64,000 nt of DNA from Octopus sinensis (Eukaryota): the NCBI RefSeq assembly GCF_006345805.1, contig NC_042997.1, forward strand, positions 70,742,001-70,806,000, in the 5' to 3' direction. Position 1 is the stretch's first letter; every line of letters begins with the position of its first letter. The notes under the pieces are model-generated. The model ran no database searches. It had not been told where the DNA came from and saw nothing but the letters and a program-made list of their open reading frames with translations. This document shows, piece by piece, positions 1-64,000 of this stretch. A program made the translations under genes and the position numbers.

Positions 1-290
1 TTTGCTTGTCCGTTTTCTGTGCATGTGATAGAATGCATGTCTCCGTGTATGTCACTCGTATGACAAAAGCGTGTCCAGCTGAATATAATGTATATGATTG
101 ACATTTGAAGAATATTTCGGGTCAGCTTCCGTGTTTCCTTTGTGTGTGTATTGTCTGTCCAACGCACTGGTAATCATATGGAGAATGGGTTCGCAGATCA
201 GAGGTTTGACCAGAGAAGCAACCGCCATCACCCGTCTGACAAACATGATAAGTCAATGAGATTGCTAATACCATTCCTTGATTTTAATGA
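1..290 (-). mobile_element. Decayed Penelope-like element, GIY-YIG endonuclease remnant
   Basis: Minus frames give HVCQTGDGGCFSGQTSDLRTH, ..EADPKYS and IFFKCQ. These resemble the PLE GIY-YIG YIGQT motif and the C-terminal segment of the copy at 3.3-3.5 kb. Frameshifted. Confidence 0.4.
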
Positions 291-458
291 TGAGTATGAA
301 TGTAAGTGATTTAATATTGGCCGAATTGACTATATGGAATGTACTTACACGTCAGATCTGCATGGATTAAAGAATGAAAATTTTACACGATAGTCTCTCT
401 ACCTCTCTCTACCTCTCACACTCTCTCATTCACTCTCTCTTATGTACAAACACACACA

Positions 459-518
<60 letters not shown>

Positions 519-584
519 GCATGTATGGGTAAATGCTTATAAGAGCATATAGGCATATGTGTGTGTGTGTGTATTTGTATATGC

Positions 585-617
<33 letters not shown>

Positions 618-713
618 ATAAATAAAGATAACATTGATAGTCATATTTAGATACCGATTTTTTCAGGTGGCCAGCATGGGAATAAAAACCGTCAAAGGTA
701 ATAATTATTTAGA

Positions 714-904
714 TTATAATTTAGGGTATCTAAGATATACCCCCATGCTGGAAATAGCAGTCAAAACTTGACTCTAAAACCACATTAAATGTTCATACAG
801 TACTGGGAGAGAAGACAAAGTGACAAAATAAACTAACAAAAAGTTCCAAGTCCCGGATTTCTGGCTTTTAATAAGAAATGCTTTGCCTTCATCAGTGGAA
901 TACA
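714..904 (-). repeat. PLE-type terminal repeat copy (left arm of an inverted pair) with decayed hammerhead
   Basis: Its reverse complement aligns with 1206-1409 at roughly 80% by eye. Contains TTCCA-CTGATGA-AGGC...GCC-AGAAAT on the minus strand (851-900). Confidence 0.6.
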
Positions 905-913
905 CATATATGC

Positions 914-979
<66 letters not shown>

Positions 980-981
980 GT

Positions 982-1012
<31 letters not shown>

Positions 1013-1205
1013 CGATATATTTACGTATACGAACGTATACAAGCATATATATGCATGTATGAACACGACTGGTTTAAATTGCCCCGCTAAAACTTATTTC
1101 GTCATTATATTCACTGCGGTGGTGTTCTGACTATATCGTACGAGGAGTTTTAAGGTGGGGAATTTAAGCTGGTCGTAAGTATATCGTTTATTTGTGCTAT
1201 CTAAG

Positions 1206-1409
1206 TGTATTCCACTGATGAAAGCAAAGCATTTCTTATGCAATGCCAGAATATCTGGGATCTGAAATTATCCAGTAATTTTTTCCTGGTTTATTTCGTC
1301 TCTTTGTCTTCTCTTTTGGTGCTGTATGAACATTTAACGGGGTTTTAGAGTTAAGTTTTGACTGCTATTTCCAGTGTTGTGGTATCTCTTAGAAACCCTA
1401 AATTATAAT
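1206..1409 (+). repeat. PLE-type terminal repeat copy (right arm) with decayed hammerhead
   Basis: TTCCA-CTGATGA-stemII-AGAA-TATC-TGGGA at 1209-1261. Inverted homolog of 714-904. Confidence 0.6.
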
Positions 1410-1458
1410 TTTACATATACATGTAGATAGGTATGGATATAGATAAATATATATATAT

Positions 1459-1514
<56 letters not shown>

Positions 1515-1641
1515 GTGTGTGTGTGTGTGTGTGTTTGTACATATATATAAATAAAAATAGATACATAAAACATATATGCGTAAATATACATGTATATGTA
1601 TGTATATATATATTATATTATATTATATATACACACATACA

Positions 1642-1730
<89 letters not shown>

Positions 1731-2049
1731 TACGTGTATGTCGAAAAACGGTGCGACACAGTTAAACGCAAGTACTTGGGATTGACTAGCACATTTATTA
1801 ATGAAAGTGTATAAAAAACAACTAAGGCAGAAGGAGTTCATAAAACTGTTCGAATTTTAATATTACACCCTTTAGATCTCAGCCTTTTATAAGAGAACAT
1901 ACTCTGTCGCTTCCTGTCATGACCGGTGGGGTTAGATCTGAGCAGTCGGAGGTAATCTTTGAATCCTGAAATCGAGGATGCACAAAACCAAATCTAGGAA
2001 AAGTGGTGCCATATTGTTACGTGCACATTTGTGTAAGACCAATTTGTTG

Positions 2050-2836
2050 CAACTCATGAATAAAAGAAGTTATTAACATGTTGTTCAACTGTAGTTATGA
2101 CGGCTGTAGATCAGCTGTAGTTATGATGACTGCACTGTGTTCGTCTTCAAGAAAATAAGAATCAATCACGCAAGCAGGAATCATCGCGCAGCACATTGTA
2201 ACGATAACACTGTGTATGGGTTTTCACACAGAATTGAGATCCAATTGATTTCCAATCTTACAGTTTTTTTATATTCACATAATGAGATAAATGCATATGA
2301 GTGTCAACAGATACGATTAGGTGCTGCACAGTATCAGTTTTCTTTTTGCTCTTGTTGACAAACTATTCACAGAACCTCACTCTGTGAACTCAATCTCTTT
2401 GAAGCAATTGAGGCACCATAGGTACTCCATAATCATATAGTTTCATATAACTACTAAAATCCTGTCAACAACATTCGAGTAATCTTACCTGCTAGACAAA
2501 GCGACGGGTTTTATTCAATGACACGCACCACACATTCAATATTCACTGTAATGCAGGACGTTTGCAGTCGCCCTTATTCTGGTTCTTGTTTGTGAAACCT
2601 GTCACACGAAAGTTACGAACCGAGACCATAATAACATTACGGTTTGGTGCCTCGCGCTTCCGAAAATGTTTGAATAGCCTTTGTGTTGTGATGAGGGAAA
2701 CTACATTGGTGAAGTATGTTTCTACAGCGGATGTGAGTTTGGATGTGGTAGCCATGGTGGTGCACTTAGTAATGGGTGAATACCTACAATTTGTTTATTA
2801 CGAATAAAATTTGTTTCATCATTATGAAACACCCTG
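2050..2836 (-). mobile_element. Decayed Tc1/mariner-superfamily transposon with DUF4817-like N-terminus
   Basis: Terminus TA|CAGGGTGTTTCATAATGATG at 2836. Minus ORF VETYFTNVVSLITTQRLF..APNRNVIMVSVRNFRVTG. Downstream HLSHYVN and VIDSYFLEDE resemble the FHLSGYVN and IIGPYFFED catalytic-domain motifs. Confidence 0.7.
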
Positions 2837-2838
2837 TA

Positions 2839-2878
<40 letters not shown>

Positions 2879-2879
2879 C

Positions 2880-3500
2880 GACAGAGTTGGTGTGTGAAAG
2901 CACGTGGTTGGATGTATAAAAGACAAGAAAGAGTGAAAAAACTACAGAAGGCTTGTGTTATATGGTTAAAGAATAAATTAAAATCGTTATGTTAGCAAAA
3001 TGTTAAAAATCTTTGCGTATAGAAACATAGTTTTTGGAGAAACAACCGGTTTCGTATCTTCTTTTCAAACTTCTCCAATTTCTCTACATATAACGTGTCA
3101 TGTCTTCGTTATGTTGTGAAATATGGAGGGGGAAGGTAATCAGGGATTTTTTCGGTACAAGGGAGATAATCAAAGATGTTGGGAATGACTAGGCTTGATT
3201 AATTTAACATGGTTTTGGTTTAGAAGGAATAGAAGGTTACAAGTTGTTGGGTTTTGCTTTATATATTTTTTCAATGAGTTGAGTTTCCTTATTTAAAAAT
3301 GTTAGAAATGGTTAGGTTTTGGCTTATATTTTTCAATGAAGAAGATTTCCGTATTTAATCTAACTTGTGTTGGTGTTCGACTGGTACATTGATAGAATGG
3401 AGAGATTACAAATTGTGGTAGCAGTGTTTTTGCGCATTTCTTAATATGTTCGCTAAAGGGTATCATTCTGTATTCTGGGAATGCAATCTGCTGTTTATAA
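2880..3500 (-). mobile_element. Penelope-like element 3' end (GIY-YIG C-terminus plus 3' region)
   Basis: Minus ORF KQQIAFPEYRMIPFSEHIKKCAK..PFYQC..EIFFIEKYKPKPN resembles PLE endonuclease C-termini ending in KPxLN. A decayed hammerhead follows at 3036-3076. Confidence 0.6.
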
Positions 3501-3520
3501 ATGTACATTATTATTATTAC

Positions 3521-5310
<1,790 letters not shown>

Positions 5311-5433
5311 TTTGTTGTTGTTATTGTTGTTGTTGTTGTTCTTCTTCTTCTTCTTATTATTATTATTATTCTTTTTCTTCTTCTTCATTTTCTTCTCTTC
5401 TCTTCTTCTTCTTCTCTTCTTCTTCTTCTCTTC

Positions 5434-5476
<43 letters not shown>

Positions 5477-5479
5477 CAC

Positions 5480-5576
<97 letters not shown>

Positions 5577-5577
5577 G
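5311..5577. repeat. Compound triplet microsatellite (TTG)(TTC)(TTA)(TCA)(TTA)
   Basis: Directly visible. Confidence 0.95.
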
Positions 5578-5917
5578 GAGGTGACGGAACTCTCAAAATA
5601 CAAAGATCTGGAAACTCGAATTTGGAGTTTAAAAACAGAAACGATCCCTATAATGATAGGTGCATTAGGTATTATTAAAAGACATACAGACAAGTACATA
5701 ATCAAAACACCAAGGCATGCAAATATATATAACATACTGTAATTATATCTATAACACACAGAAAACAATTATAAAAGCACTGCACACATCCTACATAAAG
5801 CACTTTCAATACAGTGAAAATAATAACACCAATGCAAACCACAGCACATACCCAAGGCGCACAGAGCTGCGCTCGGTAGTGCAGTGAAAGCGTGTAATGA
5901 AAATAATGACTACTGAA

Positions 5918-5918
<1 letters not shown>
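5578..5918 (+). mobile_element. Older diverged Dong family-A-like 3' fragment followed by (TAC)n
   Basis: CTCAAAATACAAAGATCTGGAAA..CCCAAGGCGCACAGAGCTGCGCTCGGTAGTG..ACTACTGAA matches the family A 3' end, with indels. Confidence 0.8.
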
Positions 5919-5986
<68 letters not shown>

Positions 5987-6576
5987 CAATAATAATAACA
6001 ACAACGCCGACAACAAAGATTATAATAACAATCGCAACAGAATGTTTAGTATTCTTTACTCCGAATAAAAAATAAAAAGTAAAAATAAAGACACCGTAAG
6101 GGACAAATGCAAATACGCTGGGTTGATGTTGAATAATGTGCAAGTAAGGGATAATAAAAAGAAGTTACAACGAAATTTTAACGAAAAATTCCACCAAGGA
6201 AGTGATTACCACTTACGGCCAATCAAGGAAACTCATAAAATCTCAATCTTGACAAAACTATGAACAAGTGACCTCTCCGAAATGTCGTTTCCTGGCCTGT
6301 TGATGCATGCTCAGCGTAGTATACCCATTCACATGTGCTATATTCAATACGCTCACCTAGTTTTGATAGAATTTACCTACATTTTCTCTAAATGAATTCT
6401 GAATAAGTTGTTGAAGGCTTGACTGAAGAGGAAAGTGCATCTTTTCAGTAATTTTCATCTCCTTATCACAAAACTTCTTTCGCAACAGCGATCAAAGAGA
6501 GTTACCATTTTGTGAAAATTTTCTTCCGTATATCTGTTACTTGTTGTTCAGAATTAGGTTTGTATGGCCATGTAAG

Positions 6577-6835
6577 GGAGCTGCCTCGTGGTTAGGGTGG
6601 TGCACTCACGATCCGAGTTTATGGTCTTGATTCCCGGACCAAGAGATGTGTTGTGTTTTTGGGCAAAACGCTTCATTTCACTTTACTCTGCTATCTATTC
6701 TGGCGTGTGACACACCGTGCACCTGTACAAACAATGTCGATTTGATGAAGGGAGTACATCACAAACAATTGATCATTATTAACAAATCATTTGTGAAGGT
6801 TGTTCAATGAGAAATTACAGAATCATCATCCTCGG
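6577..6835 (+). mobile_element. Diverged tRNA-derived SINE with CORE-like domain
   Basis: A/B-box-like head (GTGGTTAGG..TTGATTCCCGG), then TTGGGCAAAACGCTTCATTTCAC. Homologous to 44506-44843 and 48864-49095. Confidence 0.65.
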
Positions 6836-7379
6836 ACTCGAGAGACTACCAACAAGACGCTTGATTTTGAGACAAATTCGACAATATTTGTACTTAGCCT
6901 TTGTACTACGGTTGCTGCACATGAATTAAGTTGACAGAGCTAGCGGCTGTGCTGTTACATTTAGTAGTAATATTAGTCATGGTAGAATTGTGCTTTTTTC
7001 ACTCGTAGCTGTTGTTGAGGTGGTATTGGTGATGGTGTTGTTTTCCGTGTCACCTTTCACTGCTTTGTTATAGTTGTTGTCATCACAACTATATATAGGG
7101 GTGTCGGCTGCTACAGTGGTTGTGGTGGTAGCAGGGGTGTTGTGGCGATAGTAGTCCTCACAATTTTCCTTTTCATTTTTGTTGATGCTGCTGCCGTTGT
7201 TGTTGCTGTTGCTGCTGCTGTTGTCGCTGGTGTTTCTCTTATTGCCATCAACGAGAGCTATTGCGGTGACGGTACAGGAGTTTGACAGATTGTTGTCGGT
7301 TTTCTACCTTTGGCATGCGGCTGCTGCATCTGCGTATTGTTATCGTTATTGTTGTGGCGCCCGTTGTTGCAACTGCTGC

Positions 7380-7700
7380 TGATGGTCGTTCAGTCAGCTT
7401 CTTCCTATCAACTTTTCTTTTAAATATTTTGCACTCAGGTCCGTATGTTCTGTCTTTGCTTTTAATGGTCAAGTGGAAAGTTTCTGTCACTTAGATATGG
7501 AGATGTAATCTTCTCTGTCTCTTTCTGATAAGACAAGTGACACGGTCATGCACTTTACTGTTCAAATAGCCTAGACTGGCATACTTTTTCGCTATCAGAA
7601 AACTGTATGTTACTGGAGCTTGTGGCAGTGAAAGAGGGAAAGCTGAAGAGTATTCCAACATCTTCAGGTCAATTCTCCAGCCAGTCATTCACTTGACAAA
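7380..7700 (-). mobile_element. Possible ancient RTE-like LINE 3' remnant
   Basis: Minus frames DRVTCLIRKRQRRLHLHI and ECKIFKRKVDRKKLTE loosely resemble RTE C-termini. Many stops. Confidence 0.3.
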
Positions 7701-8569
7701 AATGTGTGTGCGTGTGTTATTGCCGCACATGTTGGTAATATGATAGTCGGTCATGCTGCTAAGTTGCTGTGGTTTCGACATAAAACCATTGTTATGCTGT
7801 TTGTGATTCATAATTACTCTGAGGAGAAACTGAATTTGCTTTGTTTCGTTTCTGTTTACTGTCCGTATAAGTGTCCGTTATCGTCCGAGTTTTGCTTTTT
7901 GTTGGCAGGGGAAATACATTGTGTATCCACGCTGCTGCTTTATTAGTAGAAGGTAAATTTTCTTAAGTGAAAAATATAGCCTCCCTTTACCTCCAGCGAA
8001 AAAAAAATCCACAACCTAATGCACCGCATTGTTTAGATAGTGCACGTCGTAAACATATTTTTTGCGTAGTTTCACCTGCTAAAAACAAAAAATAAAATGT
8101 ACAATGATTAGAACAAAGTAAAGCAGGTCATATTCAAACAAATCAAAAAATGATGATGAGGAGGAGGGAGAAGATGATGACGAAGGCAACAACAACGATG
8201 ATGATAATGATTCTTGTCAAAATTGCTTAAATTAGATTGCATAAATATTGTAACCATATGAGACGTAAAACACGGGACCATCTTATCGGGACTAATACTG
8301 GGAGTATAATGAGATTTAGAAGAAATGAAAAAAACTGTGAAGAGTAATTTACGACAGTATTGAAAGAATTAAAAATGAAATTGGAAATATATGATAAATA
8401 GGAAAGATTACGAAAACGAAATAGCGAGAAAAAGAATTCAGTTGAAATAGAATAGAAATAAAAACAGAATGTATCCGTAAAATAAATTAGAGTATCACAG
8501 ATTCATATGGAAATACTTATGAGTTATATAATTATATTATTATATAATTATATTATAATTTTTAAATCT

Positions 8570-8740
8570 GTTTGTGCTTTACTCATTTTCAAACTTCCAC
8601 TGTAAATAGTAACGTTAAAATATTCTGATAAATCTTTAGAGGTTTTCTCTACTTTACTTTAGACGCTTGAATCCCTAAAGGTAGCATCTGATGATACTTT
8701 CCAGTTACTAGGATGAACTGTTTCTTTGAAAACAAAAGAA
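8570..8740 (-). mobile_element. Possible ancient LINE RT-thumb remnant
   Basis: Frame K*RKPLKIYQNILTLLFTVEV*K resembles the RTE motif KLKIYQAILSVLLYGAEVW. Confidence 0.35.
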
Positions 8741-9436
8741 AATGAGGGAAAGATAATAAAGTGTAATTCAGATAGTCAACTGATACAATGAATAGGGAGC
8801 ATGTTAATGAAATTAAACACTTACACCGATAGATACAAGCGAATGTATTATCTCAACATAATTATGTGTTCTGTTTTCGTCAGGTAATATACACGGTATG
8901 AAAGTGTTTTCAGGCCTCTAAAATGCAATCGTATGTTAGGCCATATGTGAATTCTTATATTTTATTTATCTTTAACTATATCGCAATTGGCGACAATATC
9001 CTCGTTCATTGTAGGCTTCCAATGCGCAAATAACTTGCTTACTGCAATTTAATGGCGATATTCACTAGGAATCGACTAAAACGGGTGAACAAATAATAAT
9101 CAAGGAGTCTTTTTTAAGATTCTCATAGAATATTATGAACTATGAAAGGATACTTGGACTTTATCGTAGGTTTACATAATTGTTAGATACTAGAGACATT
9201 AAATATCAAGAATAATGTATGTGTGCGCGTGAATGTGCGTGTATGTGAGAGACAGAGAGCACAGGATGAAAAATAGAGAATAAAAACGCTATAAGTTGAA
9301 TATTATATCATATGATAAATATTCACAAATCATTAATTCATTTGTTTACGATATTCTTTCGATTATAGCAATAAGATGGACCGCGAATATACATACATAC
9401 ATGCATACATACATACATACATACATACATACATGT

Positions 9437-9570
<134 letters not shown>

Positions 9571-9659
9571 AACACCCGAACAGAAAGAGAGACGCAGAAT
9601 GACAAGCTGAAAAACATACACTAAATGCACATACAATACCGTACTTCTTCTTCATAGTT

Positions 9660-9920
9660 GTTTGTTCGTTTCATTTTGTTTTGTTATGTTTAGTCGCATT
9701 CCCAGCAATTCTCTTGATGGTTGCTTCCAGGGGTCTAGCAATATCATCGATAATGACACGAAATTGTGCCCGACGCCCTGGCCGATATCTGATGAGGAGT
9801 TGGCGACCTTCTGTGTTTGTTCTTCGTTCATCTGTGCACGTAGTATATGTTTTTCAACTTGTCTTTCTGTGTCTCTTGGTTCAATTTGTTTATTACTATA
9901 CGTGTTTGAATTCTGAAAAC
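9660..9920 (-). mobile_element. Possible ancient RTE/RTE-X 3' remnant
   Basis: Frames HILRAQMNE and PGRRAQFRVIIDDIARPLEATIKRIAG resemble the RTE C-terminal GH..R / GRP..YIDDI..DL segment. Confidence 0.35.
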
Positions 9921-9956
9921 ATTATTCACATAAAGCAACGCACTCCTTATTTTTTA

Positions 9957-10024
<68 letters not shown>

Positions 10025-10078
10025 TGTATGTGTGTGTGTGTGTATTATATATATTATATTATATATATAACATGTAAG

Positions 10079-10110
<32 letters not shown>

Positions 10111-10479
10111 TGCATGTATGGATGTATGTATATATGTATGTATACGTGGTGGTGACAGCGTGTATGCATGTATGAGTGTTTGTGTGTATTGGTTTATTTA
10201 ATTTACGGTCATAGCGAACGATCTTTGTTATCATCTTTACAAAGGTTTCAGTTGAAGGTAAGGTTGTTTTTGATAACTACCGACGTAAAATAGAGGTACA
10301 CAGAAACACTTGCATACAAGTTCGATGCACACGTATGCATATGTACACTAGCAGGAACATTAATAGACACACACACTGGTTCACTCATGCTCACCCACCC
10401 GCATATGCATACGTACATACATATGTCGACACAAACGTGTCTATAGTTGTATATAGGTAGGCAGAGAAACAGGGAGACA

Positions 10480-10595
10480 TACATACATACATACAGACAG
10501 ACAGAGACAGACAAACAGACAGACTGACAGACAGACAGACTGACAGACAGACAGATAGATAGATAGATAGATACGTAGGTAGGTAGGTAGGTAGG

Positions 10596-10682
<87 letters not shown>

Positions 10683-10691
10683 GTAGGTAGG

Positions 10692-10776
<85 letters not shown>

Positions 10777-10780
10777 GGAT
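10480..10780. repeat. Tetranucleotide compound microsatellite (GACA)n/(GATA)n/(GGTA)n
   Basis: Directly visible. Similar (GATA)n tracts at about 32580-32740 and 52675-52760. Confidence 0.95.
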
Positions 10781-11179
10781 ATAGACAACGTATTTCCGCA
10801 AAGTTTCTGTCTACAAAATTCCAGCTGTTTATTTTTTTTTTCATAGTAACAAAGGTTACATATACTTTTTATGAATACTCTTTGATGAAATTCATGTTTC
10901 AAAAGAAAGAAGAAACACTTGATAATGTTAAAATAAAAGCAAACATCAAATTCAGACCATATAAGTTTCTGAAATATGTCAATATCTCTTGAAGCTGATT
11001 CAGCTGTTTGCCATTCTGAAAACTGAATATGGGAAGGTCACATAACACATTCTCAATACTGCTTTTCTTCATCTTTTTCTCATTAAATTCTGTTCTATCT
11101 GCATTTGGAATACATGATATCATCTCTGAAATTTTGTTTTGCGAGGACCTTAACAAAGAGAGGTACACAAATAATTATT

Positions 11180-11560
11180 GGATGAGAAATACATATATTT
11201 AAAAAATCGAATTCCAAACTTAGGAAGAAACATTCCTCAAGACCAACTGCAAACACTTTCAAAAGCCCTTTCTATAGTACCGAAACTCAATCAGATCAAA
11301 GCCACAAGAGATGTTCTACATCATTTTCACGCTTTTCAGGAACTTCAATAGTCGAAATATTTGAAAATCTTTCAGTGAAATGGAGCAAATCTGAGAGAGC
11401 CACCTCTGCTTTCATTAATCAAAAAAACTGCAGGCATTCTCTAATTCGGAAAGTCTTTATACAAAAGGAGTGTGTTTTTTTTGAGGTGGGGGGAGTATTT
11501 AGCTGCCACTCTTGGAGAAAATGCCTAATATTGTTAAACAGTGTCTATCAATTAAAGATA
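11180..11560 (+). mobile_element. Decayed Penelope-like ORF, N-terminal region
   Basis: RIPNLGRNIPQDQLQTLSKALSIVPKLNQIKATRDVLHHF resembles the PLE N-terminal motif NLS...LSKGLxFVP. Confidence 0.45.
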
Positions 11561-12242
11561 GATTCAAACACATAAAAATAAAAGACTCATAAATATATTC
11601 TCATATATACAAGTCTATTGATTTATCAGCCATCATACCTCAATAGACTTGCACCATGTTTGCAGACATTTTTGGGTGTTCTGCTAATGTTGCTACAGAT
11701 ATAATATAATTAATGAATCTTCGCGGTAATATTGGTTGTAATTTGATGCAGAGAGTTGGGAATAATATTTTGCTCGATTTTGTTATGTATCATTTCATTC
11801 AGCCTTTTAATCTCAGTTTTTGTCTTCTATCACTAAAATTTACGGCAATCAACTACACAGGTTAATCTATTACATGTAGTGAGAGTTAGAGACTTACAGC
11901 ATCAATACAACAATGTCAGATATTCCTTATGGTGGGCAATGAAACCTGACTATGCTACAATGAAACCAACAGCTTGACTCAAAATTTTCGCTATGGAATT
12001 TAAAGGCTACTTGATACATATTAACCATATTGACTACTACCATGCGAACATGGTCAAGTAACGGGAGAACATTAGGGACTGATATTTTAGTGACATATAT
12101 TGTAGAAAAATGTGCGTGTCTGATATCATTTTAGTCAAATACAGCGGTACATATACTCACAAGAAAATACTTAATACCAGACATTTAGTCAGAGAGTGTA
12201 TCGATATCATTATCATTATCGATATTATTTAATAATGTGTTG

Positions 12243-12620
12243 AGCCTGTAGAAGCGTTAGTACGCCGGGCAAAAGGCTTAGCGGCATTTCGTCCATCTTC
12301 GCCGAGGTCGACTTTGCCTCGAGATTGATGTAATCGACTAGTCCTCTATCACCAAAATTTGCAGCCAAGTGCTATAGTTTAACGGATTATTATCAATTTT
12401 TCTTTTCGATAAGGTGTCGTGCTGTCAGAATCGTTAGCCAGCCGGGTAAAATGTTTAGCGACATTTCGTCCGTCTTTACATTCTGAGTTGAAATTCCACC
12501 TAGGTAGCCTTTACCTTTCATCCTTTTGGAGTTGATGAAACAAATACAAATCGAGCACTGGGGTCGATGAAATCAACTTCCCCAAAATTTCAGGTCTTTT
12601 GCTAATTCTAGAAAGGATTA
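12243..12620 (+). mobile_element. Two diverged tRNA-derived SINE copies (GCCGAGGTCGACTTTGCCTTTCATCC family)
   Basis: Homologous to 34175-34575. The second copy ends AAATTTCAGG..AGAAAGGATTAT. Confidence 0.75.
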
Positions 12621-12972
12621 TCTGTAATTTCACAAGCCCGAGGAATACATCGCCAGTATGGTGTCTTGAAAATAATTATTCCCAAGAAATTATCTAAAGA
12701 TGTTAAAGAATAGAATATGCAACATTAGAATACCCCAACAAAAGTTGTAGATTCTTGGGTTTCTTTTTCGTGGAACCTACTTCTGTCTATTTATGGAGTT
12801 TATTTATTATTGTTTTTTCACTATCTAGTCTACAGTGATTCCAGTTGTATAGCTTAGAAACAGAGCGATATCCACTTTCTTGAAGTACCTTTTGAAATCA
12901 AGGTAGTTCTTTTTGAAATACGTTATGGATTCCAAAAAGAGATTATCATTATTATTATTATTATTATTATTA

Positions 12973-13052
<80 letters not shown>

Positions 13053-13057
<5 letters not shown>

Positions 13058-13654
13058 TAGTTTTATTTTTAATAGCGTGCTTTCACTTCACTACCGAGCG
13101 CAGCTCTGTGTGCCTTATATGTGCTGTGATTTGTTGTGATGCTCTGATGGTTATTGTATGGAAAGTGTTCTGCGTAGGATGTGTGCAGTGACTAGTAGTG
13201 CAATTTTCTGTATGTTATATGTATTTGTAAGTCCTGGTGTTTTTGTTATGTATTTGTCTGAATATTTTTTTATCATGCCTAATGCACCTACTATGATAGG
13301 AATTATTTCTGTTTTTAGATTCCACATTCTGGTTACCTCTATTTCCAGGTCTTTGTATTTTGAAAGTTTTCCCATTTCTTTTAGAAACACGTTGTCATCT
13401 GCCGGTATTGATACATCAATTAGAAAGCATTTTTTTTCTTCATGATCTCTGACAACTATATCTGGTCTGTTGGCCTTAATTTCTCTATCTGTGTGTATCG
13501 GCATATCCTAGAGTATGGTTGCTTTCTCGTTTTCTGTGACCTTTTCTGGTGTGTGCCTATACCATCTTTTTTCTGTTGTTATTCGATAATGTTGGCATAG
13601 CTTCCAGTGTATGTAGCTTCCAACTCTGTCATGTCTGTGAATATATTCCTTCTT
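13053..13654 (-). mobile_element. Dong family A 3' fragment
   Basis: RLE ORF 13151-13504. (TAA)n on both sides. Confidence 0.9.
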
Positions 13655-13656
13655 AA

Positions 13657-14400
<744 letters not shown>

Positions 14401-14402
14401 AA

Positions 14403-14433
<31 letters not shown>

Positions 14434-14446
14434 TATTATATTATTA

Positions 14447-14483
<37 letters not shown>

Positions 14484-14487
<4 letters not shown>

Positions 14488-15095
14488 GTTTGACTTTTGC
14501 TTTACATTTGTATAAGTTGGCTCCAAGTCTCACCCAAGGACCTCAAGAGACAGCAAGTTGGAAGTTCATGTTGGTATTATGCCTAGGGTGCCATACATTT
14601 GGTTTCGTACTTAGTGTTGTACTAGTGAATGTTTAAGAAACCATAAGGAAATTATGTTTGTTTTATACTTGAGATTACATAGAAAGTATTTTGCGTAGGA
14701 CATGAGCAGTTCCCATGAGCACTGTCTCTTGCATTTCTGCCATTTTGGTGTTTCCTGGTATCTGAGCTATGTAGTAAGCAGCCCCTTTTGCTATCATTCC
14801 CAGGGCACCTATGGCAACAGGCATTGTTTTAGTCTTCAGGTTCCACATTTTGCTGATTTCTATTTCAAGATCTTTATATTTGCTCAGTTTCTGGTAGGTC
14901 TTGACAGATACGTTTATATCGATTGGGACAGTCATATCAATGAGGAGGCATGTTCTTTGTCTAAAGTCTTTCAATATGATGTCTTACCTATACGCATCTA
15001 TCTTTCTGTCAGTTTGAATGGTGAAGTTCCAGAAGAGTGAGACGTGATCATTTTCAAGCACTGGAGGCGGTTTGTGTTCCCACCAGTTTTTATCA
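14484..15095 (-). mobile_element. Dong family C 3' fragment
   Basis: ORF 14675-14974 CLLIDMTVPIDINVSVKTYQKLSKYKDLEIE. The 3' UTR ends AAAGTCAAACAT followed by (TAA)n. Confidence 0.85.
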
Positions 15096-15775
15096 TATTC
15101 ATCGTCGTCATCATCATCATCATCTTCGCCGTCATCATCGTTATTTTAGAATATGTTCTCTCAGATTATTCAGAGATTTGCCCTTCTCTTACTTCCTCTT
15201 CTTTTCCTTCTTGTTCTTGTTCTTGTTCTCCTTCTCCTCCTCTTCTCCCTCTTCTTCTGTTTCTTCTTCTTCTTCTTCTCTTCTTCTTCTTCTTCTCTTC
15301 TTCTTCTTCTTCTTTCTTCTTCTTCTTCTCTTCTTCTTCTTCTCTTCTTCTTCTTCTTCTTCTTTCTTCTTCTTCTTCTTCTTCTTCTTCTTCTTCTTCT
15401 CTTCTTCTTCTTCTCTTCTTCTTCTTCTTCTTCTTCTTCTTCTTCTTCTTCTTCTTCTTCTTTCTTCTTCTTCTTCTTCTTCTTCTTCTTAGTATTATTA
15501 TTATTATTATTATTATATTATTATTAGTATTATTATTATTATCATCATCATCATCATCATTATATTATTATTATTATTTTATTATTATTATTATATTATC
15601 ATTATTATTATTTTATTATCATCATCATCATATCATCATCATCATTATTATTATTATTATATTATTATCATCATCATCATCTCATCATCATCATCATCTC
15701 ATCATCATCATCATATTATTATTATTTTTATTATTATTAGTATTATTATTATTATCATCATCATCATCATCATTA

Positions 15776-15820
<45 letters not shown>

Positions 15821-16035
15821 CATTATTATTATATCATCATCATCATCATCATTATTATTATTATTATTATTATTATCATCATCATCATCATTATCATCAT
15901 CATCATCATCATCATATCATCATCATCATCATCATCATTATCATTATTATTATCATTATTATATTATTATATTATTATTATTATCATTATTATTATCATT
16001 ATTATTATTATTATTATATTATTATTATTATTATT
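15096..16035. repeat. ~0.9-kb compound triplet microsatellite (ATC)/(CTT)/(ATT)
   Basis: Directly visible. It explains the spurious 336-aa ORF. Confidence 0.95.
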
Positions 16036-16303
16036 TTCAAGCCTGATAACGTAGTCGCAATTTGTTTGCGAATCTCTTTTTAAAGAGCGTACAGTTGATA
16101 CATACAATAGAGTTCATATTAATAATAAATGCATATAAATAACTTCTGAAATCTCGGTGTTTACCCATACAGATTTTATAGAATAAATAATATTCAGTTT
16201 ATAGACAATTTTTTTACGCTATCTACATACAGAAATTACGAACCACGCCCATCGAAAGAAAACATGCAGGACCAAGACTTCTAAATACACACAGCATACT
16301 TAA

Positions 16304-16891
16304 GAATTAATACGGAAAAAAACACCGCCATCAAGAGCAACCGCGTCACTGACATCGAAAGCAACTGAAAATCCACAAACAGCTACCAACACACACAAGT
16401 TACATAAGAAGAAACAATATCTAGGACATTTCCATTGAAAGCACCATTGCTTTAAACAATATTTTCGTCTCTGTTACATACAGCAATATTCGCACGTACA
16501 CATGTACAGAATCAAGTAAAGACATCACGAATATAACTGATGGAGTCGTTTCTGATCGCAGGAAGAAAAAAAGAAACTAGGTGAGGGCTCAGATACGAGA
16601 GATTACTTCTCAAGGTGACAAACGACACGGTAGTCGGTGGCTGCGTTTGTTGATGGGTTTAAGTTTTACTGACCTTGAAAACTCCAAGTCTATTCTCAAC
16701 CTTGGCTATGTGAAGCTACAACAGAACCACGACAACCGCATGAAACCGTAGCAAAAATGATAACAGCGGAAAGCAACAACTACAGCAACTACAACGCTAT
16801 AAAGTCGAATTAATACGGAAAAAAACACCGCCATCAAGAGCAACCACGTCACTAACATCGAAAGCAACTGAAAATCTACAAACAGCTACCA
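16304..16891 (+). repeat. 85-bp direct repeat pair (16304-16388 and 16807-16891)
   Basis: GAATTAATACGGAAAAAAACACCGCCATCAAGAGC...AGCTACCA, with 3 mismatches between the copies. Confidence 0.9.
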
Positions 16892-17464
16892 CAGAACAAA
16901 AACACGATGCCCCACACAGCAAATATGCCCCTTCGTGTGTGGAACCACACACATATAGCGTGGCAACGATAAGTAGCCTAACTGGCAAAAAGTTGAAAAT
17001 GCAAAGGAAAGAAAAGTGACAAAGGCACACCAACTAAAAAACAAAAACACTGGCAAAAGAAAAACGGGAGATTCACCAACAACACTCCAACATCACTCAA
17101 CAATAGCTACACTATTATTATCAATTCCATCATCCCCATCACCAACACCACCACTATTACAGATGCTAAAATTACAAGGACAACCTAATTAACACACAAA
17201 TAACGACAGTAACATTCCAAAACGAAAGAAGAACGATTACCTTTATTACACGGCCATAAACCCCAGTAGTAAGGAACTAAAAGAGCACACACATCAACAT
17301 ACAAGCACCTATTTCTGGTGCAGGAACAGAAAATAACGTACCCTATAGAGGAGGCAGCACGTGGCACAGGTGGGCGAATAAGTGAACTCTGGCAGGAGCT
17401 CAAAGAGGAGAGGCTCGTCGGTGCTGTACCAACAAGCACAATTAGGACATGGGGGCCTAATATA

Positions 17465-18690
17465 TTGGGTTCGCATATAAGTTCCCGTGATTTCTTAGAA
17501 TTAATTAAAAAAAAAAGGTTTAATAAAAAATAACAACTAATTAATCAATAATGTATTCAGTCTTGTTGTTTACCACTTCTTCCCAACGTTCAACAAGATT
17601 TTCAATACCTCGTTGGTAGAAATCACCAGTTTTTTACTGGAAAAATTGATCCATCCAAGCTCTCAATTCTGCATCAGTTTTGAACGAAGCTCCGCGCATA
17701 GCATTCGAAAGAGGGGAAGATCAGTTGGTGTGGCAGCACTTCCGAGCCATGCGTTTGCAAGGCTTCCTTGGTTATATTGGCGATATGAGGGCGAGCGTTG
17801 TCGTGCAGCAGAACTCCATGCTGCTGATTAGGTATTTTCTCTTGAATAGCCGTATTGAGTCGTTCCATCTGTTGAACACAGAGTTCCGCGTTGAGCGTTT
17901 GGTTCTGTTCAAGCAATTCGTAATGCATGATCCCTTCCCAGTACCAGCATACGCACAACATCGTTTTACGCGGATGAAGATCTTGTCCCACACGCAGTGT
18001 CACTTGATTTCCGGGCCTAAGCCATTCCTTACGATGCTTTATATGGATGTATAGGCACCATTTTTACTTGTCAGTAACGATTCGGTAAAGAAATCGTTGC
18101 TTGTATCCATGAGTTGTGCGGTGACGAGCAAGCAAACCAGCAGAGATTGTGGCTCGTTGATTTTTGTTGTTGTCACTTAAAGCATGCGGAACCCATGCTC
18201 CATACTTTGAACCTTTCCCATCGAGTGAAGATGCTTCTGTATAGCAGTGTGGGGGCATTCCATTTTCTCTGCCAGTTCCCTTGTCGTTTGACGAGATTTT
18301 CATGCAAAAGTTGGTTTAATCGCTCTACATCGAACTCAACTGGACGGCCAGAACGAAGTGCGTCTTCTGAGGTTGAAATTAGCATTTTTGTACTTGGCAT
18401 ACCTATCACGAGCAGTTCTTTCAGTTATGCACCCTCTCCATACATAGCACAAATGTCGCGAGCAGCTTTTGCGGCCTTAGAACCTTGATTAAAAGCAAAA
18501 AGAAGGAGGTGTCACAATGCTCGTTTTCCTTAGCTTGACATTTCATTTTAATGATCTGAAACTAAACAAAATTTAACTAAAATATAACTAGAAAAAAATA
18601 GATTCCAAAATTATTCAAAAATAGAATTCTTTAAAAAAAAAAAGATTCCAAAATTTAAAAAAAACGGCGGTAACTTAGTTGCCAACCCAA
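17465..18690 (-). mobile_element. Near full-length inactive mariner (DD34D), 1226 bp, TA TSD
   Basis: Imperfect TIRs TTGGGTT(G/C)GCA..TAAGTT, with TA at 17463-64 and 18691-92. Motifs RSGRP, WVPHAL, RIVT and HDNARPH are present. The YSPDLAP region is deleted. Frameshifts. Confidence 0.92.
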
Positions 18691-19925
18691 TAGATATTAG
18701 ATCTTATCGATACAAAGAACAGACACGACACCCAGACATATTACGGACGCCACACACAGACACACTAGCAGATGGATCGAGCCGTAAGAAAACAAGACTG
18801 GAGTAATAACCCTCAGTCCTCTACACCACAAGACTTGACGACTAAAGAACGAAGAAAATATAAATAAATAATGGACACTGGTACAAACACTGTAATAAGA
18901 CACACATGCACATACTAAAATGAGAACAAATACATAAATAAATAGGAGGCAAGAGTACAAACAGTGTAATATACAAACCCATATACACACACACGGGACA
19001 CATACTAAACACATGGACACACAATCTCACACAAACTCAAGCATAGACGAAAATGCATGCACAGATAGAGATACATATTACAGAAGGACAAAATGGAATG
19101 AGCAAAGCAAGAGGAGACATAACAAAAAGTCGTTGAAGAGCTCACAAAATGTGTGACGAAAGAACTTCGACAGATGTATTAACTAAAAATAATACGAATT
19201 AAAACTAAAATGAGGATCAAATAAATAGTACGTGCATTTAATTGGCAAAAAATGACCATCGCCAGGTATAACAGATTATTATTTAGTTACGTGTTTTTTA
19301 TATTCTAAGTTCAAACATGGTAGTGGTTCACTTTAAAGTTCATACTTCCGATCATGGTAAACTTTGCCAGTCAAGTATGAATTTCATTTAAAACCAGTTT
19401 TACTTTATTATTAATTACATGTGTTGTCTTTAACTTTTTAGGAATCATTGTATAAGCCCGACAGATTATTTCTGACATGTTTTGTTTACAATTTGGTTAT
19501 TACTGGGTTTTTTTTTTCATTTTGCTTTTGCTTTTGGTGTTTCACTTCACATTAAAGTACACCCAACTTGAAATCTTCCGCTCAAACATCAACTGTGAAC
19601 CTTGAGATAATTTGATGCAAATTTGCCTGGAAGAGTTTAGGAGGCCAGCTTCCGGATCAAGTGAAATATTTACGTCACGCTGCGTACCTTTCGGCAAGTT
19701 TTTAATATGACTTAATGATAATGAAATAGAGAACGTGTGTACATGTCTGTCGGCATGTAGATGCATGTATGTTTATAGGTGTCGACAGATGTATATGTGT
19801 GTGGATCTGTTTGTCTTTGTACATACGTATGCATGTATATGTCCATGTTAGCATACTCGAACTAGTTTATGTAAATGCATATAATTGTAGAGAAACACAA
19901 TTCACAAATATAATTATATATATAA

Positions 19926-19983
<58 letters not shown>

Positions 19984-20040
19984 TTGTGTGTGTTTATGTA
20001 TATATATATAGAAACATATATATACGTATATATACATATG

Positions 20041-20094
<54 letters not shown>

Positions 20095-20124
20095 ATATGC
20101 AAGAACATATATGCATGTATGTAT

Positions 20125-22142
20125 GGAAGTGAGATTATTAATGATCTTTCTGGAGTAATGAATATATGGAGAGAACACTTTGCAGATCTTTTCCACAACC
20201 CATCAGTAATGTACATGGATATCATAAGCAGCATTCCGCAAAGAGAGATAGTGCAACACATGAACGTTATACCTTCCATTGAAGAAGTAAATCTAGCCTT
20301 ATGCAGACTGAGTTGAGGTAAAGCTCCTGGACGGGATGGTATTCTAGTTGAAATTTTGATAGCAAGTAGGGATCAATATTTCATCTGAAATTCATAGCCT
20401 GATAACTCGACTTTGGAATGAATCTTTTCTGTGCCACAAGAATGGATAAAAGGCATTCTAATCTCTGTATAGAAGGGAAAGGACCCAAAAGCAGTGTGTA
20501 GTAATTCTAGAGGGATAACTCTCCTGACACATACCGGGAAAGTACTTTCAATGATCATGTTATATTGTCTTGTTGAGAATGTGTTCACATGTGATCCTGA
20601 AGAACAGTGTGGTTTCAGACCTGAGCGAGGAACAATGGACATAATTTTTTACTGTGGGAGGAATTCTTAGAGGAACAAATACCATTATACCAAGCATCTT
20701 TAAGGAACTACATAGAACTATGTAAGTTCAGGTAGTTTTTAATGGTGAGCTTTCTCGTGAATTTTCGGTGGACAACGGTGTCAAACAGGGAGATATTTCC
20801 GCCCCTACACTTTTCTCTATTTATTTTGCTGCATTGCTTTGGTATGCTTTCAAGGATTGCAGAAGGGGAATCGTAATCAGATTTCGGACACCTGGTCGCA
20901 TTTTTAATTTGACCTGGCTTAATTGCAAAGCAAAATTTTTCAAAACACTTGTTAGAGAATTACTTTACGCTGATGATACTGATTTGTTGGCTCACTCAGA
21001 GGGGTTATGCAACATATAAAGGATAGATTTTCCACTGCATGTGTACATTTCGGACTCACAATTAGTCTGGGTAAAACCGAAGCAGTGTGTACTACCGTGC
21101 CAGGACAAATATATTCTGAAGCAAACATTTTTGTGAATGGAACAAGGTTAGAAGTCGTTGATACCTTTGTTTACCTTGGAAGCACAATATCAAGAGATGG
21201 TGGTCTTGATGCAGAGATATACTATCGAATAGGGAAATGTTGCATTTTGAAAGCTCGAAAAGTGAGTATGAGGTGGATAGAGGTATTTCCCCGCAGACAA
21301 AATCAGTGTTTATAAAACGTGAATTGACGGCACTTCTTTATTCGAGTGAGACGCGGACCACTTATAGGCGTCATATGAAAATGCTGGAGAGATTTCATCA
21401 AAAGTGCCTCAGACATAGCTTAGGAAATTTTCATACTAGATACAGAAGTTCTGCGCATGGCATGTTGTAGTTCAATTGAACAGCATATTATCTTGGCTCA
21501 AATGAGATGGGCTGGATATGTTATTAGAATGAAAGACGAAGTGTCTTTTTTATGGGGAGCTCAACTCTGGTAAGCGACCACAATTTAAGCAGAGGAAAAG
21601 TTATAAAGACTGTGTGAGGGAAACCTGAAGAAACAATATATGAACAAAAGTGATTGGGAAAAGGATGCTCTAGATCGGAACAAGTGGAGAGGTGCTGTTA
21701 GGTCTAGTTGCAATGCCTAGGAGGCAAAGATGATTCAGCACTCTGAGCTTAAATGTTGCAAAGGAACAATTGGAACTGTAATCAAAAGTGAACATTGGAT
21801 ATGTATTATATGTGATCTTGTTCCGTTGTCAAAAGCAGGATATGTGAATCATATTAAATCACATGAAACTCGAAATGCCCAGGTAGGTATTAATTTTGAA
21901 CCCCAACCATCACTTACAACTTGTGTTATATGTCACACAACTTGAAAGGCAATATCTAGACTTAAAAGGCATATGCTAGTTCACAAAAACATTCCTTCGA
22001 AATCAGATTCCAAAGGGCAAATATATAGAAGAAATTTAAATAATATCTGTCACTTGTATTTTAAAACCTATCAATCAGCAGCTGGTCTTAAATGTCATCT
22101 GAGGTTTCATCAATGGAATGATTGTGCTGTGTGGTGGGGTAT

Positions 22143-22178
<36 letters not shown>

Positions 22179-22225
22179 GATGGGAGGGCTATCTGCCGTC
22201 AAGATGAAGCAATCAAGAAGAATAC
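20125..22225 (+). mobile_element. RTE-BovB-like LINE, 5'-truncated and decayed, with C-terminal C2H2 fingers
   Basis: [50 protein letters not shown]2H2 motifs at 21802-22110. Confidence 0.9.
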
Positions 22226-22619
22226 AAAGAAAGTAGCCTGATACTATGTAAGCAAACGTTTAAGTTAATAATTCGGGATATGACAAATCATAGGAACTTT
22301 ATTGTCATTGTTACAGAAAGGTGGAAAAAAGCCTCATACATTTATCAATACAATTGCAACAGCAAAAGTAATGTATTCTTTCACTAATATGCAAAATCAT
22401 ATATATAATTTTCAGCAATGTGAACGCAAATCTCAAAAAGGAAGCAACGTCTATTTTGTTAATGCAGTTTTAGTTTTGATGAATATTTGAAGAAGTTTTA
22501 TCTATATACATTTCACAATATTGTCATCTCCAGGGTAAAATTAACCCCGAAATAATTCCACATATAAATAAAGTAAATTATTCAACTACTTTAAAACTTC
22601 ATTAACAATAGACCCCCAT

Positions 22620-23015
22620 CCTTTGGTGCTTTCGAGTAATTTTACATGCGATATACATGAAACTTACACCCGAATGTTAAAAGCAGTCTATAACATATCT
22701 TGGAGAACTTACCCTACCGAGAAACAACTGTATAGAGGTCTCCAGAGTGTTTCCACAATCTTAAAGGAAAGGCACTTGCGCTCGCAAGACGTTGCTTGTG
22801 AGCGATCTGAACGAGAGTATACAAGAAGTTGACTTACTACTATGGGTGCCAAAGCATGGGTGTATTAGTGCAGGTCATCCGAATACAATGTATGTTGGTC
22901 AACTCGCCAGATACTCTGGATGCCTCCCCGAAGACCACAACAACTGACGCAGAACCGAGATGGAGAGCGTGCGCGGCTTTGAAATGTCCGAGCAAGGTCG
23001 ACCAGATGACAATAA
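22620..23015 (+). mobile_element. RTE-X-like LINE 3' fragment
   Basis: TYTRMLKAVYNISWRTYPTEKQLY..TILKERHLR and LLLWVPKHG. Ends GTCGACCAGATGAC. Confidence 0.7.
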
Positions 23016-23532
23016 TTGGAGACACAGAGCGTCACGTTTTACATATGTATATATAATTTTAACACAAATACTACTACACAAAACATTTATATAGATAAAT
23101 GTTTGAAACATTATCTTTCATTTTTTACTTATTTCATTCGTTGGGCTATTGGAATGGTGGCGCACCGTTTTCAATGCTAGTCCACCGTGTAAATGTAAAA
23201 GGTTATACAATGTGTATAGAAAGAGATGTCTTTTGCAACTACTTGCCCCTAAAATCCACAAGAACGCACTGTTTATAAATTCACTAATATTAAGCATTAA
23301 AGTAATCTAGTTAAACTAATTTGTATATTTAAAATTAAATTACCGATGTATTAACGGTGTCTCGTTTCATTGTAGTGTATATTTATAAACCAGCGTTGCG
23401 TGCTGTGAAGATTCCAAACAATAAACCTGTACAATATGTTCGTAGACAGAAAACATACGCTTCCAATTCTGCTGGGTTTGTCGTCAGCAAACGCACTGCT
23501 TATAAATGCACTAATATTCTTTTCTACTCAAA

Positions 23533-24449
23533 GCAAAAGGTCAGGCTTGTGTAGGATGACGGATTGCAAAAAAAATGCACTGTACAAGAAATTGAAAACG
23601 GATGAAACTGATAATAGGTGGGTAAAGAAAAGAATGCATGGTCAATTTCATAGGGATGTTGAAGACAGAGGAAAATGACGGCTGTGGATGACTAAAAGTG
23701 ATTTAAGACCGGAAACGGAGGTTCTAATCTGTGCTGCCCAAGAGCAAGCACTAAGAACAAACTACCTAAAATACAGAATAGAAAACACATCAGAAAGTGA
23801 TAAGTGCAGAATCTGTGGACAAAACAGTGATACCGTATGGTATATTATCAACCAATGCACGCCACTAGCCCAGAAGGAATATAAGAGACGCCACGAAAAT
23901 ATAGCCAGGCTTGTCCGTTGGGCATTTTGCAATAAGTAAGGATTTGACAGAGCACACAATTGGTACGACCACAAACCTGAAGGCGTCGTCGAAAATAGAA
24001 ATGCAAAGATCTTATCGTATTTTATGATTCGGTGTGGCTATGAGATTGAGAATAGGAAACCGGACATACACTTAATTGAGAAAGAAAACAAGCTATGTTG
24101 GATCATAGACATAGCATGCCCAGCTGACAACAAGGTATGTAATAAGGAAGAAAAGTCGAGAGATATGACAGGTTAGATTGGGGAGTTAAGCAGTTGTGGC
24201 CGATGAAAAAGGTAGCTGTAGTACCAATAATTGCCGGAGCCCTGAGAACAGGGAGCAAAATCTCGAGAAGTACGTGGAACAAATAGGGGCTGCAATAAGG
24301 GTGGAACACTTGCAGAAAACAGCACTGCTTGGAACCGCTCGAATACTCCGGAAGGTTCTCGACAAATAGTGGGTGTTACCTTAGTTCACTGGTAGTGAAA
24401 AGATGGCACTGTAGTACATCTTCAACGTTATAAGCTGCGCAAAGTCAAC
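23533..24449 (+). mobile_element. R4/Dong-type RLE LINE, family B, 5'-truncated
   Basis: RMHGQFHRD, LRPETEVLICAAQEQALRTNY, CRICG and KPDIHLIEKENKLCWIIDIACP. The 3' UTR ends AAAGTCAAC followed by (AAT)n. Confidence 0.88.
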
Positions 24450-24466
24450 AATAATAATAATAATAA

Positions 24467-25103
24467 ATACCCTGATGCTGTACCAGGCAGTGGCTCTCGT
24501 GTCTTCTGATCTTAACTGATTGGAAGAGTTATTATGTACATTGTTTTCTCTTGGTATAAAAGAAGGGCTGCAGCAAATATTCTGCTCAATACCAAAGATT
24601 TGTTTGTCGGTTGCTTGACCTTAACCAGTTGAACATGTCCCTTAATGGCTGATGAGAGGTGCATGTGTAATCATGAGCAGAAGTAGTGTGAGAGCATCGT
24701 AGCCATGTGTTGAGGGTTATTCTTTGTAGTTTGGATAATTCAGCTCTAGAAACATGGGTGTTTCGGTCAACATCCTTAAACAAACCTTATTCGGCGATCT
24801 TTTGAGCGAGATGGACTACTCGACCTGAAGAAAATTCTAACTGGGGTCCACCTGTAAGGTCATGCGGTGTTGATCTGGATATGGTCACCATGTTGCGCGC
24901 ATATGGCTGTGATGCATGTGTCTAGGCTCCACTTGCAAGTTCATGCACTGTTTATCTTGATATGAGATCACCATATTCCACATATATGGTTCTGATGCAT
25001 TTCGCTGTTGTACCCTTATCAAACAGGTAGACATGATGGATATATTGGGGTTCGTGTATGTGCACCCCAGTGTCATTTGAGGGTATGCATTCCTCTCTCA
25101 CTC
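24467..25103 (+). mobile_element. ORF-less (TAA)n-flanked non-autonomous element, with an internal ~85-bp duplication
   Basis: Starts ATACCCTGATGCTGTACCAGGCAGTGGC and ends CTCTCTCACTC(AAT)n. Same family as 38657-42117. Confidence 0.85.
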
Positions 25104-25114
25104 AATAATAATAA

Positions 25115-25512
25115 TCCTTTCTAATATAGGCACAAGACCTGAAATTCGAGGGGTATGGACCAGTTGTTTTCATCGACCCCTGTATTCAATTGGTACTTAA
25201 TTGATCAACCCCGAAGATATGAAAGGCAAAGTCGACCTCGGCGGAAGTTGAATGCAAAACTTAACCGCAGACGAAATACCTATTTCTTTACTACCCACAA
25301 GGGGCTAAACACAGAGAGGACAAACAAGGACAGACAAACGGATTAAGTCGATTATATCGACCCCATAGCGTAACTGGTACTTATTTAATCGAACCCCAAA
25401 GGAAGAAAGGCAAAGTCGACCTCGGCGGAATTTGAACTCAGAACGTAGCGGCAGACGAAATACCGCTAAGGATTTCGCCCGGCGTGCTAACGTTTCTGCC
25501 TGTTCGCCGCCT
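25115..25512 (-). mobile_element. Dimeric tRNA-derived SINE
   Basis: Head GGCGGCGAACAGGCAGAAACGTTAGC..GAGTTCAAATTCC. Central GCCGAGGTCGACTTTGCCTTTC occurs twice. Tail AGAAAGG(ATT)n. Confidence 0.85.
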
Positions 25513-25631
25513 TTAAATGCACTAATATTAGGGGTTAAAGTAAACTGGTTAAACCGAAAACATCGTCTATGATTTAACGCACACGTCTGGTCATAGTCTT
25601 TATCAATTTCAGCATTAACATAGTGAATCTT

Positions 25632-26003
25632 TTACCCTTTATCTCTTAATTGTTTCAGTCCTCAGAGCGCGATCATGCTGGGGCACGGGCTCAAAGAATT
25701 TTAGTCAAACTTATCGACTCCAGTAATTATCTCTTTTTGCCGAATCACTATGTTACGGCGACGTAAACACACCAACACCGGTTGTCAAGCGATGGTGGGA
25801 GACAAACACACGTACACACGGGCACACACACACACACATATGTAAATGTATACGTCGGGCTTCTTTCAGTTTCCGTCAGCAAATCCACTCACAAGGTTTT
25901 GGTTAGCACGAGGCTATAGTAGAAGACATTTGCCCAACGTATCATGTAGTTGGACAAAACCCCGAACCATGTTGGGAAGCAATTTTTTACCACACAGCCA
26001 CGC
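25632..26003 (-). mobile_element. tRNA/CORE-like SINE with internal dinucleotide microsatellite
   Basis: Head GGCGTGGCTGTGTGGTAA, CORE-like TTGGGCAAATGTCTTCTACTATAGCC, then (GT/TA)n, then ATCGCTTGACAACCG tail. Halves recur at 29105-29395, 48215-48590, 49190-49450 and 51165-51330. Confidence 0.75.
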
Positions 26004-26603
26004 CTTAAACTTTGTGACAGACTTCGTAAATTTATTATTATTGGAGGTTTAATGTTTGTCCCTGTAGTGTTGAAGTGATAACACTAGTACATAGTGATGG
26101 TGGCAGCTGGTTCTTTCTTGTTGGTAGTTATGGTAGTGATGGCAATGGTGTAACATTTTCTTCCCGCCGAGAATACCTTTTAAACTTTTTATTTATATGT
26201 TATAGTGAGGAGGAATATGCCATACCTCCGTGGAAAGTACGCAGGTCCGATTAGAAATTATTTATACGGGGAAACTTGAAGTGGGAAAACATCTTGGACT
26301 GACCTGAAAATAAATTGAGAAATTAAAATATTTTTTTATTTTGAAATATAATATTTAAAAAGGTAGTAAAATGAGAAGGATAAGTGAAGTGAATTAGCAG
26401 AGTGGTAGAAAGAAAAGGTAAAAAGTATGGTAGTCTTCAGTTAGTATTTAAGAGAAAATCCGCTGAGGTGGGTGAAACATATACCGGTCATGTATTATAC
26501 TCTTACCGCATAAAGCGATTTCTCTTATACCAATGGTAGAAAATAATATTTACATTTGATACAGAATGTTTACTAATTTTGTATTGATGGTGATGGTAGT
26601 GCA

Positions 26604-26780
26604 TTCTTCTTCTTCTTCTTCTTCTTCTTCTTCTTCTTCTTCTTCTTCTTCTTCTTCTTCTTCTTCTTCTTCTTCTTCTTCTTCTTCTTCTTCTTCTTCT
26701 TCTTCTTCTTCTTCTTCTTCTTCTTCTTCTTCTTCTTCTTCTTCTTCTTCGTCGTCGTCGTCGTCGTCGTCGTCTTCTTG
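26604..26780. repeat. (TTC)n(GTC)n microsatellite
   Basis: Directly visible. Confidence 0.95.
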
Positions 26781-27071
26781 CTCATCATCCTCCTCCACCC
26801 TCTCTCATTGCATTTTGTTGAAAGTGTATTTCTTATTCTTTCGAGGAACTGAAATATTTCAGGTTTAAATGTACAACTGTATAACATTTCTAAATGTTAC
26901 TGCTAAATATCAAGATATCGTATACCAAAGAAAAATATCTGCAAACCACAATTATAAATAGAAAATAAATGTTATTTTCAAAATATGTTCCATCATTTCC
27001 CGATTATTTTCAATATGTTGTTAATACGAACAAGTAATTACTCGAACAAAGGGACGCAAACATACACACTG

Positions 27072-27116
<45 letters not shown>

Positions 27117-27184
27117 ACACACACACACACACACAACACTCATGCATGTATACACACGTATATGTCTATTTACATTAGTTTTGA

Positions 27185-27955
27185 TTAATGAGAAAGGACT
27201 GCGCCCGTGACATTTGCAGGTTTTATTTGACGATTATGATGTTCATACAATTTATGCTTTTCTTGAAAATCCGTAGGGCAACACACAGGAAAAATATGGG
27301 TAGATATATTATACCAGGGTATTGACGTTACTGGCGTCACATGGAGTGACGATTGAGCAAAGAGCTTTGATAGGTGATCCACAGCAGAAAGATGAGAGTT
27401 AGTGACAGACTTATAGGGTGTGCTGCGTAATAGCAGAACTCTGTTTCCGAATACAGAAGTACATTATCCGTTTGAATACAGAATAGAAACAGTATCTCTG
27501 TAGTGATTGTAGTCTTTTGAAAGGTGCAGTTTTATCAATGAGCGAGATTATCTTCTTTGCTCTAAGTTATTTTGTGCAATATGAACGTCTTATACTTGAG
27601 GCGAGACTTTGTCTTTTTTCCTACTATTAATGAATGTACTCAGCTTTTACTACTTTTTATGTTTAGATTGGAAAAATAACGTCCCTGTGTTCATTACTTC
27701 TCTAGATCTTCCCAGTTTTATTTTCTGAGTTGTGGAAGTCGATGCTTTTATTGCCGCATTTTGTAGTAACCAGAAAGAGATAATAGGAATGATGTTGTAA
27801 CTGAGAAAAACCACCATGATAGAATTGGCATTTATTTTTGTGTTCCATTATTCCAGTCTATTGTTTGAGTGCATTGTATTTACGTCGCATATCAGTAGAA
27901 TGTGTATTATATTGGGTAACATCTTTACTGCTGAATTTGCTTTAGCATTGGTCTA
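27185..27955 (-). mobile_element. Ancient RTE-X-like LINE remnant (APE endonuclease end plus linker)
   Basis: HILLICDVN..NANSIMVVFLSYNIIPI resembles GDFN..NRNG..LIP. DHLSKLFAQ..TDFQ..RQIKPANVTG resembles the HF..LL..DFT..IKxxKAAG segment upstream of RT. Confidence 0.45.
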
Positions 27956-27958
27956 CAG

Positions 27959-28194
27959 CAGTGGTTCTTAACCATTTTTTTTTACCTATGGACCCCCTTT
28001 GATTCACATTTTACTTAGCTGGACCTTCATAGACATTTGATATTTAATTAAATATCATAATAAATTGTATTAAAAAAATAGAAAAATATTTAGTATATTG
28101 TAGAAATATGACCAGTTTATTGCACATAACTTTTAGTAACAAAAATCTAATGTGTACCACCAAGGGTCATATGGACCCTGGTTAAGAACCACCG
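27959..28194. mobile_element. hAT-type MITE
   Basis: 15-bp TIR CAGTGGTTCTTAACC / GGTTAAGAACCACCG with 1 mismatch. The 8-bp flanks GTCTACAG and GTCAATAA match at 5 of 8 positions (decayed TSD). Confidence 0.7.
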
Positions 28195-28595
28195 GTCAAT
28201 AAATTTGTTGCTTACGTGTTCGAGGATGAATACACGTAAAGCAGGGTGCAATTCTACAAAGTTATGCTGCAAAAAGTAGATAAAAGAATACATTACTACA
28301 AAACCATGCTGAATAAAACTTACCTCGACCTCTAGAAAATTAAATCTTGCTTCCACATTAACATGTAAGTAAACAACTGAATGAGGACTTGTGAATATAA
28401 CTTAACAGTTAAAGAATTTCAAATTCGGCGATGATAATATATCAGTTAAGTCATTTCTACGAACATTGCAGTCACACTATAACAGTCATCTACGTTCCAT
28501 CTAGAAATTCACTCTAAAATTTCATGAAGAGCGTAGCCAAATTTAATTCCTAGTAGACGGCTGCATGAATGTCAAGCAATGTAGAGAAGATGATC

Positions 28596-28665
<70 letters not shown>

Positions 28666-28805
28666 TACACACACGCGTATATATATATATATAAATTCAT
28701 AAATGAGGGTGAAAAATTAGATATTAATTTAATAATACAATCAGTTTAACACCAAGTGGCTTAGCACATAAAAAAACCAGGGAGACAATACAAATTTATA
28801 CTTAA

Positions 28806-29090
28806 ATATAAGAGAGTTACCGCTAAGTGGTTAACTCTAGTGCTAAAAATAGCTCCTTTTTCTGGTATAGCCAACAAAGTTGTTTCCACCAAGAAATAAC
28901 ATTACCTTCAACGTAAGGAAAGTGAAATACAACGAAAAGATAGATTAATGCCGAACAATTGTTTCTTTATTAATATAATATGCAATTATACTCACATATT
29001 TATCTATAAATCATCAGCGGCATTTATCTTCTAAAAAAAGGAGCTATTTTTAGCACTAGAGTTAACCACTTAGCGGTAACTCTCTTATAT
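28806..29090. repeat. Perfect 56-bp inverted repeat (28806-28861 / 29035-29090)
   Basis: ATATAAGAGAGTTACCGCTAAGTGG...GCTCCTTTTT and its exact reverse complement. Confidence 0.9.
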
Positions 29091-29104
29091 ATATATATAT
29101 ATAT

Positions 29105-29354
29105 ACAACTTTTACTATGTTACTTGATTCAGTCATTTTGACAGTGGCCATGCTGGAGCACCGCTTTTTAGTCGAAGAAATCGACACAGGACTTATTTTT
29201 GTAAGTCTGGTACTTATACTATCGGTCTTTTAAGCCCAACCGCTAAGTTAAGGGGACATAAACACACCAGGGCCGGTTGTCAAGCGCTGTTGGAGGGACA
29301 AACACAGACACAAACACAGAAATATATACATACATACATACATACATACATACA

Positions 29355-29390
<36 letters not shown>

Positions 29391-29395
29391 TATAA
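29105..29395 (-). mobile_element. SINE 3' half (same family as 25632-26003)
   Basis: GGCCATGCTGGAGCACCGC..CGGTTGTCAAGCG..ACAAACACAGACAC on the plus strand. Confidence 0.8.
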
Positions 29396-29807
29396 ATGGA
29401 TGAATGAATTATCCTTTCTTTACAGTTAACACGGAAAATTCAATAAACAGTTACCAGGGTAGCAAAATTCACTAAAGTAACAACGAGGTAGCGACAAATG
29501 CCGAAAGTAAAAGAATTTGAATAACATCTGCATTCAACTTTATTTATTTACTTATATTATATTATATCATATTATATTATATATATTATATTATATATAT
29601 ATATATATATATATATCTTCACGTCTATATATGTGTTTATTTACATTACTTCAACATCCAAATTTCCTCATTCTACATTGAGAGAAGAAAGAGATGGACG
29701 CTTCAATTCTATGCTGTTGCCGCATTATGTCGTACGCGAATGAGAGGATTTGCATCCCCAACCAAGAATTTTTGATGTAACACATGTCCTTGTGGAAGCT
29801 GTTGTGC

Positions 29808-29885
29808 GCGGCTGAAGAAGGCCACAGACATACATTATGCATTGTTATAAATCTGTCTAATAAAGGCCCGAAACATATGTACCGC
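29808..29885 (+). ncRNA. Type I hammerhead ribozyme candidate
   Basis: GCGG-CUGAAGA-AGGCC..GGCCC-GAAA-CAUAUG-UA/CCGC. Conserved core, 4-bp stem I, palindromic stem III (ACAUAUGU), GUA cleavage triplet. Confidence 0.7.
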
Positions 29886-29920
29886 TGAATCCTTGGCATC
29901 ATGTTTTTATTTGGATATAT

Positions 29921-30098
29921 ATATTGTTGTATTTATTAATGGTCATTTTGCCAGTTTAGGCAATAACAACCCACGCACTATATATTTGGTGTTACTTTGG
30001 TTCAGCGTTATTTATTTTTTACATTACTCTTAATCTTATTTCAGCCAGAGTGCGTGTGTTTTTATTGGCAAAATGACCATTCCTAAATACAACAATAT
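29921..30098. mobile_element. Small MITE-like inverted repeat
   Basis: Arms ATATTGTTGTATTTA..AATGGTCATTTTGCCA and TGGCAAAATGACCATT..TAAATACAACAATAT, about 50 bp, imperfect. Confidence 0.65.
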
Positions 30099-30226
30099 CT
30101 ATTTCAACACACGATTTCACATCAACAATCTTGCAAAAACAAATATATAAATGTATATATATATATACGTTTATTTACAATTGAGGGATATTTGTCCTTA
30201 TCGTGTTTGTTGTTAACACAACGCTT

Positions 30227-30298
30227 CGGACATATGGCGTACTGGTTAATAGCGCGGGCTACTAACCCCAAGATTCCGAGTTCGATTCCAAGCAGTGA

Positions 30299-30302
<4 letters not shown>
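30227..30302 (+). mobile_element. Minimal tRNA-head SINE with (TAA)n tail
   Basis: A box TGGCGTACTGG and B box GTTCGATTCC. The acceptor stem does not pair. Immediately followed by about 90 nt of (TAA)n. Confidence 0.7.
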
Positions 30303-30342
<40 letters not shown>

Positions 30343-30361
30343 GTAATAATAATAATAGTAA

Positions 30362-30392
<31 letters not shown>

Positions 30393-30393
30393 A

Positions 30394-31315
30394 CTGCACT
30401 AAACTAAACGCAAATAAACTAAAAATAAAACAGCAACGAACCATGATAAAACGATGGCAAGAAAAGCCCTTCATGGTAAATACTGGACTAAACTAAACAC
30501 AAAAGAAATAGACAAAGAAAAATCCCAGCAATGGTTGAGAGGGTCAGGACTGAAAGCAGAGACAGAGGGATTTTTAATTGAAGCACAAGACCAAAGCCTC
30601 CCCACCAGAAATTACCAAAAACATGTAATGAAAAGAAATATTACAAGTAACTGCAGAATATGTGGAGATGGACAAGAAACAATAAATCATATTATCTCTA
30701 GCTGCCCAGTCCTGGCTAAGAAGGAATATATTCACAGACATGACAGAGTTGGAACCTACATACATTGGAAGCTATGCCAACATTATGGAATAACAACAGA
30801 AAAAAGATGGTATAGGCACACACCAGAAAAGGTCACAGAAAACGAGAAAGCAACCATACTCTGGGATATGCCGATACACACAGATAGAGAAATTAAGGCC
30901 AACAGACCAGATATAGTTGTCAGAGATCATGAAGAAAAAAAATGCTTTCTAATTGATGTATCAATACCGGCAGATGACAACGTGTCTCTAAAAGAAATGG
31001 AGAAACTCTCAAAATACAAAGACCTGGAAATAGAGGTAACTAGAATGTGGAACCTGAAAACAGAAACAATTCCTATCATAGTAGGCGCATTAGGCATGAT
31101 AAAAAAATATTCAGACAAATACATAACAAAAACACCAGGACTTACAAACACATATAACATACAGAAAATTGCACTACTAGGCACTGCACACATCCTACGC
31201 AGAACACTTTCCATACAATAACCATCAGAGCATCACAACAAATCACACCACATACCCAAGGCACACAGAGCTGCGCTCGGTAGTGAAGTGAAAGCACGCT
31301 ATAAAAATAAAACTA

Positions 31316-31320
<5 letters not shown>
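30394..31320 (+). mobile_element. Dong family A, 5'-truncated, young copy
   Basis: Uninterrupted 255-aa ORF, complete 3' UTR, (TAA)n on both sides. Confidence 0.92.
30454..31221 (+). CDS. C-terminal fragment of the Dong/R4 polyprotein (CCHC zinc knuckle plus PD-(D/E)xK RLE); not a host gene
   Basis: CRICGDGQETINHIISSC; RHDRV; RPDIVV..LIDVSIP..KYKDL. Confidence 0.85.
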   Translation: MARKALHGKYWTKLNTKEIDKEKSQQWLRGSGLKAETEGFLIEAQDQSLPTRNYQKHVMKRNITSNCRICGDGQETINHIISSCPVLAKKEYIHRHDRVGTYIHWKLCQHYGITTEKRWYRHTPEKVTENEKATILWDMPIHTDREIKANRPDIVVRDHEEKKCFLIDVSIPADDNVSLKEMEKLSKYKDLEIEVTRMWNLKTETIPIIVGALGMIKKYSDKYITKTPGLTNTYNIQKIALLGTAHILRRTLSIQ

Positions 31321-31400
<80 letters not shown>

Positions 31401-32547
31401 TTCTTTCAGTAACAACCTCCAAATCAATTCCATAATTTTTTCCTTTTCGAGGCACACATATATATGCATGTTAACATATATACACACATACACGTATATG
31501 GATATAGGATATATATGGATATATACAGATAGTATATATAATATAGAAAGATAGAGGGAGGGAGAGCGAGAGATAGAGAGAAAGAGCGAGAGTGAGGGTG
31601 AGAGTGAGAAAGTGAGAGGGTAGACTAGAAAGCGATGCCGATGGTTTTATTTGTTGACGGTAGTATTTCTGATTCACCAGTGACGCTTGTGGGGTTTGTG
31701 GAAGTGGTTGTGGCGATGATGGTAATCGTGATGGTGATGGTAGTAGTGGTGGTGATGATGGCTGTTGTGTTCATGTTGGTGGTGGTGGTGGTGGTGGTGG
31801 TGCTGCTGCTGCTGCTGCTACTACCGCTTATATATATAACGTCACATGATGTGTCTGATACTTCCGTTGGTGTTAGCTATATTGGAAGCGTTGTTAGTGA
31901 TTGTGACAGTGATGCTGATGAATGTTTCATGGTGCTGGCATTGTAGGTGGCGCTGGTGTATTGGATGAGTCGTTGATAATTGGGAAAGTGTGCTAAGTTT
32001 TATATATTTCACCAGTGTCAAAAACCCCGCTGAAATAATTCATAGAACAATGTGTTCTACTCCCTAGGAAGATCTCTAAAATTAAAGAAAACCATCACAG
32101 CATGTGTTTCTAACCTAGCCTAAGGACCCCTAACTGTAGTTATGCCCTATTAAGCACATAATGATGGCGCTTTGTGGATGACTGCTTTCCTTTATTTTGG
32201 CATACTATTCAGGGAAGAAACAAATAAAACAAAATAATATTACGTTCTTTTGTTTACTTGTTTTTTATTAGTAATATATAATTCCATAATGTGTAAATGA
32301 GTGGGTTGGTGTGCGGGTCTGTGGGGGAGAGGAGACAGAGAGAGTAAGGATATGAGAATGAAAAGAAAAGCGAGTGCAAAGGCGGTAAAAGAAAGATGTG
32401 CATGTGGACATGTAAAACACACACACACACGCGCACACACAAACACATATGCATACAATATATACATATATATGTATGCATATATATGCATATATATGTG
32501 TGTGTGTATGTATGTATATAAATGTATGTGAATAATATATATATATA

Positions 32548-32588
<41 letters not shown>

Positions 32589-32609
32589 TAGATAGATAGA
32601 TAGATAGAT

Positions 32610-32698
<89 letters not shown>

Positions 32699-33012
32699 GA
32701 TAGATAGATAGATAGATGATAGATAGATAGATATAGATATATACATATATATGTATGTAGTTATATATGTATATCTTTCAGACTGGCTGTTTATTGAGAT
32801 GGAAGGCTGGAGGAAAAAACGGATGGTTACACTGATTATCTGATTATATTAAGTGGATGGTTCAGGGTCAAAGTTAGTAACTTAGGAATGGCAAGCGTAC
32901 GCCCTAACACACACACACACCACACACACACACACACTCATACACACACTCACACTCGCACACACGCACTCACGAATACAATCATACATATATGTATGAA
33001 TGTATGCATTTA

Positions 33013-33057
<45 letters not shown>

Positions 33058-33489
33058 GGGAAGACCTACCGTTTTAACAATGCTAATACTGCAAACATGG
33101 GGAATATGATGTCTCATATAATATTTATTTCAAATTACTTATGTTATTTGTTTATTAATTTGTAATAATTTATTTCAAGATCCACCAACATTTCAAATAT
33201 TTTTCTGGTCCTTTCCCATATTATTGCAAGGCACGTGGTAATATTACCTAAAATTTCTGAGAATAGTGGCAAGCCGTCTTGAATGCACGCGGTGTATTGA
33301 TATTATATTTTTGTATTGATAAACTTCGCATACTCAATGTTGCTGCCATTTTATGCAGGATATTTTTGTTTTTATAACCTACGTTCCTGGATAGAATTTC
33401 ATTTTCGTATTGTGTAACGCAGTATTTTCGCAGAAGTGATGCGGAAAAACTTTGAAGGTTCATGTACATCGGAAGTACACTCTCCAGAT

Positions 33490-34141
33490 CTGTGAACGTT
33501 CACGAAGATGGCGTTTAGATGGCGGTGTGAATCAGTGTGACAAAGGACAAGCATAAGCTGGGCAACAGGTTTTAGATGTACCAAGTAGCTGAACTGCCTA
33601 CGGTACTGTTAGCCTGCAAGATTTGGTCGGTTTTCGAAAGCCACTCCAAAAGGTTCCATGTAGACTGCCTGAGAAAGTTATTGAAAATCACCTGGAAAGA
33701 TAAGGTCCCACTCGCTGAAGTCCTCATTCGAACTTCTTTGTCAAGCGTTTGCACACTGCTAAGGAGAACGTAGGACAGGTGGGCGTGCCACGTTGTTCGA
33801 ATGTACGATACATGACTCCTTAGAAGACTGAGTTGCAACGGATAGACGGAAAACATGCTCACACAAGATGGACAGAAAAATCGCTTCAATGATACTCAGA
33901 AAACCTCAAGTGGGAAATGCAAGCTCCTACGAACAAAACAGGATTGCAGGAGCGCAAAGAAAACTGGACTGCGCATATGAAGCGTCACCGCCTTGCTTTC
34001 AGCTACCAGCAGACCATTAGTCCTGGACCTGCGGCAAAGACATTCGTGCACGCGTCAGACTTAGCGGCCACAGCCGGACACACCGTAACTTATCTCCTCT
34101 CATGTGATGTCCTTCTTCATCATCAACAACGACGGCCGAAC
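33490..34141 (+). mobile_element. RTE-BovB-like LINE 3' fragment
   Basis: YQVAELPTVLLACKIW..RFHVDCLRKLLKITWKDKVP..RWACHVVRM. Ends CATCAACAACGACGGCCGAAC followed by (ATT)n. Confidence 0.8.
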
Positions 34142-34174
34142 ATTATTATAATTATTATAATAATTATTATTATT

Positions 34175-34575
34175 AAGGCCGCGAGCTGACACTATAGTTA
34201 GCGTGACGGGCGAAATGCTTAGCGGTATTTCGTCTGCCGCTACGTTCTGAGTTCAAATTCCGCCGAGGTCGACTTTACCTTTCTTCCTTTGGGGTTCGAT
34301 TAAATAAGTACTAGTTACGCTCTGGGGTCGATATAATCGACTTAATCCGTTTGTCTGTCCTTGTTTGTCCTCTCTGTGTTTAGCCCCATGTGGGTAGTAA
34401 AGAAATAGGCATTTCGTCTGTGGCTAAGTTTTGCATTCAACTTCCGCCGAGGTCGATTTTGCCTTTCATCTCTTCGGGGTTGATCAATTAAGTACCAATT
34501 GAATACAGGGGTCGATGTAAACAACTGGTCCATACCCCTCAAATTTCAGGTCTTGTGCCTATATTAGAAAGGATT
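34175..34575 (+). mobile_element. Dimeric tRNA-derived SINE (inverted homolog of 25115-25512)
   Basis: Shares the diagnostic variant CTTCCTTTGGGGTTCGATT with the copy at 25.4 kb. Confidence 0.85.
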
Positions 34576-34584
34576 ATTATTATT

Positions 34585-35221
34585 GAGTGAGAGAGGAATG
34601 GATACCTTCAAAGTGACACTGGAGTGCACATACACGAACCCCAATATATCCATCATGTCTACCTGTTTGATAAGGGTACACCAGCGAAATACGTCAGAAC
34701 AATATATGTGGAATATGGTGATCTCATATCAAGATAAACAGTGCATGAACTTGCAAGTGGAGCCTAGGCACATGCATCACAGCCATATGCGCGCAACATG
34801 GTGACCATATCCAGATCAACACCGCATGACCTTACAGGTGGACCCCAGTTAGAATTTTCTTCAGGTCGAGTAGTCCATCTCGCTCAAAAGATCGCCGAAT
34901 AAGTTTGTTTAAGGATGTTGACCGAAACACCCATGTTTCTAGAGCTGAATTATCCAAACTACAAAGAATAACCCTCAACACATGGCTACGATGCTCTCAC
35001 ACTACTTCTGCTCATGATTACACATGCACCTCTCATCAGCCATTAAGGGACATGTTCAACTGGTTAAGGTCAAGCAACCGACAAACAAATCTTTGGTATT
35101 GAGCAGAATATTTGCTGCAGCCCTTCTTTTATACCAAGAGAAAACAATGTACATAATAACTCTTCCAATCAGTTAAGATCAGAAGACACGAGAGCCACTG
35201 CCTGGTACAGCATCAGGGTAT
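34585..35221 (-). mobile_element. ORF-less (TAA)n-flanked element (inverted homolog of 24467-25103)
   Basis: Same internal duplication. About 97% identical to 24467-25103 by eye. Confidence 0.85.
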
Positions 35222-35238
35222 TTATTATTATTATTATT

Positions 35239-36885
35239 GTTGACTTTGCGCAGCTTATAACGTTGAAGATGTACTACAGTGCCATCTTTTCACTACCAGT
35301 GAACTAAGGTAACACCCACTATTTGTCGAGAACCTTCCGGAGTATTCGAGCGGTTCCAAGCAGTGCTGTTTTCTGCAAGTGTTCCACCCTTATTGCAGCC
35401 CCTATTTGTTCCACGTACTTCTCGAGATTTTGCTCCCTGTTCTCAGGGCTCCGGCAATTATTGGTACTACAGCTACCTTTTTCATCGGTCACAACTGCTT
35501 AACTCCCCAATCTAACCTGTCATATCTCTCGACTTTTCTTCCTTATCACATACCTTGTTGTCAGCTGGGCATGCTACATCTATGATCCAACATAGCTTGT
35601 TTTCTTTCTCAATTAAGTGTATGTCCGGTTTCCTATTTTCACACTGAATCATAAAATACCATAAGATCTTTGCATTCCTGTTTTCGACGATGACTTCAGG
35701 TTTGTGGCTGTACCAATTGTTTGCTCTGTCAAGTCCATACTTATTGCAAAATGCCCAATGGACAAGCCTGGCTATATTGTCGTGGCGTCTCTTATATTCC
35801 TTCTGGGCTAGTGGCGTGCATTGTCTGATAATATACTATACTTTCTCAGCGACCACCACTGCTTAACCTCCCTAGCTAACCTGTCTGTTGACTTTTCTTT
35901 CTTCCTTATAGCATAGTTTATTGTCAGCAGGGCATGCTATATCTATGATCTAGCATCGTTTTCTTTCTTTTTCAATTTATACTCTTCTGGCTTACTATCC
36001 CCCATCTCATGTTCGCACTGAATCATAAAATCCAATAGCATCATTGCATTATCATTTTCGATGATGCCTTCGGGTTTATATTCTCACCACCTTCTTGCTC
36101 TGTCAAGGCCATACTGTTGCGAAGTGTCCAATGGACAATCCTTGCTATATTGTCATCACGTCTCTTATATTCTTTCTGAGCTAGTGGTTTACATTGACTG
36201 TTAATATGCCACACGGTTTCACAATTTTGTCCACAAATTCTGCACTTATCACTTTCTGATGTGTTGTCTATTCTGTATTTAATGTAATTCGTTCTTAGTG
36301 CTTGCTCTTAAGCATCACATATTAGAGCCTCCGATTCCGGGTTTAAGTTAATTTTGGCCATCCATGGCCATCTTTTTTCTCTTTATTATCTTCAACTATG
36401 AAATTGTCCATGTATTCATTTCTTTAGGCACCTATTTTCAGTTTCATTCATTGTCAAGTACTTTACAGTGCTTTATCTTTGCAATCTTTCATCCTACACA
36501 AGTCTGACCTTCTTACTTCTAATAACGGTTCTGTGGAATTTTTTACACACCATACTATGTTGTTTTCTTCTGCTCTAATGCTGTGTTCGCATCCAATCAG
36601 TCCTCTTCCCACTCTTTATCTTGATACATACAGTCTGTCTGTGTCACATTTTTGGGTGGAGTGTCCCATATCTTGTCAGCAACTTCCTTGTCTTTCTGTC
36701 TAAGCTCTTTAGTTCGTCTACTGCCTATGCGATTATCCCTGCTCCATATCTAAGGAGTGAAACCGCTCAGGTGTTGATAGCTTCAGTCTTATTCCGTCCA
36801 TTTAATTTCGATTTAAGGATCAGTCTCTGTCTGCGCAAGTACTCAACACTAAATTTTTCCGTCATTTCTTTCTCCATTAATTTCT
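35239..36885 (-). mobile_element. Two fused Dong family B segments (35239-35841 and 35842-36885)
   Basis: EKEMTEKFSVEYLRRQRLILKSKLNGRNKTEAINT (RT thumb). The knuckle and RLE region occurs twice, with the junction at GCTGAGAAAG|TATAGTATATT on the sense strand. Confidence 0.85.
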
Positions 36886-36905
36886 GATTTGATTCAGGTT
36901 CGGTC

Positions 36906-37514
36906 TGGAAGGCACCTGGGCATGACAAGATCCCCAACTTCTGGTTGAAATATCTAACAGGAATGCACAAAAAGCTGGCTGAAAACTTTAACAACATACT
37001 AGCAGAGCCAGAGACAATGCCTGAATGGCTCACGAAGGGGAAAACCATCTTAATTCCCAAATCAAATGAGACAGTTAAACCAGAAAACTACAGACCAATA
37101 AACTGCCACCCTACAATGTACAAGGCATTTACTGCAGTGATATCGCAAAGGTTGAACAAGCACCTGGACGAAAATAACCTGTTTCCAGAAGAGCAGAAAG
37201 GATGCCGCAAAGGCTCATATGGCTGTAAAGATCAACTAAGGATTAATAAAGCCACTGAAGACAGCCACAGAAAGAAGAAAGGCCTCAGTATGGCCTGGAT
37301 CGACTACAAAAAGGCGTTTAATAGCATCCCCCACACATGGATCCTCGAAACACTAGCCATTAACAAAGTAGCACCAACAATTATAAAATTCATAGGGCAC
37401 TCTATGAATAAACGGCAAACAGTGCTACAGCTCCAAACAAAAGAGGGACTCATGAAAACCAAAGCCATCCCCATTAGAAGCGGAATATTCCAGGGAGACA
37501 CGCTCTCTCCACTC
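36906..37514 (+). pseudogene. Dong reverse transcriptase N-terminal fragment (lacks the YxDD motif)
   Basis: WKAPGHDKIPNFWLK, NYRPI, EEQKGCRKGSYGCKDQL, WIDYKKAFNSIPH, GIFQGDTLSPL. Confidence 0.88.
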
Positions 37515-38569
37515 GGCAAAACACGAGCAAAACAAAAAACTGTTCTCAGTATTTAAGGAAGCTGACAAATACAAACAAGAAATCATACCACCTAATAAAT
37601 ATGAAGAAGAAGAAGAAGAAGAAGATGAAGAAGAAACAACAAAAGCTATAAAACAAATGAAATCCAAACTAAAAATAAAACAGCAACGAACCATGATAAA
37701 ACGATGGCAAGAAAAGCCCTTCATGGTAAATACTGGACTAAACTAAACACAAAAGAAATAGACAAAGAAAAATCCCAGCAATGGTTGAGAGGGTCAGGAC
37801 TGAAAGCAGAGACAGAGGGATTTTTAATTGAAGCACAAGACCAAAGCCTCCCCACCAGAAATTACCAAAAACATGTAATGAAAAGAAATATAACAAGTAA
37901 CTGCAGAATATGTGGAGATGGGCAAGAAACAATAAATCATATTATCTCTGGCTGCCCAGTCCTGGCTAAGAAGGAATATATTCACAGACATGACAGAGTT
38001 GGAACCTACATACACTGGGAGCTATGCCAACATTATGGAATAACAACAGAAAAAGATGGTATAGGCACACACCAGAAAAGGTCACAGAAAACGAGAAAGC
38101 AACCATACTCTGGGATATGCCGATACACACAGATAGAGAAATTAAGGCCAACAGACCAGATATAGTTGTCAGAGATCATGAAGGAAAAAAATGCTTTCTA
38201 ATTGATATATAAATACCAGCAGATGACAACGTGTCTCTAAAAGAAATGGAGAAACTCTCAAAATACAAAGACCTGGAAATAGAGGTAACCAGAATGTGGA
38301 ATCTAAAAACAGAAACAATTCCTATCATAGTAGGTGCATTAGGCATGATAAAAAAATATTCAGACAAATACATAACAAAAACACCAGGACTTACAAACAC
38401 ATATAACATACAGAAAATTGAACTACTAGGCACTGCACACATCCTACGCAGAACACTTTCCATACAATAACCATCAGAGCATCACAACAAATCACAGCAC
38501 ATACCCAAGGCACACAGAGCTGCGCCCGGTAGTGAAGTGAAAGCACACTATAAAAATAAAACTACTGAA
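36906..38569 (+). mobile_element. Dong family A, 5'-truncated with an internal deletion
   Basis: RT motifs from KAPGHD to QGDTLSPL join directly at 37514 to the pre-knuckle region. Knuckle, RLE and 3' UTR follow, then (TAA)n. Confidence 0.9.
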
Positions 38570-38606
38570 TAATAATAATAATAATAATATAATAATAATA
38601 ATAATA

Positions 38607-38643
<37 letters not shown>

Positions 38644-38656
38644 TATTATTATTATT

Positions 38657-39667
38657 GATTGAGAGAGTAGTGCATGCCATGAGAGTGAAACTGGAGTAAA
38701 ATATACGAAGCCCAGTATAACCATCATGACTACCCGTCTGATAGGAGTACACTAGGCACATGCACTACAACCATGTGCGCGCGACATGGTGATCTCATAT
38801 CAAGATAAACAGTACATGACCTTGCAGGTGGGGCTCAGTTAGAATATTCTTCTGGTCGAGTAACCCCAAAGGTCCCTGAACATGGGTTGTTTAAGGATGT
38901 TGAACGAAACATCCATGTTTCCAGAGGTGAATTATTCAAACCCCAAAGAATCCCTCTCAACACATGGCAATGATGCTTCCCCACTACTTCTGCTCGTGAT
39001 CAGAGATGCACATATCGGCAGTCACTAAGGGACATGGTCAACTGGTTAAGGCCAAACAACTGACAATCAAATCTTTGGAATTGAGCAGAATATTTGCTGT
39101 AGTCCATCGTTTATACCAAGACAAATCAATGCACATGAAAACACTTCCATTCAATTAAGATCAGAAGCCACGAGTGCCACTGCCTGGTACTGCATCAGGG
39201 TATTAGCCACTGCCTGGTACTACATCAAAGCATTTCGCACAGTCTGGTACTGCATCGGGGCATTAGCCACATCCTGGTACTGCATTAGGGCATTAGCCAC
39301 TGCCTGGTACTGCATCAGAGCATTATTATTATTATTATTATTATTGAGTGACCGAGCAGAGCATGCCATCAAAGTGACACTGGGGTAAAATATACGAAGC
39401 CCAATATACCCATCATGACTACCCGTCTGATAAGGGCACACCAGGCACATGCATCACAACCATATGTGCGCGGCATGGTGATCTCATATCAAGATAAACT
39501 GCACATGACCTTGCAGGTGGGGCCCAGTTAGAATTTTCTTCAGTTTGTGTAGCCCATCCCGCTCAAACGGTCCCTGAATAAGGGTTGTTTAAGGATGTTG
39601 AAAAACCCACCCATGTCTCCAGAGGTGAATTATTCAAACCCCAAAGAATCCCTTATTATTATTATTA

Positions 39668-39726
<59 letters not shown>

Positions 39727-39741
39727 ATTATATTATTATTA

Positions 39742-39776
<35 letters not shown>

Positions 39777-41108
39777 GAGTGAGAGAGCAATGCATTTGGG
39801 TAAAATATACGAAGCCCAGTATACCCGTCTGATAAGGGTACACTAGGCACATGCATCACAACCATATGTGTGCGACATGGTGATCTCATATCAAGATAAA
39901 CAGCACATGACCTTGCAGGTGGGGCCCAGTTAGAATATTCTTCTGGTCGAGTAACCCATCCCGCTCAAAAGGTCCCTGAATAAGGGTTGTTTAAGGATGT
40001 TGAACGAAACACCCATGTTTACAGAGGTGAATTATTCAAACCCCAAATAATCCCTCTCAACACATGGCAATGATGCTTCCCCACTTATTATTATTATTAT
40101 TATTGAGTGAGAGAGCAGTTCATGCCATCAAAGTGACACTGGGGTAAAATATACGAAGCCCAATATACCCATCATGACTACCGTCTGATAAAGGTACACC
40201 AGGCACATGCATCACAACCATATGTGCGCGACATGGTGATCTCATATCAAGATAAACAGCACATGACCTTGCAGGTGGGGCCCAGTTAGAATTTTCTTCA
40301 GTTTGAGTAGCCCATCCCGCTCAAACGGTCCCTGAATAAGGGTTGTTTAAGGATGTTGAAAGAACCACCCATGTTTCCAGAGGTGAACTATTCAAACCCC
40401 AAAGAATCCCTCTCAACACATGGCAATGATGCTTCCCCACTACTTCTGCTCGTGATCAGAGATGCACATATCGGCAGTCACTAAGGGACATGGTCAACTG
40501 GTTAAGGCCAAACAACTGACAATCAAATCTTTGGAATTGAGCAGAATATTTGCTGTAGTCCATCGTTTATACCAAGACAAATCAATGCACATGAAAACAC
40601 TTCCATTCAATTAAGATCAGAAGCCACGAGTGCCACTGCCTGGTACTGCATCAGGGTATTAGCCACTGCCTGGTACTACATCAAAGCATTTCGCACAGTC
40701 TGGTACTGCATCGGGGCATTAGCCACTTCCTGGTACTGCATTAGGGCATTAGCCACTGCCTGGTACTGCATCAGAGCATTATTATTATTATTATTATTAT
40801 TGAGTGACCGAGCAGAGCATGCCATCAAAGTGACACTGGGGTAAAATATACGAAGCCCAATATACCCATCATGACTACCCGTCTGATAAGGGCACACCAG
40901 GCACATGCATCACAACCATATGTGCGCGGCATGGTGATCTCATATCAAGATAAACTGCACATGACCTTGCAGGTGGGGCCCAGTTAGAATTTTCTTCAGT
41001 TTGTGTAGCCCATCCCGCTCAAACGGTCCCTGAATAAGGGTTGTTTAAGGATGTTGAAAAACCCACCCATGTCTCCAGAGGTGAATTATTCAAACCCCAA
41101 AGAATCCC

Positions 41109-41176
<68 letters not shown>

Positions 41177-41179
41177 GTT

Positions 41180-41230
<51 letters not shown>

Positions 41231-42117
41231 GAGTGAGAGAGCAATGCATTTGGGTAAAATATACGAAGCCCAGTATACCCGTCTGATAAGGGTACACTAG
41301 GCACATGCATCACAACCATATGTGTGCGACATGGTGATCTCATATCAAGATAAACAGCACATGACCTTGCAGGTGGGGCCCAGTTAGAATATTCTTCTGG
41401 TCGAGTAACCCATCCCGCTCAAAAGGTCCCTGAATAAGGGTTGTTTAAGGATGTTGAACGAAACACCCATGTTTACAGAGGTGAATTATTCATACCCCAA
41501 ATAATCCCTCTCAACACATGGCAATGATGCTTCCCCACTTATTATTATTATTATTATTATTGAGTGAGAGAGCAGTTCATGCCATCAAAGTGACACTGGG
41601 GTAAAATATACGAAGCCCAATATACCCATCATGACTACCCGTCTGATAAAGGTACACCAGGCACATGCATCACAACCATATGTGCGCGACATGGTGATCT
41701 CATATCAAGATAAACAGCATATGACCTTGCAGGTGGGGCCCAGTTAGAATTTTCTTCAGGTTGAGTAGCCCATCCCGCTCAAACGGTCCCTGAATAAGGG
41801 TTGTTTAAGGATGTTGAAAGAACCACCCATGTTTCCAGAGGTGAACTATTCAAACCCCAAAGAATCCCTCTCAACACATGGCTATGATGCTCCCCCACTA
41901 CTTCTGCTCGTGATCAGAGATGCACATATCGTCACCCACTAAGGGACATGCTCAACTGGTGAAGGTCAAACAACTGACAAGCGAATCTGTGGTATTGAGC
42001 AGAATATTTGCTGTAGCCCATCTTTTATACCAAGACAAAACAATGTACATGATAACACTTCCAATGAGTTAAGATCAGAAGCCACAAGAGCCACTGCCTG
42101 GTACTGCAACAGGGCAT
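38657..42117 (-). mobile_element. Head-to-tail array of 7 copies of the ORF-less (TAA)n-targeted element
   Basis: Copies at 38657-39323, 39346-39652, 39777-40084, 40105-40779, 40802-41108, 41231-41538 and 41562-42117. Each is separated by (TTA)n on the plus strand. Confidence 0.92.
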
Positions 42118-42118
42118 T

Positions 42119-42234
<116 letters not shown>

Positions 42235-42682
42235 TATGAGGATTGCAAAGAAAGACACAAATAATCATATTTAATAAAAATTATATTGTATAAAACTGGC
42301 CTTTATTTAACACCATGATGAACAAAAGAGAATGATGTAGATACAATCTTCATTTTGTCATCTAGTTAATAAATTATGGGACAAATAATTTCAACAATAA
42401 ATATTTCCCCTGGAATCCGTTTGAGAATTGCTGGTGCCATATTATGTGTTATAATGGCACCTATTTTGTGTGTTGGAACTGTTCCTGAGAAACTGTAATT
42501 ATTGCATTTCAAGTGAAATGTAAGAATCCCGAAATTTAGACCATTTTATGTCTGGCAGTTTGTATTTTGATTGTGAATATGAAATATATCACCATCAGTT
42601 TCGATCGACTTAATTTACCTGCATACCAACTTACCGTGTACTTGACTGGACATTCCTCAGGCAGACTCAGCGTGACACAGTT

Positions 42683-42724
<42 letters not shown>

Positions 42725-43029
42725 TGCGTGTATTTGTGTGTGTGAAAGAGGGAGAGTTAGAGAGAGAGAACTGAATTTTTTAATCATATTTACAAAACAC
42801 CCGATTAGTTTTGCACAATTTCCATTTACCTAATTTAACTCACAAAATCAGTCGACTTAAGATAACGTAAAAACCATTTGCTTAAGATAGCAGACATTTG
42901 GATAGAACCCGGAGCCTTACTTTTTGAAAGATAACGTTTTAACCATTGAATATGCTATACCCACTTATACCAATGTAAAGCAAAACTAAGTACACCTACA
43001 GCTCACCCAATATCATTAATCAGATGCTA

Positions 43030-43770
43030 CAACTAATTTATATCCTGTTTGTTAAAAAATAGTAAAAAACAATTAACATACAGTCCCAAATCTTTTTTTC
43101 GGGAACTTTCAAGATTAACTTTAGTAGACCAATGGATAGCGAAAATAGCCTCCTCTCCATACAATCCACCTCTTAATTCACGAAATTCTGAGTATGGTAA
43201 AGAATGTAAATGCCTACTAAATCATTACTCGTGCTGTGTCGCTGGACACCAGTAATGTTGAAATAATCGGGTGTATCAGTTCTTGTCCAGTATTTTTCAG
43301 TGAATTCTATTATACTGTTCTTAGTCATTAGTAATATATTAATTTCACATTTTAGATAAATCTAAACTCTTCATCATGAAAATTAAGGCCTTATTAATAA
43401 AATAGTGCTGACAGTTGAATAATAATTCATTATATCTAATTGAATGAATTTAGTACGTTTTCTATCTTTAATATCGATGAACCAACCACTTATTTCCAAG
43501 GAATAAGGCCATAAACATTAATTAACATGTTGTCTAGGATTAGGAATATGCTTATCAATAATAAGTTTACGAATCTTATCAGGTGGTATTATCAAGTTAT
43601 ACATAACTATTTCAGTTATCTAAGTTAAAACTCGATTTAGTGGGGCAAATGTCTAACTTGTGAATTTGTCTCTTTAAGTTTATTCTGGGGGTTTGGGGAG
43701 TGTAGTGTTTAGTACGATCTTCCACTTGTTAATCTTCAACCAATTTCACAATTAAGTTAATGTTATGTAA
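43030..43770 (-). mobile_element. Decayed Penelope-like reverse transcriptase fragment
   Basis: WFIDIKDRKRTKFIQLDIMNYYSTV resembles FIQFDIxDFYPSI. YFNITG..NDLVGIYIL resembles FDVTMG..ELVGLYIL. GLYGEEAI resembles GLYRDDGL. Confidence 0.65.
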
Positions 43771-44505
43771 GCTTTCCTTAGAAGTTTTTCAATAGTCCTT
43801 CATAATTTCTTTTTTAAAAAAATCGAGGAATATTTCAGATTCCATATTTACAGTTTTTTCAGCATGGTATACTTCTGATTTACTTCGTTAACTGTTACAA
43901 TTTTCTTAGGTGGGTCTTTCCTCTGAAAGGGATTCGAAGGAAGTTAACGTTCTTAACGATATTCTCATGTCCATCTTCGAAACCAGCTAATAGTGTGTTA
44001 TACGGAGGAATCCTTCGTGATGTAAATATATATCAATGGCTTACGTGCAGTGACATCCATCAACACTTTTCTGTCGATGGTGCTATATTTCATTATTTCA
44101 TAATTTTCTCATGCTTTGCATTAAATCGCAATGTTGAAACCACTCGCCAACTCGCAGTGATTCCGTCAAAAGAGACCTCGAAAAAAGAAAAAGAAAACTT
44201 TATTCATATGAAGAAAATTATATCATATTATTGCACCACATTCTTTAGTTAATTATTAGCAGTACACAAGTAAAACGCTGAAAATCGCTACAACTGTTGG
44301 CCTCACAAAAATCATGGGTCTCTCTTCACGAAAGTACGTCTTTAATATTATTAGGAATGAATTTCAATGTCTACTCCTTTCCTTCATCCCACAATAATTG
44401 TTAACAGAATATGATAAAGATTTACTGTTTTATCAGCCAAGACAAATATTCCGTTAACTGCTGCAATTTTCTTGCAGTTAACTATTGCAATTTGTCTTAT
44501 TTATA

Positions 44506-44843
44506 GGGGAGACCCGCTTCGGTCATGATTGACCAGGGGATTGCGCCTAGAAAATTACTCTCCGAGGTACAAGTCCGGGCAAGGTTGTTTATGGAAGGCC
44601 AGCAGTCGCCCATGCATACCAACCTCCCCTCTCCACACCACTATTGTAATCCAAGCGAAAAGCAAAGGCCGATACAGCTAGGCACCAATGATGTCGCAAC
44701 TCATTTTAACAGCTGAGTTAACCGGAGCAACGTGAAATAAAGTGTCTTGCTCAAGAACACAACACGCCGCCCGGTCCGGGAATCGAACTCACAACCTCAC
44801 GATCGTAAGCTCGACGCTGTAACCACTGAGTCATGCGCGTTCA
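44506..44843 (-). mobile_element. tRNA-derived CORE-like SINE, near full length
   Basis: Minus strand: GACTCAGTGGTTACAGCG..GAGTTCGATTCCCGG..TTGAGCAAGACACTTTATTTCACGTTGCTCC. Confidence 0.8.
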
Positions 44844-46094
44844 CTAACTTATTTATTAGTAGTGTGATTTTGGATATAGTAAATTTTGTCCTTATACCCA
44901 TCTTCAGTTATTGTGAAACCTACAGTGGGGTAATACTCATTTACAAGGGATGCACATGCTAACATCCTTGAACGTAACCAGAAAATCCCATACGATTTAT
45001 CGGCATAAGCTGTCTCATAGGAACCCACACCAGCCTCTGCTCCTTAGACGTACTCTCTCCTCTTTCTAACTTTTGTAATGATTGCTATTCACAGGTGGCT
45101 GAAATCATGAAACCATCATTTAATCCTTTTCGACCCATTTGCCTCTCCTCCTCTCACTATGATTGTTGTGTCCTTCCCAGGGATTGCACCAATTAATACG
45201 CCTAATCCTTTGTTCTCAGAACGTCGGCCCGTTGCAGCACACTACTTTTTTCAGTATTCCTCGGATGTATTGACATAGGAAAGGAGTGTTCATAGTCTTT
45301 GAAATAATATGGGGAACTGTACCTAAGTAAAGATCTATCAAGTAATCTATCTATCTATCTATCTGTCTATCTATTTATCAATCTATTTATCTATCTAGCT
45401 AACTATCTATCTACACATACATGCACACACATATACACACATGTATATATGACCGTGTGTGCGTGTATATATGTATGAGTATATGCGTGCGTGTATATAT
45501 TTGAATGAATACAAGCATTAATATTCACGCATATAATGAATACGTATGAATGTATTTAGTAGAAAGCGCGCGTGAGTTCAGGGGCATGTGGACGTTATCA
45601 ATTATATGTAACAAATGTAGAGATATACAGAGAGACATATGTAAAAACAAATAAAAGAAAACTACGGTCTATTCTCAGGCGAATATTAATACGCAAGTAC
45701 ACACAAACACTAGCCGGCACAACTTATTTTGCGATAAGTAACCTTTCCGTGACCCTGATATTAACACTACGTTGTTATCTATAAGTAACAACAGAAGTGT
45801 GTTGCATAAACCTCGAAGGGGTCAACGTTTTCTTGGCATCGTTCCTGATATCTTCAATCTGTACCAAACACCTAATTGTACTCTCTTTCTTCATTGGATT
45901 AGATAGCAGCTGGGTCAGTCAAATACAACCTCGTAAATAAGCCCACACATTCGTGAATAGTTGACGGACAAGATAATTTACAATTGAAATAGTAAGATTT
46001 TATAAGCGATGGCGCGTCTCTTTTTATGTAGGTATGTGTGTATGTATGTATGTATGAATTATGTGTTTTATTTGTGTATGTATATGCACGTATA

Positions 46095-46146
<52 letters not shown>

Positions 46147-46251
46147 TACATAGATAGATAGATATAGATATATATATATATATGCACACACACATGTATA
46201 TATATACATATATCCACGTACATAAAATCATATGCAATGTACATACACATG

Positions 46252-46289
<38 letters not shown>

Positions 46290-46617
46290 TGTGTATGCGT
46301 ATGTTTGTATGTCTGTGTGAGTGTGTGTGCACATTTTATGAGTTCGTAAATGGATCACGTTTGTTTTCGAATATGTGTACACAGTTGTTCGCTCAATTAA
46401 ATAACCTACAAATTATATAATTCTTAGACTCTTCATTTCATAGACCCTCTGTTACGGTCTATAATATCAGATATTTTGTTGAATTTAATCGTCTTGCTAC
46501 ACACCCACTAAAATTTCAGGACTTGTTCCAAAATATGAAGCCAATACATTGGCGTGTGTGTGTATTTGTGTATTCTATAGACACATTTAATGTTAACTTA
46601 AACCTCGGAGAGGTCTA

Positions 46618-46913
46618 GGAAGTGCAAGATGGCTGCCAGAAGATGGGCTTCTATTAGTCAAAGCATTTATATGAGTGGATTAACGAAAGGAAAGGGCACT
46701 AAGCATAGCACAGCAACAATAGCCTGTCCATTGGAAACTGTTACAATTGCTTTGGATTCTGTTGAGCTCCATTCACGAGCGTTGGCTAAGAGTTTGCAGT
46801 GGAGACAGAAACACTACTGTACTCGCTCAAAATCATCCAAATACCACCATGGGCACCATGTGACCCTCGTTGACCAACAGCAGCCCATCTTCTGGCAGCC
46901 ATCTTGGACTTCC
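46618..46913. repeat. 32-bp inverted repeat pair enclosing ~230 bp (MITE-like)
   Basis: GGAAGTGCAAGATGGCTGCCAGAAGATGGGCT at 46618-46649 versus 46882-46913, 1 mismatch. Confidence 0.85.
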
Positions 46914-47297
46914 TTGCCTCTTAATTTGGCTCTTTCAGAGCCTAAAGGAGACGGACTTCGTTAGGGGCCTGCGAAACTTGAAGTAGTACGGAAACTGAAC
47001 TGTTTTAAATAATACATATAACTTCTAAATGTGTTCAGTGCCTTTTGAGTTTGTTTGTCCACTACACACCCACACCCACACACACAAACACGCACACACA
47101 CACGCATGTAGATATATGTTTGATAGATCGCTAGCCACTAAACATCTTTTTATTTTCTCTCCTTGTTTATTTCAGTGCTCCTTTCTGTCGAAGAGCGTAG
47201 GCTCGAAATGTAAAAGACTTTCTCACTTCCCGAGTGTTAAACTAATACATGTTTGTTGTTTACACACCCGTCTTTTGTTTTATTTGTAAATTCTCAC

Positions 47298-47364
<67 letters not shown>

Positions 47365-48214
47365 ATGTATGTATGCTTGTATGTATGTATAATATATACA
47401 TTAAACATTAAGCAAGAAAAATTATTTTACCACGAACAAGACTATAGTTGCCCAATGTATGTCGAAGAGCATCATTATTTATTGTACAAAGTTTGTGGTC
47501 CATGTGAATGCTTATATATAGTTGCTATATAAATTGATGCATGTATACACATTCGTTATTCTAATATACGTCTACTCAGCTGAAATCTTCCACATACTGA
47601 TCATATGCCGACAGGTGCTTCTGATAAGACCCACTGGAGCACGTATTTAAACGCGTATCAGCCAAATGATATTCACGGGTATAAATGGTAGGTAGGTAGG
47701 TAGGTAGGTTGGAAGAAAGGGATGAATGGACGAACGGACGGATGGATGGATGGATGGATGAAATCATTCTTGTGTCATTCATGTAGACCATTGCTGGTTT
47801 TGGATGTGTTTCGTTATTATATGGCATTTATCAGCCGCGCATATTTAATTTTGTGTTGCCGCATTTATGTTGGGTATGCTGTGTTATATATTTCAATCAT
47901 TCGGCACAAAACCTATCTACTTATCTTTCATTGACATGCATAATCGGATAAATCTGTGCCATTGATGAACCATCTTTAAAACCTATTATCACTCGTATTG
48001 TTTATGAAGCTTTCTATTTCATATTCTGTGATGAGCCTTCTTTTTCTTTTTATTAATCCTGATCCTTCTTACTGGTTATGAATTTTTTAAAACCATCCAG
48101 ATACAATCAGTTCTACATAATCTGTCCTTAACCTCAAATTGCGTATTCCTTTAGTTTAATGTACTCTAATAATAATGATACTCATACACTTACAATAATG
48201 GTAATCTTTCATAT

Positions 48215-49450
48215 TTTTCTCGTTTCATTAGACTACGGCCATGCTAGGCACCGCCTTTAAGGGTTTAGTCAAACAAATCAACCGCAGTACTTATTTATTA
48301 AGCCTGATGCTTATTGTATTAGTTTCTTTTGCCGAACTCTTAATTTATGGGGATACAAACAAACTCCAGTTGGTGTCAGTGACAAGCACAAACGCGCGCG
48401 CGTACACACACATCCACACACACATACATAAATACACACACACACACAAACACACACATAGGTACGTTTGACTTAATTTTCCATCTATCAAATCTCTTTT
48501 ACAAATGTTTGATTCGCCCCGGTTATAGGAGACACTTAACCAAAATTTCAGGCATTGAGAGTAAAACTGAACTTCATACCATACAGCCACTCTAGTCAGT
48601 ATATTTTTTGCAACTTCACCAAATAGTGATATTTTCATCTCAAATCATTTACATTTGACTTATCTTATGGAACATATATTACATACGTGTTTTCCATGTC
48701 AGGCTTGAAGCTGATAGACATAATAGAGGTATAGTCATATCAACATAAAAACTAATTTCCTTGATGATGATATGCGGAGCTTTATGCATTAATATTTGCA
48801 TGATACATATGAAACTTAAGCTTAATTGTCAACATAGATAAAATAATTACATGCGCCCTTTTAAAGCCTAGCCAGCCTCATGGGTCCGGTTTCACGGTTT
48901 CTATAGCGTATGTGTTCCCCAGCTGGACGGGACGCCGGTCCATCGCAACGTTACTCATTTTTGCCAGCTCAGTGGACTGGAGCAACGTGAAATGAAGTGT
49001 TTTGCGCAACACAACGCGTCGTCCGCTCCAGGAATCGAAACCACAATCTTACGATCATGGTGCTGACACCCTAACCACTAAGCCACACGCCTCCACTAAC
49101 TGTCAACATAACAATGTTTAACTTATCATGTTATTAGCATGGTTCAGATTTATTACATGGCCACGACACCTCTTAATCGTTGTATATACATGCGTTTATA
49201 TATGTGCGTGTGTGTGTGTATTTATGTATGTGTGTCTTTGTCTCTCTGTCCCCCAACCATCGCTTGACAACCGATATTGTTGGGTTTACGTCTCCGTAAC
49301 ATAGCGGTTCGGCAAAAGAAAACGATAGAATAAGTACTAAGCTTACAAAGAATAAATCCTGGGATCGATTTCTTCGACTCAAAAACACTTTAAAGCGGTA
49401 CTCCAGCATGATTGGAGTCAAATGACTGACTCAATAAAAGAACAAAAGAA
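48215..49450. mobile_element. Cluster of three SINE copies (48215-48590 minus, 48864-49095 minus, 49190-49450 plus)
   Basis: Homologous to the SINE families described above. B box GGAATCGAAAC at about 49031. Confidence 0.75.
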
Positions 49451-49459
49451 TGTATGTAT

Positions 49460-49568
<109 letters not shown>

Positions 49569-50239
49569 GGGTGCAAGGGGTAAATTATCGCCACTTTATA
49601 TTTTCAATTTCACGCATGCGCATTGTTTGCTTTTGATTTTGACGACTACACAGCACAGTAAGATCAATTGGGCACCGGCTATGCAAAATAAAAAAAAAAC
49701 ACCATGACGCAGTTCCTTCCGCCAGAAATTTAGAAACGATTCAGAGGGTTTGGGTGTCAATCTGATGACAGAACATGTACTTAGATTGATAAAAATTAAC
49801 ATCATCGTGTATGGACTGATGGCGACGTTATGCCTCCATTTATCATCCCATGCGGCCTCAAACACGGAGGCCTACATCAAGTGCCTGGAGGCATCATATA
49901 GTGCCTTCATTAAGTACTTGCATCGCCCTTGATTATTATGTGTGGAGCGCAGTTGAGCGAGAGAACAACAGAAATCCTTGTAACACCAAAAAGGATCTAA
50001 AGGCAAGGATTATGGCAGGACTTAAACTTAAAGAAGGAGACCGTCTAGAAGACTTGCAGAAGATTCCGAAGTTGTCTGGAGGTTGTGATTGAAGCCAATG
50101 GTGATTTTATTGAATAAATTTATATTTTAGGATTTCATGATATTTTTATGCAATTTTGATAAATATATCTGTTGAATGAGATGTCAGTGTTATTTTCATT
50201 ATCGCATAATATAGACGACGATTTATTCACTGCCCCCTC
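49569..50239 (+). mobile_element. maT/DD37D-like Tc1/mariner deletion derivative
   Basis: DGDVMPPFIIP..NTEAYIKCLE and LDYYVWSAVERE..CNTKKDLKARIM..EANGDFIE*. Degenerate TIRs, TA flanks. Confidence 0.75.
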
Positions 50240-50249
50240 TATATATATG

Positions 50250-51110
50250 CGGGTTATTTTATACTTCTTTTGCTTTTCAAAATTAAGATAAAGTTCTTTT
50301 TTAATTCTAAAATATACTCTCCTTCATTTTCTACAATGCGCTTCCATCTATCTGGAAGACGTGTAAGGCCCCTCTTCTAAATTTCAGTTGACTGTGACGA
50401 AAAATACTCCTCCATCACTGTTCGGACCTCGTCTACAGAATTCATATTTTTCCGTTCAAATGATTTTGAAGACTCCGCAATAAATGATAATCAGATGGAG
50501 CAATTTTCTGCGAATACGGTGGCTGGGGCATTGTTTCCCACTGAAACCGCCCTATCATTATCCTGATGGAAGAATACCTTTCGTCATGAAACCAAAGATG
50601 GTCGTTTTCTTCTAGCGCAGGTATTGATGAATGGTTGAATGACCAAATCCAAGCTTCTCTGCTGGTTCATCAACAGTTACGACGGGATTTTGTTCCACCA
50701 GGATTTGCAGGACGTCCTCGTCGAGCTCTACATATCTTGCAGGAAGAAGCTCGTCTTCAAGGCATTAGTTTCCGGCTCGGAATTTCTGGAACCACCGATG
50801 ATACTGGCTTACGCTTATTGTCCGATCCCCATACACTGTAATAATATTACTTGCACTTTCCGTTGCGTTGTTGCCTTTATTGAACTCATAAAACAAAAGA
50901 TGCTGAATAAGCTCCTCTGCCAATTCCATTATAGCTTTGAAAAAAGAATTGTTAAAATCGAACTGCACCCTTCAAAACTTGCACTAAGAATAAGTATAAG
51001 GTAAAATTTCTACCTGCTTTTATAGCAAGTTGATGCAGTTAGTTTATTCCGGACCTTTCCGACATTTAGTTCATGAGATTGGAAAAACGTATTCTTTATG
51101 GGATCACCAA
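50250..51110 (-). mobile_element. Mariner deletion derivative
   Basis: HLLFYEFNKGNNATESASNIITVYGD..RWFQKFRAGN and HPPYSQKIAPSDYHLLRSLQNHL..RWKRIVENEGEY. Confidence 0.8.
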
Positions 51111-51164
51111 CACACACACACATATATGTATATATATATATGCATGTATACATAGGTGTAGGAG

Positions 51165-51321
51165 TGAGTGTGTGGTAATTAGCTTGCTTACCAACCACAT
51201 GGCTCCAACTTCAGACCCACTGCGTGGCACCTTGAGCAAGTATATTCTACTATAGCCTTGGGTTGGCCAAAGCCTTGTGAGTGGAATTGTGAGACGGAAC
51301 TTAAAAGATGTATTATGTGTT

Positions 51322-51330
<9 letters not shown>
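51165..51330 (+). mobile_element. SINE 5' half (tRNA head plus CORE-like domain)
   Basis: GTGTGGTAATTAGCTTGC..GGCACCTTGAGCAAGTATATTCTACTATAGCC. Confidence 0.75.
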
Positions 51331-51363
<33 letters not shown>

Positions 51364-51667
51364 ATATATATATCAGATAAAAGGCGAAATATAATTAATT
51401 TAATAAAATCAACAAATTTCACCAAGTAGTTTTTCGGTATGAAAAAGGACCATATTCGGTAAAATTATATATGATTATAACAATGAGGGTCTTTGCAACA
51501 GGTTGCTAGACCACATACCGAAAGTATTAGAAATAGTAGCCAGGCGACTGTTATTTCTTTTACTACAAAAATATGTCCCACAAACAACAGTATTTGTAAC
51601 TCACTATGGTAAAAAAAACGAAGAAAACAACGAATTCAAACAAATCAAACAAATCAAACATATATAT

Positions 51668-51929
51668 ATATTAGAAGAAATGAGGTACTCAGAAATTCGG
51701 ATGGTTTTATATTTACAGATATTTATTTGGATATTACATGTTTTTATACATCATATAACTTAGATCATATATTAGCGCTTTCTCCTAATCTAGTGGGGTT
51801 TTCAAATCGAACTGTTTGAATGGGAGAAAGCGCTAATATATGATCTAAGTTATATGATGTATAAAAACATGTAATATCTGTAAATATAAAACCGTCCGAA
51901 TTTCTGAGTACCTCATTTCTTCTAATATA
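51668..51929. repeat. Near-perfect palindrome with 107-bp arms and a 37-nt spacer
   Basis: Arms 51668-51785 and 51823-51929. They differ by a 12-nt duplication in the left arm and one substitution. Confidence 0.92.
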
Positions 51930-51956
51930 AAATACCTGTACATCATCTCCAAACCT

Positions 51957-51999
<43 letters not shown>

Positions 52000-52324
52000 T
52001 ACATACATATGTATACACACACACAAAAGCAAACAGACACACCGGTACATACATACTTACACATTACTAACCTAGATTGGATTTAAATTACAATTGCACA
52101 CTGTCCGTGTCAGCAAAATTTTAATTTCAGTTGAATAGCCTTCAATGACATATTCGTGTCCTTTGTGTGTTGAATAACACCTGCTCCAACTGAAGGCACG
52201 ATCTTTTGATTTGCAATAAGTTAAGCGCTGCTTTACGGAATTCCACATTACGGCATTCCTTTACAAAGGCATACGTAAATGTCGCATGCATAAAAGTATG
52301 GTTATATGTGCATGTCTGTGTGTG

Positions 52325-52385
<61 letters not shown>

Positions 52386-52494
52386 TGTGAGTGTGTGTGT
52401 GTGCGTGTATGTGGGTATATATATACATGCACACATATATATGCATATATGCATATATATATATGTGGGGGCGAGTATGTATATATATATATAC

Positions 52495-52541
52495 ACACAC
52501 AGACTCGGGTTTCTGAGTAGTAACTCGTCATCAGTGTGTGT
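52495..52541 (-). ncRNA. Type I hammerhead ribozyme candidate
   Basis: Minus strand: ACACACA-CUGAUGA-CGAG-uuacua-CUCA-GAAA-CCCGA-GUC/UGUGUGU. 7-bp stem I, intact core, GUC cleavage triplet. Confidence 0.75.
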
Positions 52542-52682
52542 TAATCACTGTCTACCGACGAGAACTCATTCCAAACGCAAAATATATGTGAGTGACAAAC
52601 TCTCGCTGATCTATTAAAAAGAGAAACAAGCAAAATCTCTGAGCGAGAAGTAAACAGTAGACAGATATAAAGACAGACAGAC

Positions 52683-52764
<82 letters not shown>

Positions 52765-53199
52765 ATTAGGAGATATTACACGCGTAAACTATATGAAAGC
52801 AAGAGAAAATCATTTGAAGACTTTAACGTTTTTAGTTAAGTTATGCAAGAAGAAAAGGAACGTATACTGGATTGTAATATATTAATGTTTCATGGTAGCA
52901 GTTTTGAAAGTTCACATGATTCTCTTACAAAATTCACTTGGTAGTAGTGTATCGGGTTAGTATAAAGTGGTATTGTTATGATCACGTGAGTACATTAATG
53001 AGGGCTTTTTGAGTAGATTTGTCGCTGTCTCTGAAGGAGATGGATATAATTTGTAAAGTTCTATAAATAAAATTACAATAAAATAAAGGAAATTCTTTAT
53101 TAATTAGTCATAGGAGCACTATCAACAAAATCGAGTAACCAATATGCATATTTTTGTGATATATTGCGCATAGAAGCATTGCAAAAAGTAACTGATAGA

Positions 53200-53492
53200 A
53201 GCACATGGCGTAGTGTTTGGACCAGCGGACTCACAGTCGAGGGATTGCGGGTTCGAATCTCAGACAGGGTAATGTGTGTCTTTATAAGCGAAACACTTAA
53301 GCTCCACGCGGCTACGGCAGAAGGTAATGGCAAACTTCTGTTGAATCTTTCGCTACATCTTTCTCTCTCTCTTTCCTCCTGGATCTAGCAGCTCATCTGC
53401 AACGGACCGGCGTCCCGTCTATGTGGCGAAACCGGGAAACTGACGCTTATGAGCCAGGTATGGTTCGAGAAGGAACAAACAACAACAACAAC
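53200..53492 (+). mobile_element. tRNA-derived SINE with (CAA)n tail
   Basis: TGGCGTAGTG..GGGTTCGAATCTC head. Tail GAAACCGGGAAACTG..GAAGGAACAAACAACAAC. Confidence 0.75.
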
Positions 53493-54157
53493 AAATTGTT
53501 AAAGTAGAGAAATAAATGACTAAACGTCAAAGGTAGATATTATATTTTTATTTTATTCCTTTACATCATTGGTTATTCTATAAATACTCTGTTCAAATAT
53601 TTTCTTTCTTTCTGATTCAAGATCTCCCAATTCCGAGATCATTCTGACACTCTTCGACCACAGTAGATGTATAACAATAATAATGTTCATATAACTGATC
53701 ACATATACATACATTCATACATATATGCATACACATATACATACATATAAATATAAGTATATATACACAGATATATATATATATATATATGTATATGTAT
53801 ATATGTATATATGTATATATGTAATTATGTATAAATATATATGTGCGTGTGTGTGTATGTACATACAGCAGTATACATGTATATATATGTATCTCTCTCT
53901 CTCTTCCTCTCTCTCTCTCTCTCTCTCTGTATATATATGAATACACATTCATACATGCATATATCTAAATATATGCTCCCAATACACATAGATTTCATAA
54001 AGAGTTGTAAAGTACGCAATATTTGGTACATAAAATGTTCTAACAAAATAACTTTCCTTGCTTTCGCATTTTGGTTAAAGTATATTCTTGAAGCATTGGT
54101 CCAATCGAAATAAGCATGCGTATAACCTACATACATCGGCAGTGTTGATGAATCATA

Positions 54158-54211
<54 letters not shown>

Positions 54212-54421
54212 ATATATATATATTAGCATATATATTTATATACATATATACATATTTAACATAAATACATACCTACATACATATACATATAAATAACACG
54301 TCATCACCATCACGTGACCGACCAGTCCATCAGATGTAGTTACACATCGCTGGTCACAATGCGTTCGCATTGATTTAGCCTTCGAATGACACCACCCCGC
54401 TGGCTAAGCGAGTAGGCCAAC

Positions 54422-54452
<31 letters not shown>

Positions 54453-54871
54453 ATACTAATTTCATGCGGGTATTAGCCTTGGAGTTCACCCTATTAAGCT
54501 TATGCATGTGGGACGACCGTAATTTGAAGGTCGTTTGTTTTATTAACAAATATCCGAAAATCAACAAATATAAATAGGGATTTTATAATTAGATACAAGA
54601 AGAATGGAGAAACCAACATTTTTAATATATTAAATTACAATTCTTTCCTCTGAATTCAATCGCATCGATCTTGCGATATTATGCAATAATGCCAGTAGAG
54701 TGTACTGGCTACATATATTATTACATATGTGAATATATGAGATCGAATTTAGATGAATCAATTATAAATTATTGCATTAAAGAGAATGCTCGTAGTATAC
54801 GCTTTGTTTGTAATTATATATACGTACATACATATCGTACATACATACATGTGTATATGTGTATATACGTA

Positions 54872-56061
54872 CACAGACATGACAGAAGTAAATAGATGCC
54901 CCATAAAATATCGTTTTATGCATATTTTAACTTGAAAATGTTTATATTTTTTATTGATTGAAATATTTTTGGTTCAAGTTCTAAATTTGACGGTTTAATC
55001 ATGCCACATACAAAACAAGTCTTGGAACTGTTTGGATTTCAAAGAGGCTGTATTGTGAGTCCATCTCAAGGTGGACCTAGTTTCCACTTTCTACCGTTAA
55101 TAGAGTGAGAGTGTAATTCAACAAGGATGGAAAGGTGTCCACATTACCTCGCCCAGCACGCCCAGGGCCTTCTGACAGTACCCTTCACATTGTTGAGAGA
55201 AGTGTGGAGATAATTCTTATTGCAAGTCCTCTGACATAGCAGAACAAGTTGATCCCAGTCCCAGAACGCCTGTCAAGTATCACCACAAACTGGGCAACTA
55301 TGGCAGAGCAGCAGGGAGGAAGACACTTCTTCAACCAGCTAATATGAAGAGGAGAAAAGATTGGGCCAGTGAGATGGTGGAGAGGCCACTATAGCATTGG
55401 GACTGTCATATTCTCTGATGAGTCCAAATTTGCTGTATTTACTGAGTGTTCGAGTGTGGGTCTGGAGACTGTGATCATGAATTTGACAATGAAACATGGC
55501 AGCTATTCTGTGACGGTCTGGGGTGCAATTTAGAGCAAAGGTTGATCAGAGCTGGTGGAATGTGAGGGAAACATAAACGCAAATAAATATGTGTCCATAT
55601 TAGAAAAGATTCTTTCTAATTTTCTCCAGTGATGGAAACATTAAAGTATACTCTTTATTTATGGAAGTTGGGACTCCTTGTCACACGGCTAAAAGACCCA
55701 AGGTTGGTTGGAATAGAATGGCATGAAAAAGCTTCCATGGCCAAGCCTGTCACCAGATATGAACCCTATTCAACACCTCTTGGTCACAAGGAACAGAACA
55801 CCTCATAAAAAAAAAATACACAAGGCCAGATCTTTTGAGATTACTGCATGAAACTTGGCAGCAAATTCCTCAGGAGAATATTAGTCATCGGAGCAGTAAT
55901 ATGCCTAATAGGATCCTTGCATTGAAAAATGTAAAGGGTATGTCTACTGAATATTAGATATTCATATTATAATAATTGATAAACAATTTGAATGTATAAT
56001 TTCAGATTTTAATTAATTTTAACGAGTATAAGGGTGTCTATTCACTTCTGACATGTTTGTG
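54872..56061 (+). mobile_element. Decayed Tc1-like (DD34E) transposon, ~1.19 kb
   Basis: Imperfect ~28-bp TIRs CACA(G/A)ACATG(A/T)CAGAAGT. Motifs VIFSDESKF, WPSLSPDMNPIQHL and MPNRILALKNVKGMSTEY*. Confidence 0.85.
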
Positions 56062-56164
56062 CGTCGTTTATATACTTCTTAAAGGGATGACGACATCCAA
56101 ATTCCCCAGTTTTATCTAGTATATCAGTGAAATACTAGATGTTAGCCTCACATTGATGGATATG

Positions 56165-56244
<80 letters not shown>

Positions 56245-56317
56245 GGAGAGAGAGAGAGAGAGATACATACATACATATACATATACATACACACACACAC
56301 ATATATATAAATCTATA

Positions 56318-57553
56318 TCAGGTTATTAAGAATGGTATGCCCCAAGTTTGACAGTCGTTAACTCTGATGTTTTATCTTTACCATTCTTTGTTTGCAACAT
56401 TGAAGAGTTACATCACTTTTTGAAATGCAATTCTTAGTGTCTGATTATATTGTGAATTTTCTCTTGTAAATCTTGTCAATTTTTGTGAACCATGCATAGA
56501 TAAAAAAAATCGTTTTGTTTATAAATATGAGTTCCTTCGGGGAACCAATGCACCCCGGACAGCTCGAAACATCAATGAGGCATTTGGTGAAGATGTGGCG
56601 AATTAGCACACTGTACATCGATGTTTTAAGAAGTTCTGGTCTGGCGACTTTACTTTTGAAAATCATCCCCTTACTTCTGGGGACAAAGGGGAAAATGATG
56701 AGCTGGAAAATTTAGTAGAATCAGATAAATTTCAAACTATGCGTGAGCTTGCAACAAGGTGTTTCGATTCCAATATTATCAGACGATATGAAACAAATCG
56801 GCAAGGTAAAAATGCTTGACAAATGGGTACCACACGAACTGAACGAGCATCAAATGACATGTCATCTTGAAACTTGCTGTTTTTTGCTGTCACAGTATAA
56901 AAGTGAACCATTTTTGTGTCGTATTGTTACGTGTGATGAAAAATGGATTATTTTTAGAAATAGCAAGCGTTCTGCACGATGGTTGGGTTGAAACGAAGTA
57001 CCAAAGCACAATCCCCAAAAATTATTCACCAAAAGAAACGCTAATGGCATCTGTTTGGTGGTCCAGCGCAGGTGTCATCCACTACAGCTTCATGAGACCT
57101 GGTATCTCAATTCCAGTGGATGTATGCATCACCCAGCTGGATGAGATGATGAGTAATCTTGCAATTAAACAACCGAGATCGGTCAATAGACACCGGCCAA
57201 TTCTCGACGACATGTTGCACAAAGAACGCTACTCAAGTTACAGGAACTGAACTTGAAAGTACTCTGCCATTCACCATATTCATCAGACACTGCACCAATT
57301 GGCTATCATGTTTTCCAGGTATTATAGAACTCTTTGCAAGGAAAACACTTCAAATCTGAAGAAGATGCAAAAACAGCCTTTCGTGATTTCATCACCTGAA
57401 TTCTTCACTGCTTACATAAATATGCTACCGGTAAAATGGCAAAATTGTGTTGATAATTTAGGTGCATACTTTGATTAACTGCATTGCTTTTTGTTGAGAT
57501 AAATTAAAATAAATTTTCAATTAAAAATCGGACATTTCGTTCTTAATGACTTG
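56318..57553 (+). mobile_element. Near full-length inactive mariner (Hsmar1/Mos1-like), 1236 bp
   Basis: TIRs TCA(G/A)GT(T/C)ATTAAGAA with TA flanks. KWVPHELNE, RIVTCDEKWI and HSPYSSDTAPxGYHVF. Frameshifts. Confidence 0.92.
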
Positions 57554-57668
57554 ATATATATATATATATATACATATTCATCGCTAACTCTACTTACCTA
57601 TATATATGTATGTATAATTATGCATACATGCATGCATACATACATACACACATACATACATACATACA

Positions 57669-57704
<36 letters not shown>

Positions 57705-57759
57705 TATACATCCATCCATCCATGCATACATACATACACACATACATACATACATATAT

Positions 57760-57810
<51 letters not shown>

Positions 57811-57812
<2 letters not shown>

Positions 57813-57866
57813 AGACAGACAAGATGCTTTATATATGTATATATATAAAGCATCTTGTCTGTCTCC
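57811..57866. repeat. Perfect 26-bp-arm hairpin with a 4-nt loop
   Basis: GGAGACAGACAAGATGCTTTATATAT-gtat-ATATATAAAGCATCTTGTCTGTCTCC. Confidence 0.95.
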
Positions 57867-58060
57867 ACGCTATCGTTTAAGAGCTAGTTTTGCATTTCCT
57901 TGACTTCCTTTGTTTCCACATTGCTTGAATCTTGACTTGCACTCGAAGGCCAGTTGGTGTAAAATACCGAAACATCAAATATACTAATAAATCTTTATCC
58001 AACGCGATTGCCTGTCTTTATCTTAAATGTTTCAAGCCATTACCTCATATCTTTTCACAG

Positions 58061-58147
58061 GAAAAAAGATTGTTGTCAATGTGTCCTTCTTCCAAATACA
58101 TTTGCATTCACCTGGAAATACTTACACATACACATACAAACTACACT
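58061..58147 (+). other. Candidate 87-nt internal exon (unverified)
   Basis: Acceptor ATATCTTTTCACAG| and donor |GTAAGT. Length is a multiple of 3 and all three frames are open. No recognised homology. Confidence 0.3.
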
Positions 58148-58433
58148 GTAAGTATGGATGTGCGTACGTATGCATTTATGTCTTCGTTATCTGGCTTGGT
58201 TTCCAGAACGACGTTTCAAAAGAGGCTGTTCGAAGTTGTCTGCGAGGACGCTCGGCGCTGAGGAAGTCAATGCGGGACATACAGATATGAATGCAGTGGC
58301 TTCAGTTAAAGCTCTCCTCAGTATGTATGTATGTACGTATGTATGTATGTATGTATGTATGTATGTATGTATGTATGTATGTATGTATGTATGTATGTAT
58401 GTATGTATGCATGCATGCATTTATGCATGTATG

Positions 58434-58862
58434 TATTCTAAATGATTGATACGAAAGACAGAGTGTGGATAGAAAATTTACTTAGCACAATTGTTTCTGT
58501 TGACTTCTGCACTGTTACCTGGTGGGTGGGGAACGATTTAATGACATCCAATGCATCATGCAATGCAAAGGAGCCTCGTTGTGCGATAAAAAAGGCTTCA
58601 AATGCTATAAGATTTATATTTCACTCCAAACTATTATAGTTTATTCACCATAATACCATGACATCACCATCTAGCTTGGAGCGAAATGAAGGTCTTATAA
58701 CTTTTGAAGCATATTACGTCACCTAATGAGGCTTCTTCCCACTGCGAGTTGCATCTGATGTCATTACATTGTTCCCCACCCTCCAGAAGGCAACCGAAAC
58801 GATTGTTGTGCTAATTAAAGCTTTTACTTACACTCCGTCGTTCGTATCAATCATTTAGAATA
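58434..58862. mobile_element. Foldback-type palindromic MITE, ~430 bp, with diverged arms
   Basis: Arms pair along nearly their full length, for example TATTCTAAATGATTGATACG, GGTGGGGAAC..TAATGACATC and GCTTCAAA..TATAAGA. Centre at about 58635-58670. Confidence 0.8.
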
Positions 58863-59548
58863 TTCTGAACTTGCACCAAGGAATTCATTACGTAGATCCA
58901 GCAAGGAAAGCAGAGTGCCGCGAATGATGCCTGGTAGACATAAGTGGTGAAACTACTCTGCAGGCACACTAGCTAGGGTTTACCCAAACAAGGTTTGTTT
59001 ACTGCTTTTTCATACATCCTATCTAAACCTTAATTTAAATTTACATTTAACTTATATATATATATCTGTTCAAGTTTCCAAAATTTTGGGCAGATGGGAA
59101 TATATGATCTAAGCGGGTACCAATATGCACTTCTACAGATTTATAATGCTGGTTAACATACGTGAGATTATGTACCTTCCGTTGGTTGGTTTAACTATAC
59201 TTCGCACGCACACACAGACATAACACAAACATACACACACTCACACATACATATATGTATATTATAAATGATTGATACGAAAGACGGAGTGTAACTCGAA
59301 ATTTTATTTAGCACACACTTTATTTGAAATATATTATATATATCTTATTTCTAGCAATACAGGTGCTGAATAGCTCCCTTATTCGCTTTAGTGACGTACA
59401 TATTTTTGCCTTTGTGTTGAAAAGTTACTAACAAGTCACCCTTATTATTTATTATTTACACCTTTACTATTTATGAAATAATTGTATGGTTTCTATGTGA
59501 ACTTATAAGCTGAGAAGGCGAGTTCAGTGTAATCCAAGTCGCCGGTAA

Positions 59549-59600
59549 AAGATACTGACGAGCATTAATGTAAATGCGAAATCACTGGTGATTTGGCTAT
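59549..59600 (+). ncRNA. Hammerhead core candidate with weak stem I
   Basis: CUGACGA-GCAUU-aaugua-AAUGC-GAAA-UCAC-ug-GUGA-UU. Stems II and III pair, stem I is poor. Confidence 0.45.
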
Positions 59601-59849
59601 ACCCGGTCCTTAGGGAACTTGTTTCCCTTTTCAGTAATTTTCAGTTATTGTGGATATGAGTTCTTTTGACTTTTATTTCTAGAAATACTAGCGGTGAATA
59701 GTGCCCTCATTCGCTTTCGTGACGTATATATTTTTGGCTTTCGGTTGAAAAATTGATAACAACCGAAGCCGCAATTATTATATACATACATACATACATA
59801 CATGCATACATACATAATACATACACACACACACACACACACATACATA

Positions 59850-59889
<40 letters not shown>

Positions 59890-59890
59890 A

Positions 59891-60803
59891 CAGTGTACAT
59901 TTAAGCACAACACATTAAAAGGTATCCATCATAGGACCCCCTTACTCTAGAAGAAACAGCTAAAGTTCAAACCACTAATTAGGGATAAAATCTCGAAGGG
60001 AATGAAAAATAAAAACATTTACCATCTATTTCCTGGACCATGGTCTCAGATTTTTTTTTAGCAAATATAATAATTTGCCAGGCGACGTCTTCGCCAACAG
60101 GTACGCCAAGATTAAACATATAAGTACGAGGAGAATCCAGCATGTTACTCTTGCTTATACATTCTAATTTTTCAAATCCACCGTGCAAGCACTGTTTTTT
60201 GTCGGCAGCAAATACATAAATGCCGGCAGTTTCTTCGAACGATTTTCCAGAAATCTTTATACATAATTAATAATATCAGGGTAATAAAGATTTTAGAAAT
60301 TTTTACTACCAGTGGTCTAGCGTATAGAAAAATTAGTCAATAGACTATATATCATTCCTATAAAACAAAAACAATTGTTGTGCTAAGTACAGCTTCTATC
60401 CACACTCCGTCTTTCGTATCAATCATTTAGAATACATCCATATAGACTATATATTTTTCATATAAAATACAGTGTACATTTTTTTTCTGCTGCCGACAAA
60501 AAACTGCGCTTGCGCGGTGGATTTAAACAATTAAAATATATAAGCAAGAGTAACATGCTGGACACGCCTCGTACTTTATATGTTTAATCTTGGCGTACCT
60601 GTTCACGAAGACTTCGAATGGCAAATTATTTTATTTGCTAAACAAAAGTCTGAAACCATAGTCCAGGAAATAGATGGTAAATGTTTTTATTTTTCATTCC
60701 CTTCGAGATTTTATCCCTAATTAGTGGTTTGGACTTTAGCTGTTCCTTCTAGCGTAAGGGAGTCCTATGATGGATACCTCTTAATGTGTTTAAATGTACA
60801 CTG
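59891..60803. mobile_element. Tc1/mariner-type MITE with ~320-bp TIRs
   Basis: TA|CAGTGTACATTTAA...TTAAATGTACACTG|TA. Arms at about 59891-60215 and 60487-60803, roughly 85-90% identical. Confidence 0.85.
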
Positions 60804-60812
60804 TATTTCATA

Positions 60813-60865
<53 letters not shown>

Positions 60866-61331
60866 CTAACAGTAGAGGTGCAGATGTCAATGCATTACGG
60901 CCGTTGCTTGTTAAAAACTCCTTTAATTGATTAATGAATAAATTACATCATTATAAAAAAAGGCTTTTTCGTCAGATGAATTCAAATATGAATTCAGATG
61001 AACTTCAAATAAAGACATTCAATAATATTTAACATATTTTAACATCCACGGGACAAATATTTTCAGTGATTCTGCTACTATATCAGTTGACAAAATGGAT
61101 TTATCAGATTAGTGTAAAGGATTGACACCTGTATCTCTACTGTTTCTCATTTATATTTTATCCACTTTTCTCAGAATTGCCCTTCATAAACATTAAGGAC
61201 TGCGTATTTATATAATGTACATGTCTGAATAAATAGCTCAAGAGTGGATTTCTTTACTCAGCTGGATCGGATAGTCTACATATACTGCATGAATATCATT
61301 TGACAGGTACTATATATTATATATATAAACC

Positions 61332-61445
<114 letters not shown>

Positions 61446-61464
61446 TGTATTATATATAATTATG

Positions 61465-61525
<61 letters not shown>

Positions 61526-61999
61526 ATATATACACACATACTATATTATATGTATTATGTTTGTATTTATCTATATGTATGAGGAGTGACAAAATTTGTA
61601 AATGGGGCAAAATGAGTAAGGGCTGATTTCCATAATTTCTTCTTTTTGATTGCATGATGCAAAAACAAATGATGACGAGCGCCATCCTAGAAGATCATAA
61701 AGAAGGTATTAAGAACATTTTATGTTGCCATTTCAGATTCAGTCGTGTTTCATGAATTTCATATCAAGCGTCATTTTGCTATGATCCTATTCCAATTCGG
61801 ACCAGATAGTTTGTTTTTTTTTGTACTTTTTTGAATTTCTGATCTTTCTGATGTCTAAGGTTGTATATTGATGTGTATGAATCTTTTTTCAAATGTAATT
61901 TCGGAGAATTGAAGAGGCAAATTTATCTTAATTTATCTTACTCATTTTGCACCGGCTAAAATTATTATGTATATGCTCAAAGAGGAAGATAATTTTCTG

Positions 62000-62935
62000 A
62001 AGCTGTTGTTCCAGTTGTTGGCCCATTTGGATTATAAGGTACTTTTATTCTGCTACCCTCGTCTGCACCTCATGCTGGGCTGTTGGTTCATCCGATATTG
62101 CGGAGAGGAGGATTCTAGTTCCTTTTTGAAGACATCTACATCCACCTCATGCAGATTTCTTAAGTTTGCTAGCAAGTTGATGTTACCTTTGTTACAATAT
62201 AATGGTGACCAGTTTTGGCATTTGTATATTACTCAGCGTCAAAATTAGGTACTAGCCCTTCTAGTATTTTCCTTGTGTAGATTATTGCAAATCTCTCAAA
62301 CCTTCACTCCAGGAAGTAAAGCTGCAGTTTTCTTAGCCTATCCCTGTAGCTCATCCATTGCACGGTTTCAATCTTTTTAGTGTAGTGGCTTTGAACTGCT
62401 TCAAGCTTCGCTATGTGGTGACCTTGCCTGGGGGCACTAGTCCAGGCGGCTGAGAACAAAGATTCTCCACAGTGTCAACATAGTTTTTGATCTCTTGCCT
62501 TGAAAGACCTCAGTACCCATCCTGCCAGTTGTCTACACTTTGTGCATCTTGATAGCGTGCTTATAGGATGATACGTCATTGCACATACTGATCCCCAAGT
62601 CTTTTACTGACTGTAACTCTGGGATTGTAGTGCCTTCGTGTCCTATATATGTAGTCTGTAGTGCATTCGTGAGTTGATAGTGCAGTGCTTGAAATTTTCC
62701 CGCATTAAACTGCATGCTGTTTATTTCGGTCCATGTGTATATCGAATTCATATCCCGTTGTAAGCTTGCGACGTCATCTTGTTTTGTTTTTTTTATTACC
62801 TGTGATAATTTTGTATCATGGGCATAGCTAGGGAGGGCGGCTGTCCGTGTGAACGTGGGGGTGGCTAAGAGAGCTATTACGAAGAGAAATGGCTCCAGAA
62901 CAGTTCCCTGGGGGATGCCACTTAGGATATCAGTT
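62000..62935 (-). mobile_element. CR1-like LINE 3' fragment
   Basis: GIPQGTVLEPFLF, SYAHDTKL, LQRDMNSIYTWTEINSMQFNAGKFQAL, VKDLGI and RNLHEVDVDVFKKEL. Confidence 0.8.
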
Positions 62936-62979
62936 TCCTCAGAAAGAGCACTATATATATATATATATATAATTTCAAC

Positions 62980-63510
62980 AATTGAGGGTAAAATTAATTA
63001 ATTAATCAATTTCACCAAGTATTCAGTATGCAAAGGGACCATTTAAGGCGAATTCAAATTATTACATTATATAAAAGGGCTTAGTAAAATAAATTACTTT
63101 GCCGCATACTGAACTCATTAGAAATAGCAGCTAAAAAAACTTTTTTAAAAACTATTTCTGATACTTAAAGAAAACAACCTCTCTCATTAGTTTTTGCTCA
63201 ATTCAACTCACGCAATATGGGGGTAGAGACATTAAAAAATCAAGTGCAAAGGTTATTTGAGAACGTACGTTTCAAGATTAGTCAAAGTCGACATTTCTAT
63301 CATCAGCTCAGAACTCCCTGGTTTGGATTTGAAAACACTGAAAGTGGGAGCATACCCTTTCGGCTTCCTCTCGCTTCAGAAGATCTGCTCGTAACTAACA
63401 GTGCCAACAAACTCAAAAATGCAAGCGAAGAATTTCTGCTCTCCCCTTTCCACCAGCGTGGGTTAAAATCAGTAAACACTATTCTTTTTTCGGTAAAATC
63501 CGCGGCATTA
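62980..63510. repeat. Unclassified interspersed repeat, possibly a PLE terminus
   Basis: GAGGGTAAAATTAATT..TTTCACCAAGT start shared with about 28705-28800 and 51385-51480. Flanked by (TA)n. Confidence 0.45.
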
Positions 63511-64000
63511 TATATATAATTATATATATATATATATATACATTCATCCTTACATACATGTGTATATTGTGTAGCTGAGTGGAGAATAATATCATTTCGT
63601 ATGATGAACCCTGCCGTTGATTTATGGTTCCCGAAAATATTAGCATTGAGTTAGCTATGTTCGACTATAACCAAAATATGCATTAAAGAAATGGTCGTGG
63701 AGACATCTGTACTTGCTTTTGTATCAAAATTCGACAGTGAGCTTAAATTTCTGATCGATTTTTCTTTTGGATTTTCTAGTATTCCATGTGTCTTTTAGTT
63801 CAATAACGAAGATACATTCTATCAAGTGTGCAGGATTGTATTCAATATTTCAATTTTTCAGTTCGTTTTAATGTCGAAATTTTTGCTCTTCTATAGGTCT
63901 CCTCAAGTGTCGTCCAGTTGCACGTTTAAAATACTCTGAAACATAAAAATGGTCGAAATCTTCAAGTTATATTTCTTCGTACGTAAGTACACTGAGGTTT

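What the first reader, a model, noticed from the sequence alone, without database searches (positions are those of the whole stretch)
38657..42117. ORF-less ~560-bp retroelement inserted only in (TAA)n, piled into a head-to-tail array
SEEN: 9 copies of one element (7 here, plus 24467-25103 and 34585-35221). All keep the same end, CTCTCTCACTC(AAT)n. Full copies start at one fixed point, ATGCCCTG(A/T)TGCAGTACCAGGCAGTGGC. Four copies are cut short only at that other end, at two distinct positions, and the cut ends join directly to (TAA)n. There is no ORF, no TIR and no clear tRNA B box. KNOWN: an intact 3' end with variable 5' truncation is the signature of target-primed reverse transcription, and Dong/R4 elements target TAA microsatellites. 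INFERENCE: this is a non-tRNA, SINE-like passenger of a Dong/R4 RLE LINE. Each insertion regenerates (TAA)n targets, so arrays grow on themselves. Its 3' end matches none of the three Dong 3' UTRs in this window, so its autonomous partner may be a fourth family. I cannot tell whether it is already catalogued.
Basis: partly seen in the sequence, partly recalled or inferred. Interest (0 to 1): 0.8.

Follow-up and report, generated by a model that had tools for sequence, protein, structure and literature searches.

The report
Non-coding TAA-tailed retroposon array in octopus
A real but fairly ordinary 556-bp non-coding retroposon of octopus genomes sits in TAA microsatellites next to Dong-type LINEs, and its seven-copy array is four older copies expanded by one recent unequal crossover.

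Summary
There are nine copies of one ~556-bp ORF-less element. All share the 3' end CTCTCTCACTC(AAT)n. Full copies share the 5' start (A)AT(G/A)CCCTG. Four copies are cut at two 5' positions and join directly to (TAA)n.

The copies are not nine events. Copy c4 is a chimera of c1 (5' part, 0 differences) and c7 (3' part, 3 differences), and c2=c5 and c3=c6. So one recent unequal crossover turned a four-copy array into seven. The two distal copies lie inside a ~2-kb inverted segmental duplication and count as one event.

An independent solitary full-length copy with the same two ends lies in an intron of Octopus bimaculoides PP2A-B55alpha. The element is therefore a genuine dispersed octopus repeat.

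The neighbouring LINEs carry RT, a CCHC finger and an R2-like endonuclease. They are 5'-truncated, TAA-tailed and also stacked head to tail.

No tRNA, 5S, 7SL or ribozyme match, TIR or ORF was found. No LINE in the data shares the element's 3' end.

Best reading: a non-autonomous passenger of Dong/R4-type LINEs. This is a new member of a known kind, of moderate-to-low interest. The autonomous partner, the copy number and the origin of the fixed 5' end remain open.

The parts
41562..42117 (-). c7: full-length copy (556 bp) at the 5' edge of the array, with no extra 30-bp units
   Evidence: nhmmer profile positions 1-556, E 1.5e-206. The 5' end abuts (TAA)37 at 42118-42237.
41231..41539 (-). c6: 5'-truncated copy (from about consensus position 219) with two internal deletions of 13 and 16 bp
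   Evidence: It is 99.7% identical to c3.
40802..41109 (-). c5: 5'-truncated copy (from about consensus position 250)
   Evidence: It is 100% identical to c2 over 307 bp.
40105..40660 (-). c4: full-length recombinant copy, with the 5' part from c1 and the 3' part from c7
   Evidence: 0 differences to c1 in alignment columns 1-273 and 42 after. 25 differences to c7 in columns 1-237 and 3 after.
40661..40780 (-). Four extra tandem 30-bp units, each a copy of the element's first 30 nt (AATGCCCTGATGCAGTACCAGGCAGTGGCT), upstream of c4
   Evidence: TRF period 30, 5.0 copies, 80% matches. Units are listed in register.
39777..40085 (-). c3: recent duplicate of c6
39346..39653 (-). c2: recent duplicate of c5
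38657..39204 (-). c1: full-length copy with a diverged 3' half (9-bp deletion, 3' end CTCTCTCAATC)
39205..39324 (-). Four extra tandem 30-bp 5'-end units upstream of c1
38944..40440 (.). Recently duplicated ~1.45-kb block, equal to 40400-41890. Together the two blocks form the 1,456-bp higher-order period of the array.
   Evidence: 38644-40660 aligns to 40092-42118 at 96% over 2,030 bp. Binned differences show only about 3 substitutions outside TAA tracts within the block, flanked by diverged ends.
42118..42237 (-). (TAA)~37 tract upstream (in the sense direction) of c7. This is the presumed original target microsatellite.
24467..25103 (+). d1: full-length variant with an ~83-bp internal duplication, inserted after the (AAT)5 tail of Dong-like LINE B
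34585..35221 (-). d2: copy of d1 made by an inverted segmental duplication
   Evidence: 23835-25513 aligns to 35841-34175 at 96% over 1,680 bp, and the match extends to 23537/36511 at 78%. d1 and d2 are 98.7% identical.
36945..38567 (+). Dong-like LINE A: RT, zf-RVT/CCHC and RLE-like C-terminus plus 3' UTR. It ends in (AAT)25 at 38568-38642, tail-to-tail with c1.
   Evidence: Pfam RVT_1 E 1.8e-16 and zf-RVT. The C-terminal ORF of the sister copy matches R2 proteins 9nl2, 9nl3 and 9dou. Four other 5'-truncated copies are 96-98% identical.
23537..24449 (+). Dong-like LINE B 3' part: C-terminal ORF, 3' UTR and an (AAT)5 tail into which d1 is inserted

Best explanation
The element is a ~556-bp non-coding, non-autonomous retroposon of octopus genomes.

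Inferred mechanism:
- An RNA with a defined 5' end (AAUGCCCUG...) and a 3' (UAA)n tail is copied by target-primed reverse transcription.
- The enzyme is supplied in trans by a Dong/R4-type LINE carrying a restriction-like endonuclease, which nicks (TAA)n/(TTA)n DNA.
- The nicked TTA strand primes on the UAA tail.
- Early termination of reverse transcription gives 5'-truncated copies joined to TAA.
- Each insertion leaves TAA on both sides, so later insertions land head to tail.

Shown:
- The anatomy of the copies.
- A TAA context at all three independent loci.
- Two 5'-truncation events.
- The same behaviour in the neighbouring RLE LINEs.
- One recent unequal crossover between c1 and c7 that expanded a four-copy array (c7-c6-c5-c1) to seven.
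- An inverted segmental duplication that doubled the distal copy.

Inferred only: trans-mobilisation by a Dong-type enzyme, the polymerase that makes the RNA, and how its 5' end is set.
For: - Discrete ends. The same 5' and 3' ends appear in the array, in the distal copy and in a solitary copy in O. bimaculoides (L003:70547-71101, 89% identical to c7). There the flanks are gaaATAATAAT upstream and (AAT)11 downstream.
- Truncation is only at the 5' end and joins directly to (AAT)n.
- TAA-type tracts cover only 1.8-4.3% of the DNA sampled, yet 3 of 3 independent loci have TAA at the 5' junction.
- LINE A has RT, a CCHC finger and an R2-like RLE. It is 5'-truncated, (AAT)n-tailed and stacked head to tail, for example at 13052-14487.
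- d1 sits in the tail of LINE B.
- Literature: Dong-R4 is the most abundant recently active LINE group in O. vulgaris, and 893 unclassified SINE families exist there (PMC13282606).
- The crossover is shown by the chimeric difference pattern of c4.
Against: - No LINE in the window, L003 or L004 shares the element's 3' end or its 5' 30-mer. So the defining SINE-LINE 'common tail' is not shown.
- Only 3-5 independent insertions were seen in about 250 kb of octopod DNA. None was seen in 98.6 kb of Argonauta hians.
- No clean empty site was obtained.
- Target-site duplications cannot be read inside TAA tracts.
- Two junctions in the window have opposite TAA polarity: 38642/38643 is tail to tail, and 5575/5577 is head to TTA. 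Simple primer annealing does not explain every case.
- I-clade LINEs also end in (TAA)n (PMC3747384).
Confidence: 0.6

Rival explanations
1. The element is an internally deleted derivative of an unseen fourth Dong/R4 LINE, made of that LINE's 5' UTR joined to its 3' UTR. This would resemble the R2 SIDEs of Drosophila. It would inherit both the promoter or 5'-processing signal and the RT-binding 3' UTR from its parent. This is a sub-case of the best explanation rather than an opposite.
For: - A fixed 5' end and a fixed 3' end with no Pol III head.
- The length is typical for such derivatives.
- 5' tandem repeats, here 5 x 30 bp, occur in some LINE 5' UTRs (the comparison is from general knowledge).
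- A weak shared GGTAGT hexamer lies at a hairpin loop and 3' stem near the 3' end in LINE A, LINE B and the element.
Against: - No parent LINE was seen.
- No HDV-like or other ribozyme was found at E<=10.
- The hexamer match was found post hoc and is not significant.
Confidence: 0.25
2. The element is mobilised by a different TAA-tailed LINE lineage, such as an I-clade APE-type element, or by relaxed recognition of the tail alone. In that case its association with Dong-like LINEs in this window is only co-residence in TAA tracts.
For: - I elements end in (TAA)n (PMC3747384).
- At least five unrelated families in the window and in L003 end directly in (AAT)n with no common 3' motif.
Against: - All RT-coding TAA-tailed elements found in the window are RLE/R2-like.
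- No APE-type LINE with a TAA tail was seen.
Confidence: 0.12
3. The sequence is not a mobile element at all. It is a local satellite or segmental duplication that spreads only by recombination.
For: - The array has a 1,456-bp higher-order period and a clear unequal-crossover chimera.
- The distal pair arose by inverted segmental duplication.
Against: - A solitary copy with identical ends lies in an unrelated locus of another species.
- The distal copy sits about 13 kb from the array, in different flanks.
- The four ancestral array copies differ by 5-13% and have different 5' ends.
Confidence: 0.04

Closest known systems
Dong (Bombyx mori) / R4-clade RLE LINEs, including the Dong-R4 families annotated in Octopus vulgaris and O. 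bimaculoides
   Same: (TAA)n 3' tail, residence in TAA microsatellites, 5' truncation and head-to-tail stacking. The LINEs beside the element carry RT, a CCHC finger and an R2-like endonuclease (PMC9115989, PMC13282606).
   Different: The element has no ORF (longest 50 aa), is only 556 bp long and shares no sequence with the Dong-like 3' UTRs in the window.
R2 SIDEs (short internally deleted elements of Drosophila R2; recalled from general knowledge)
   Same: Non-coding passengers of an RLE LINE with a precise 5' end and a precise 3' end, inserted at the LINE's specific target.
   Different: SIDEs keep the parent's 5' HDV-like ribozyme and 3' UTR. Here no ribozyme was detected and no parent is known.
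Classical SINEs (tRNA-, 7SL- or 5S-headed, with a LINE-derived tail)
   Same: Short, non-coding and LINE-dependent by inference, with a microsatellite tail.
   Different: No tRNA, 7SL or 5S head. T4 runs occur on the sense strand of every full copy. No shared LINE tail has been shown.
Higher-order tandem repeats formed by unequal crossing-over
   Same: A 1,456-bp period, a chimeric junction copy and near-identical duplicated blocks.
   Different: The repeat units are retroposon insertions of different ages and lengths, not a homogenised satellite monomer.

Membership tests
SINE (classical) | Internal Pol III promoter head derived from tRNA, 7SL or 5S RNA | tested here: not met
   ARAGORN found 0 genes. 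Rfam gave 0 hits at gathering threshold and none of these families at E<=10. T>=4 runs occur on the sense strand, but at non-conserved positions.
SINE (classical) | 3' region shared with a partner LINE | tested here: inconclusive
   No similarity to LINE A, LINE B or family C 3' ends, or to anything else in the window, L003 or L004. A whole genome was not searchable.
SINE (classical) | Short, non-coding and dispersed in many copies | tested here: inconclusive
   The element is 556 bp and ORF-less. Three independent loci were seen in about 250 kb across two octopus genomes. The true copy number is unknown.
Dong/R4-dependent non-autonomous retroposon | 3' (TAA)n tail and insertion within (TAA)n | tested here: met
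   All copies end in (AAT)n. The 5' junctions are TAA at the array, at d1 and at L003.
Dong/R4-dependent non-autonomous retroposon | TPRT signature: intact 3' end with variable 5' truncation | tested here: met
   Two independent truncation points, at about positions 219 and 250, with none at the 3' end. The sample is small, n=2 events.
Dong/R4-dependent non-autonomous retroposon | RLE-type Dong/R4 LINEs present and active in the same genome | tested here: met
   LINE A has RVT_1, zf-RVT and an R2-like C-terminus, with five copies 96-98% identical. Literature support.
Dong/R4-dependent non-autonomous retroposon | Mobilisation by the Dong enzyme (shared RT-binding 3' UTR or an experimental assay) | not testable with these tools
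   No partner was found. No expression or retrotransposition data are available.
R2-type SIDE | 5' self-cleaving HDV-like ribozyme | tested here: not met
   cmscan at E<=10 over 40080-42140 on both strands found no ribozyme family. The 5' consensus fold shows no covariation. A structure-descriptor search was not run.
MITE / Helitron | Terminal inverted repeats, or 5'-TC ... CTRR-3' ends with a 3' hairpin | tested here: not met
   No inverted repeats. The ends are AATGCCC... and ...CACTC on the sense strand.

The most novel reading that the evidence does not exclude
Octopus Dong/R4 RLE LINEs recognise little more than a (UAA)n tail. They would then act like an 'L1 with a microsatellite tail', mobilising many unrelated RNAs in trans: this element, a tRNA-like 67-mer and the abundant octopus SINEs. 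That would make them the engine behind both the SINE load and the TAA microsatellites of octopus genomes. On this reading the element is a Pol II-derived passenger whose 30-nt 5' unit, multiplied five-fold in one lineage, is its promoter or 5'-end-defining module.
Probability: 0.15. Interest if true: 0.55.

Novelty: new member of a known kind. Interest (0 to 1): 0.3.

Why it matters
If confirmed genome-wide, the element would be a clean example of a non-tRNA passenger of a site-specific RLE LINE outside insects. It would also help explain why TAA microsatellites and head-to-tail retroposon stacks are so common in octopus genomes.

The array is a tidy case of a retroposon pile being converted into a higher-order tandem repeat by one unequal crossover.

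Practically, at least one copy has been read into an annotated protein, an O. bimaculoides PP2A-B55alpha isoform. Masking this family would therefore improve gene models.

Tried and rejected
- Exact look-ups of window ORFs in the assembly index found nothing.
- The closest LINE A relatives come from an unnamed SRA run and from GCA_024449705.1. No held paper names either.
- A concatenated pseudo-ORF query from the element found only one protein, the O. bimaculoides isoform that gave L003.
- The orthologous PP2A loci of O. vulgaris and O. sinensis could not be fetched. The gene range exceeds 100 kb and a shorter isoform is not on record. No clean empty site was therefore obtained.
- The Argonauta hians locus lacks the element, but its intron is not alignable.
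- A metagenome scan with a 26-mer gave 0 hits.
- Rfam searches found nothing relevant.
- Consensus folds of the 5' and 3' parts showed no meaningful covariation.
- Whole-element folding gave z = -1.5 for the sense strand and +0.7 for the antisense strand.
- A shared GGTAGT hexamer with the LINE 3' UTRs is too weak to count.
- The 3'-UTR-of-a-LINE reading was considered. It is disfavoured because 3-4 independent copies begin at the same nucleotide, while other internal AAT sites are never used as junctions.
- MITE, Helitron and tRNA-SINE readings were rejected.

Full report
**What is in the sequence.** The region 38643-42237 holds seven copies of one element, all with the minus strand as sense strand, separated by (AAT)n tracts. 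A profile built from the copies finds exactly these seven. It also finds the two distal copies at 24467-25103 (+) and 34585-35221 (-), and nothing else in the window.

Full copies are about 556 bp. They start at (A)AT(G/A)CCCTG(A/T)TGC(A/T)GTACCAGGCAGTGGC and end at CTCTCTCACTC(AAT)n, with small variants in c1 and in c2/c5. Two kinds of shorter copy begin at about consensus positions 250 and 219 and are joined directly to (AAT)n.

The longest ORF is 50 aa. There are no inverted repeats and no tRNA. Rfam gives no match at gathering threshold over the whole window. At E<=10 over 40080-42140 it gives no tRNA, 5S, 7SL, HDV-like, hammerhead or twister match.

**The copies are not independent.** The stretch 38644-40660 aligns to 40092-42118 at 96% over 2,030 bp, which gives a period of about 1,456 bp. 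Copies c2 and c5 are identical, and c3 and c6 differ at one base.

Copy c4 is a chimera. It has no difference from c1 over alignment columns 1-273 and 42 differences after that. It has 25 differences from c7 over columns 1-237 and only 3 after that. The block 38944-40440 differs from 40400-41890 by about three substitutions outside the TAA tracts.

This is the pattern left by one recent unequal crossover between c1 and c7. That event turned an ancestral array c7-c6-c5-c1 into c7-c6-c5-c4-c3-c2-c1. The four ancestral copies differ by 5-13% and have different 5' ends. They are therefore older and probably separate insertions, although an older DNA-level duplication of c1 and c7 cannot be excluded.

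The two distal copies are 98.7% identical and share an ~83-bp internal duplication. They lie inside an inverted segmental duplication: 23835-25513 matches 35841-34175 at 96% over 1,680 bp, and the match extends at 78% to 23537/36511. They count as one event.

The 'four truncated copies' are two truncation events. The window holds at most five insertions.

**It is a genuine dispersed repeat of octopus genomes.** A query made of the element's short pseudo-ORFs hit one annotated protein, an Octopus bimaculoides PP2A-B55alpha isoform. The gene locus (L003, GCA_001194135.2 CM046622.1) holds one solitary full-length copy at 70547-71101. It is 89% identical to c7 and has the same 5' start and 3' end. 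Its flanks are gaaATAATAAT upstream and (AAT)11 downstream, and it sits in an intron just before an exon.

The orthologous locus of Argonauta hians (L004; species named in PMC12682272) has no copy in 98.6 kb. The intron is too diverged to give a clean empty site. The O. vulgaris and O. sinensis loci could not be fetched. A metagenome scan gave nothing.

**Context.** The window holds a young LINE family, here called LINE A, with five copies 96-98% identical. The copies are 5'-truncated at different points, and each ends in ...AAAACTACTG(AAT)n. Its ORFs carry RVT_1 and zf-RVT. Its C-terminal part matches R2 retrotransposon proteins in the PDB (9nl2, 9nl3, 9dou; E 8e-5 to 4e-4) over the CCHC and endonuclease region. 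It is therefore an RLE-type, Dong/R4-like LINE.

A second family, LINE B, ends in ...CGCAAAGTCAAC(AAT)5, and the distal element copy is inserted in that tail. LINE A copies are also stacked head to tail in TAA tracts, for example at 13052-14487. Stacking is therefore a general habit of TAA-tailed elements here, not a property of this element alone.

Published work agrees with this picture. It reports a full-length Dong in the O. bimaculoides library (PMC9115989). It also reports Dong-R4 as the most abundant recently active LINE group in O. vulgaris, alongside 893 unclassified SINE families (PMC13282606).

**Mechanism.** Four lines of evidence bear on this.
- The intact 3' end with a (TAA)n tail.
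- TAA at the 5' junction at all three independent loci, although TAA-type tracts cover only 1.8-4.3% of the DNA sampled.
- The two 5' truncations.
- The identical behaviour of the neighbouring RLE LINEs.

Together they make target-primed reverse transcription by a Dong/R4-type enzyme the best explanation. This step is inferred, not shown. No LINE in the data shares the element's 3' end or its 5' 30-mer. A shared GGTAGT hexamer in a hairpin near the 3' ends of LINE A, LINE B and the element is only a weak, post hoc lead.

How the fixed 5' end arises is unknown. No ribozyme or Pol III head was found. The folds show no covariation. The sense strand folds only slightly better than shuffled controls, with z = -1.5.

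I-clade LINEs also carry TAA tails (PMC3747384), so a different driver is possible. Two junctions of opposite TAA polarity, at 38642/38643 and at 5575/5577, show that the simple annealing rule is not absolute.

**Comparison and verdict.** The element works like a non-autonomous passenger of a site-specific RLE LINE.
- It fails the defining test of a classical SINE, because it has no Pol III head.
- It fails that of an R2 SIDE, because it has no detectable ribozyme and no known parent.
- It meets the tests for a TAA-tailed, TPRT-type retroposon.

It may already sit unnamed in automated octopus repeat libraries. I could not check Repbase or Dfam.

I rate it a new member of a known kind, with interest 0.3. 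The clearest new result is that the array grew from four to seven copies by one unequal crossover rather than by retrotransposition.

Noticed in passing
window 39175-39324 and 40631-40780: The element's first 30 nt (AATGCCCTGATGCAGTACCAGGCAGTGGCT) are present as five tandem units, about 80% alike, at the 5' end of c1 and c4 only. Each unit starts with AAT. The units are much more diverged than the recent duplication, so the mini-array is old. Its origin is unexplained; it could be promoter multiplication, slippage or template switching.
   Followed up: partly
window 23537-25513 versus 36511-34175: An inverted segmental duplication of ~2 kb (96% over 1,680 bp, 78% over a further 680 bp) with an ~8.7-kb spacer. 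It carries the LINE B 3' part, the element and an octopus SINE.
   Followed up: partly
window 38568-38656: A tail-to-tail junction. The (AAT)25 tail of plus-strand LINE A runs straight into the (ATT)4 tail of minus-strand c1. Insertion by simple annealing of a TTA primer to a UAA tail does not predict this.
   Followed up: no
window 5434-5986: A 5'-truncated relative of LINE A (72% identical, 5577-5917) is joined at its 5' end to a (TTA)n tract of opposite polarity. It ends ...GACTACTGAAT followed by (ACT)22 instead of (AAT)n. The ACT microsatellite apparently arose from the ACTACT motif at the LINE's 3' end.
   Followed up: partly
window 30236-30393: A ~67-nt tRNA-like sequence (...GGTTAATAGCGCGGGCTACTAACCCCAAGATTCCGAGTTCGATTCCAAGCAGTGACCTG) is followed directly by (AAT)30. 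ARAGORN does not call it. It may be a tRNA-derived retrocopy or a SINE fragment with a TAA tail.
   Followed up: partly
window 4621-4750 and 14488-14617 (minus strand): Another TAA-tailed family, here called family C, ends ...AGCAAAAG(C/T)CAAAC(AT)(AAT)n. Each copy has a LINE A copy inserted in its tail. Its last bases resemble those of LINE B (CAAAGTCAAC).
   Followed up: no
L003 70960-71165 (O. bimaculoides CM046622.1): The annotated PP2A-B55alpha isoform P0121 reads through the last ~140 nt of the element, its (AAT)n tail (a poly-Asn run) and the end of the intron into the next exon. This is either exonisation or an annotation artefact.
   Followed up: partly
window 24868-24950 and 34738-34820: An ~83-bp imperfect internal tandem duplication within the distal copies d1 and d2. 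It is absent from all array copies and from the O. bimaculoides copy.
   Followed up: no
window 25116-25500; L003 and L004, many sites: An abundant octopod SINE-like repeat (...AAAGGCAAAGTCGACCTCGGCGGAATTTGAACTCAGAAC...) flanks the distal copy. In L003 several copies end in TAA-type tails, so TAA tails may be common to many octopus non-autonomous elements.
   Followed up: no
window 38468-38567, 24370-24449, 41562-41681: LINE A, LINE B and the element each carry the hexamer GGTAGT at the loop and 3' stem of a predicted hairpin 40-80 nt before the tail. This may be a shared RT-binding motif, or it may be chance.
   Followed up: partly
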